From contig JAWMAR010000003.1 of assembly GCA_036785375.1 (NCBI GenBank), forward strand, positions 6,758,001 to 6,822,000: a DNA stretch of 64,000 nt, written 5' to 3'. This stretch comes from Leucoraja ocellata. Lineage: Eukaryota. Every line of letters starts with the position of its first letter. Position 1 is the first letter of the stretch. Shown here piece by piece: positions 1-64,000 of the stretch. The notes beneath the pieces are model-generated. The model was not told where the DNA came from. It saw only the letters and a list, made by a program, of their open reading frames with translations, and did no database searches. A program made the translations under genes and the position numbers.

Positions 1-659
1 ATGCTGTGATAGGTGAGCTAAAGAAAAGTGAATGTGATTTTGCAAACTTGTTTTATCATCACTATTCATTCAGTATCAAAACACGTGTGAACCTTATTCC
101 CCATGCGAATCAAAAGTTTGCTTCATGGGTTTGGTCTTCAATCTCCTTATGTGACTTCAGTATTGACCTAAGGAAAATAATAGAATTGTTATATATCAAT
201 CAACTTTTGTTCTGGCTAAGAATCCAAAATCATCGTGGAACTATAAAAGTTAATAATTGTAGAATATGTTTTGATCAATCATGGTTAGAGAGACTTACAG
301 CAATTTCATTTATGAATGTACATCTCAGCATTGAAACCTTTAAAAAAAACTCACTATAATGTAGATTATGTCTTAAATGCACTGTTCAAAAATCAGCATG
401 GGCTATTATGCAAGGTGGCTAATGACTGACCTATTCATTTAATATTCCAAAAAGGGAAATTAAACATCTAAGATATCTGTTTCTTATTTAATGACCAGAG
501 AATATTGTCATTTGAATCTTATGAGATATCATAAATATTTAGTATTTATAACTAAATCTCCATTGCTATTTTATTTCAAATGTATTTAATAGCGGTTCAG
601 TGTCTTTATAAAAGAACCAAGGCAAATGCTATTTTAGCATTCATTTTGAGGGGAGTAGA

Positions 660-1460
660 ATATCATAAGGTCATAATTGATAGGAGCAGAATTAGGCCAT
701 AAGGCCTATCGTCTGCTCAGCCATTTAATCATGGCTGAACTATCTCTTCCTCCTAACCATATTCTTCTCCCCATAACCCCTGACACCCGTATTAATCAAG
801 AATCTATCTCTGCCTTAAAAATATCAATTGACTTGGCCTTCACAGCCTTCTCTAGCAAAGAATTCTACAGATTCACCACCCTCTGACTAAAGAAATTCCT
901 CCTCATCTCCTTCCTAAAGGAATGTCCTTTATTTCTGAGGCTGTGATCTCTAGTCCTAGACTCTCGCACTAGTGGAAACATCCACTCTCTCCAAGCCTTT
1001 CACTATTTAAAAGCGAGGATGTAATGCTGAGACTTTATAAGGTGCTGATCATATCACATTTGGGATATTTTGAGCAGTTTTGGGCCCCATATTTGAGGAA
1101 GGATGCGATGGTGTTAGGGAGGTTCCAGAAATGGTTTACGAGAATGATCCTGGGGATGACTGGATTAATGTATGAGGAGCATTTGATGGCTCTGGAATTG
1201 AGAAGGCTGAGGGGGATCTCATACTGAATAATGAAACACCTATGTAGAATGGACTTGGAGAGGTCACTTTCAGTAGTGAAAGAGTCTACAACCGGGGGCA
1301 CAGCCTCAGAATAAAATAACAGATTGCAGATGAAAAGGAATTTCTTTAGCCAGAGTGTGGTGAATCTGTGGAATTCATTGCCACAGACGGCAGTGTAGGC
1401 CAAGTCATTAGGTATTTTGTAAAATAGAAATTGATAGGTTCTTAATTATGGGGAGAAGGC
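660..1460. mobile_element. CR1 LINE 3' fragments (minus about 660-1005; plus about 1010-1460, resuming 4763-4860)
   Basis: RLYKVLI..HLGYFEQFWAPYLRKD and VVNLWNSLP motifs. Confidence 0.8.
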
Positions 1461-4400
1461 CCATACCACAATTTCTTGGTGTGATCTTAGACCACAAAAT
1501 CTGCTGGAAACCACATATAAACCATGTCAAAGCAAAACTGGCAAAGTCTATAGCAATATTGGGAAAATCAAGACACCATCTGGACCACAAATCATTACAT
1601 ACTCTGTGTAATACACTCATATTGCCATATCTGAGTTACTGTGTGGAGATATGGGGTAGCACCTACAAAACCAACCTATAGCCGTTATGCACATTACAAA
1701 AAAGAGCAATAAGAATTATCAATAACATTGGATATCTTGAACATACCAATATATTATTCTTAAGGTCACATACACTGAAGTTCACCGATCTGGTTAAATT
1801 TAAGACTGCACAAATCATGTACAAAGCAAGAAATAATTTACTTCCAAGAAATATACAAAAACTGTTTATGGAAAGACAGGGTGGGTATAATTTGAGAGGG
1901 GAACATAATTTTAAAAAACTCAATGTCAGAACAACTCTTAAAAGTATGTGCATAGCAATCTGTGGGGTGAATTTGTGGAATGGTCTGGAACAGGAGATAA
2001 AACTTAGCACAAACATAATTCAGTTTAAAAAGATGTACAAAAACACTTGTTTAAAACGATATTGGGATGAGGATAGGTGATTGTGAGTGGGATATTTGTT
2101 ATACTGATTGTATTGGGGAGGGTGATTATAGGGTGATGGGTTGTATATATGACTAAGATACTGTGTAGTATATGAGGGTTTTTTATTTTTATTTTTTAAT
2201 TTTTCTCTCTTTTTTGTATGGCTTTGTAAATATTTGATTGGTGTATACACTAACATGGCTGAAGCTTACAAAGCCCCTCCCCCACCTTGGTCAGTCTGAT
2301 CACCTCTCATTGTTCCTGCTCCCTAAGTACTCCCTACTCATCAAACAGGTTAAACCCACTATGAGGACAGTTAAAATCTGGTCAGAGGAAGCAAACTCAA
2401 CACTTCAGCAGTGTTTTGGAACCACTGACTGGAAGGCGTTTGCAGCCCAGGCCACCCTTGACTCCCACACGGACATTGATTCCTACTGTTCTGGACTTTA
2501 TAAACTCCACCATGAATAGTGTCACCTCCCTCAAACGGGTGACCATATTCCCGAATCAGAAGCCATGGATGAACAGCGAGGTCAGGCTACTGCTGAAAGC
2601 ACGGGACACCGCTTTCAGGTCAGGCGATGCTCGAGCCTACAGTTCATCCAGGGCTAACCTGAAGAGGGGCATCAGGAAGGCCAAGCACTGCCATAAGCTC
2701 AGGATTGAGGAGCACTTCAACAACAACTCTGACCCCCGACGCATGTGGCAAGGCATCCAGGCCATCACGGACTATAGACCCTCCAACACCACCCCCACAT
2801 CCAGCGACGCCTCCTTCCTTGAGGAGCTTAACCACTTCTATGGCCGCTTCAACAGGGACAATCTAGAGACAGCCATCAAGGCTGTGCTACCTGCTGATCA
2901 CCAACCCCTCACACTCACCCCCTACGACGTGTACGTGGCACTGAGTAGGACTAATGCACGTAAGGCTGCTGGCCCTGACGGCATCCCCGGGCGCGTGCTC
3001 AGGGCCTGTGCTGCGCAGCTGACAGACGTCTGGACTGACATCTTCAACCTGTCACTTGCCCAAGCAGTTGGCCCCACGTGTCTTAAAACCACCTCCATCG
3101 TGCCAGTGCCAAACACTCCACTGCGGCAAGCCTCAACGACTTCCGCCCAGTTGCACTTACTCCCATCATCACCAAGTGCTTCGAGAGGCTGGTCCTGGCA
3201 CACCTCAAAAGCTGCCTACCCCCACACTGGATCCCTATCAGTTTGCCTACCGCAAGAATAGGAGTACGGAGGATGCCATCTCAACGGCAGTTCACTCCGC
3301 CCTCTCCCACCTCGACAACAGAGACATTTGCGTAAGAATGCTGTTCATCGATTACAGCTCAGCATTCAACACCATTATATCATCAAAACTGATCACCAAA
3401 CTCGGTAACCTGGGCATCGACCCCTCCCTCAGCAACTGGATACTGGACTTTCTAACCAACAGACCCGTCTGTTAGGTTAGACAAGCACATCTCTTCAACC
3501 CTCACTCTGAACACCGGCGTTCCACAGGGCTGTGTGCTGAGCCCCCTCCTCTACTCCCTCTTCACCTACGACTGCACACCTGTACATGGTACTAACACCA
3601 TCATCAAGTATGCAGATGATACAACGGTGATTGGCCTCATCAGCATCAACGATGAGTTGGCCTATAGGGAGGAGGTCCAGCTCCTAGCAGCATGGTGCGC
3701 TGACAACAACCTGGCCCTTAAATCCAAGAAGACCAAGGAGCTCATTGTAGACTTCAGGAAGTCTAGGGGCGGCACGCACACCCCCATCCACATCAACGGG
3801 ACGGAGGTGGAACGTGTTTCCAGCTTCAGGTTCCTAGGGGTCAACATCTCCGATGACCTCTCTTGGACCCACAATACCTCAACTCTGGTCAAGAAGGCTC
3901 ACCAGCGTCTCTTCTTCCTGAGGAGACTGAAGAAGGTCCATCTGTCTCCTCAGATCCTGGTGAACTTCTACCGCTGCACCATCGAGAGCATCCTTACCAA
4001 CTGCATCACAGTATGGTATGGCAACTGCTCTGTCTCTGACCGGAAAGCGCTGCAGAGGGTGATGAAAATTGCCCAACGCATCACCGGTTCCTCGCTCCCC
4101 TCCATTGAGTCTGTCCAAAGCAAGCGTTGTCTGCGGAGGGCGCTCAGCATCGCCAAGGACTGCTCTCACCCCAACCATGGACTGTTTACCCTCCTACCAA
4201 CCGGGAGGCGCTGCAGGTCTCTCCGTTGCCGGACCAGCTTCTTCCCTGCGGCTGTCACACTACTTAACAATGTACCTCGGTGACTGCCAATCACCCCCCC
4301 CCCCCCCCCCCCCCCCCCCCGACATTCCTCCCACAGGAAAAACACTATGACTGTACACATGTAAATAGATTTATTTATTGAAATCATATTCTATGTCGCT

Positions 4401-4762
4401 CTTCCAGGGAGATGCTAACTGCATTTCTCTGTACTGTACACTGACAATGACAATTAAAGTTGAATCTGAATCTGAATCTAAATGTAAATAATTTGGTGTA
4501 CATATTGCTGCTAGTGTACATTTGGAGTACATATAGCTGCTAAATTTGTATAAGATAATTACAAGCAGTTGAATAAGGGGTGGGAATTAATAAGCTTTGG
4601 CTTCTTCCTGCTCATTTCCGGACACATACAATTTCATTTATTTATAGATATTGTTTATGACACTTTATAAATATTCTTGTTTTGGTTTTGTATGCTATTT
4701 CACACTTGCTTTTTATTTTTTTATTCTGTTTGAAATAAAGAATTAAAATTTAAAAATAAATA
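1461..4762 (+). mobile_element. Crack/L2-group LINE 3' end, interrupted by a Rex1-like element
   Basis: FLGVILDHKICWKPHINHVKAKLAKSIAIL...LILPYLSYCVEIWG...MYKARNNLLPRNIQKLF. A-rich tail near 4735-4762; apparent aaggc TSD at 1456-1460 and 4763-4767. Confidence 0.75.
2255..4478 (+). mobile_element. Rex1/Babar-type LINE, 5'-truncated, with frameshifted RT
   Basis: [60 protein letters not shown]; (tgaatc)n tail. Confidence 0.92.
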
Positions 4763-5204
4763 AAGGCACGAGAATGGGGTTGAGAAGGAAAAATAAATCA
4801 GTCATGGCGGATAATACTTGATGGGCCGAATGGCCTAATTCCGCTCCAATGCTTTATGAACTCTGATGATGAATGAAACAGCCAGACCTACCTATTAAAA
4901 CTTAAGTTGTGGGTGAGGAATGAATGAGGCTTGTATTACTTGTCAGTTTCTCTCAAGGACAAATTATTTAAAAGACAATAAATTATTTCACAACAGTTTT
5001 GTCGGTATTTTGTGATAAACAAGATCCACAAAAGAGCAATGAGACAAATTGATAACCAAAGTCTATCAATGGTCAGATCGGGTTGGTTTCTCAGCCAAGC
5101 ATGGTATTCTATTTGGCACTCTCCCTGGAATCATTGCAGTAAATTGGATATTCAAATCTCATCACTACATCCTCAAAGCCCATTAACTGTAGAACTGCTG
5201 TAAA

Positions 5205-5795
5205 ATTAGCATACAACAACCTCGACAAGGTTCCACATGGTAGGCTGCTCTGGAAGTTAGATCGCATGGAATCCAAGGAGAGATAGCTGAATGGATAGCA
5301 AATTGGCTTCATGGAAGGAAGCAGAGGGTGATGGTGGAAGTTGCTTCTCAGACTGGAGGCCTGTGACTAGTGGTGAGCCTCAGGGTTTGGTGCTGGGCCC
5401 GTTACTGGATGGGATGAGGGGTGACCTTATAGAGGTGTATAAAATCATGCGAGGAATAGATCGAGTGAATTCACAGAATCTCTTGCCCAGAGTCAGGGGA
5501 TCGAGGACCAGAGGACATAGTTTCAAGGTGAAGGGGAAAAGATTAAATAGGAATCTGAGGGATACCTTTTTCACTCACAGGGTGGTGGATGTTTGGAACA
5601 AGCTGCCAGAGGAGGTAGTTGAGGCTGGGACTATCCCAGCGTTTAAGAAACAGTTAGACAGGTACATGGATAGGACAGTTTTGGAGGAATATGGATCAAG
5701 CGCAGGCAGGTGGGTCTAGTGTAGCTGGGACATGTTGGCCTGTGTGGGCAAGTTGGGCCGAAGGGCCTGTTTTCACACTGTATCACTCTGACTCT
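5205..5795 (+). mobile_element. CR1 LINE with internal deletion
   Basis: FSDWRPVTSGEPQGLVLGPLL is joined directly to MRGDLIEVYKIMRG...RTRGHSFK. Confidence 0.85.
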
Positions 5796-6564
5796 AATAC
5801 CAATATCAGCAACTAAAATGTATGCAGAATAGAGCAAATACAGCTAGTTATTTTCCATTCACATGCTTGAACCAAACCTTACCATCTGAATCAGTTCAGT
5901 GATTAGCTGTTATCAATATATATATATATATAGGCATAACAGTGATAGATTGAAGACCATGACGTTGTGCTGTTTATGCACAATGTTTGTGACCAGTAAT
6001 TAATTTATATTTGCTGAAGTGTCTTGGTACATTCTATTATTTTGAAGTAACTGGTGTTAACATTTTACTTCTTTTAATTGAGCAAGTTAAACATGAAGTG
6101 AACAGTGCAAGTTACCTACGAGTACCTACATCTAGAGTAGAAAACATGCCACATTTGTAACAAAAACAGAAGATGCTGGACAAACACAGCAGGTCACAGT
6201 TAATGGTTCAGGTTGGCGACTCTTCGTCAGTTTACACTTCTGACAATCTTTGACCTATTAATACAGATGTCGCCTGACCTGCTGATCTTTTTCCAGCATT
6301 TTCTGCTTTTATTTCAGATTTCAGGCATCTGCAGTTTTTTTTTTTAATTTCATGTCATATTTATAGGGTGTTTTGGGAAAGTTTGGGTGAAAAAAATGAT
6401 TATGTGCATGGCACTGCCATTTTTCAGCATGCAGATCAAACAGTAATTTGTGGTGAGAAAAATATATCCCATAAAATAAGATTAACTTATTTTCTTTAAT
6501 ATTTCTGCTGCTGAGAAAATTATGGGACATGGGTGGCACAGTGTGATAGCTAACAAAGCAGTTC

Positions 6565-7475
6565 ATACATTCATGTGATAGGAGCAGAATTAGGCCATTT
6601 GGCCCATACTCTGCTGTTCAAGCATGGCAGATCCATCTTTCCCTCTCAACCCCATTCTACTGCCTTCTCCCCATAACCCCTGGCACCTGTATTAATCAAG
6701 AATCTATCAAGCTCTGCCTTAAAACTATGCATTGACGGCCTCCACAGTCTTCTGTGGCATCAGATTCCATACATTCACCACCCTCTGACTATACAATTTC
6801 CTCCTCAACTCCTTCCCAAAGGTACATCTTTTCTGAGGCTATGGCCTCTGACCCTAGACTCTCCCACTAGAAACATCCTCTCCACCTCCACTCTACCCAG
6901 GCCTTCCACCATTTGGAAATAGCAGGGGACCGGGGTCAAATGAGATGGGGGAATTGAGTGAAATCCAGGTTAGCCGGGAAGTGGTGTTAGGTAAATTGAA
7001 TGGATTAATGGCCGATAAACCCCCAGGGCCAGATAGGCTGCATCCCAGAGTAATTAAGGAAGTAGCCCCAGAAATAGTGGATGCATTAGTGATAATTTTT
7101 CAAAACTTTTTAGATTCTGGAGTAGTTCCTGAGGAGTGGTGAATCTCTGGAACTCTCCGCCACAGAGGGTAGTCGAGGCCAGTTCATTGGCTATATATAT
7201 CTTAACTTCGACAACCCAGCTGCTTGTGCGAGACTGCATACACAGTGATGCACAGACTTTTTCCCGTTGCTCCAGTTTCCTGCCAAATGCCGAAACTATG
7301 CAGGTTGGTACATTAATAGGCTACAGTAAATTTCTCCGTGTAGATGAGCGAGAATTGATGAGAATGTGAGGTGAATAAAACAAGTGTTAGGTAGGATTAG
7401 TTAAATGAGGTGGTTGGTGCGTATTTGGTGGGCTAAAGGACCTGTTTCCATGCTGTATAACTCTATGACTCTAAA
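6565..7475. mobile_element. Cluster of CR1 fragments on both strands plus a SINE tail
   Basis: KPPGPDRLHPRVIKEVA and VNLWNSPPQRVVEA motifs; CR1 3'UTR on minus at about 6565-6910. Confidence 0.7.
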
Positions 7476-8018
7476 CCTTCCACTGAGATTCATGAACTGG
7501 TGTATTGCAAATTCATTATTTCTAAAATTTGTCATATTATGTCTAGCAATTAATGGAATATGCTTTTAATTACTTGATTGTTTTTGACTGACTCAATTCT
7601 CTAAGTGTCAGTTAAAGTAAGGTTTGTTTTCCGGCTCCTGGGCCTGCTGTACAGCTCCCTGACACTATGAGATTGAGGTGCTTCTGAGATTACTTTTTCC
7701 CTTTTCTTACGAAAAAGGTGTACATACAACATTTGCACAGAGGCAAGAAGATCACTAATAGGTGAGCAGCACTTGGACAGCATTATCATTGAGCCATTAA
7801 AATAGCCACACATAAAATACACTCAACATTCTAGGAACTTGTTGGGGTGGAAGCAGACCTATTGACAGTTCTAAAAATGATTTGATGGATGGGGAAGGAT
7901 GCTGAAAATACAGGTAAGAGGAACAAGTGCTTTTGTTGTAATATTATAAAACATTAGTATTGGAAATGAAAATTATGACGAGAAAAAGGCTCAGCAGCTT
8001 TGAGTTTTGATTGCTCAC

Positions 8019-8102
8019 CAGGCACTATTGCAGCTTCCTCTTCAATCACACCACCTTCTATTTCTTCTTCAACTATCTCTTCCTCCTCATCTCCTTGGTA
8101 CT
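8019..8102 (-). CDS. TRIM54: TRIM54 coding exon 8 (acidic tail)
   Basis: Acceptor ttcttcttgtag|AG. (E)YQGDEEEEIVEEEIEGGVIEEEAAIVP; 84 nt up to the donor CTG|GTGAGC; in phase with exon 7. An acidic tail is typical of MuRFs. No stop before the donor. Confidence 0.8.
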
Positions 8103-8384
8103 CTACAAGAAGAAATCATTAGAAATCTCAAAACGCGATTTATACATATTCTTGACAGCGTATTTATTGAGGTTAACATATGATGAGCGTTTGACAGCAC
8201 TAGGCATGTACTCGCTGGAGTTCAGAAGAATGTAGAGGACCTCTTTGAAGCGTGCAGAATAGTGAAAGGCTTGGAGAGAGTGGATGTACCCACTAGGGGG
8301 AGAGTCTAGGACTAGAGGTCATAGCCTCAGAATTAAAGGACGTTCTTTTCGGAAGGAGATGAAGAGGAATTTCTTTAGTCCTCT

Positions 8385-9210
8385 GACATTTTCACCACCT
8401 CCAACGGGATCCCACCGCTAGTCACATCTTCCTATCTCCACTCTTTTCCGCCTTCCGCAGAGACTGTTCCCTCTCTGGTTAACTTATCCCTTCCCACCCA
8501 AACCACCCCCTCCCCAGGTACCTTCCCCTGCAACCGCAGGAGATGCAACACCTATCCATATTCCTCCTCCCTCTACTCTTTCCAGGGACCATGACAGACC
8601 TTTCAGGTTAGGCAGAGATTCACTTGCACCTCCTCCAACCTCATCTACTGTATCCATTGTTCAAGATGTGAACTCTTGTACATCGGTGAGACCAAACGTA
8701 GACTGGCCGATCGTATCGCTGAACACCTTCGCTCAGTTAGCCTGGACCTACCTGATCTCCCGGTTGCTAAACACTTTATTTCTCCTTCCCATTCCCACAC
8801 TGACCTTTCTGTCCTTGGTCTCCTCCATTGTCAAAGTGAGACGAAACGCAAAATGGAGGAACAGAATCTAATATTTCTCTAACTTCAAGAAATCCTAGCA
8901 TTACCCCTCTCTCTCTCTTTCTCTCTCTCTCTTCTCTCTCTCTCTCTCTCTCTCTCCTTCCCACACCCAAGTTGCACCAGCTTCTCACCCACCAAACAGC
9001 TACAAATGGCCTGTTTCCTTTATCATTGTTACTTTTTTGCATATCTTTCATTCATTGTTCTTTATCTCTCTATATCATCATCTATATCCCTCTTTCCCTT
9101 TACCCTAACTAGTCTGAGGAAGGGTCTCGACCAGAAATGTCACACATTCCTTCACTCTAGTGATGCTGCCTGTCCCGTTGAGTTACTCCAGCTTTTTGTG
9201 TCTATTTTTG
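8385..9210 (+). mobile_element. Penelope-like element fragment (GIY-YIG plus pseudo-LTR)
   Basis: YIGETKRRLADRIAEHLRSV; (CT)n tract; degenerate hammerhead at 9114-9141. Confidence 0.85.
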
Positions 9211-9284
9211 TATCATATCCTATTGTATTACAGCTGCCCTTTGTCACTTTGTTTAGCAGACAAGTCTCCCAGAAGTTAATGAAC
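9174..9284 (+). repeat. 111-bp direct repeat, partner at 11457-11567
   Basis: The two copies differ at 2 positions by eye. Confidence 0.9.
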
Positions 9285-9749
9285 GGCCATTTTTAATTCT
9301 CTAGTTTATGGTACAAATGGGGAAAGTGGTATACTAAATAACAGGAAACATAAGGTTAAAGATAACTCTGGGGAAAGACAAAGATGAAAGCTGCAGAGAC
9401 TTTGATCAATGATGACATTTCAAATCTACAAGTAACCATTGTGTCATGAGAATATAAAATGCTGCAGGTATTGTGAATTTGAAAGACTTTGGGTTTTCTC
9501 AGAGTGTTTTCAGTGCGCACTATTAGGCCTTCAATAAAATGACTTGTTCAATAGACTCACCACTGATTTTTGAGCTGTTTTATTTTGTGTCTGTGCCTGT
9601 CTGTGTAAAGCCAGATACTAGGGTATGGCTATAGCACAAAATTCACTCCTACATTCTTTGGCAGTATGTCAAGAATTTGTGGTTTTTATTTCAGATTTCC
9701 AGCATCTGCACTTTTTGATTTATGCAAATCTGAAGAGCTTCCTTATTAC

Positions 9750-9874
9750 CTGATTGAAAATTTATCCTTTGCAACATCTGTTCAGCCCTTCCAAAGTTGA
9801 CCACAAAATGGTCCATATTTTCATATCCAGGTTCTGCTCTCTCCATCTGTGCAGCTTTTGATGATTCAATAATT
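9750..9874 (-). CDS. TRIM54: TRIM54 coding exon 7 (end of COS box)
   Basis: Acceptor cttag|A. IIESSKAAQMERAEPGYENMDHFVVNFGRAEQMLQRINFQS; 125 nt; donor CAG|GTAATA. EPGYENMDHF is a MuRF hallmark. Confidence 0.92.
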
Positions 9875-11218
9875 CTAAGAGAGTCATTACATTAACATTA
9901 TTACGGATCCATTGGCTTATACAGTGGTCTAAACACCATTACACACAAGGTCCTTTATATGCATGCAACCTCTTCTATTTCTTTACTTCAACTGGAGTAT
10001 TTAATTTTCATAATGATTTAAAAAACATATTATTACATGATAATATTACTTGCAATAATAACAAGTAAAGCTCGAGAGGATGGTTGCAATTAAAAATTAA
10101 TAAATACAAAATATTTCCAAAGTAATGTGAATACCATTGATTTGCTTGTATTAACACATTGCCAATTTGAAAATAGAGGTGGCATCCTACCGTAACCTAA
10201 TTTTTAAGTGTACAACTTCACTGTAGAGTATCCTCTTACAATACTGTAAGAATCAATTTTGTTTTAAAGGCACATGGAGCAGCAAAGTTTTGACAAGAAA
10301 TTTTCAAATCAAGTGTAAAACTGATTAGAATTTAAATGTATGTAATAATGCATCATAATGTCTGCTGGAGTTTTTATTGGTAAGCAACACTGCTGATCAA
10401 ATGTTTGAGGAGTTAACCTTTTGATTGAGCAGCCATAGATTATGTGAAGTGCTTGGTGTCTTGACTGCTATTGAATCTCAACTGTACAACATCTGTTTAT
10501 ACATCTTTGGTACTGCAACACCTCATCTGGTTGTGCAGATAACTAACTTAAAGTTCAATATTTGTGTACTTTCCTTATTTCCTTCCATGAATACAATTTC
10601 TAATTGTAGGGAAATGTTAGCTATGTCATACTCAATTTTTGTTGTAACCTAAAATAAGGAAGTTTCTTTTCTTTCACATCACTCACAAATTAGTTTCCAT
10701 CTGAAGATTTGTGGATTTGGAGAAAATTGTTTGAATTCTGTAATTGGATTTAATTATGATGGATATTTTAAATACTCCCTTGGGCGCAACATTGCAAAGT
10801 TTCTAAACACATATTGGAATATGCTATGCTGGCACACTAAATTGTGCTTATTACATCAAGACAGAGCCAGCAGTGGTTTACACAGGAATTTAAATATGAT
10901 TACTTTTGCAAGAGTATGTTAAGCAATATTTAAGCATATTCAACATATAGTGACATGATTACTTTCAGGACCGTGCCCGTGTCCTCACCTTTGCAAATGT
11001 TGCCTTAAATTATGAGTGACGTTCAAAGGGAAGTGAAGTTCCAGTAAAGTACATTATGCTTCCCCTTTTTAGAATGCTACAATAAACATTGAGTATGCTC
11101 AGACATAATCACCATAGTCAGAAATCATATTTATTAGCAAAATACATTAAATAAAAGATAATTTCACTATTTCATAAAATGATCCTAATTTTGTATCAAT
11201 GAGGAACCACTTATTGGT

Positions 11219-11323
11219 AGGTTACACAGAAAAGCTGGAGAAACTCAGCGGGTGCAGCAGCATCTATGGAGCGAAGGAAATAGGCAACGTTTCGGGCCGA
11301 AACCCTTCTTCAGACTGAGGGTC
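11219..11323 (-). mobile_element. 105-bp Penelope-derived unit carrying a minimal hammerhead motif
   Basis: 14-bp TSD aaccacttattggt (11205-11218 and 11324-11337). Contains CUGAAGA-A-GGGUUUCGGCCC-GAAACGUU on the minus strand (11286-11313); same repeat as the end of the Penelope-like element at 25700-26715. Confidence 0.8.
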
Positions 11324-11569
11324 AACCACTTATTGGTGATGTGCTGAGACACCAGCGACTCGTTCTTCCACTCTCAACTATAAAAGCCGGCTACAGAAAT
11401 GAAAGCGGCCTATATGAGGCAAATATCCATAGAGAGAGGCACTGCAAGTGTGTAAACCCGTTGAGTTACTCCAGCTTTTTGTGTCTATTTTTGTATCGTG
11501 TCCTATTGTATTACAGCTGCCCTTTGTCACTTTGTTTAGCAGACAAGTCTCCCAGAAGTTAATGAACTG

Positions 11570-11662
11570 ACAAAAACCTCCGGGAACCACACGGAAACCT
11601 TGGGTGGAGCGCAAAGTCTCCAGAGGTTTCCGTTCAGGTTTCCTAAGTGGGACAGGGGCATT
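11570..11662. mobile_element. One end of a PIF/Harbinger-like MITE
   Basis: Ends ...aagtgggacaggggca-tta, similar to the TIR at 21540-21553. Confidence 0.5.
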
Positions 11663-11736
11663 AGGATTCTTCATAAAAGGTCAGAGATTTCACAAAAATT
11701 GTGTTTCCAAATGCATTTATTTTTTAATTTACTTAC

Positions 11737-11759
11737 TTTTGAATCAGTTGTTTTGTATT
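11737..11759 (-). CDS. TRIM54: TRIM54 coding exon 6, 23-nt microexon (COS box)
   Basis: tttcttctcttcacag|AATACAAAACAACTGATTCAAAA|gtaagt = NTKQLIQ(K). Restores phase between exons 5 and 7 and resembles the MuRF xAKxLIxK segment. Confidence 0.88.
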
Positions 11760-11875
11760 CTGTGAAGAGAAGAAATGCATAGAATGATTTATATTGTAAA
11801 TAACATTTCCTCACAGTAAAATATTCCCACACAGTTTACCCTCTAGAAAACACATAAAGCAAATGACAGACAGAC

Positions 11876-12109
11876 CTGCAGGAACACTGCCATCTGGGGT
11901 TCCTCCATAGATTGCAAAGCAGTTTCTACCAGTTTGCTGGCTCCCTCTAGGTGATCTCCATGCTGCCTCATCAATGATCGGACATATTGCACTTTCTCCT
12001 CCTGATCACGAGTAATAGATTGAAGCATTTCTTTTTTCCTCTCTTCTAGAATAGCGTACAGAGCATCAAATTTTTCGCAAAGAAGTTGTTTTTGTCTTCT
12101 GCTGTTGTC
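11876..12109 (-). CDS. TRIM54: TRIM54 coding exon 5 (coiled coil, start of COS box)
   Basis: Acceptor tgcag|[81 protein letters not shown]; 234 nt; donor CAG|GTCTGT. Confidence 0.93.
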
Positions 12110-12375
12110 CTGCAAAAATATGAAATTCTGTTTATGACATGCTGGGACAGACTGGTAGTCAAAAATGTTGTTGTGGACAGATAAAGTTTTAAATAAAAAC
12201 AATGCACCAGTTATCCTGATGCTTACATTGCATTTCCTTCCCAAGCAAGATGCCCAACCCTTCCAGAAATAGTAGTGTAAGGGCAACTCAAAAGCAGCTC
12301 TTCCAAAGCCCATTTCTCAAACTGGCTTGCACATAATGCATACATTTTTTACACTAACAGTATTCTACACTCTCA

Positions 12376-12588
12376 AGGGACAATTTACAATGTTTACCGA
12401 AGCCAATTATTAGCCGCCAAACCTGTACATTTTTGGAATGTCGGAGGAAACCGGAGCACCTGGAAGAAACTCACGCAGGTCACGGGGACAATGTACAAAC
12501 TCCATAGAGACAGTACCTGTAGTCAGGATCAAACCCGGGTCTCTGGTGCTGTCAGGCAGTAGCTCAACTACTGCGCCACCGGGCCGCC
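12376..12588 (-). mobile_element. tRNA-derived V-SINE (HE1-like)
   Basis: 5' GGCGGCCCGGTGGCGCAGTAG (A box) ... GGTTTGATCC (B box) and the V-domain GGTGCTCCGGTTTCCTCC. Related copies at about 28160-28500, 29950-30231 and 33550-33675. Confidence 0.8.
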
Positions 12589-13675
12589 ATTGTAATGTGT
12601 ACTGTAGTAATGCAAGGATTAAAATAGGTTTTTCAACAAAATGGAGTTGTCTGCCAACTGTCTTAATGGCTTCGCAAAACAATTAAGTATTCCTAATAGG
12701 AAAATAATTGGCCTCACTTGGAAGAAAGAGAAAATCATGACACCTCAGATCATGATTTCTGGTCTTATGATCATACAGTCTCAAGGACATAAGTCAAGAC
12801 AGACCTTTCTTCTCAGAAACACCTGAGATTATCTCAATAGTGATAGAATAGACCCTTGTAGCAATCACAAAGGCGGATACCTAATTTTAAAGAGATAGTT
12901 GACTGTCATTTGTGGAATAAGATGCAAGGGCTTATTGAGTATGTAAGCTGCAAATGGTCTCCGCAGACTTTCCTTGGACCAGGATCTGTACCAGGACCCA
13001 CAGGTTCTCCACTACAGCCATCGCAAGTAGGAGTCCCTGATGGGTAGAAGGCCGTGAAACTTGTTGTGACCAGCCAGTGCTCGTTTGGAACACGTGACGA
13101 GCAGAAAGTGGTGAGATTTGATGATCTAATCATTGTTTTTCCTGTATTTTACTATAATAAAAATGCACAAGGATTCAAGGCTGTAAAAAGTCTTATGCAC
13201 ACTTTCACACACAGAATCACATCAAAGTATCACTTTATGTCTGGAAAAACAAAAAGACTTTTTAAAATTATACATCCTAGTTTACCCATAAAAGGTAGGG
13301 GCATTAGGGGAACGTTCCCTTAAGGTAATTGGATCATAAATTAAAAAATAAAGTATCCTGTTCTTGAAATGTTTTATTTTGATAGTATTATCATCTGAGA
13401 ATTATTATTTTTTCTCCAAAACTCATTTTAGATTTATTGTACTTGATTATTTAGCAATAACTTTCTTAAAAGTACAATGGTTATTGGATTTCAAATTCTA
13501 TAACCGTAACCTGAAATTGTCACTAATAAATTGCTTAACTGTTTTTACAGCTGCTAACAGGTGACCTGGCTGAGAAGTGCAACTTGAATCCAGCAAGATC
13601 AGAATGTTACATACGTTTGATGTTGTACTCGTTCTCTGCTTTGGCTCCCATATAACAAACAGAGCAACAAGCTTG

Positions 13676-14844
13676 TGTAAGATGGAACTGCAGACGCTGG
13701 TTTAAACCAAAGATAGACACAAACATCTGGAGTAACTCAGCGAGACAGGCAGCATCTCTGGAGAGAAGGAATGGTTGACATTTCGGGACGGACCCTTCTT
13801 TAGACTGGTTAGGGATGAGGGAAATAGGGATAAGAGATATCGACTGTGGTGTGGAGATATAAGAACAATGAATGAAAGACATGCAAAAAAAATAACGATG
13901 ATAATGGAAACAGGCCATTGTTAGCTGTTTGCAGGGTGAAAACGAGAAGCTAGAGTGACAAGGGTGGGGGAGAAGCGGCGTAGATGGAGGAATTGGGAGA
14001 AGGGGATAGAGTCTTTCCCCTACACCCAATTCCTCCGTCTATGCCGCATCTACGTGTATGTTCCAGACTAGAACATCCAAGATGTCCTCATTTTTTAGGG
14101 AATGGGGGTTCCCCTCTCCCATCATAGATGAGGCCCTCACTCGTGTCTCCTCAGTACCCCACAGCTCCGCCCTTGCTCCCCCTCCCCCTAGTCGCAACAG
14201 AGACAGAGTCCCCATAATCCTTACCTTCTACCCCATCAGCCGTCTCATACAACACATAATCCTCCAACATTTCCGCCACCTCCAACAGGATCCCAGCACT
14301 AGGCCACATTTTCCCATCTCCACCCCGTTCCGCTGTCCGCAGAGACCATTCCCTCCACAATTCCCTGGTTAACTTATCCTTTCCCACCCATACCACCCCT
14401 TCCCCTGCAACTGCAGTAGATGCAACACCTGTCGCTATACCTCCTCCCTCGACTCTATCCAGGGACCCCGACAGTCCTTTCAGGTTAGGCAGAGGTTCAC
14501 TTGCACCTCCTCCAACCTCATCTACTGTATCCGTTGTTCAAGATGTGGACTGTTATACATCGGCGAGACCAAACGCAGACTGGGCAATTGTTTTGCAGAA
14601 CAACTTCGATCAGCCCGCGTGAACCAGCCAGATCTCCCGGTTGCTGGACACTATAATTCTCCTTCCCATTCCTACACAGACCTTTCTGTCCTCCGTCTCC
14701 TCCATTGTCAGAGTGAGGCTAAACGCAAATTGGAGCAACAGCATCTCATATTTCGCTTGGCAGCTTATAGCCCAGTGTTATGAATATTGATTTCTCTCAC
14801 CAGGTAACCATGGCATATTTTCTCTCTCTCTCTTTTTCTCTCTC

Positions 14845-14876
<32 letters not shown>

Positions 14877-15146
14877 GCTCTCTCTCCTCCCCACCCAAGT
14901 CGCACGAGCTTCTCATTTTCACCCTACAAACAGCTAACAATGGCCTGTTTCCTTTATAATCATGACTTTTTTGCATATCTTTCATTAATTGATCTTTATC
15001 TCTCTACATCACCGTCGATATCTCTCGTTTCTCTTATCCCTAACCAGTCTGAAGAAGGGTCTCGACTCGAAACGTCACCCATTCCTTCTCTCCAGAGATG
15101 CTGCTTGTCCCGCTGAGTTTTTCCAGCTTTTTGTGTCTATCTTGGA
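13676..15146 (+). mobile_element. Penelope-like element with inverted pseudo-LTR and 11-bp TSD
   Basis: TSD caacaagcttg at 13665-13675 and 15147-15157. Degenerate GIY-YIG region 14020-14800; pLTR on plus at about 14890-15146 and an inverted copy at about 13676-13975. Confidence 0.88.
15049..15076 (+). ncRNA. Minimal type I hammerhead motif in Penelope pseudo-LTR
   Basis: CTGAAGA-A-GGGTCTCGACTC-GAAA-CGTC: core boxes, stem II, palindromic ACGU stem III, GUC cleavage triplet. Stem I is weak. Confidence 0.65.
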
Positions 15147-15849
15147 CAACAAGCTTGATGGCCTCTATTATTATCACCTTCTCATAAAGCTTTTCGGCTT
15201 GACAAGTGGAAAAGTGCTTCACCATTTTGTCTAACTCTACACTTTATTTTATGACAGGTGATAAGATTGATATTATTTATAATGTGCCATGCATATTATA
15301 CTAGATTTATGCACTGAATATTCTAAATTTTCCATATTCAAATAAACTATTTAATAAACTTTAATAATGCATTTTTCACAATATAACTTTGAGATCAGGA
15401 ACCACCGAGCCCAGAATATGTAAAGCTCATCATCTATCAAACTGAGCAATGACTCGCGTCCAGTACCAAATATGGTCTGGAGATCTAGCATGAGCTCAAA
15501 ATGTAATTTCTATTTCTTTCAGCAGTGAAATATACTTCAGAAGAATTCACTATCTGCAAAGTGTTTTTGGACATCCTGACATGCAAGGATCTTTAATCAT
15601 CTAAGTTTCCCCTCCAATGATATGCAACGGACTTTGGGGTCATCTTTAGATGTTACGTGGAAATTATAAAATGCAAATACGACACAAAGCACGTTATGTA
15701 CGACAAACACTCACAGTATGTCATAACATGTTGTATGAGATCTAATTTTCTTAATTCCTGAGATTATGTTAAAAGTGCTGTCACAGCAATCTATTGCAAA
15801 CAAGTTAATCAATACATCAGAACTACAAAAACAAAGTGGTAACCGTGTG

Positions 15850-17950
15850 ATATTGTGAATAGAGATGATGCAAACTTCAAGGAGTTAAAAAAACTGCTTG
15901 GTGGAAGGAGTGAGGAGGTGATAGTGGAGGATTGTTTCTCAGATAGGACATCTATACCCAATGGTGTGCCGTAGGGCTCATTGCAGGACCCTCTGCTATT
16001 TGTCATTTGTCATTAATATTAACGATCTGGTTGACAACTTATGTGCTATGATTAATTATGTTTGTGGATATTGTGGAAGGGGGCGCTGTCCTGTGCACGG
16101 CTGCCCAGCCAGCAGCTGTCTGTCTCTTCATCGTTTATTTTAATTTTAAGTTAGTTAAAGTGTTTTGTTGGAGGTCTAGACTTTTTTTATGGGGGGGGGG
16201 GGGGGGGGGGGGGGGGAAACTACCTTTCAGGGTCCCTACCTGGTCGGAGAGGCGGCTTTTCTCCGGGCTGCAGCTTCGACCCGTCCTCGCGGCCTACCAG
16301 CGGGCCTGGAGCGGCGTTTCCTGTTAGGGACCGCCCAGAACCACGGCTTTCGGTGGCGGCACAGCGCTGGAGCGCTATCACGGAGCAGGCGATGCCTTGC
16401 CTGGGTAGCTGCGCTGGAGCTCCGGTGAGTTGAGACCTCCGGGAACAACATCGCGGAGCTGCGGATCTGAGGAGCGGCCAGCTGCGGGCGGGTGGCACTG
16501 ACTTTACACCGGGAGCCTGGGATCTCGCGACGAGATCGCCAGTTGTGCAGCTCCAACCGGCGCGGCCTTGTCGGCTTCGGAAGCCGCGTCCTCCAGTGCG
16601 GAAGCGGCTGTTCCAGGGTTCCCAAGCCGCTGGGAGGACTCTCCCGACGCCGGAGCAACATCACCCGGCGAGAACAGCCAGGAACATCGGGCCTCCGTAG
16701 AGGCAACTGTGGAGGCCTCAATAGGCCCGACTATGGGTGAACTGGGGTTGGGGACTGGACTTTGTGCCTTCCCTCATGGTGGGAGCCATTGTGGGGGGAT
16801 GTTCTTTGTGTTTAAGACTCTCATTGGTGTTATGTCTGTATTCTTTTTTTGTGTGCTGCAAAATGGCAAAAAGCATTTCACCACTACACCTAGGTGTATG
16901 TGAATGTGACTAATAAAATACCTTTGATACCTTTGATACCTTTGGATAACACCAAAATTGGTGATGTGGAGGAAAGTGAAGAAGGTTGTCCAGGTGCAAT
17001 GGGATACTGATCAAATGGGAAAGTAAACAAAGGAATGACTGATGGAATTTAACTTAGACAAGTGTGAAGTAGTGCATATAGTTCAGTTAAACCAGGGCAA
17101 ATTTTACACAGTGCATTACAGAGCCATGGGGAGCGTTGTGGAAGAGGGAGACCTAGAGTACAAATATATAGTTCCCTGAAAGTGGTGACACAGGTAGACA
17201 AGGTGGTGAAAAGGGCTTATGGCTTGCATGCAGTCATTGGATCAGACATTGAGTACAAGAGCCAGCACATCATGTCCCAGCAGTTTAAAGTAGTGAGTAC
17301 ATTTGGAGGCTTTTATTTAGTTTTGGTCACAATACTACAGGAAGAAAGCAAGAGAGGATGTGTAAAAGATTCTCAAGGATATTGCCAGGAGTGAAGGGTG
17401 TTAGTTACAAGGTGAGACGGGATAGACTGGAACTGATTTCCCTAGTACCGAATTAGGGCGAAGGCTAATCTTATAGAAGTTTATAAGGTCATATGTGGCA
17501 TCGATAAGATGAATGGTTCCAGCCTTTCGCCCCCAAAGTAATTGAGTCTAAAACTAGAGGATGTGGGATCAAGGTGAGAGAGGAACGATTTAAAGCAGAT
17601 CTGAGGGGCATGTTTTTCATACAGAGGCTGGTGGATATATAGTGCAAGCTGCCAGAGGAAGTGGTAGACACAGGTACAATTACAATACATGCGTGTAGAA
17701 CCAGGAGTCACAGTCTCAAAATAAGGGATAGGTCACTTAGAAATTAAATAAATTGATCCTCTCAGGTTGGTGAATCTGTGGAATTCTCTGCCCCAGAGGC
17801 TCATATATTGCTTGTACTCAGATCAGATAGATATGCCCTGGATACAATAGAAAGCGGGGGATTTGTGGATCATGGTAAATGGGCCTTAACGCGTATGATC
17901 TTGCTGGAGGAGCAGGCATAAAGGCCCAAAGGCCTACTGTAGTTCCTATT
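15850..17950 (+). mobile_element. Old degenerate CR1 LINE, interrupted at 16071-16942
   Basis: Remnants of the GVPQGS/INDL/FADDTKIG and QVDKVVKRAYG motifs. Confidence 0.7.
16071..16942 (+). mobile_element. GC/CpG-rich non-coding retroposon
   Basis: TSD tggata (16065-16070 and 16943-16948); AATAAA plus (ACCTTTGAT)n tail; related copy on minus at about 51150-51780. Confidence 0.7.
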
Positions 17951-18363
17951 TTTTAATTTCCCATGTAAATCATGGGCCATAAAATTCAAATGTAGACGAT
18001 GATGTTTAAAATTTTAATTTGTTGGTTTACAAATACAAGGTGAAAAATTACTTTACCATGTTTTGAATCTTTGTAGTATACAATAATGGCAAAATGGGTC
18101 TACTTGGTCTATTCCATTGTCTCAAGTGCTTTGCACATGTATTATGCAAATATTATCCATTTACTTATATCATACAGTTGCCGCCTTTTAATTCTATTTT
18201 AATTCAAACAGGCCAGAGAAGATGGGAGGGACTAGGAACTTATTTCCTTCTCTTGTTAAAATGCTACAATTACTGTATTTGCTCAATAATAATAAAATAA
18301 AACCTATAAATTGGTTTAATTAATGGTTGATCTGAGAGCTGCATTCGATTACAGACCTGATCC

Positions 18364-19402
18364 TAGCAATGTTACAACATTTTGAGATTTTAAAAATCAA
18401 GTCTGCAATTTATCCCATCAGATAAAGCATAAAACGAAGTTTAATTTGACACCTAATTCACTTTCATATCTCAAGCATTTAAAAAGTTATGGCCATTTTC
18501 ATACTCAGAAATTAGCATCTTGTTCCCTATTGATTTTCTATGGACATAACAAAAAAGCTGTGATCGTGGACAGTCAAAAGCCCATAACTTTCTTAAAAAT
18601 TAAGAGAACTGAATGAAATTTTCAGTTATCATAGTGAAGCATTCTGAAACAAATATAAATCAATCTTACTTGGATGACCTGAAATTAAAGCATATAATTA
18701 GTTAGTTACCCAATTGGAGCTAATTTCAAACTTCAATTACTAGATCGAAACATCTATCTATTTCTCAATAAATGATTAACATTTTTAAATAGCCTAAGTG
18801 TCCAAATAATATTCAACAATAATTCACAATAAAACATGACCTTTTAAATCTCATTTACATTAATTTATAGGCCAAATGGAAGGAATTTAGTGTTCAATTG
18901 CTGTAAATTAAAGTCAATTTAAATCAGCTTTCTAGTGGGTTCCTGTGAACGTGCTGGTTTAGAACGTTCACATTGCACTAGATTTGTGCCCTCAAATGCC
19001 CAGAAAAATACTGTGGGATATAATGGGCCCAAAATGAGCTACTCGCAACATTAAACTTTGTATAAAGGGATCTTAAGAGGCCCTATTTAATGTAAAAATA
19101 AACAGCCTACCTTTTGTTGTCTGCTGTATGAGACCCTGCCGGTTGCCGGTGGTCGCGGGTTTAGAGGTTAATTTTTAAACTACTACAACAATTATATAAA
19201 GCCTTTAAAACTAATAATAGCTAAAGCGACGGAATATTCCAGCGATTTTCCGTTAATAATTAACTAGGCTGAACATCCTCGATTGGAACAGCCTAGGGAA
19301 AATCGCGTTTTAAACCCGCCCCCTCTAAACGGCGCCAAAATCGCGCACACCCGCAGCGACAGATTTTCAGCGACGCTTCAGGTAGGCTTCGCAACATACC
19401 TA
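18364..19402. mobile_element. Non-autonomous DNA transposon (hAT-like)
   Basis: Imperfect TIRs TAGCAATGTTAC and TAGGTATGTTGC (reverse complement); flanking direct repeat ctgatcc(t) at 18357-18363 and 19403-19410. Confidence 0.65.
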
Positions 19403-19981
19403 CTGATCCTGCCTCAAATCTATGGCAGCTAACACAGTAGTAAGCGTTTCCTTCAAAAGTAAGAACATTCGGATACTTGGCCACTATGGGCCACTTATAT
19501 GTAAACCATTGAGATTTGTAAGCCACATATAAATTAAAAATTCCCACTTCAATGGTTAATCAACTGAAACAAAACTTATTTCAGATTTGTATAATTCTAA
19601 TGGGACAAAGCCAAGTGTCACTAGAAACTGAATTGCTTTGGCCTTGTGGCTATCTCATCTTTGGCAAGTTTTCCAGCTGAGAGCTTCTCTGTCCAAAACT
19701 GTATTAAGTAATGTTCGGGAATCTAAGCTTATTGAAACTCATGTCATACATGAGTGGACTTGAATTTTGTGCTGTAAAACTGGACACGTTGAAGCAGCAT
19801 CTGCTGCTGACATCAGACAGCAAAAAATAGCTCAGATGGTCAATAAATAACTTATTTACTTGTATCCACTTCTAACAAGGCGATTGTCTGTCTGGTACCA
19901 TCATGACAGCTGGCATGCTTCACCTGTGAGTTCATGTTTTACATGGAGATAATTCAATATATTTTCCAGGCAAGATGTGAA

Positions 19982-21553
19982 GCGCTTGTCCCACTGGCGG
20001 GATTTTTCAGCGACTGGGAGAAGGGGGGGTGAAGAGAAGGGGGGGTGGAAGAGAAGGGGGGGGGAGGGGGAGAGAAGGTTGGGGAGAGAAGGGGGGGAGA
20101 GAAGAAGGGCGGTTGAGAGAGAAGGGGGGTGGAGGGAGAAGGGGGGTGGAGGGAGATGGGGGGAGAGAAGAAGGGGGGTGGAGAGAGAAATGGGGTGGAG
20201 GGAGAAGGGGGGTGGAGGGAGAAGGGGGGGTGGAGAGAGAAGGGGTGAAGGAGTTGAGACACATTTAAGAAGCCAGACAACTTTTAATAAAGTTTAGCGG
20301 GCATTTAACATTACTGGTCGGTTTTCCTAGGTCCTGAAAATTCCAATGAGCCCATTAAAATGCTCGGTCAGCAAAGGAGATTGCCTACGGCTACAGCATG
20401 CTGAAAATTGATCATCCCCAATCAGTACCCCGTTCCTGCCTTCTCCCCATATCCCCTGATTCCGCTATTTTTAAGAGCCCTATCTAGTTCTCTCTTGAAA
20501 GCATCCAGAGAACCTGCCTCCACCGCCCTCTGAGGCAGAGAATTCCGCAGACCCACCACTCTCTGTGAGAAAAAGTGTTTCCTCGTCTCCGTTCTAAATG
20601 GCTTACTCCTTATTCTTAAACTGTGGCCCCTGGTTCTGGATTCCCCCAACATCGGGAACATGTTTCCGGCCTCTAGCGTGTCCAAACCCTTAACAATCTT
20701 ATATGTTTCAATGAGATACCCTCTCATCCTTCAAAACTCCAGAATGTACAAGCCCAGCTGCTCCATTCTCTCAGCATATGACAGTCCAGCCATCCCATGA
20801 ATTAACCTTGTAAACCTATGATTCCTGGGATGTCAGGACAGTCTTATGAAGAAAGACTGGATAGACTTGGTTTATACTCTCTAGAATTTAGGAGATTGAG
20901 AAGGGATCTTATAGAAACTTACAAAATTCTTAAGGGGTTGGACAGGCTAGATGCAGGAAGATTGTTCCCCATGTTAGGGAAGTCCAGGACAAGGGGTCAC
21001 AGCTTAAGGATAAGGGGGAAATCCTTTAAAATCGAGATGAGAAGAACTTTTTTCACACAGAGAGTGGTGAATCTCTGGAACTCTCTGCCACAGAGGGTAG
21101 TTGAGGCCAGTTCATTGGCTATATTTAAGAGGGAGTTAGATGTGGCCCTTGTGGCTAAGGGGATCAGGGGGTATGGAGAGAAGGCAGGTACGGGATACTG
21201 AGTTGGATGATCAGCCATGATCATATTGAATGGCGGTGCAGGCTCGAAGGGCCGAAAGGCCTACTCCTGCACCTAATTTCTATGTTTCTGTGTTTCTATG
21301 CTGCACTCCCTCAATAGCAAGAATTTCCTTCCTCAAATTAGGGGACCAAAACTGCACACAATACTCCAGGTGTGGTCTCACTAGGGCTCTGTACAACTGC
21401 AGACGGACCTCTTTGCTCCTATATTCGATTCCTCTTGTTATAAAGGCCAACATGCTATTCGCTTTCTTCACTGCCTGCTGTACCTGCATGCTTATTTTGT
21501 TGAGAGCAAATTCTTCTAAACTCGCAAATTAGGTCGCTGCAGCGGGACAGGCC
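19982..21553. mobile_element. PIF/Harbinger-like MITE shell with purine-rich repeats and nested CR1s
   Basis: Left end gcgcttgtcccactg and right end cagcgggacaggcc are imperfect inverted repeats. Confidence 0.5.
20410..21491. mobile_element. CR1 (minus) interrupted by a second CR1 (plus, 20821-21295)
   Basis: ORFs 20422-20727(-), 21280-21489(-) and 20818-21201(+) are CR1 C-termini; ctatg occurs at both junctions. Confidence 0.88.
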
Positions 21554-22218
21554 TTTAACTATTCAGTGGGATCATTAAATTACATGACCGTGCTTGCTTT
21601 CAACTGGAATCAAGATATTGTTTTCTATTTTGTTTTGCTTGCTTTGCAGTAAATGTTTCTCCCAAGCTCTGATTTGAAGGGAGCATTCCAGTAACCATCT
21701 GAATTTGTGTTTCAGAGATTTGTCACATCAGAGCTAGGTCAGTCCTCACAAACTGAGATCAAATTTTATATCAACTATTTCGTTTCGTTGTTAGCCAGTG
21801 GATTGGAGACATTACCTACAGCAAGATCTTCCTTTATTTGTGTAAAATATGTATAGGGTTTTACTCTAACTCTACATTACTGACAACATAATGACTCACT
21901 AAAAAATATTTGGACATACATAGAAACTGTAAGAAAGATTTAGAGGGGAAAAAGACACAAAGTGCTGGAGTAACTCACTAGGTCAGGCAGCATCTCTGGT
22001 GAAGGCTCCGACCTGAAACATCCCCTGCTCCATTTCTCCAAAGATGCTTTCCTCCTCCAATGGGACCTTTCCCCCTCCAGAGGTACTGCCTGGCCCACTA
22101 GTTACCACTGATTTACTCCTACACTTTGTGTGGGAGTAAATCAAGTATACTTTACTATTTTTGTAAACCAACATCTGCAGATCCTAGTCTGAAGAAGGGT
22201 CTGAAGCAGATCTTCAGT

Positions 22219-22246
22219 CTGAAGAAGGGTTTCGGCCCGAAACGTT
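22219..22246 (+). ncRNA. Minimal hammerhead motif in Penelope-derived repeat
   Basis: CTGAAGA-A-GGGTTTCGGCCC-GAAA-CGTT, preceded by a truncated copy starting at 22189. Confidence 0.6.
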
Positions 22247-22799
22247 GCCTATTTCCTTCGCTCCATAGATGCTGCTGCACCCGCTGAGTTTCTCCAGCAT
22301 TTTTGTGTACCTTCAATTTTGCAGCATCTGCAGTTCCTTCTTAAACAATCTGAAGATCCTAGTTTCTCTAAGGTTTAGAGGGATGTGGGCCCAATGCAGG
22401 CAGGTGAGACTAGCGAAGATGAGTCCATCTTGGTCGGCATGGACAAGTTGGGCAGAAGGACCAGTTTCGGAGATGTATGATTCTACAACACTAAAAGGCA
22501 TGGAAAATGGCTCAATAATGTATTCCGTCATTTCAAATACTCTGCGCAATATACACATGTATTAAACAAATATCACCCTTTACATTACTGTTGGACCCTT
22601 TTCGAAAACAGTGATTCAGAAACTACATTATTTACAAATGTAATTTATTTACAAGTTTTCGCTCTGATCTTCTTAAAAAAGTTCTAAGGTTGGCAGTTAA
22701 CTATTGCTTGACAGGAAAGATGCTAACCTGACTCAATTCAGCAAAATCTTGTGTTGTATACTCCACACTTTCTATTGGATCAAGTTACAGTATACACTC

Positions 22800-24750
22800 A
22801 TGACCACATAACCTTTTGACATTTTCTTCTACCACTCTTAAATCAATTATTATGAGTAGGTCTATGCTTCTGGTTCTACTTCCACAGGATACGTCCTCTC
22901 TCTTACAAATGCTTCAACTACTTCTGACTATCAGTTTGATTGTTTGATGTTAGCACACAAATTCCACTTTGTTTCAAATGCCTTCTCCTGGCTTGAATCA
23001 TAATTGCTACCCTTGCATCACCCTCAAAGATTTGGCTGGACTAAGGTTGACGATGTAACAGCAGGGCATCAGGAAACACCATTGTATAATTTAGCAAAAG
23101 TTACCTAATTGGTATCCCATTGTTAAAACTGAACACTACAAATACTTCTCAATGTTTTTTTACCACATGGTGGATGATATGGCAAAATAAAAGTGTGTTT
23201 ATTCCCCTTCTGTGCCACAAAGCTTTCAAACGGTGATGAATGAAACAGAGGAGCACCATCCAATTCTGGATAAGCCATCACATGAGAAATGGATCTCAAT
23301 TCTGTGATATCTTTGTTGGCTTTGTTGGCTTAGCTCTGCATCTTGAATGTTTTGTCCTTATCACTTGTTTCCACGTTCTTCTTGATTGCAATCCATTTGC
23401 ATCTACTTTTAGCCCATAATAACCTGCTATTTTCTATTAATATGCACATTTTTTGTTTTATATTATGTCTGTGCAGCTGCTTTAAATCTTAATATTTAAT
23501 GTTTTTAATTGATACCTGTGGTAATTGTACATCTCAAAAGCACAATGTTCGAAAGTCTAGTATTTTATTTATGGTAGCTTGAAAGATCTGCAGAGATATG
23601 AAGTAGTCTTGTGGATGAATAAGACCCAAATGTGTACAAATTGTTGGCTCTCCTTATCGACATTGATGAAAAGATCTGGCTCCTTCTGCTCTGCCTTGTG
23701 TGGTCTTTGCACATCATCCTTTGGTCAACATCATTTTATAACCATCACATAGTTAAGTAGTTAAGTCTGCCTCAGGTTTCATTTTAATTGATATTGCCAA
23801 GTCACACCAGTTCATCATCACTAGAACCCCATTTTCTTTATATTTCTTCAACTCCGCCTCCACTTGTTTCTTCAAACAATGAAACATGTCAAAGATTTTA
23901 GCAAATTGCTTCACCTGGCTTGATAAAAATATGAGTTTGTAACTTCTTACATACATTTGGGTATTTGAGATCTTTACATAATTTTTAATTAAATAATTCT
24001 GGTTTTGAAAGATCCACCATGAACGGCTCTTTCCTGTCTTGCTTTGATTATCTGAGTCAGTCTTGGCCATCAGTGTTGGTTTATTAATGTACCGGACAAC
24101 CAACTTTTTAGATCTATTTACAGATTGATGTGACTCACTAAACCCAAAAAGCTTCAATGCATTGCATGAATATGTTTTTGGATACGGACACTCCCTGTTT
24201 GAACTGTTGCCGTCAGGCAGACGGTACAGATCTACAAGGACAAGGACGAACAGACTAAAAAACAGTTTTTACCCCACTGCTATAAAAGCACTAAATGTAG
24301 CTGCCAAGGAACGCAGGGGCGATACAAACTAAGGGACTGTGGTACACTGTGAAATCGACAGAAGGATGGAGGGTTGGGTGTTTATGCGTGCTATTTTCGT
24401 GATATTTATTTTAGTTGTTTATCTTTTAATATTTTATCTTGTATGTATCGTTAGCTTTTAGAAATGTTTGAATGGTGCACTGACTGGCTGACATTTTTAA
24501 ATTTCGTTGTACATGGTTCACGTTACAATGACAATAAAGAAACTATTCTATTCTATTCTATTTTTAAGTTCATTGTACTCCTCATCGGTGTCACTTGGCT
24601 GAACTGATTTAGTTACATATCCGTCCTCATGACTGATCAATCTGCTGCCATGTTATTGCTCATGTGTACGCTAACCGTTTTGGCCTGACGTTATTTTGCT
24701 TTTAGTCTCTCATATTAGGTTCACAAAGTGTACATATTACACAGACCCAA
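22800..24750 (-). mobile_element. Highly decayed Ty3/Gypsy pol remnant
   Basis: KKQVEAELKKYKENGVL (start of RT), LCDGYK (similar to ICGDYK), ELRSISHVMAYPE and KHTFILPYHP (integrase core remnants). Interrupted by a LINE 3' end at about 24180-24561. Confidence 0.55.
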
Positions 24751-24924
24751 ATCAGAATTGTTCCCATTTCATTACTGCCCAGAGTTCCTTATTAGGGCTT
24801 TTTAATTTGAAAACTTCCCTTCTGTGAAGAAATCACACTAACTACTATGGCTTTAGGCTTGCACAATGAGGATAAGTACCATTTCTGACAAATGAAGAAT
24901 GTTATCACTTTGAAATGACATCCA

Positions 24925-25700
24925 TACCGTGGCTTCTCTCAGCCCCCTTCTTTACTCCTTAGAAACGCACGACTGCGCGGCCAAGTACAAATCCAACTCA
25001 ATTTACAAATTCACGGGCAACACCAACATTGTGGGCCGGATATCAAATAATGACGAGACAGAGGACAGGAAGGAGATTGAGAACCTCATAAGATGTTGTC
25101 AAGACAACAATCTTTCTCTCAATGTCAGCAAGACAAAGAATTAGAATACCATTTATTGTCATACAAACAGACATGGTTCGTACCATGATCAACTTCTAGA
25201 AGTGAAGCGGTATACATATCCCGCTATGGCGCCGATGTAGAGATGGTTGAAAGCTTCAAGATCCTAGGAGTAAATATCACCAGCAACTTGTCCTGGACTA
25301 ACCATATCAAAGCAATGACCAAAAAAACACACCAACGCCACTTCTTCCTTGGAAGGCTTAGGATTTTAGCAGGTCCCCAACAACTCTCACCAACTTCAAT
25401 AGGTGCGCTGTAGAAAGCATTTCATAGCATGGTTTGGGAATAACTCCATCCAAGACCGCACAAAATTACAGAGAACTGTGAACACAGCCCCAACCATCAT
25501 GCAAACTGACCTCAAATTGACTCTATCCACACTTCAAGCTGCCTCAGCAAGGCCACCAGCAAGGATGAGTCTCACCCGTCACTCCCTCTCTCCCATCTCC
25601 CATCAGGCAAAAGGTGCAAAAGTGTGAAAACGCATATCTCCAGATTCAGGCACAGTTTCTTCCCAGCTGTTATCAGGCAACTGAATCATCCTATCACCAA
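24925..25700 (+). mobile_element. Degenerate Rex1-like LINE fragment
   Basis: LSPLLYSL.THDC, NNLSLNVSKTK, SRFRHSFFPAVIR. Confidence 0.8.
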
Positions 25701-26715
25701 AGGTACACAAAATGCTGGAGAAACTCAGCGGGTGCAGCAGCATCTATGGAGCGAAGGAAATAGGCGACATTTCGGGCCGAAACCCTTCTTCAGACTGATG
25801 GGGGGTGGGGGGGAGAAGGAAGGAAAAAGGGAGGAGGAGGAGACCGAGGGCGGGGGGATGGGAGGAGACAGCTCGAGGCTTAAGGAAGGGGAGGAGACAG
25901 CAAGGGCTAGCAAAATTGGGAGAATTCACCGTTCATGCCATCAGGACGCAAGCAACCCAGGCGGAATATGAGGTGCTGTTCCTCCAATTTTCGGTGTTGC
26001 TCACTCTGGCAATGGAGGAGACCCAGGACAGAGAGGTCGGATTGAGAATGGGAGGGGGAGTTGAAGTGCTGAGCCACCGGGAGTTCAGGAAGGTTATTGC
26101 GGACTGAGCGGAGGTGTTCGGCGAAACGATCGCCCAACCTTCGCTTAGTCTCCCCTATGTAAATCAGCTGACATCTAGAGCAGCGGATGCAGTAGATGAG
26201 GTTGGAGGAGATACAGGTGAACCTTTGTCGCACCTGGAATGACTGCTTGGGACCTTGAATGGAGTCGAGGGGGGAGGTGAAGGGACAGGTGTTGCATTTC
26301 TTGCAGTTGCAACGGAAAGTGCCCGGGGAGGGGGTGGTGCGGGAGGGAAGGGAAGAATTGACAAGGGAGTTGCGGAGGGAACGGTCTTTGCGGAAGGCAG
26401 ACATGGGGGGAGATGGGAAGATGTGGCGAGTGGTGGGGTCACGTTGGAGGTGGCGGAAATGGCGGAGGATTATGTGTTGTATTTGCCGGCTGGTGGGGTG
26501 AAAGGTGAGGACCAGGGGGACTCTGCCCTTGTTGCGAGTGTGGGGATGCGGAGAGAGAGCAGTGTTGCAGGGTATGGATGAGACCCTGGTGCGAGCCTCA
26601 TCTATGGTGGCGGAGGGGAATCCCCGTTCCCTGAAGAACGAGGACATTTCCGATGCCCTGGTGTGGAATGTCTCATCCTGGGAACAGATGCAGCGTAGGC
26701 GGAGGAATTGGGAGT
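25700..26715 (-). mobile_element. Penelope-like element 3' part with an intact GIY-YIG frame
   Basis: 246-aa ORF 25907-26647 with NLIYCIRCSRCQLIYIGETKRRLGDRFAEH and a CxxxxCxxC linker, followed by a pLTR carrying a hammerhead motif. Confidence 0.92.
25766..25793 (-). ncRNA. Minimal hammerhead motif in Penelope pseudo-LTR
   Basis: CTGAAGA-A-GGGTTTCGGCCC-GAAA-TGTC, downstream of the GIY-YIG ORF. Confidence 0.6.
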
Positions 26716-28869
26716 GGTGCTAGATATGGTGGCCTGGTGCTCGTCAGTGGGGTCATGGTCCAAGGGTAAGTAGGACTGCCCAACAAAAAATGTTTTTCAC
26801 TGTACCTGGGTACACATGGCTATAAACTAAACTTAGATCCTTTACAACATTTGTCACAGCCTTGCTCATGTAATTCAGCTTTTGAACTATAGCCTTCATC
26901 ACTGTTCTATGACTACTGTCATAGTTGTTCATCTCTTCATCTCTCCCGTGTTCTTTTTTTAATAATCAATGTCTATTCATATAATCAATGTCTATTCATA
27001 TTATTAATTAATACCCTGGATTCCAATAACCAGCAAAATATTTACAAGTTGGGTCAAAGGGTCTGTTTCCATGTTCAATGATTCTATAACTGTTCTCTGT
27101 ATGATACCCATACTTACCTTAAAGTCATCTAACTTCTGGCTGTAGTGCTTGATGAGACCAACTCAATATGCTTCTCAGAATGACTCCCAAGTGTTTCCCT
27201 ATCCATTGATTCTAGAGCATTTCAGAATATTTAAAGTACAATAAATAGCATAAGAGCAGACTGACAATAGAATTATTTTTGGATGTCACATTTTCACATT
27301 TAAGTCAGCAACACTGTTAAAATGCACGAGTTCAGGGACTGCAGTGCACAGAACCAGCTGCAGAGGGGGAAAGTCCAGTTTAAACCTCAAAGATAAATTG
27401 GCTCAGAGAGATAATGGTCTTAACGGCAGCATGGGAAAATATTTAATTTTCCTCAGTACTAAACCAAACAAAGAATATATTTTTCATAATGTCCGAAAGT
27501 TGTTGCAGTTTGATTGAGGAAAATGAAAAAAAAAATAATGGCTGTTTTTATGTCCAATTTTGTGCTTTAACCAATTGAGATGTAAATCATCGATCGTTCT
27601 TGCAGGATCACAACTGCTAATCCACCTGGTGATGCAGTTATGCTTTCACCGCTTTTCTTATTAAATCACTACAACTGTGACTGAGGGTTTGGGGGCTCCG
27701 TTTCTTGTTTCTCCTAAGCACCAGCATCCTGTAAACACATTTCATTTTTACCCAAATCAATTATTATCTCTATTTTCCTCTTTTATTTTTAACACTTCTC
27801 GATTTCTATTGAGGAATTTGATTGAAGATTATTAACTCTGCTTAAGGGTTGTTAATAAAATCACATTTTTAACATCAGCACAACTCATTTGCCTTCACAG
27901 AATTATGAAATTGTAATGTGTGTACTTCCAAACTTTACATTATTGTTGAACACCTGTTTGTCAAATTCAAAAATGTTTTTAAAATTTCCACCACAGTGAG
28001 ACGCTAACTGGCGTGTAAAATATCAAAACTATTTGTAACACCCTGATATTAAACTTAAAGACCAACAGTCTGTGGCATGGATAATAGGTAGAGAATAGTG
28101 TCTAAGGCATACAGAATGAGGAAATTGAGAGATGAGGAATAAGGGTACATTTACATAACATAGAAATAAGCCTTTTAGCACATCAACTCCATGCTGAACA
28201 TCAAGCACCCATTTACAATAATTACATTTTATTCCGCCCACATTCCCCTCAACTCCCCCAGATTCTACTACTCACCCATGTGTCAATTCAATCTACTACT
28301 CCTCACCCAGGGGCAATTCAATATGAAAATGAAAGTGAATGGAATGCGGGAGGAAACCAGAGCATATCCAGAAGAAACAACTTGGATACAGGAAGAATTT
28401 GCAAACTGCACACTGACAGCGCTTGAAGCCTATAAGTACGCAAATTAAACCTGGGTCGCTGGAGCTGTGAAGCAAAAGTTCTACAAGCTGTGCCACTGCA
28501 TCTCGGCTCCCAGATAATAAATAGAAAAGATTTTCATGGATTTTTTCTCTCCAAGGGAGAGAGAAGTGATTAGATATAATTATTTACAAACTAAGGGTAG
28601 AGGCACAAAATGTTGGACGTATATAAGTAGTCAGTGCTGAACAAGATGTGGGGTTTAACATTTCATACATTCTGGTTCTGATTGTGGGCGAATTCAGTGG
28701 CCGTGGAGCAGAGCTGACAGCTAGCCCCTATAAAGATCCAGTTTTCCCAGTATTCTTTTGAAGGTAATAATAACATCCTTCATGGATACCGAGAGAACTA
28801 TGAGACACCTCCACTCTTGTTATGTTCACTTGATACTTCACGAGGTCTCTCCGAACTCCTAGACCCGGA

Positions 28870-29720
28870 TGTCTGCTCTAACTCCATTTACAAATTTGCA
28901 GACAACACCACCTTAGTGTGTCGAATCTCAAACAATGATGAGACGGAGGGCAGGAAAGAGATAGAAGGTTGAATAACATGGTATGAAGACAACAACCTCT
29001 CCCTCAATGTCAGCAAGACAAAGGAGCTAGTCACCGACTTGAGGAATCAGGGTGGCGTATATGCCAAACTTACCATCTATGGTGCTGAAGTGGAGATAGT
29101 CGAGAGCTTCAAATTCCTTGGCGTAAATATCACCAATAATTTGTCCCAGTCCAATCACATTGAGTCTACAACCAAGAAAGCACACCAACTCCTCTACTTC
29201 CTCAGAAGACTAAGGACATTTGGAAAGTCTCCAACAACTCTTACCAACTTCTAAACTGCACTGAGACCATTCTATCAGGATGCATCACAACTTCATTTGG
29301 CAACTGCTCTGCCCAAGACCGCACAAAGTTGCAGAGAGTTGTGGATGCAACCCCGTCCATCACAGTTCATGCTGCCTCAGTCAAGTAGTCAACATAATCA
29401 AGGACTACTTACATCCCAATCATTCCCACTTTTCCTCTCTCCCATCTGACTAAAGACACAAACATTTGAAAGTACATGCAACCAAATTCAGAAAGAGCTT
29501 CTCACTATTATCAGACTACTGAACAGACCTCTCATCAGCTTAGGGTATATCCCCATCTCCCAACTTATCTCATTGCGGCACTTACACTGAAACGGTGTAG
29601 CAATAAATTGTGAAGTCTAGTTATTTATTTTCTTTGAACTACCTGTTGTGTACGATTGTACTCACGTATAGAATGATTTGATTGGGTGGCATGTAAAATA
29701 ACATTTTTCACTGTATCTCA
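28870..29720 (+). mobile_element. Degenerate Rex1-like LINE fragment
   Basis: KFADNTT, VESFKFLGVNITNNLS, KKAHQLLYFLRRLR. Confidence 0.8.
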
Positions 29721-31877
29721 GTATAGGTGACAATAATAAACAAACATACCAATTGGTCACTCATTTTTTGATCAAAGAATTTCATGTGAAACGGGTACGA
29801 GTGAACAAAACACCGAGACAAGTTGGTACAATCTATTTTTGCCAATGTTTTGTGACATGGGAGATCAGGTTTCTGGTTCCAGTCCTGGATTCTTGATCGT
29901 GTACGTGATATTAGACAAGCTACCAAACACAAACCAAGTTTTAAGTTATTAGAGATACAGCATGGACACAGGCCTTTTTGCCCATCGAGTCCACACTGAC
30001 CAGCGATCACCCATACATCAATTCTATCCGACACACTAGGGACAATTTTTACAGAAGCTAATTAGCCGACAAACTTGTACGTCTTTGGAATGTGGGGGGA
30101 TATCGGAGTATCCCGAAGAACTCACGCAGTCACAGGGAGAATGTGGAAACTCCGTACAGACAGCACTCATTGTTAGGATCGAACCATGGTCCCTAGCGCT
30201 GTAAGGCAGCAACTCTACCACTGTGCTGCCCTTTAATATAGGCGAACGGGCAAAAACAAAACCAAGTGGGCATCACCACATCCCTCGTGATCAGATATAT
30301 AATTATACCAGCAATAATATATGGAAAATGTTATATGCAGATCAGGACGGCTTTTGGACACAATTCTCCTATTGCTTTTTGTTGTTTATGTTTTTTCTGA
30401 GAACGTTACAGTCATGTGTTGCTCTATGTACATTATATCATACTTATTTTTAATTGTTGCATGTGATATAAACAACACCAACAAGCAATGCCCAATTCTA
30501 TTTGACCTTGATTAAGTTTCTAGCACGAAAATGAGATGGAATGAGATGGAAATTCAGGTTTAGGCCGTTGCTATGCCGATTGACAATCAACAAAATCAAA
30601 CAGGTTGAATTTTTGCAATGGTGAATTATCATAGCTCATTCTTCAGAGAAATTAAAAGTATTAATGGGTATATAATGTATAAACAAACACATGAGCTCTG
30701 TTACAAGATTCAGAGAACTACACTGCTCAAATGCTACAAGATGACCAGGCTGTTAAAGCAACAATCTCAATCTTCTGTTGGCTACAACCTCAGTGTGGAT
30801 TGATATTTCATATAAATGAAAGGCACACCAAGCTTATTTATAAACTATCCTATCAAACTGAATCCATTCTGAAAAAAATAGATACCATTAACTCCATTAC
30901 TCATTTTAACACAACATGATTGCAATATCAGTGCAGAAGGCTTCAGTGTTGTGATGGGCAATGTAATGGATTTTATGTAAAGCAACATTTTTAGCCAACA
31001 TTTAAAAATACAGGCTGTTTCTCAAACAAGCAATATTCTTCAGTGTCTACTGATTACATGTGCAAGCTGTGGTTATCTTCTCTTTTAAACAGTGAAAAAT
31101 GAGAGGGTATATATATAGAGAGAGTATGTGGGTGTACCACAAAATCAGAGAAGATATCAAGCCCAGCTTATGTCTTGCGCACTATCAACTGAAAAATAAC
31201 AATATATTTTTCTGCACTGTATTTCTTCCAGTTCATGATTACACTAAGAAATTCCAGGCATATTGAAGTCATGAAAGAAGTGGCTGAAATAATCTGTATG
31301 ATCTGCAAATATCCATTTTATTCAAAATATGCCTGGTTTTGTTGGATGAAAGTGATGCATTTATGTGAGATTTCCTTGACTTTTAAATATGTTGCCTCAC
31401 ATGCCTTTTTGCAAAATTGCTTCTGTGATGTCATTCCTCTGTGAGGTCTGCAGTTGCATGAAAACTATATAAGCACCAAAGAGAACGACATTTTCTATCC
31501 ACAGTGTGACCTCTCATGCATCTATTTGGGCCAGGTTCACGTTATGAGCTAGATGCAGGAAAAATGTTCCCAATGTTGGGCGAGTCCAGAACCAGAGCCC
31601 ACAGTCTTAGAATAAAGGGGAGGTCATTTAAGACCGAGGTGAGAAAAAACTTTTTCACCCAGAGAGTTGCGAATTTATGGAATTCCCTGCCACAGAGGGC
31701 AGTGGAGGCCAAAGCCTCCTACTATTTGCCGTATTGACAGACTAGATAGAGTCATAGAGTGATACACTATCAGCTGCACCACAGTGCCGCCCCTGAATTT
31801 TGAGTAAATTGTTTAGAAAGAAAAAGACTTACATTTGGGTAGGACGTTTCATGTCCATTTTAGAATGTACCGTGGGA

Positions 31878-32735
31878 TTATAAAACTCTGATCTTGGATG
31901 TTTTACTTGTGGGGATGCTTGCTTGCACTTTTTCTTTGATTCACATCTCCTCGAAAACCCGATGCGGTAACGGAGAAATTTTTATATATTCCGGTAGAGA
32001 TTTACCTCATGATTTCAAAAATCCCCTCATCTGAAAATTTGATTTATTATTTCCCGAGTTTTTTTACTGAAATTGTTCACCAATCTGACATCTTTTTAAA
32101 TCCTAACGTGCTGAAGTGAGCTGGATGGCGTCACGATGCCTTTGCTCCTCGCGGCAAGCTGCACAGAATTTTCAACGCGCTACCTGCTGGGCACTGTTTT
32201 CCAAGAGTGACGTCACCACCACCCCATCTCCCTCCTCCGGTTCTACAAAAGACGCAGAAAGAACGAGCAAGTGGGCTCTGTTCTGCAGATCCCGACGGCT
32301 TCCGAAGGTGCTTCCGAGACTTTCCAGCCGCTGAACACGAAGTACACTCATGCCTCAGCTCGGGTTTTCCGAGAGAACCCAAGATAACCCGAGGAGCACC
32401 CGAGTGATGCTGTCCCAACGAGCGACGCGCAGTATGCTCACGCCTCAACTCGGGTTTCCAGAGAGAAGCCGAGAGCTTTGTACCAGAGTTGGGCCCTGTT
32501 CTAGAGCTCTCTCTCTCCCCGACCTCTCTCTGCTTTTCGCAGCCCGCTTGCTCGCCCGGCTCCCCTCCTCCTCTTCTCCCCCCCTCGACCTCCTCCCCTC
32601 TCCTCCCTCTTTCCCCCCCTCCTCTCTACCCCCCATCCTCTCTATCTCCCTCCCTCCCCTCTACTCTCTCTCCCCCCCACCATCCCCCCTCCCATCCCCT
32701 CTCCCCCTCCTCTCTCTCACTCCCCCTCCTCTCTT
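31878..32735 (+). mobile_element. Putative non-autonomous Helitron-like element, truncated
   Basis: Start tataaaactctgatcttg matches the head of the element at 36938(-); CpG-rich core with short internal repeats and a C/T-rich tract. Confidence 0.45.
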
Positions 32736-33689
32736 GGGTGATGCACCTGTTTAGAAATGGCAGACCTTAACAGCATGTTGCATGATACGATCTTTGTGAT
32801 ATCGGCAGAAGCGTACAGTGAATCTTCCCATCATTAAAGGATGTAGATAAAGATTAGCTTCTCTGAACATTATGAGTCAATCTGTTTCATATTGTTTTGA
32901 ATATATTATGTAAAAAGTAGACCAATAGTACAAACAGATCTAATTGATCTTATCATACAATAAAATGGTTGAGCTGATATTTCAAAGGAATTACAGGGGA
33001 TTTTCAAAACTTGATCTTTGACCAATGGCATTCCTACTTTAAGCACAGACTAATTTGGATTTAGTTTAATTTAGTTCAGAGATACAGCGTGGACACAGGA
33101 CCTTTGGCCCACCGAGTCTGCTGCGACCAGCGATTTTCACACGTTAACACTATCCTACACACACTAGGGACAATTTCACATTTTACAACAAGCCAATCAA
33201 CCTACAAATCTGTACATTAGGAATGAGAGAAGAGAAAAAATTGACAGAAGCTGAATAAATTTGACTTAAGGGTGGTGTCAGTTTATCTGCTCTTTAAGGT
33301 GATGAGCTGAATGTTGAATATACCCATTTCATGTTTACTGTGATAGTTACAAAACGTATGCAACATGATCTAACAATTAATTTAATAAAATGGTTAGGTT
33401 TGATCTTTGGATGAAGATCGAGATAATAGGAGTCTGCTTCCAAACAAAGATCGTACTGATTGTGGATGATCAGCCATGATCACATTGAATGGCAGTGCTG
33501 GCTCGAAGGGTCGGATGGCCTACTCCTGCACCTATTGTCTAATGTCTAAAGGGGCAGGTGCGCAGCAGGTAGAGTTGCCACTTCACAGCACCAGATACCA
33601 AGGTTTGACCCTGACTACAGATGTTGTCAGTATGGAATTCGTACATTCTCCCTGTGACAGTGTGGGATTTCTCCAAGTGCAAAGAGTAT

Positions 33690-34742
33690 GAATTAACAGG
33701 TCTTTTTCAGAATGGCAGGCAGTGACTAGTGGGGTGCTGCAAGGTTCGGTGCTGGGACCCCAGTTATTTACAATATATATTAACGATTTAGACAAGGGAA
33801 TTAAATGTGACATCTCCAAATTTGCAGATGACACAAAGCTGGGTGGCAGTGCGAGCTGCGATGAGGATGCTATGAGGTTGCAGGGTGACTTCGATAGGTT
33901 GGGTGAGTGGGCAGGTGCGTGGCAGATGCAATATAATGTGGATAAATGTGAGGTTATCCACTTTGGTGGCAAGAACAGGAAGGCAGATTATTATCTGAAT
34001 GGTGTCAGATTAGGAAAAGTGGAGGTGCAACAAGACCTGGGTGTGCTTCTACATCAGTCAATGAAAGTAAGCATGCAGGTACAGCAGGCAGTGAAGAAAG
34101 CTAATGTCATGTTGGCCTTCACTGCGAGAGGATTTGAGTTTAGGAGCAAGGAGGTCCTACTGCAGTTGTACATGGCTCCTGGTGAGACCGAACCTGGAGT
34201 AACGTGTACAATCATGGTCTCCTAATTTGAGGAAGGACATTATTGCGATTGAGGGAGTTCAGCATAGGTGCACCAGGTTAATTCCCGAGGTGGCAGGAAT
34301 GACATATGATGAAAGAATGGGTCGACTGAGCTTGTATTCACTGGAATTTAGAAGGATGAGAGGATATCTTATAGAAACATATAAAATTCTTAAAGGCTAG
34401 GACAGGCTGGATGCTGGAAAAATGTTCCCGGTTGGGGGAGTCCAGAACTAGGGGTCATAGTTTAAGAATAAGGGGTAGGTCATTTTGGACAGATTAGAAT
34501 TGTTTTTATCACCCAGAGAGTTGTGAATCTGTGGAATTCTCTGCTACAGTAGGCAGTGGAGGGCAATTCACTGGATGTTTTCAAGGGAGAGCTAGATTTA
34601 GCTCTTGGGGCTAAAGGAAACATGGGATATGGGGAAAAAGCAGGAATGGGGTACTGATTTTCGATGATCAGCCATGATCATATTGATGGCTCGAAGGCGC
34701 CGAATGGCCTACTCCTGCACCTATTTTTCCATGTTTCTATGA
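33690..34742 (+). mobile_element. CR1 LINE 3' part
   Basis: VTSGVLQGSVLGPQLFTIYINDL..KFADDTKLGG; CR1 3'UTR and ctatgttt tail. Confidence 0.92.
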
Positions 34743-34778
34743 GTTAACTCACAAATATATTGAAATGTGGTTGCTTAC

Positions 34779-34874
34779 CTCAATGGTTTTACAGATTTCT
34801 TCCAGCTGAGTAATAATTGCCTGGATTCTGTCATTGCCTGCCACCAGCATTGCTATTCCATCACTAAGCTCAGT
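34779..34874 (-). CDS. TRIM54: TRIM54 coding exon 4 (coiled coil)
   Basis: Acceptor cacag|[35 protein letters not shown]; 96 nt; donor GAG|GTAAGC. Confidence 0.93.
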
Positions 34875-34936
34875 CTGTGAAAAATAGGGACATGTATCAG
34901 ACCACGACAGACCTATTCCAGGTAGCCAAAATAGCA

Positions 34937-35002
34937 TACTTGGTCCACACCTTAAACATTTACTCTGGTAACATTAACAACTCCTTTCAGTTGGTTTATT
35001 AA
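34937..35002 (+). repeat. 66-bp direct repeat, partner at 35695-35760
   Basis: The two copies differ at 5 positions by eye. Confidence 0.88.
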
Positions 35003-35086
35003 CATTTTATTTGAGACAGAGCCGCATTTCACTACACAAATAATTTTCCAGGATTTTCCGTAAAGGACAATATATAATCAATGTAC

Positions 35087-35258
35087 CTTTTGACGCTTGT
35101 ACACATTTTGCAGAGGTGCCACTTCACAATCTTTGTGAGCTCCAAAGACTTTGCACATTGAGCAGGTTGGTACCTCACAAGTTAGACAGTAAATATTAAT
35201 ATTTTCATCTTCATGCTCTTCACACTTTAACTGCTGGTCAGGCTTGGTGTGCAGAGGT
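35087..35258 (-). CDS. TRIM54: TRIM54 coding exon 3 (B-box 2)
   Basis: Acceptor ttcag|[58 protein letters not shown]; 172 nt; donor AAG|GTACAT; in phase with exon 2. Confidence 0.93.
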
Positions 35259-35760
35259 CTGAAGGAAATTATTAATACAATATATTAAAATTAAAGTAAA
35301 ATAAAGTATCACATCAGAGAACACTAAAAAAAACACGATATTTTATGAATAACCTGTTGATTTTTCCAGATGATTACCATCTTTACGTCTAGAGGATGCT
35401 GCCTCACCCCATAAAGTAAATACTCTCTCATCGCTACGCGTGCCTTCTCACCTCCACGAACCCATACCCATCCACCTCCGTCTCCCAGTAAATACACCAC
35501 TTATTTCCTCAAAGCTCATATCCTTTCCTACTCTCCCCTCACTCAAACCTCCACTCATACTCGATCACTCCAAGCCCTATTCACCTAACGATGCCAGATT
35601 TCTAGCTCTGATCTTCTAGGGATGGAAAGTGATAACTTGGCTTCTTCCCTGCTGCTCCTCTACCAAAACAAAAAAAGGTTTTGTCAAGGTGGAGTACTTG
35701 GTCCATGCCTTAAACATTTGCTCTGGTAATATTAACAACTCCTTTCAGTTAGTTTATTAA

Positions 35761-36938
35761 AATTAATAACCCTCATCCCCAGCATTCTCTCCCCCTCATT
35801 TTCACCCTCCCACTTCTTTCCCCTCCCCAATCCCTCCCTCACTTCTCTCTCCCTGTCCTTTTCCCTACCCTCAGTCACTCCCTCCCTCCATAACACCTCT
35901 CCCCTCCCTTCCCCCTCCTATCCCTCACTCCTCACCTCCCCCTAATCCCCCCACTATCCCTCCTCACGTCCCCCACTGCCCACCTCTCCCTCTATTCCCC
36001 ACTCCCTACCTCCCCCACTCCCCCCTCCTCTCCTTCTATTCCCACTCGTCCCCCACTCTCCATCCTCACTTCCTCCCTCTTCTTTTCCCTCTCCTCCTAC
36101 CCTCCCCCAATTCCTTCCTCACCTCTCATTTCCCCTACCATCAGTCATTCCCTCCCTCCCTCCATAACATCTCCCCTCCTGACACCCCTCCTCTCCCTCT
36201 ATCCCCTCTCTCTCCTCCCCACTCTCCATCCCCAGGATCTCGAGGTTGCCGCTCCTCTCCCTTCTTGTATGCCCCGGAGGAGCATCAGCCATCGGCGTAG
36301 ATCCTCGGCTCGGCCCGGAAGCACTAGCAGCTACGGCTGAGCCGGTATGTGGGCGGGGGAGGGCACGGAGGAAAAACAGGGGAAGAGCCATGGGGGGGGG
36401 GGTGTGGAGGGGGGATGGGGAGGGGCAGGAGCCAGCAAGGGGGACCAGAGCAGAAGGGGCTGGAGCTGCGTGGCGTTGTGATGGCGGTGCGTTTGGGACT
36501 CACAGCGGGCGCTGGACACTCTCCTCCGTCGGGATCAGATACTCCATTTTCCGTTTGGCAACATCTGCCGCTTCCGGTCCCTCTGAAAATTGTGTCCTGT
36601 TGGGGACCTCCGCTGGCCATCCTCAGCTCCAGTAAATACGCAATGGCGCAGGAAGGGGTGGACCGTCCCGCGGAGTGACAGGAGAAGAGACCAATCCACG
36701 TGGCGCTGATTGGCAGGAGACGAGATCGATCTGTGCAAGCGCGGTTTTTAAGATTTTTAAACGTTGCTAACTTTTACAATAGACCACCGATTGGAGCGAA
36801 ACTTGGTGCACTCGCAGCTCAGGAGAACGGCGAGTGAGCTGGTGAAAAATCGTAGCGCTGTCGCGTAGCATTTTTGAGCAAATAGAAAAATCGCGAAAAA
36901 CGGAAGAGCACAAGAGCAGAGTTTTAGTTATGTATAGA
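35761..36938 (-). mobile_element. Putative non-autonomous Helitron-like element
   Basis: Minus-strand start A|TCTATACATAACTAAAACTC (TC start after A); CpG-rich body with a G-rich low-complexity tract. A 3' CTRR-T end was not found. Confidence 0.45.
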
Positions 36939-37339
36939 TGTTAAGAATTAACTTCTGGGAATTTAAATACCACACATCTGGACATTTGTTCAAAGTTTTG
37001 GTATTTGGTATTTTTCTCCAATTTTATTTGGCTGCATTTGTCATTGTAATTGAACTGATAAAGATGTTGAAATCGAAGACAGGTGCTGACGTGATGATTA
37101 GAGCTGAGAGATCAAGTAATTAAACTATCACAAAATTTAACAAAATTAGGGAAAATACTGAATGAAGCTGAGGGTTTTGAAACAAATGTTCTTGAACTAC
37201 GTGAAAGGGTGCATTTCTGGCTCTGCTAACAGAGAAGGATTTATAAAATAACAGATCACTGAAAACAAAAAGGTGAGAGTAGTGACAAAACCTGGCACTA
37301 CCTTTTCACACAAAATAACTTTAATATAGAATGTGATTG

Positions 37340-39430
37340 TTTAAATTAGTTCATTATAGTATTGTCACGTACTGAGGTACAGTGAAAAGTTTTTTGTTGC
37401 ATGCATTCCAGTTAGCGAAAACACTATACATGGTTACAACCAAGCCGCCACAGTGGACACATACAGGATAAAGAGTATAATGTTTAGTGCAAGATAAAGT
37501 TTGGAGGTCTCCAATGTGACAGATGAGAGGTCAGGACTGCTCTCTATTGGTGAGAGCATGGTTCAGTTGCCTGCTAATAGTTAGGAAGAAACCATCTCAG
37601 AATCTGTAGGTATATTTAAGAGGGAGTTAGATGTGGCCCTTGTGGCTAAAGTCATCAGGGGGTATGGAGAGAAGGCAGGTACAGGATACTGAGTTGGATG
37701 ATCAGCTATGATCATATTGAATTGCGGTGCAGGCTCGAAGGGCCAAATGGCCTACTCCTGTACCTATTTTCTATGTTTCTATGTTTCTATGCATGCATTT
37801 TCACATTTCTGTACCTCTTGCCTGATGGGTGAGAGGAGAAGAGGGAGTGACCAAGGTGAGACTGGTCCTTGATTGTGCTGGTGGCCTTGCCGAGGATTGT
37901 AGATGGAGTCAACAGAAGGGAGGTTGGTGTGAGTGATGGTTTAGGCAAGGTCAACAACTCTCTGCAATTTCTTGCGGCCTTGGATGGCACTGTTCCAAAA
38001 CCATGCTGTGACAATAGTGGTGCAAAGTCAAAATAATGTCCCCAAATCTATGTAGTTCGGAGCCTATTTGGAGGTTGTAGTGTTCAATAGCCTGATGGTT
38101 GTAGAGAAGAAGCTGCTCCTGAACATTACAATTTTCAGACTCCTATACCTTCTTCCCAATGGCAGAAGTGAATTGAGAGCATGGCCAGGGTGGTGTGGGT
38201 CTCTGATGATGCTGAATGCCTTTCTGAGCCAGTGACTCTTGCCGATCCCTACCAGAGTGGAGAGGTCAGAACCTGGGATGGACTGGACCGTGTTCAGCAT
38301 TTTTGGAATCTTCTTTGTTCCTGGGCATTGAAGTTGCCAAACCAGGCCGTGGTGCAACCAGTCAATACGCTCTCTACTGTATACTTGTTGAAGTTCAAGA
38401 GAGTATTCATTGAAAGACTGAATTTTCTCAAACTTCTGAGGAAGTAGAGGCATTGTTGGGCTTTCTTTATGATTGCATCAATGTGCTGGGTTTAGGACAG
38501 ATCTTCAGAGATATGCACGCCCAACAACTTGAAGCTGGAGTTCTAAATGAAGCTGAATACAGTCTTGAGTATAGAGTAAGTAGGGCCGGAGGCTGAGCAT
38601 ACAGCCTTAAGATGCTCCCGTGTTTATTGAGGAGGAAATGTTGCTGCCAATTCATACAGATTGTGGCCTGTTAATGAGGAAGTCAAGGATCCATTTGCAG
38701 AGGGATGCTCAGAATCCCAGTTCTGTGAGATTGGTAACCAGATTCGATGATGGTGTTAACGCTGAGCTGTAGTCTCTGAACAACAATCTGATATAGAGTG
38801 GAGAGCCTGTGAGATTACATCCTCTGTTGACCTGCCGTGGCAGTAGGCAAATTGTAGCGGGTCCAGATTCTGTTGAGGAAGAAGTTGATATGTGCCATAA
38901 CCAACCTCTCAATCCACTTCATCATCATGGACGTTAGTGCCACTGTCAGTAGTCATTGAGGCAAGTCACCTTACTATCGGTATTAATGATGCCCTTTTAA
39001 AGCAGGTGGAAATGTCATACTTCAGTAATGAGAGGTTGAAGATTTCTGCAAAAACTCCAGCCATTTTGTTTGCACAGGTTTTGAGAACTCGACCAGGTAA
39101 AACATCAGGTCCAGGTGCTTATTGAGGGTTCACCCTCCTGATGGATCTTCTCATGTTGGCCTCTGTGACTGAGATTGTAATTCCTATGTGCCTATGGCGG
39201 CCTGGGAAGGCACATCAGTGTTCTTCCTATCAAAGCTTGGTAGAACGCATTGAGCTCACCTGGGCTTGAGCTGCCTCCTGATTTCACCTTGCAGGAAGTT
39301 ATGGCATGTCAGCCCTGCCATTGCTGCCAAACATCTGCCTCATCCTCCAGTTTGGAGCGAAAGTCATTTTTATCTGAACCTTGTATAGCTCCGCTTTGCC
39401 AGACGAATGCCCGCCTCGCACTTTTCCAGA
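37340..39430 (-). mobile_element. Stack of decayed Rex1-like LINE fragments with a CR1 tail
   Basis: DYSSAL, DPHHPGHAL..LLPLGRRYRSLK, KDQSHLGHSLFS motifs; CR1 3'UTR on plus at 37610-37790. Confidence 0.75.
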
Positions 39431-40253
39431 CGCCTCCATTCTAGAAAGTGTTGTAGTTGCTCCACGGGTCAGGCAGCATCTTTGGAGAACACGGATAAGT
39501 AACATTTTGGGTTGGACCCTTCTTCAGACTGATTATAGCAGGGGGTAAAAGTTGGAAGAGAGGTCTGGGCGGGACAAAGCCAGCCAAGTTAGACGTGGAA
39601 TCAGGTGAGGTGGGTTTTGACTGGCAAAATCTAATTTGAGATGTGTGGACAAAGGCCAGAAATGAAAAGGAGACAAAAGGTTATGAGATAAGGAGAAAAG
39701 TGTTGTGAACTGATGTAGAGGAAGGGGTTTAAGTAAAAGAGGACGACATGAAGGGGATAGGGGGGTGGGATAGTGGGAGAAACGGTGTGTATCCGGTGGG
39801 GGCGCGGGGGGAGGGGGGGGAGGGGGAAGGGTGGCGGCACAGAGAAGAGAGGGAGGAGAAAAGAGGAGTGGGGTTTGTTGGTTAGTTACCTAAAATTGGT
39901 GTTGAGTTACCCAAACACTCAGTATTTTTATGCTCAATACTCTAGCATCTGTAGTTTCTTGTGTCGATGATTTACTGAATTCTTGAATGGTTCTGGTGAT
40001 TAAAATATTTTTTAACTTACCCCACCCCCCACCTCAGCTGAGAAAACTATGGATGAAAGAATAACTATGAACTAACTAAAATAAAAGAATGACTAAATAC
40101 AGTACAGTTCTTGAGAGGTCAAATGATAAAACAGAAAGCAACCTCGAAAGAATAAACCGAGCTTCATATAAATGTACAGTAAATATTGCAAACTTTCACG
40201 AGCATATTCACTTTCTGCCGAACTGCCTCTATAAATAAAGTGCATTGCGTAAC

Positions 40254-40426
40254 CTGGATGATTCCTGCTTGTAGATGTCAATGATATTTTCCACCAGGAG
40301 ATTTCTCTGCAGGCCGTAAACTCCATGGCGATCCAGCACTACCTCATGTCGGCAAGAAGGGCAGCGAAAGCGACCCCCTGAAGGCACTGTTGTGGAACCC
40401 CTCGACTGCCAGAATGGATTGGAAGC
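40254..40426 (-). CDS. TRIM54: TRIM54 coding exon 2 (end of RING, MuRF family conserved box)
   Basis: Acceptor cccag|[60 protein letters not shown](R); 173 nt; donor AG|GTTACG. Confidence 0.93.
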
Positions 40427-40734
40427 CTGGGAATGAGATATCGAGTGAATATGTCAGTCAATTCCAATAAACAATTTAGCAAGTTATTCAGCTGTTATTC
40501 TCAGATCATAGTTCCTTTCTCAATGTTTCTCTTTTTGCTGTTTTCTTCAGCCTATCTTTTCTTGATCAGTAATTCAGTTCAGCAACAGTCACACTTTCCT
40601 TAAGGATATTTCCATTAAAAAAAAAGCTGATCTGGACTTGTAGAAACAAGGAAATGCAGATGCTGGTGTACAAAAAAGGCACACAGTGCAACCGTAACAG
40701 CTGGTCAGGCAGCATCTCTGGAGAACAGATAGGT

Positions 40735-40762
40735 AACGTTTCGAGTCGGGACCCTTCTTCAG
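40735..40762 (-). ncRNA. Minimal hammerhead motif in TRIM54 intron 1 (sense orientation)
   Basis: CTGAAGA-A-GGGTCCCGACTC-GAAA-CGTT within a Penelope-derived repeat at about 40640-40766. Confidence 0.55.
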
Positions 40763-40788
40763 ACTTCTAGACTTGATTGGTATATCTT

Positions 40789-40859
40789 CCTGACATTTAA
40801 CGTATAACATATAACACGACCTGACATTTAACGTATAACATATAACGACCTGACATTTT
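40789..40859 (+). repeat. ~30-bp tandem repeat (about 2.3 copies)
   Basis: cctgacatttaacgtataacatataac(ac)ga repeated. Confidence 0.9.
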
Positions 40860-41122
40860 GTTTTCTTTCTTTACTTTTCCTTCCCTGTGATCCCTCAATG
40901 TAACACTGGTCATTTCAAATCTCATGCATAAAACACGCTTAAAAAAGGACATGAAGTAATATTGCTTGTGAGGGGCACATCTTGTTTGACCAAAGAGTTC
41001 ATTTATTTCACTGAATAATTGAATGATGAAAACAGGTGCAGTTAATCCTTCAATCCTTTGGAAAGGCTCACAAATTAATAATGATATTGAAGCCACTTAA
41101 TGGTAACAAATGAAATACTTAC

Positions 41123-41290
41123 CTGGAAAACATCATTGGCACATTTTCTACATAAGTTGTGTTGGCATGGTAAAATTACTACTGGTTTTGTGAACATTTC
41201 CAGACAAATAGGACAAATAAGTTGTTTCTCCAAACTGTCCATTGTCTGTGCATCTCCGAGCATTGGTTTGAATCCCACTGCAAGGTTCAT
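41123..41290 (-). CDS. TRIM54: TRIM54 (MuRF3) coding exon 1, start of RING domain
   Basis: ATG at 41290. Translates [56 protein letters not shown] (168 nt); donor CAG|GTAAGT. The N-terminal xVGFKPxLGDA segment resembles TRIM54 rather than TRIM55/TRIM63. Confidence 0.93.
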
Positions 41291-41404
41291 CGCCACAAAG
41301 AGAAGGCTCACTTATTCGGTCAAGTAGTAATTACGTTTCTTTCTCTCTTCAGAGCTCTCTTTTCTTCTGCCTTTCTCTCTTAACTCAAAGGCTAACTGAT
41401 GGGC

Positions 41405-41510
41405 TACAGTTAAATTTAGAACAGCTTGTCAGAGGATCGTATCTCTTTTCTTTTAAGCAACAAATCACATGACCCAACAGTTGTGGGCCCTGCATTCCTC
41501 ACTCCATATT
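41405..41510 (-). promoter_or_regulatory. Putative TRIM54 proximal promoter with muscle-type motifs
   Basis: Non-repetitive DNA 120-210 bp upstream of the ATG. MEF2-consensus TTAAATTTAG (41410-41419), TCACATGA (41465-41472), E-box CAGTTG (41478-41483), MCAT/TEAD CATTCCT (41493-41499). Motif matches only. Confidence 0.5.
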
Positions 41511-41591
41511 TATCTCATGAAATGTGAGACTGGGATGTGGAAGAGCCATTTGTTGAGCAGTTCTTTTCACTGTCAAGTGACCTTTACTGAC

Positions 41592-41691
41592 GTGGTATGC
41601 TACAGATCAGATTTTTTTTTTTCAATAAATTAAAAAAAGCCCATGTGGTATGCTACAGATCAAATATTTGTTTTTCAATAAATTAAAAAAA
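41592..41691 (+). repeat. 53-bp tandem duplication upstream of TRIM54
   Basis: gtggtatgctacagatca...tcaataaattaaaaaaa starting at 41592 and 41645. Confidence 0.88.
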
Positions 41692-43387
41692 CAAACTGAA
41701 TCCATTCTAGCTAAATTTTACAATTAAACCATGCAACTATAGCAATGGTGAAAAGAGTCATTTCTCCTTATACATAATGTCATGTAGTCTATTATCTACA
41801 TAAAGTCACTTTATTCTATGTCATTTGTGATAACTTGGTTTACAATTTAGTTTTAGTTCCTGCATCTGTTACATAAGTAATATTTGTTTACATGGCGATT
41901 TATTCTCATTAAATGAATACTTCTTACTTTGCTTCACAACGTCGATTGCTTTCAGAAAGATGCAGGAATTAAGACAAAATTGTTAACTAACAGATCAGTT
42001 CACAAAAATCCAAAATATATATTTGAAACTGGTCATATGACTGCCAAATTAAATATGAAGGTATAATTGCAGTTATAATTCATAATTAATTTGCAAGGTG
42101 ATAACAATCCAAAGTTCCTTATTAAAAAATAATTAATTGGCACATCTTTGCAGCTCACATGCAGTTAACGTATTGAAACCCTCCATCTACCTCAGAGACT
42201 TTTCTACTACCTTTAATCCGACTTCATCAGATGTTCTATCTTGCACTAAATGTTGTACCTTTCGTCCTTTATCTGTGGACAGCTTGATTGTATTCGTGTA
42301 TAGTCTTTCCTTTGACAGGATAGCACACAAACAAGAGTTTTTCATTGTACCTCTGGACACATGACATTAATAAATGAGCCTAAGTAATAAACTAAACTAA
42401 AGAAAGACTTTAATTAAACAAAATGAAAATCTGCAATACTAAATGAAGAGCAAGGGCATTTCCAGTAAAGTCCTATCTATTGGTTTACATTCTTTTCATT
42501 TCCTGTCTGCATCTATTAATTTCTCTAAAATAAGATGAATATTCTGATGAGCGAGTCACTTCACTAGACCATATTCTACGTAGGAGGAATGCCTAGCTCA
42601 GCTATGCTCACAACAGTGAGCCTCATGTATTACTACTGACATCTCTACCATAGCCAACACTAGGCACAGAACATAGAACAGTACAGCACAGGAAAGGGCT
42701 CTTCTCCCCACAATGTTTGTGCCATACATGATGCCAGATTAAACTGATCTCATGTGCCTGTACATTATCAATATATCTCCATTCCCTTCACTTCCATTTG
42801 CCTATCTAACAGCCTCTTAAACACCACTATTGGGCTCTCGACAAATAGTTCCAACGGTCTCTGCAAAATCGTTCAAATTGAATGGAAGGATTAATGAATT
42901 GATATCAGCAATGCAACATTTCCAGCTCCGAGATTTGAGTTACACTCAGCCAGCTACCTTGGGCTGGCCATGTCGTTTGCATGCCCAACAGTAAACCCCT
43001 GCAACTGAACCACTATCTGAGCTTTGTTTTGGGAGGCGATTAGCAGGAAGCAGGAAAAAAAATAATCAAAAATGAGTCTAAAGCTTCCTTCAAGCAATGC
43101 AACATCTTCACTGACCTGGAAATATTAATACCATCTAGAGTGTACAGAAGCCCCATGTAAGCACTGAGAAGTGATTGCCTCACAAAATGATCTATGCACC
43201 TGCCCCATCAGCAATTTTCTGGCTCTCGTATGTAAGAGTCTATGGTTTTCACATTGGCCCCATTAAGTACCTCAGAATGCACAAAACTGAAATGGAAGAA
43301 GTCATCCTCGATCCACAGGGACTGCTTAAAAAGTCATGAAAATTCAACATTAAATGCAATTAATTAAGTTATTTAGCAGCCACCAAG

Positions 43388-43745
43388 CAGGCACGTGCCG
43401 TCAGGATAGTCAAGGTAGGCACTGGCTACCCTGACTAAAATTATGACTTGGTAATCATTAAATATAAATAGTAAAGGCATGGGAGAATTATGCCTATCTA
43501 AGAGATCGATCTTTCATGTAACATGTGAAGGTCTGTGCAGCCCACGTGCCGTCAACGCTGCCTGAAGCCATCAATTTCAAGCGGAGCTGAAGGCAGCTGA
43601 AATTCTGCCTTTGCTGTACTGCGCATGCGCAGCGCAAGTTTCTTGGCGGGTTTTTCAAATATGGATTGCCATTATCTGAAGGGTATGTTAGGAAGCAAAG
43701 AGAGAAGAATGTAGTTCGTGTACCAATACCGTGGTAAGTCCATTT
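43388..43745. mobile_element. Probable DNA-transposon end truncated by the L1
   Basis: CAGGCACGTGCCGTCAGG..GTAGGCACTGGCTACCCTGAC terminal hairpin-like arrangement; cacgtgccgtca is repeated at about 43543. Confidence 0.4.
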
Positions 43746-43759
43746 CTTGGTACTTTATG

Positions 43760-45915
43760 TTTCTTTCTTTCTTTCTTTCTTTTAAAATCTTTTTATTAGT
43801 TTCTTTTTCCAAAAAACAAAAACAAAACAAAAAAAAGTAAAAAGAATAATGATAAACATAACATAGGGATCAGGATTACATTAATAACAGGTATAACCTA
43901 AATATGAGTCCAGTGTCAAAATACACATTGAATATAGATCTCCCCGGTCGGTCTCTATGTAAATGTTTAAAAGAAAACTTATATATGTAGGAAAAAAAAC
44001 AAAGATAAAAAAACAAAAAAAGAAAAAGGGAAAAAGGAAGAAACAAAACCCCCCTAAACTAAAGGAAAAAAAAAGGAAGCAAAACAGAATCTGAGTTGAG
44101 AATTTCAACAATTTAAGTCTGTTGTCGTCAAGTCCGTTCCACCATATAGAGGTAAAATAGTTTTTATAACGGTTGGAGAGGGAGCAATTTATGTTGTGTG
44201 AAAGTGTTGAATAAATTTTCCCCAGGTCTTATCAAATTTAACCAAGGGTTCAACAATGTCACTCCTGATTTTTTCTAAATTTAAACATGATATCGTTTCC
44301 GAATACCAATGGAGTGTGGTCGGAGGGTTGGAGTCTTTCCATTTAAATAAAATAGATCTTCTGGCAATTAATGTGGTAAAAGCAATCAGCCGATGGGCGG
44401 AGAGGGATAAATGAATATAATCTAACTTTGGTAGCCCAAAAATTGCAGTAATAGGATGAGGTTGTAAATCAATACCTAAGACTACAAAAATAGTATCAAA
44501 AATTCTTTTGAATATTTTTCCAAAAGTGGGCAGGACCAAAACAAATGGGTCAGTGAGGCCACTTCAGAGTTACATCTGTCACAGGTAGGATTTATATGAC
44601 CATAAAAACGAGATAACTTATCTTTTGACATATGAACTCTGTGAACCACCTTGAATTGTATCAGAGCGTGTCTTGCACACATTGAAGAGGTATTGACTAA
44701 TTGAAGAATCCTTTCCCATTTCTCTATAGATAGAGAAATTTGGAGTTCTCTTTCCTAGTCATTCTTAATATATCTATTTGTAATTTCAAAATCAACTCAT
44801 ATATAGTTAATAAACCTTTCTGATAACGGTTCAAATGTAAAAAAAATTCAAAAATTTCGGTTTGATGTGGTAGTGGAAAAAAGGATAGAGTAGCCTTCAA
44901 AAAATATCTAATTTGTGAATATCTAAAAAAGTGTGAATTAGGTAAATTATATTTATTGGAAAGTTGTTCGAAAGACATAAAACAACCATCCAAAAACAAA
45001 TCACGAAAAGCTACTTATCCCTTCCTCTTCCATAACAAAAAGGCTTGATCAGTACTAGAAAGTTGGAAGAGAAAATTAGATAAGAGAGGACTCGATAAGA
45101 TAAAATCATTTAGTCCAAAAAACTTACGAAATTGACACCATATTCGAAACGTATGTCTTTTGACGTATTGGGTTAGTCTATATTTATTCAATTTCATTAT
45201 TGTAAAAGGTAACAAGGCCTCTAGAATAGAAGCCAATGATAGCCCTTGTAAGGAATCACGTTCAAGATTTATCCATCCTGGGCCTTGGGTATCTTCTAAA
45301 TCTTTTGCCAATATGTTAGATAACGAACATTGATTGCCCAGTAGTAGAATCTTACGTTCGGCAATGCCAAACCACCATCTTTTTTTGATTTCTGTAAGTA
45401 TTTTTTACTTAGTCTGGAATTTTTATTCTGCCATATCTATGAAGAAACAACAGATACTCATTATGTGGTAAATTTGGTAAGTTCAGTTTCTTTAAAAATT
45501 CATGCATTATATTGGAATCAGTAGGAAATTCTGATTGGTATAGGGAGGTATAAAATTCCTGAAAGAATTGATTAATTTCGTCATGGTCTACAGTTAGTGT
45601 ACCATCCCGTTTACTCACTTTAGTAATCTGACGCTTGGCCGACATCGCTTTCAACTGATTAGCGAGTAATTTACCAGATTTTTCGCCATGTATATAAAAT
45701 TGACTTTTGGTTTTAAGTAACTGGTTCGCAATCGGTGATCCTAATAACAAATCAAATCTCAATTGAAGTTCAACTCTATTCTTATAGAGCTCTAAACTAG
45801 GAGCTTTTGAATATTTTTTATCAATTTCTTTAATCTCGTCAGCCAATGTACGTATTTCTTTTTGAGTTTGTTTTTTTAATCCCGCGGAGTATGAAATAAT
45901 TTGTCCACAGGATAG
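43760..45915 (-). mobile_element. L1-clade LINE ORF2 remnant lacking the RT core
   Basis: KSGKLLANQLK and FFQEFYTSLYQS (pre-RT), GGLALPN (post-RT), CDRCNSEVASLTHLFWSC zinc knuckle, AATAAA and (GAAA)n tail. Confidence 0.88.
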
Positions 45916-46199
45916 CCATTCTGATCCCTGCTTTGATTGTTTCTATGCACGGGACCATAGATAACCCATCCGAGTAGGGTCGTCACAGCAAATTTTCCGT
46001 CCCCTTAAAGTAAGCATGCAGGTACAGCAGGCAGTGAAGAAAGCTAATGGCAGGTTGGCCTTCATAACAAGAGGAGTTGAATATAGGAGCAAAGAGGTCC
46101 TTCTGCAGTTGTACAGGGCGCTAGGGAGACTTTTTTTATCTACCTTCTTGTTTGAGACAACAGTGTCCATCTATCATCTTTGCTGAGTGCTTCATAATA

Positions 46200-47024
46200 T
46201 CCAATAACGTCGACAAAACAAAGGAGATGATTGTCGACTTCAGGACTTCAGGTCGCAGCCCAAACACACCCCCCTCAACATTAGTGGCATCACGATGTGG
46301 AGAACATAAAGTTCCTCGGAGTGCAAATCACAGACAGTCTCACCTGGATCAGGAACAACACTGGGATTGTCAAACGGCCCATCAGCGACAGCACTACTTG
46401 AGGAAACTCAAACAGGCTTCACTCCCCACCAACCTCCTCAGGACATTTTACAGGGGCACGGTGGAGCCTGTACTCACGTGCTGCATGAACACGTGGTGGT
46501 CCAACTGTAACTGATCAGACAGGAAGGCTCTGCAGAGGGTAGTGAGGGGAGCAGAGAAGATCATTGGTGTCCCCCTACCCTCAGTACAAGAACTGTTGCA
46601 GAGCTGCTGCCTAAAAAAAAAGCACTGAGCATAGCAAAGGACAGACTGCAGCCCCTCCACACACATCTGGATCTCCTGCCATCAGGCCAGAGATACCGTA
46701 GCATCAAAGCCCTGACAACCAGACTGCTAAACAGTCACTCCACCTGATTCTGCTGCTTTTTGCACTGACATTTTAACTTATATTTTAATGTTGTTGGTTT
46801 TACTTATATTTTAATGTTGCTGTTTTTACCTGCACTTTTTAACTATTCATATTGTTTTATCAGGGACTGTTGTTTTTATTGTTTTTGTTTTATGTGTGAA
46901 ATGTTTCAAGTTTTATGTGCGATGCTCCGGTATTCCCTGGGAAACTTCTCATTTTGCACTGTACAACTGTTGCTTTGCAAGATGACAATAAGGGTTGATT
47001 GATTGATTGATTGATTAATTGATT
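46200..47024 (+). mobile_element. Rex1-like LINE 3' fragment
   Basis: NVDKTKEMIVDFR, AHQRQHYLRKLK; (gatt)n tail. Confidence 0.82.
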
Positions 47025-48805
47025 GAGACTACACCTGGAGTATTGTGTGCAGTTTTGGTCACCAAATTTGAGGAAGCGCATTCTTGCTATTGAGGGAGTG
47101 CAGCGTAGGTTCAACGGTTAACTCCCAGGATGGCATGGACTGTCATATGTTGATAGAATGGAGCAGCTGGGCTTGTGAACTCTGGAATTTAGAAGGATAA
47201 AGGGGATCTTATTGAAACATATAACATTATTAAGGGATTGGACACGCTAGAGGCAGGAAACATGTTCCCAATTGTAGATGGTTTATGCATGCAACCAATA
47301 ATATAGCTATCTCAGTACCACTAACCACGCCTTAGTTACCAATTATAATAACGCCTTCTTCTCCCTCTGCGCGGTACAGTAGCAGACTGGAGACAGTGAC
47401 TGCTGATGTGTGTTTAACCCTGTGTTCTCATTAAAGACTAGTGTAAAGTACAAGTGTGTTTGATCAGCTATTTACATGGTGTCAGTCAGAAAAGACTCGC
47501 GTTTCCTTTTCCCGGGTTTTATTTATTTTTCTAAGTTTTATTTCTCTCTTTGCGTTTTGCCTTCACTGACCATGGCATCCTCGTGCCGAAAGCCCGCGCC
47601 CCTCATCTTTGATTCTGACATCGCAGAGCGCTGAGCTACCTTCGAGTTGGACTTCAGCCACTACATCAACATCACACATCGGAACGAGCCCGATGCGGTT
47701 AAAGCCTTTCTACTTCTCAACCTTGCCGGCCCCGATGCCATGAGGAGAGCACGAACCTTCACCTACGACCCGCCGGTCCTGGGTCCCAATGATCAGGTAC
47801 AGATACCTCTAGAGACTGCTGACGACCCGGTATGCCTGCTGCGCAAGTTCAGGGAGATTTACGACCTGCCCTCGAACCGTGTTTTAGAGAGGGCGCGTTT
47901 TTTCACCAGAAAGCAATTGCCGGAGGAACCTGTTGAATGTTTCATTGCTGACCTGCGCTACCTAGCCCAAAGGTACCGTTTCGGTGCAATGACAGACCAG
48001 CTTACCAGGGACCCCTCGCTTGTTGCGATCTCCTCCGCGTGGGGCGCCCTGTGCCGACCGCGTTTTCACCCCTCCTGCATGTCGGTCCCCCCTACCATTC
48101 TCGGTTTCTTGCCGTCTCCAGCTACCGCTGATTCCTCTGTTCTTTCCGGTGAAGGGGGGAAGGCATGGTCCGCACGCGCTCGGGTCGGGTTATTAAGCCG
48201 CCTGTTCGTTACGGCGATTTTGTCTAATTTTGTTTAACTCTGTTGCCATGGTTCCATGCCATGTTTGATTTTCTAAGGGGAAGGATGTAGATGGTTTATG
48301 CATGCAACCAATAATATAGCTACCTCAGTACCACTAACCACGCCTTAGTTACCAATTATAATAACGCCTTCTTCTCCCTCTGCGCGGTGCAGTAGCAGAC
48401 TGGAGACAGTGACTGCTGATGTGTGTTTAACCCTGTGTTCTCATTAAAGACTAGTGTAAAGTACAAGTGTGTTTGATCACCTATTTACACCAATGTTGGG
48501 GGAATCCAGAATCAGGGGCCACAATTTAAGAATAAGGGGAAGGCCATTTAGAACAGAGATGAGAAAAAACTTTTTACGCATAGTTGTGAATCTGTGGAAT
48601 TCTCTGCCTCAGAAGGCAGTGGAGGCCAATTTTCTGGATGCTTTCAAGAGAGAGTTAGATAGAGCTCTTAAAGATAGCCTAGTCAGGGTATATGGTGAGA
48701 AGGCAGGAACGGGGTGCTGAATGTGGATGAGCAACCATAATCACAGTGAATGGAGATGCTGGCTTGAAGGGCTGAATGGCCTACTCTTGCATCTATTGTC
48801 TATTG
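47025..48805 (+). mobile_element. CR1 3' fragment hosting the LTR element
   Basis: HLEYCVQFWSPNLRK before, and PMLGESRIRGHNLRIRG after, the LTR insertion. Confidence 0.85.
47273..48489 (+). mobile_element. Gag-only non-autonomous LTR retrotransposon (Gypsy-like)
   Basis: 204-bp TG..CA LTRs (47273-47476 and 48286-48489), 5-bp TSD ccaat, PBS TGGTGTCAG, PPT AAGGGGAAGGA, gag-like frame from the ATG at 47572. Confidence 0.93.
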
Positions 48806-51800
48806 TTAACAAACTCTCTAGGTTCCAATACTTTCGAAGCATTCGCTCCGATAAGTAGGTCGATACCAGATTCTATTTTAGGAATCTTGATATTCTTCAA
48901 GTAAAGCCATTGTTTCAGGTCTTCCTGCTTGGGCATGTTTACTTGAGAAACAGGCATGGTCTCTTGTGTAAACACATCAATTTACTGTATAAAATTGTCT
49001 TTATCCATACTAGATATTTCCAAACCTGAGATATGATGACTGACCACAAATTTATCTTCATTCATGGTACGCAAGAGAATCTTAGTCTTTTGTCCTGTAA
49101 TGTCCTGCCTTCTCATCAAGCTTTCTGTGATCCAAAAATGCAAAGAACTTCCAAGATCCAAAAATGCATATGTTTGTAACACTGTATTCCCCTTGCAGCT
49201 CCTTACCTGTACTGGTAAGATGGAGATGATACAGGTTTCTTCACCGGCCCCAATATTGTCACACATCTGAGGTGAGAAAACAGCATTGCTTAGTCGGCTT
49301 CTCAATCTGCTCAGCATGCTCTGTTTTCTTTTCCTTGTTCTTCAGTTCAGTGTGAAGTAACTCAGGGTGATCTTGTTTACACACATCACAAGTCATACGG
49401 CTCTTGCCATCTTTGACCATACGTCCTTTCTTCAGACATCCAAAGCAGATTCCCTTCTCCTTTAAGAAGTTAATCTTTTCCTTTTGTCTCTTCTGCTTGA
49501 TCCGTCGACACCACCTTATTGTGTGCCCAATTTTATTACAGAACAAACAAGAACCTTGAGTATTAATGGTAGATGCATCTCTTTTAATTCCACCTGTTGT
49601 TAGAATTCCTTTCACTGCCATTTCTACAGGTATTACAGTGATTGCAAAACTGCTTTCTTTTAATCCTGATCTTCCTCTTGTTTTAGCAGAAGTAGAACCT
49701 TTGACAGTTGCAATTGGTTTAGGATCCTGAATGCTTCCATAAAGTGGATCTGATATCATTCTTACTTCCCTCTCCATGAAATTCACCTCCATGAAACTTG
49801 GCTCCACATCTATACTTTTCCCATATTTGACCTGCCCTATCCCTCCACTTTACTCTAAGCATATAAGGCAATTTTAGAAGTATAGTCTTCATATTAGTAG
49901 CAATATTCATTTCTTCCATATGGCTGAGGTTTTCCATTGCATTGCAACAATCTCCATGAAACAGCGAAAACGGATGCAATGCCTTTACATCCTCTGCTTT
50001 GATAACTGGCCAAGCAAAGGCCTTACTCATGTAAGCACTAGCAATCTTATATTAATTATCAAAATATTCTTTAAGCAGATCTCTTGCCCTTTGATAGCCC
50101 ACGGCTGAAGACAAATAGCGGCAACTGTGATCAAGCTGCTTTGAATATCCACTCGTATATTGCTCCAAAAAGTGCAAGCGATCTCTCTCATTAGTAGTTT
50201 TCCTTTCCACTCCTTCCTCAAATGCTATAATGAAAGCTTCATACTGCAAAGGATCACCATCAAAAACAGTAACTTCTCCTGGAGGTAAGGTAGAAGAGCG
50301 ATTTTGTTGGGCCAGAATAGTAATTTCATTTTGCTTCTTCATCAAGTTACAGAATTCATGTTGAAATCCATCATTGGGCACAGAGGGAATAGTGTTAACA
50401 GGCCTCCGTGCATCCCTACTCATGCGAGCTTGTACATTAGGCCTCTGAGAGGAGTGCTGAGTTATGTGGGTCTTAACACGAGCCTTAAATGATGGTTCAT
50501 ATGCTCTTAGCTTCGGTCTAGCAACCTGTTGCTGAGAGGAAGCCTCGGCTAACCTCCACTTACTCAGTGTTGGCTCTGCTTGGTCAGAACTGTAGTCCTC
50601 TGTCTGTAGATTTGACAGCTGCTGCCTCCACCATCGTAGCTCCTTCTTCGACTAAGGAACTCTTCTTCTGAGACATTCTCGAGCCGCATCTTGAACCTTT
50701 GCCCTCAAGTATATCCATCTTTGTGCTGACTACTGCCAACTCCGTATCTAGTTCAAACTGTTCCTTCTCTCTCTTCAGCTGCCCCTTTTGTGCCTCAGCC
50801 TCTCTCAACAATTGCTCTTTTCCCTTTTCAACTGTCTCCTTGTGCATCAGCCTCTCTTAACAGATGTTATGTTTGATTATTCAACTGTTCTTCTTGTGCC
50901 TCAATCTCATGCCTTTTCGTTAGGGCAGCAGTTTGTTTCAAGAGAACAGCAAAATCTACTTCAGCTTCCATACGAGCAGAGACCCTTGTAGATGCACTGG
51001 CTACAGAACCAGGTTTATGCCTTGATCTTCATGTTGAGACATTTGAAATACTGTCTTCAGGTCTAATCTCTTGTGTGGTTCTTGGTTCTTGGGTCCTCCA
51101 AAATATTCCAACTGGAATTTAAACTGGAGGTGGTGAAGGGAGGGATTAAGCCAGAAAGGGTATAAAGAACACACACTATAGAATTTGACATAAAACATCC
51201 CCACACAGCAGAATCAAAAGTTTCCCACTGTGTGGGAAGGCACCAAAGTCAGTCTCTTCCTCCACTGTTCCTCGTGGTCAGGGCCTCCCCGTGCCCTCCG
51301 CAGTTGCAGCTACGGGCGGCCCGATGTCCAGGACCACTCGCCTCGGTGATACAAGTCCGACATCGGGGCTGCGGGACATCCTCAGCGGTGTGGACATCAG
51401 AGTCGGCCCCCTCCTACCAGAGTCGGCGGCTTCCAAAGTCCGCAGGCCGCGCCGGGTGGAGACTGCTGCTGGCGGCCCTCTGCAAGGCGCCCCAGGACTC
51501 CGCGATGTTGTTCAGCGCCGCCCGCGTTGGAAGCTCTCCGCACCAGAGCTCCACGATGTTGGAGCAGCGGCCCAGCGCTCCGGAGCTCCAAACGGCGACC
51601 AGGTAGGCATCGCCCGCTCCGCGGTGACTCCAGCGCTGCGCCGCCGCTGTAGCAGCCCTGGTCCGGTACTCGGTCCCAGGCAGGAAAGGCCGCTCCGTCC
51701 AGCTGGTAGGCCGCGAGGTGGGGGGCGAGGACGCGACTCGGAGAAATAGTCACGTCCCGCCAGGAAGGGGAGGGGGGGTTACAACACTTTGTTGCATAAC

Positions 51801-52745
51801 TCTTCCAACTCTAGAGTGCGTAGTTTGTTGTCCAATTTCATATAATCACCTCTCCACATCTTCTATGAAACCATCAAAAAATTATGTTTTTTCTTGAAAC
51901 CACTGATTTTGCTTTTCGCGCTCCACCTCAGCCAGTGGTAAATCCAGCAATGACTTGTGGCTTTGTCCGACCTCATGGCAGAGGTTGATTAATTGAACCA
52001 GATTAGATTGTACTTTCTTCGCATTCTTATCTAACTCCATGAGTTTCTTCGGGTTTTCAATTAACTTGTTAAACTGTTTCCATAACTTGTGTCTTGACTT
52101 CTGACATTTTTCCAGCAACATAACTTGGCCTTTGTCGTTGAGTTTAATCATTCTTTTTCCACATTTTCCAGAATTCGGCTCCTCTTCGCCCTCTTGTGGC
52201 TGAGTTTCAGACATACAGGTGGCTATCTCTTTAAGATATATCTGTCGTAATAACATACTTATGTGATGACGTGTTCTTATCAAGCGAGAATTCAAAACAA
52301 ACTGTTCTTCAAAACATCATTAAATTTAAGATTCCCATGGTCTCCTTCAAGCTTCTATGATAAACAATCGTACTTCGGCACACCTATCAACTTGGAATTC
52401 AATAACATCAGCTAAAGTTTGAGATTTTCAAGGTCACTTGTTCAGCGGTTGCAGCTTATCTTTAAGCTTTCCATAAACAGCTTTCCTCAGCTGTTTTCAA
52501 TACTGCTTCTGCAGCTTTTGACTTTAAAGCTTTTAGCCTTTAAAGAAAATACAGCTTTATGCAACCTTCCAATAAACCTTAATGCGGAAGCTGCTCGTTA
52601 CACACGATCTGGCCTGGCTTTCGAAGTCTTCAATCTTCGTCCTTCAGATAGCCCAGATTTTGACCGTATTGATTTGCCAGCGTTTGGCAGATTCTTTGTT
52701 CCAGGATTTCAAGCTCTTATCTCACTCGTAGAGATGCAGTTTTGT
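48806..52745 (-). mobile_element. BEL/Pao LTR retrotransposon 5' part (gag-protease), frameshifted
   Basis: FDGDPLQYEAFIIAF...RLHFLEQYTSG (gag), CLFC...H/CFGCL/CDVC..H..LLH triple zinc knuckles, TYAFLDLGSS protease, IDLLIGAN. Confidence 0.88.
51150..51780 (-). mobile_element. GC-rich retroposon related to 16071-16942, inserted in the BEL element
   Basis: Shares gcggcctaccagc..ggagcggc.tttcctg and other blocks with the 16071 element in reverse orientation. Confidence 0.6.
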
Positions 52746-52784
52746 AATAAAGGCAGGTTTAATAACCATATAACCATATAAAAG

Positions 52785-54035
52785 GTCAAGAACTTTAAAT
52801 TCCTTAGCGTGCATATTTCCAAAGATCGTTCCTGGTACCAGCACACTGATGCAATCATAAAGAAGGCATATCAGCACCTCTACTTCCTGAGAAAATGACA
52901 GAGAGTCGGTATGTCAAGGAGGACTCTCTCAAACTTCTACAGGTGCACAGTAGAAAGCATACAGTCTGGTTGCATCATAGCTTGGTTCGGCAACTTGAAC
53001 GTCCAGGAACGGAAAAGAATGCAGAAAGTTTTGACCACTGCCCAGTCCATCATCGGCTCTGACCTCGCCACCATCGAAGGGATCTATCACAGTCGCTGCC
53101 TCAAAAAGGCTGCCAACATCATCAAAGACCCACACCATCCTGGCCACACACACATCTCTCCGTTGCCATCGGGAAGAAGGTACAGGAACTTGAAATCTGG
53201 AACATCCAGGTTCAGGAACAGCTACTTCCCCACAGCCATCAGGCTATTAAACACGACATCAAACAAACTCTGAACGATAAAAGCCTATTGCACTTTATTT
53301 GTTTTTTTTTACGTGTATATATGTGGTTTATGGTATATAGACGCACTGAACTGTTCTGTATTATGCTTACAATATTCTGTTGTGCTGCTGCAAGCAAGAA
53401 TGTAATTGTCCTATCTGGGACACATGACAATAAAACTTTCTTGACTCTTGAGAGTTAGATAGAGCTCTTAAAGATAGCAGAGTCAAGGGTTATGGGGAGA
53501 AGGCAGGGTACTGATTTCAAGTCAACTTTATTTGTCACATACACATACAAGATGTACAGTGAAATGAGGGTGGCAATGCCTGCGGGATTGTGCAAAACAA
53601 CAGAACAGCCCTGATGGCCTGTTGGAAGAAACTCCGTCTCATCCTCTCCGTTTTCGCAGCATGACAGCGGAGGCACTTGCCTAACCGTAGCAGCTGGAAC
53701 AGTCTGTTTCTAGGGTGGTAGGGATCCTTCTTGATCTTGTTGACTCTGGATCTGTATCTCCTGGTATATAGGTCCTGCAAGGGGGTGGGGAGTGTAGTTC
53801 CCATGGTGTGCTCGGCTGAACGCACTACTCTCTGCAGACCCTTCCTTTCCTGGGCAGAGCTGTTGCCAAACCAGATCAAGATGTTTCCGGTCAGGCTGCC
53901 TTCTACTGCACCAGAGTGGAAAGATTGAATGATCCTCAGCTGCCTGAGGTGGCAAAGGCGCTGCCTTGTCTTTCTCACCAGTGCGGCAGTGTGTTTTGTC
54001 CAAGTCAGATCCTCTGTGATGTGGACTCCCAGGCA
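52785..54035. mobile_element. Two Rex1-like LINE 3' ends (plus 52785-53450; minus about 53515-54035)
   Basis: NFYRCTVESI..AWFGN..GRRYRNLK and LGVHITEDLTWTKHT motifs; short tandem tails. Confidence 0.82.
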
Positions 54036-54325
54036 GAGCTGCCAAGTTTTGTCAGAGCATTTCAATATTCTGAGTACCTGAAAATCAGTATTTTTACGCG
54101 GTACCATTTTGCTGAAAAAAAAAAGTTTTTTGTGTGCGGTCATACCCATGTAAGAGTACAAGAATGCATAACTTTGCTACCAATTGACATGTCTTCTACG
54201 CACCTTACTTGACTTCATTCATTGCCATCTCTTTGTATACTGGACATTGTGCCTTCCCCCACAGTGATAACCATTGTGGGGGGATGATTTTTGTGTGTAA
54301 GTGAATATTTTAGTTTGGGTCCAAG

Positions 54326-54566
54326 ATGGCTGTTGGAAGGGAGAGTGTACGCTGGCGCGGTTTGGCTGCCGCTGCTCTCTTCACATTGTGTTTTTGATTT
54401 TTGTCTTTGGATCGAATTCTGTCTTTAATTTGTGTATTGGTGATGTCTTTATTATTTATTTTATTCCGATTATATGTTTTTTTATTCTTGTTAATTTTCT
54501 GTAAGGTGTCCTTGAGACTTTTGAAAGGCGCCCACAAATAAAATTTATTATTATTATTATTATTAT
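54326..54566 (+). mobile_element. Short non-autonomous element with L2-type 3' tail
   Basis: Head gggtccaagatggc; tail tgtaaggtgtccttgag..gaaaggcgc..aataaaatt(tat)n. Confidence 0.55.
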
Positions 54567-54692
54567 ACTGCTGTTCCTGCTTTTAGCACCAGATGATAAT
54601 GTAGAAGCCATTTTGGAAGCCTCCGTCTCCCCTTCCTCACCATAGCGCTATGTGTAAAGCCCATAGTGCTCTAGCCGGTAGCACCACATTCC

Positions 54693-56045
54693 CATATAAC
54701 ATATAACAATTACAGCACGGAAACAAGCCATCTCGGCCCTACAAGTCCGTACCGAACAACTTTTTTCCCTTAGTCCCACCTGCCTGCACTCATACCATAA
54801 CCCTCCATTCCCTTCTCATCCATATGCCTATCCAATTTATTTTTAAATGATACCAATGAACCTGCCTCCACCACTTCCACTGGAAGCTCATTCCACACCG
54901 CTACCACTCTCTGAGTAAAGAAGTTCCCCCTCATGTTACCCCTAAACTTCTGTCCCTTAATTCTGAAGTCATGTCCTCTTGTTTGAATCTTCCCTATTCT
55001 CAAAGGGAAAAGCTTGTCCACATCAACTCTGTCTATCCCTCTCATCATTTTAAAGATCTCTATCAAGTCCCCCTTAACCTTCTGCGCTCCAGAGAATAAA
55101 GACCTAACTTATTCAACCTATCTCTGTAACTTAGTTGTTGAAACCCAGGCAACATTCTAGCAAATCTCCTCTGTACTCTCTCTATTTTGTTGACATCCTT
55201 CCTATAATTGGGCGACCAAAATTGTACACCATACTCCAGATTTGGTCTCACCAATGCCTTGTACAATTTTAACATTACATCCCAACTTCTATACTCAATG
55301 CTCTGATTTATAAAGGCTAGCATACCAAAAGCTTTCTTTACCACCCTATCTATATGAGATTCCACCTTCAAGGAACTATGCACGGTTATTCCCAGATCCC
55401 TCTGTTCAACTGTATTCTTCAATTCCCTACCATTTACCATGTACGTCCTATTTTGATTTGTCCTGCCAAGGTGTAGCACCTCACATTTATCAGCATTAAA
55501 CTCCACCTGCCATCTTTCAGCCCATTTTTCCAAATGGCTTAAATCATTCTGTAGACTTTGGAAATCCTCTTCATTATCCACAACACCCCCTATCTTGGTA
55601 TCATCTGCATACTTACTAATCCAATTTACCACCCCTTCATCCAGATCATTGATGTACATGACAAACAACAAAGGACCCAACACAGATCCCTGAGGCACCC
55701 CACTAACCTGCCTCCAACCCGACAAACAGCCATCCACCATTACCCTCTGGCTTCTCCCAATCAGCCACTGTTGAATCCATCTTGCTATTCCTGCATTTAT
55801 ACCCAACAGTTGAACCTTCTTAACCAACCTTCCATGAGGAACCTTGTCAAAGGCCTTACCAAAGTCCATATAGACAACATCCACTGCTTTACCCTCGTCA
55901 ATTTCCCTAGTAACCTCTTCAAAAAATTCAAGAAGATTAGTCAAACATGACCTTCCAGGCACAAATCCATGTTGACTGTTGCTAATCAGACCCTGTTTAT
56001 CCAGATGCTTATATATATTATCTCTAAGTATCTTTTCCATTAATT
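54693..56045 (-). mobile_element. Young CR1 LINE, 5'-truncated
   Basis: 325-aa RT ORF (QHGFVPGRSCLTNL, YMDFGKAFDKVPH, GVPQGSVLGP, KYADDTK) with one frameshift before the C-terminus, then the 3'UTR. Confidence 0.95.
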
Positions 56046-56105
56046 TGGGTTAGGATTCCCATAGTGCAAGTGCGAACAGTGGTAGTTAACAAATCATTTT
56101 CGTCT

Positions 56106-56240
56106 TCTTCTTTTGTGTGGCGTGCACAGCCTAAAGTTGTTGGACAACTTGTTCTATTTGATCTTCCGTTTGTGCACGTCGAGTTGATTGCATTAGTCGA
56201 AACAGGGCGGACCACGTGAAGGTTGCAATCTTCCACCCCG
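56106..56240 (-). mobile_element. ~135-bp non-autonomous retroposon with HDV-like ribozyme head and (GAA)n tail
   Basis: Direct repeat ttttcgtct at 56097-56105 and 56241-56249. 3' end ...GCCACACAAAAGAAGAAG. No tRNA A/B boxes recognised. Confidence 0.8.
56186..56239 (-). ncRNA. Minimal HDV-like self-cleaving ribozyme (54 nt)
   Basis: Minus strand reads GGGGUGG-AA-GAUUGCA-ACC-UUCACGU-GGU-CCGCCCU-GU-UUCGA-CUAA-UGCAAUC. P1 is 7 bp with a G1.U wobble, P2 is 7 bp perfect, P3 is 3 bp, L3 fits UYCHCGY, P1.1 G is present, P4 is vestigial, and J4/2 CUAA carries the catalytic C at 56196. Confidence 0.85.
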
Positions 56241-56399
56241 TTTTCGTCTCAGAGGAATCAAGTGATAAACCACTCCAATCTTTCTGCAGTACTCATTAAA
56301 CTCGAGCTTTTTAAAAATGTAAAATTCCACAGCGAGTTTACTGCAACATGGCCGGTGCAGTGGTGACTCATTGTTATGATTATCCATGGTAGTTTTTTA

Positions 56400-56476
56400 A
56401 AAAAATCTGTATTTAACAACGCAAAATCGTATATCCGTACAAGATACGGGAAATCCGTACTACTTGGCAGCTATGC
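56400..56476. mobile_element. Possible hAT-like transposon terminus
   Basis: Reverse complement reads CATAGCTGCCAAG with subterminal TACGG/CCGTA repeats. Confidence 0.4.
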
Positions 56477-56544
56477 CCAGGTATTTAAAGCTGCTCACCC
56501 TATCCACAGTAGTCCCATTTATCCCCAGTGGTGTGTACGTCCTC

Positions 56545-56990
56545 GGTTCTTGTGCCCTTCTAGTCCACAATCAGCGCCTTAGTTTTAGTGACATACAAGA
56601 GGAGGCTGTTGTTCTGACACCAGAGTGCCAGGTCAGCCACCTCCTCCAGGTAGGCCTTTTCATCGCTATCGGAGATCAGGCCCACCGCCACTGTGTAATC
56701 AGCAAACTTGAAAATGGAGTTGGAGCTGAACCTGGCCACACAGTCAGGGGGGCTGAGGACGCAACCCTGGGGGATCCTGTGTTCAGGGTGAGGGGGTTGG
56801 AGCACCTGGGGCCTGGCAGTGAGAAAGTCCAGGACCTAGGCACATGGGGGAGTGTTCAGTCCCAGTTCCAGCAGCTTCTCAGCAATTCTGGTGGGGACTA
56901 TGGTGTTGAAAGCCGAACTGAAATTAATGAACAGCATCCTCATATAGCCCCCCCTTCTGGCTGTCAAGGTGAGAGAGAGTGGTGTGCAAA
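56545..56990 (-). mobile_element. Decayed Rex1-like RT fragment
   Basis: PQGCVLSP, SIFKFADYT, TKTKALIVD. Confidence 0.75.
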
Positions 56991-58848
56991 ACCTGGGGAT
57001 TGTGGATGATCAGCCATGATCACAGTGAATGGCAGTGCTGGCTCGAAGGGCCTACTCCTGCACCTATTGTCTATTGTTATCTCTAGAAATGTCTACAACA
57101 CCATACATAGTATAATCAGACAGAGAGTAGACCATACCAGATGAGGTGATGTGCCTTTCCTCCTCTCCTCGTGGTGAAAGTTCTTAGAATAAATACATTT
57201 ACTTGACCGAAGAATGGAGAAATGAATGATTATCATGTTCCACAGCAGTATGCTTGACAGGTGCAGTCAAATATAGAAAAATACATTCAGGTGACAACAA
57301 AGGAATACCTAAAAGAATAAGATTTCTGACAATATATGAAGAAATCTTGGGTACAGATATATATTTTCAAGGGGTTGCGAGATGACATTCAGGCAGAAAA
57401 TGCAGAATCATTTAATGTGGAATTCATTCGTTTTGTTTTATGGTTATTAATTTAATCCTTGCCCACAATTGGCTGTTTTTCTAGTTTTTGTCCATTTTAG
57501 TGAGTGGAGAAAGATGTGAATCCTCCATCTGACTCAGCCACACTTTTTCTTTGTCCGTATTCTTTGTGGCCAGTGCTCATAGTTCGCTGGGGCTATCAGA
57601 TCCTAATCGCTTCCATTTTACCTTCACTTGAAGTATCATTTCCTCATGTTTTTTTCTTCAATTACAAACTGTAGTAAAGGCATGACATTACCTCAAATAC
57701 ATCTAAAAAATCTTCAAAAATACAACCAGAAATAAAACGGCAATTCTTCAGTGGGTGTGGCAGCAAGTGCAAGACAACCAGCTAATGTTGGAGATCCACA
57801 CCCATTCATTAAAGAAATAGAGATAAGACAAGGGTTAAATTGTGCCGCAATAGTGAGGGGAGATTGAACAAAAGGAAAGTTTGTTATACGGTGGAAGAGA
57901 AATTAAAAGACCAGGTCATGGTAAAAGGTGAACGATAGAGGTAAATATTCTGGGAAAGATGTCATGCAATGTCATTTTCCATTTGGAGTGTGGAGTGAAT
58001 GCTAAAAATTTGCAATAAAAATGCCAGGTAGAATATCATAGGAAACCAAGTCAGGAGTAGACCATTTGGTCCTTCAAGCCTCTCCTCCCTTTCAAAGGGA
58101 ACATGCCTATTCATTTACTTCAGTACCATTTCTCTGGACTCACAACCAATAGATTAATATCTACATATTAAATGATCTATATCTTTAATATACTCATTCA
58201 CTGAGTCTTCGTAGCCTCTTGGTTTGAAAACTCCTAGTCTTTTATTATCCTTTGATTAAGGAAACGACTTTTCATCTCCGATGGATTTTAAGACTAACTC
58301 CTGGTTCCAGATATTCCAGCTGTCTCTGCATCTGCTCAATCAATAAGAACATCTCACAAACTTCCAAATTCAAAGAGTACAAACCTATGGAGATGCAAGA
58401 GACATCGGCTCGTAGATATTAGGTGGAACCAGATTGGCAGGGTGGGGGAAAGGCTGCAGTGAATGATGGGCAGATGAACCAGGCAGGGGAGTGTTGAGAC
58501 AGTTGACCTCAATACAGATGTATCCTCATTTTCTTCTTCGTTTTAGATCAGAATTATTTTAATTTCCCTTTAATGTCCTTATTTTGTAATGATTTCTTCA
58601 GTCTCAATCTTCAAAGGAGCATTTTTGCTACTTTTTTCATTCATATGTACCTGCGGAAGGTCTTACAATTTGTTTATATGATTCTTGGCTGCCTCATCTA
58701 GTTTCCGTGCGTGTGGTAATCCCTTGGTCCGCTTTTGCCGAATTCTGTATTTTTCCTTCAGGCTTACTGCAGTTTTAATAATAGTATTTTGTGTGACATC
58801 TTATGAAAGGGTTTCTGAAAGTCCAAGCTTATCTTCCAATCTGTAGCA

Positions 58849-59439
58849 GGGCCATTCTTTGGAAAGTGAACCAAAATGTAACACACGTGACCAGAAGGCA
58901 TTGCATTAAGTAATACATTAAAACATTATTGTAGGAGATTAATCTTATTCATTGCTATTTTCCTGCCTACAGAACTATAATGCATGTCTGCTAAAGATAT
59001 GAACATTCTAACTTTTTAAAAATTCAGTTTGTAAGGGCTATTCATTGGAAAGTGAACCAAAATGTCACACACGTGACCAGATGGCATCACATAAAGTAAT
59101 ACTTTAAAAAATTATAAGAGATTAATCTTATTCATTACTATTTTCCTTCCTAAAGAACTATAATGCATGTTTGTTAAAGATATGAACATTCTAGCGTTTA
59201 AAAATTCAGTTTGTAAGATAAAATGCTTCTGTGAGGTCACACACGTGACCAGTCATATTTGACCTCTGACCCTAAACAAACATTGTCAGCATAACATAAA
59301 AATTTTGCTTGATAAACCGTAAAAAATATGAATCATATATACAGTACAAAACAATATACCTGCACTGCTTTCAGAATTAGAAGAGATGTATTCCACAATT
59401 TTTCATAATTTTGGTCACTCACGTGACTAAGAATGGGCC
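58849..59439. mobile_element. MITE with 11-bp TIRs, 4-bp TSD and duplicated left end
   Basis: GGGCCATTCTT and GGCCCATTCTT (reverse complement); agca at 58845-58848 and 59440-59443; tandem units 58849-59034 and 59035-59217. Confidence 0.7.
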
Positions 59440-62400
59440 AGCAAGTTTTTCTTTGACCCCTTTCTTCGACCTTCTCTTGATATGTCAACTGGATCACATT
59501 TTCCATCGGGTTTCTTTGCCTTAGAGATAAATATTACTTTTAAACTAAATATTAGTTTGTTAAATTGTTTTAATCATGTTTTAAGTTAAATTAAATTATG
59601 TTCTACCATGTCTTCATAGATTGCTTATTTATATTTAAGACTTTGGTGTTAGATTGAGCAAAAAACACTAAATTTTACTTTAAACATGTTATGATTATAT
59701 TTCAAGCACCCACCACGGGTGAGAGGAGGAAGCAGTACTAATACATTCATCAACATACCTGTAAGAGTGGGGCCTGAGTAGGTCTTGTAAATGAACAGGA
59801 AGAGTTTCAATGGATTTGGGTCAAACACAGGCAAATGGGACTTGCACAGGTGGGTACCTTGATCGAAATAGACAGGATGAATGGAAGTGACTGTTCCAAT
59901 GCTGTATGACTATGACTGAAATAGAGAACACTCCATGTATCTCTCAAAGTGATAGGTGCAGCCTAGAACTATACAGGTTCCTATAGTAATGTTTTATTTG
60001 GTGCGAGTGCATGTTTAATTGTTCAATGTACAGGTTCTCCTACTCTTCCTTCTGCAATCCTAAATCTTTCACAATTGTTCTCTTATTCTAGTTCAGTGCA
60101 AGGCAAATGGAGATTAGCAATTGATGAAACAGAAAACGGGTCCAGAAGATGTAGGATAATTATCTGAAATTATTGGACTTAATTTTGAGGAATAAAGCTG
60201 TATCACACTTGATTGTTCCTTCAGCTGCATTTGAACAATGTAGAAGGTAATGAACATTTCTGATCACATGCTAACAGAAAATTGGTGGCACATGATCAGA
60301 AGCTCAGGTGTACATTATGAACCCAAAATGTTGGGTCTTCTGCTGTTCATTTGGTAAGGGTTACTCCAGTTGAACACTTGTCAATTCAGGCACAGATTCA
60401 ATGGCAGAGAGTTCAGCAGGTTAGTTTGTGCCTTTATTACACGAGCATAAGCAATAGGAGCAGAAATAGGCTCCTGGATGATCTGGAAATCTGATCATGG
60501 CTGATCTCTTTTTTTCCCTCTCACCCCATTCACCTGCCTTCTCCCCATAATGTTTGACGCCCTTACTAGTCAAGAATCTCTGCTTTAAAAATACCCAATC
60601 ACTAGACCTTAACAGCCGCCTGTGGCAATGAATTCCAGATTCACCACCCTCTGGCTAAAGAAATGTTCATCTCTATTCTAAAGGTAATGTTTAAGATCAG
60701 TCTGAAGAAGGATCTCAACCAGAGTCGTCGCCTATTCCTTCGCTCCATAGATGCTGCCTCACCCGCTGAGTTTCTGTGACTGTGCCCTCTGGTCCTAGCC
60801 TCTCCCAAAACTGGAAACATATCCAATCTACCTAGGCTTCCATTCGCTCATCTTTCTGAAAAACACCAATTTTTCACCATAACTAAACTTCGTACTACAA
60901 ACTGTCTTGGTTCCACTAGGGACTTCAGACTTTTGTTTCCTTTTGCACTACATTGAATATTGTATTCATTGAACTCATTGTGTTTGTTTATTCCGTTATC
61001 TATTGAGTACTATGTTTATAAACCTGTTGTACATATAACAAGTAAACACTCTTGACTTAACTTTGAATGTTTAAGTCAGCACTATATTGTCAATGTTCTT
61101 CCCAATCTCCAAGATAACCATATAACCATATCCTGGAAATCTGAATCTTCCATCCACAATTTGCACTTTTATCCTGCATCAACATACATTGACTAGCAAG
61201 AGAAAAATGTATGGTGTTTGGCAAAATTAGCATTATTAATGTTTGACCCAAACCCAATTCAAACCTCCTCTGTAAAATGTCACCCTATCCTTTTAGATCA
61301 CCTATGTGGAACATCCCTTGCAGAAGATTTTCCATTCAGCTGAATCCTTTACCATAGCACATGGCAGTATACTAATCAAGCGCTTTTAACTATTGCAAAA
61401 GCGATTGTGCTCCCTCTGTTCCACATCCTTAAGTCTCTCAGTAACAGCTCCTCTTCAATCCATGTTCTTCAGAAATGCTACATAATCTACTGAGTTATGC
61501 CAGCACTTTGTGTCTTTATTTGTAAATCAGCATCTGCATTTCATTGTGTCCACAATGCTTCTTCCCTCATTTGTGGTCATCTACTTCCTTTTGAGCTTCA
61601 CAATCTTTACATTCACTACATGCTGGAGAATTTCCTCACTACATTAAAAAAAAAAAACAGTTCACTGACCCTCCAATTTATTCCCCCAATCAAGCAAAAT
61701 ATCTGTCAGCTCATAGTAAGTAATGTAGACCTGAGCACGCAAATCAAAATATAGCACACACATAATGGTGGCAAGCTCACAACCATACCATTTTTAAATG
61801 GTCCTAAATTCTACAAGATTCAATCTAAATCTCTCGGGCAAGTCAGGGATTCACCAAAAACAAGTGGAAAAGGTCATTTTGATGAAAGTAGTCTTTATCA
61901 TTCCTTTCAACTTGGAAAATTTTCAAACCATAATGCGACATACCAGCCAACATCTTATAAATTCAGGTTTATTGTCAAGTATTGAGACAAAATTGTACAA
62001 AATATAATTCGATCACATTAAATTCAAACACAGCCCAGTCAAGATTAATATTGCAATGTCACATAATCCCCTATAAATTATAACTATCCCTTTATGTAGT
62101 AAATGAAAAATTACCCCAAGCTCCTGAATTATTAAATATAGGCCTAACTTAATGAGGGGCATGTTCCTCATTTTGACAAACAGACATATTACGAGTTAAG
62201 AGCATGATACATTTGGGATAGGAAAAGTAAACAAGACAGCATCCTTTTCTGAAAGCATCAATAGCAACATAGCAATTGATGATCACCTGTCAATTTTTAA
62301 TGTAAAATTATACATAATTATGAAAGCATACTGTGGAAATAAGTTTCATAGCAAAAGCTTCAGTTCTTCATTGCTATGTGGACAGAATATTTTTTTTGTT

Positions 62401-64000
62401 GAGAATGTTGACTCATCTGAATTTTGATCTGTCGACATATTTTTAAAGATTTCCATTTGTGTAAGTGCTTCACTGGTTTAATGCTGATTTAAGTACAAAC
62501 CCATTTGCTCTGTAACAGGTAAACCAGCTCCCAAGAGCTCGTTAGTACACATTACAATCTGGCAGAAATATTATTAAAAATGTTAAAAGGAAACTGTCAG
62601 TTTATGAATCACTTGATTCTCAAGCATGTACCATTGCTATTGCAAGCAGACAATATGAAAGACAAAACAAAACATAGTTACATGGACATGCCCATACACA
62701 TTTAAAAATTCAAGAGGCAAACAGACTGATATTGCATAGCGTTACACTTGTAATTCAAAATTAAATTCATTTCTAAAAAATGAAAAATTCAAAATTGCAT
62801 ATACAAGTTTGTTTATTGATTATGGCCAACCATTAGCATATATGTGACATTATTCAGAGCCAAGTCCCACAAATGCTATGCATAGGGCTTTGTATGGGAA
62901 AATCATTTATTGTTACCAGTTATTTAAAGGACATATTTCTAGCTATGTTTATACATACATTCCTCACTTACTGTCTAGAATTTAGTACCTCAGACAATGG
63001 CTCCCTAGATGATTAATTGCACATCTTAGATTTGCAAACAGAAATTGTTGTAAATATTCATCAATCCAAGCAGAACCTATGAATAGAGAAACAGATGTAA
63101 CTTTTCAAATCAATTGGCTTTCACCGGACCTGGAAAAAGCTAGATAATCAAATTTTAAGATTAAGAGAAAAGGGAACAGAGGAATAAACAGAAGGGAAGA
63201 TCTGTGGCAGGGTTTGAGGGTAGAGAGGCTAAATGACAAAGGAGGTGATGGGGAAAGGCATGAGGGAATAGGTTAAATAATGACACTAAAGATGGATCTA
63301 AAGCTGTTGAAAATGAAAACGGCCATATTATTCTGATATTAATAATTAGATGTTGGGTCCCGAAACAAAATATGCCTGATCAAAAAACGTTTGTTTTGAG
63401 CTTACGTTATCCTTCTTTGAAACTGTGCAGTAAGCAGAAGTCAAAATGGCAGTGGGATGTAGAATTACAGTGACAAGTGACCAACAAGCAGCAACAATTT
63501 GAAGTCCAAATTACATGTACCCAATCTCCCAGACATGTTTGACTAATTTTTGTATCCTTCCTCAATCTTCTGCATTGTTCCAATGAAGGTCAATAAACAG
63601 TACTTAATCTCAAGAAAAATACAGCTCATGACTCAAAATTTTTGCAGCCAATAATTTCAGATAATGATCAGACATGCTCTCAACCCATCTTATGTTTTAA
63701 GTGCTCATCACTGACTCTATTTGCCTTGCATCAATCCTGTCTTCTAATCCACCACAGACCATTATCTTTCCCTGCATCTCAATACCATTTATCTCCAACT
63801 TTATCCAGTTTCAGTGCGAGGGGGTGCTTGTGAAACACTAACCGTGTCTCCTCCAACATGCCTGGCTGGATCAGAGATTTTACAACATTTTTTGCTTTTA
63901 TTCCAGATTCCTTGGATCTGTTTTTTTTCTTTATTATACTCCAGGCCATCTTTGTCATTTTATTGGTGAATATAATGGTGATCAAGTTTCTAAAATTAAC

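Follow-up and report, generated by a model that had tools for sequence, protein, structure and literature searches.

What is the short retroposon at 56097..56249 of this 64,000-nt stretch of the Leucoraja ocellata genome (the whole stretch is called the window here), and is the fold at its 5′ end a working ribozyme? A preliminary description, made from the letters of the window, had taken it for a promoter-less, SINE-like family that cuts itself out of read-through transcripts with a minimal HDV-like ribozyme and borrows a LINE reverse transcriptase. Our analysis supports a related reading, to which we assign a probability of roughly 0.8: the element is a SIDE (short internally deleted element) derived from a Vingi-like LINE that has a single ORF and no RNase H, its head likely cleaves itself at its first nucleotide, G1, and its spread to new sites is likely the work of the LINE protein. 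Direct support exists for the family, its boundaries and duplications, the parent LINE, the ends common to both, a second deletion family, and ribozyme-like heads on relatives, each taken up below.

An HDV-like fold without P4

The element lies on the minus strand between two copies of a 9-bp target-site duplication that can be read directly from the sequence (5′ side 56241..56249, 3′ side 56097..56105). G1 (56239) stands one base from the duplication, as described earlier, the intervening C at 56240 being a single extra base that is likely untemplated. The earlier length of 135 bp holds if this C is counted; the element proper has 134 nt. At its 3′ end a short AAG repeat of two to three units runs into the duplication.

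Every helix and loop named in the preliminary description is present on the minus strand of 56186..56239, a 54-nt HDV-like fold with predicted cleavage 5′ of G1. P1 pairs GGGGUGG (56233..56239) with CCGCCCU (56210-56204) in 7 bp that include two wobbles, G1.U36 and U5.G32; P2 pairs GAUUGCA (56224..56230) with UGCAAUC (56192-56186) in seven Watson-Crick pairs, and J1/2 is AA in this copy. The 3-bp P3 (ACC/GGU) and the 7-nt L3 (UUCACGU, with U20, C22 and G25) occupy 56211..56223. Where P4 would stand (56197..56203) there is G37 at 56203, which forms a one-pair P1.1 with C22, followed by the six bases UUUCGA at 56202-56197. J4/2 is CUAA (56193..56196) and places the predicted catalytic C44 at 56196, a C present in 68 of 71 sampled copies. 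The HDV-like nested double pseudoknot of P1, P2, P3 and P1.1 can thus form, with a single pair, C22-G37, for P1.1. All core residues are in place (the G1 wobble, U20, G25, the catalytic C first in J4/2 and an A third), their roles being taken from established HDV knowledge and from the available parts of PMC10879173. The earlier reading of P4 as reduced to UUCGA stands insofar as the helix is absent; we infer, however, that in the remnant U38 may pair with A43 and so close a UUCG loop above the one-pair P1.1, in place of UUCGA after a U.U pair.

General RNA tools gave little sign of this fold, which raises the question of whether it is a chance match in an ordinary repeat. An Rfam scan of the window region returned sub-threshold matches only; the best one of HDV type, to the F. 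prausnitzii HDV model, scored 16 bits (E 9.1), where the gathering score is 44. ViennaRNA, which cannot represent pseudoknots, recovered P1 alone, without a stability signal (z -0.04); the 3′ half of the element folded into two stems, not significantly (z -1.47). Set against these scores, a fold descriptor, composed after sight of the sequence, matched once on both strands of the window and not at all in 7,679,656 shuffled bases (7.7 Mb), G1 coincides with the element boundary, related families keep the architecture with different letters, and the core matches published theta ribozymes among the rows of their table examined. A chance match is, on this evidence, barely credible, and we regard the head fold as confirmed as observed in sequence. 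For the window copy itself, ViennaRNA predicts that the upstream flank lengthens P1 into G37-U40; P1.1 would then be blocked, and this copy may be inactive in place.

A family of thousands whose copies mostly begin at G1

An exact pattern across the internal junction of the element, which does not touch the ribozyme, matched 6,863 times in its own genome (3.44 Gb), a count that includes assembly and segmental duplicates and misses diverged copies; a control pattern matched 0 times. A first BLAST search had yielded 1,389 candidates, 40 of them scored, and all 32 of 32 matches in 30 loci reached G1. We dropped these top copies as biased toward full length and replaced them with a junction-based sample: 90 of the first 100 matches listed, omitting 10 rows of one tandem cluster on C1, from which 10 duplicates were then removed to leave 80 independent copies. 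Of these, 71 start at G1-G4 and the other 9 are truncated or interrupted, so the 5′ ends of other copies do coincide with G1, as had been anticipated. Target duplications of 9-16 bp flank 61 of the 71 full-length copies. Together with the junction count, this bears out the view of a multicopy, non-autonomous retroposon.

The position at which the duplications end is sharply defined. Relative to G1 it is 0 in 28 copies, +1 in 14, -1 in 9, -2 in 5 and elsewhere in 5, so that 56 of 61 end between -2 and +1; the 14 that reach one base inside G1 are about what a chance G would produce. Between 1 and 6 extra bases precede G1 in 16 of the 61 copies with a duplication. Where the addition is a single base it is T in 7 of 9 cases, and additions of G only (3/16) show no cap-like excess. 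The base preceding G1 is T in 35 of 71 copies (p 2.5e-4 against an assumed 29%), a bias that would fit run-off at an uncapped end with an untemplated A added to the cDNA. Part of the stretch recurs in public sequencing runs of several organisms; loose ends fall at 56239 in 4 of 4 runs, with mixed flanks in the three runs that have several records.

Copies fall into subfamilies distinguished by J1/2, by the fifth pair of P1, either U.G or U-A, and by the base at position two of J4/2. The mean pairwise difference is 5.7% among 18 copies of the window's subfamily and 8.1% among 49 copies of the main one. The frequent variants fall at tolerated places (J1/2 position 8, U5.G versus U5-A, the second J4/2 base) and spare all helices, U20, G25 and C44, which are intact in the family. 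The sampled copies contain no two-sided changes, most changes being single-copy decay, so the P1/P2 covariation proposed as a check does not appear within the family; between families it does (13/17 pairs two-sided, see below).

Some copies lie in larger repeats. At C1:19.26-19.43 Mb (L021-L025), elements sit within a larger tandem unit with identical flanks and a spacing of about 2 kb. On the window's own contig, C3:6308965-6312117 (L002) is an inverted, 96.7% identical duplicate of window 54609-57745 with the element included, in which T replaces C before G1. Many loci occur in such inverted-duplicate-like pairs, which suggests haplotype duplication in the assembly. Within the window, about 50 bases downstream of the element, an open 328-aa reverse transcriptase fragment, presumably of CR1 type, lies at 55066-56049 on the minus strand.

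The element joins both ends of a Vingi-like LINE

To find a parent we used a tail-anchored pattern that excluded the usual upstream letters. Among the 100 listed of its 1,732 matches, one class read upstream as a LINE C-terminus, and stepwise upstream extension from this class led to copies headed by the same ribozyme. One of them, L152, has head, tail and an 11-bp duplication; the LINE sharing both ends that the preliminary description had envisaged therefore exists. Alignment to natural LINE copies (L330, L152) derives nt 1-79 of the element (56161..56239) from the LINE 5′ end, and 56106..56147 from its 3′ end, comprising the last codons, the stop codon (56133-56131), the 3′ UTR and the AAG tail. 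The 13 nt in between (56148..56160) align to neither LINE end, form a hairpin in RNA folding, and look like a short duplication with a fold-back arm. The short element is thus the LINE's first ~79 nt, 13 other bases and the last ~42 nt, with no ORF. As both its ends are those of a LINE of the same genome, it is a SIDE and not a SINE, which replaces the earlier notion of a SINE-like element with an independent head of its own; and as the head is the LINE's own first ~79 nt, the ribozyme was inherited from the LINE. A head-anchored negation pattern, tried as another route to the parent (208 matches, 30 read), returned only variants of the short element.

The same derivation bears on whether the element might be a SINE transcribed by Pol III from an internal promoter that has degenerated. 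Its size and copy number are SINE-like, and a stretch at nt 5-15 resembles an A box, with 3 mismatches of 11 to the box consensus. However, the best B-box matches (nt 51 and 77, one mismatch in a 9-mer) are at chance level, ARAGORN finds no tRNA, in keeping with the earlier statement that tRNA-type A and B boxes are not recognisable, and the head corresponds to the 5′ end of a LINE of ~3 kb. We consider a Pol III origin very improbable.

The parent LINE is about 3 kb long, and its ORF begins near nt 107, straight with an APE domain, followed by the reverse transcriptase and a CCHC-type C-terminus. Pfam detected no RNase H in seven parent LINE segments, and none is listed for any of 47 homologues. 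Parent copies align colinearly to a database protein of 1019 aa, with 52-86% identity depending on the segment; the intact 1019-aa relative (P0001), encoded on an ENA contig, reaches 71% identity to the parent reverse transcriptase, far above the 41-53% of the other 46 homologues. A compact single ORF with APE and reverse transcriptase and without RNase H is the Vingi architecture as described in the available part of PMC13708176, and we call the parent Vingi-like on this architecture rather than on a tree with named references. Of the two partners suggested earlier, a Vingi/Ingi-type LINE is upheld by the shared ends, and RTE is excluded by the partner found.

Every parent copy seen is broken, with a longest open frame of 347 aa. 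A pattern for the LINE 3′ end had 126 matches and the region near the LINE 5′ end 41 candidates. No young parent LINE with the young subfamily's tail was found, most of the 100 listed of the 126 LINE 3′ ends having the older tail; the 3′ ends seen for other Vingi-like families differ. Most parent copies are 5′-truncated, while most insertions of the short element, with 134 nt to copy, reach G1. In a sister short family (L416-L420), nt 1-96 of the LINE are followed almost at once by its last ~40 nt. This structure is present in 5 of 5 copies fetched, which represent four independent sites and of which 4 of 5 have a visible duplication.

Parent copies with 5′ inversions of a twin-priming-like kind are frequent: there are 13 distinct junction patterns among L091-L184 (L124, L120, L144, L151, L169, L178, L130, L159, L166, L177, L179, L182 and L183), plus L109, and several inverted pieces end at LINE nt 1-16. 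We rejected the idea that inverted heads beside LINE fragments are two-RNA insertions, as they are 5′ inversions of the LINE itself. At L157:1456-2169 (-) and in L178 the reading frame runs uninterrupted across the ribozyme and includes an AUG at nt 47-49, within J4/2-P2 and in frame, which may bear on where translation starts.

From these data we envisage the following cycle. A copy within a host read-through transcript would fold and cut 5′ of G1, and the LINE-derived 3′ end of the freed RNA would be bound in trans by the LINE protein. That protein would copy the RNA into a new site by target-primed reverse transcription, the reverse transcriptase presumably running off the uncapped G1 end with occasional untemplated additions.

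Related Vingi-like LINEs carry HDV-like heads

A protein search identified other Vingi-like families at 32-43% identity, and 30 further loci in the same genome represent six further families (L208, L220, L219, L230, L232 and L222/L231). In five of the six, the fold descriptor has a match shortly before the ORF, at a distance of 130-185 nt from the APE domain; in the sixth, family D, the fold was seen by eye and missed by the descriptor. Reverse-complement controls of the Vingi-like loci gave 0 matches. Among metagenome loci with a 5′ region, 3 of 14 match, all three of one family. The descriptor is therefore not exhaustive, having missed family D, decayed copies of the parent LINE and 11 of 14 metagenome loci. 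In family B, whose copies are 96-99% alike, the common sequence begins at G1.

Across seven heads, pairing holds in 115 of 119 helix cells, two-sided changes affect 13 of 17 pairs, and P1.1 is U-A instead of C-G in one family. These pairing counts are partly circular because the descriptor demands pairing, so the weight rests on the position of the matches and the clean controls. The relatives also differ in P4: a P4 region is present in all six and absent only in the window lineage, where 7 nt separate P1 from the catalytic C as against 26-46 nt in the six relatives. A search of viral contigs for Vingi-like proteins found nothing. Family D (L221, L222, L231) occurs as tandem partial repeats of ~1.8 kb on many small contigs.

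Ribozyme, promoter or both

The main competitor of a self-cleaving head is a head that serves mostly as an internal promoter for Pol II, with transcription beginning at G1; the HDV fold would then be vestigial or secondary since P4 was lost. We judge it unlikely, more plausible though it is than a Pol III origin or a chance fold. Capped RNA is expected, from work on L1, to leave an extra G at the 5′ junction, and G additions are few there. Furthermore, the helices, U20, G25 and C44 are intact and the frequent variants avoid them. A P1.1 of one pair without P4 speaks for the promoter, as does precedent: in the parts of the papers available, the Pr77 sequence of L1Tc is both promoter and ribozyme (PMC4035085, PMC8256844), and Kojima 2018 assumes Pol II transcription for bipartite elements (PMC5786205). 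The head could also combine both functions, as in L1Tc.

Decay at the catalytic position also bears on this choice. For the CpG containing the catalytic C, 989 matches have the variant that spares it and 412 the C-to-U variant, whereas a neighbouring CpG in the junction sample decays 10:9. The asymmetry counts against a pure promoter and, at the level of sequence, suggests that source copies needed the catalytic C; drift of one source copy or a sequence-context bias could explain the excess instead. In poly(A) raw reads of another organism the two variants are near parity (50 versus 37).

Transcript data point, if anywhere, toward the promoter. Three of the four public runs consist of contigs, which cannot show read starts, and the raw-read run comes from another organism; in its poly(A) reads, starts do not accumulate at G1, and 264 reads continue through G1 into the flank. 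Read-through without a pile-up is expected for old copies and fragmented libraries and gives no support to cleavage. We retain self-cleavage at G1 as the likelier function of the head.

Comparison with known ribozymes and elements

The lifestyle we propose is already known from R2 SIDEs and from NARTc and RIME, and bipartite Vingi derivatives are known too, as far as the available parts of these reports go. R2 SIDEs of Drosophila, with ribozymes of demonstrated cleavage activity (Eickbush and Eickbush 2012, PMC3414825), are likewise internally deleted, non-autonomous elements with an HDV-like head and a LINE 3′ end. They are specific to 28S rDNA, longer (R2Dwi_SIDE has 529 bp), of low copy number and equipped with full P1-P4 ribozymes, whereas the present element is dispersed, has 134 nt, thousands of copies and an APE-type parent, and lacks P4. 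NARTc and RIME, trypanosome derivatives of L1Tc/ingi, are also bipartite and Ingi-clade with an HDV-like head, but differ in a 77-nt head with P4, demonstrated promoter activity, a parent with RNase H and a protist host (PMC4035085). Non-autonomous derivatives of hedgehog Vingi-1_EE resemble the element as internal deletions of a Vingi LINE (PMC5786205). More broadly, the part of PMC6765202 available describes HDV-like ribozymes in use by some LINEs and SINEs throughout the animals. What appears new is the P4-less head with a one-pair P1.1, the size, the large animal genome and the high copy number.

The head also resembles theta ribozymes of gut phages, which likewise lack P4 and have 7-bp P1 and P2; in one subtype P3, L3, the UUUCGA loop and the CUAA junction are identical to ours, and the loop string occurs 323 times in 7,704 rows of the theta table (PMC10879173). 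The rows examined (part 1 of 60 and 30 found rows) have a two-pair P1.1, with GA before the loop, whereas the window head does not have that A. As the combination of one-pair P1.1 and no P4 is absent from those rows, this geometry may be slow. Theta ribozymes adjoin the 3′ ends of phage tRNAs, whereas no tRNA adjoins the window head (ARAGORN). An exact search with the one-pair core had 0 matches in viral and prokaryote contigs, and one with the two-pair core had three in viral contigs. P4-less HDV-like ribozymes were previously known from metagenomes and phages; the available part of PMC10879173 places nearly 99% in phages and names no match from human, mouse or protist genomes. The window head converges on the phage theta loop in a 3.4-Gb animal genome, at thousands of loci.

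Two practical consequences follow. The thousands of natural variants are a ready activity series for a P4-less fold with a one-pair P1.1, and the element marks out a very small set of candidate cis signals, ~80 + 40 nt, with which Vingi-type retrotransposition might work. The latter is of interest for gene-insertion platforms in which the donor RNAs lie between Vingi-1 UTRs, as described in the part of PMC13708176 available. In the literature searched, which lacks some key early papers on HDV-like ribozymes and on Vingi as well as repeat libraries and patents, we found neither the short family nor any account of ribozymes in Vingi elements or of a CPEB3 ribozyme derived from one; Bendixsen 2021 (PMC8233481) made no mention of the terms sought.

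A possible link to the CPEB3 ribozyme

The mammalian CPEB3 ribozyme (Rfam RF00622) shares with the window head an identical L3 and an identical GU after P1, which implies a one-pair P1.1 there as well. It differs in having P4 and a single intronic locus, and the window head does not match RF00622. Two sister heads do. The head of family F (L232:580-664, +) scores 56.2 bits and that of a metagenome element (L369:3106-3189, +) 55.6 bits on the CPEB3 model, whose gathering score is 35, and both precede a Vingi-like ORF. These are 2 of 16 distinct loci scanned, all Vingi-like, a third scoring 24.7. The human genome contains a Vingi fossil, according to the available part of PMC5753468.

Judged by sequence resemblance, the CPEB3 ribozyme may possibly be of retrotransposon origin; convergence within a constrained fold could produce the same likeness. 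We put forward only tentatively, as a conjunction that is rather doubtful as a whole, that an active P4-less head, one core base shorter than the phage subtype, arose independently in an animal LINE and was spread by a 134-nt parasite, that HDV-like heads are general to Vingi-like LINEs, and that CPEB3 is the retained 5′ end of such an element. The match of the sister heads to the CPEB3 model offers a testable origin for the mammalian ribozyme.
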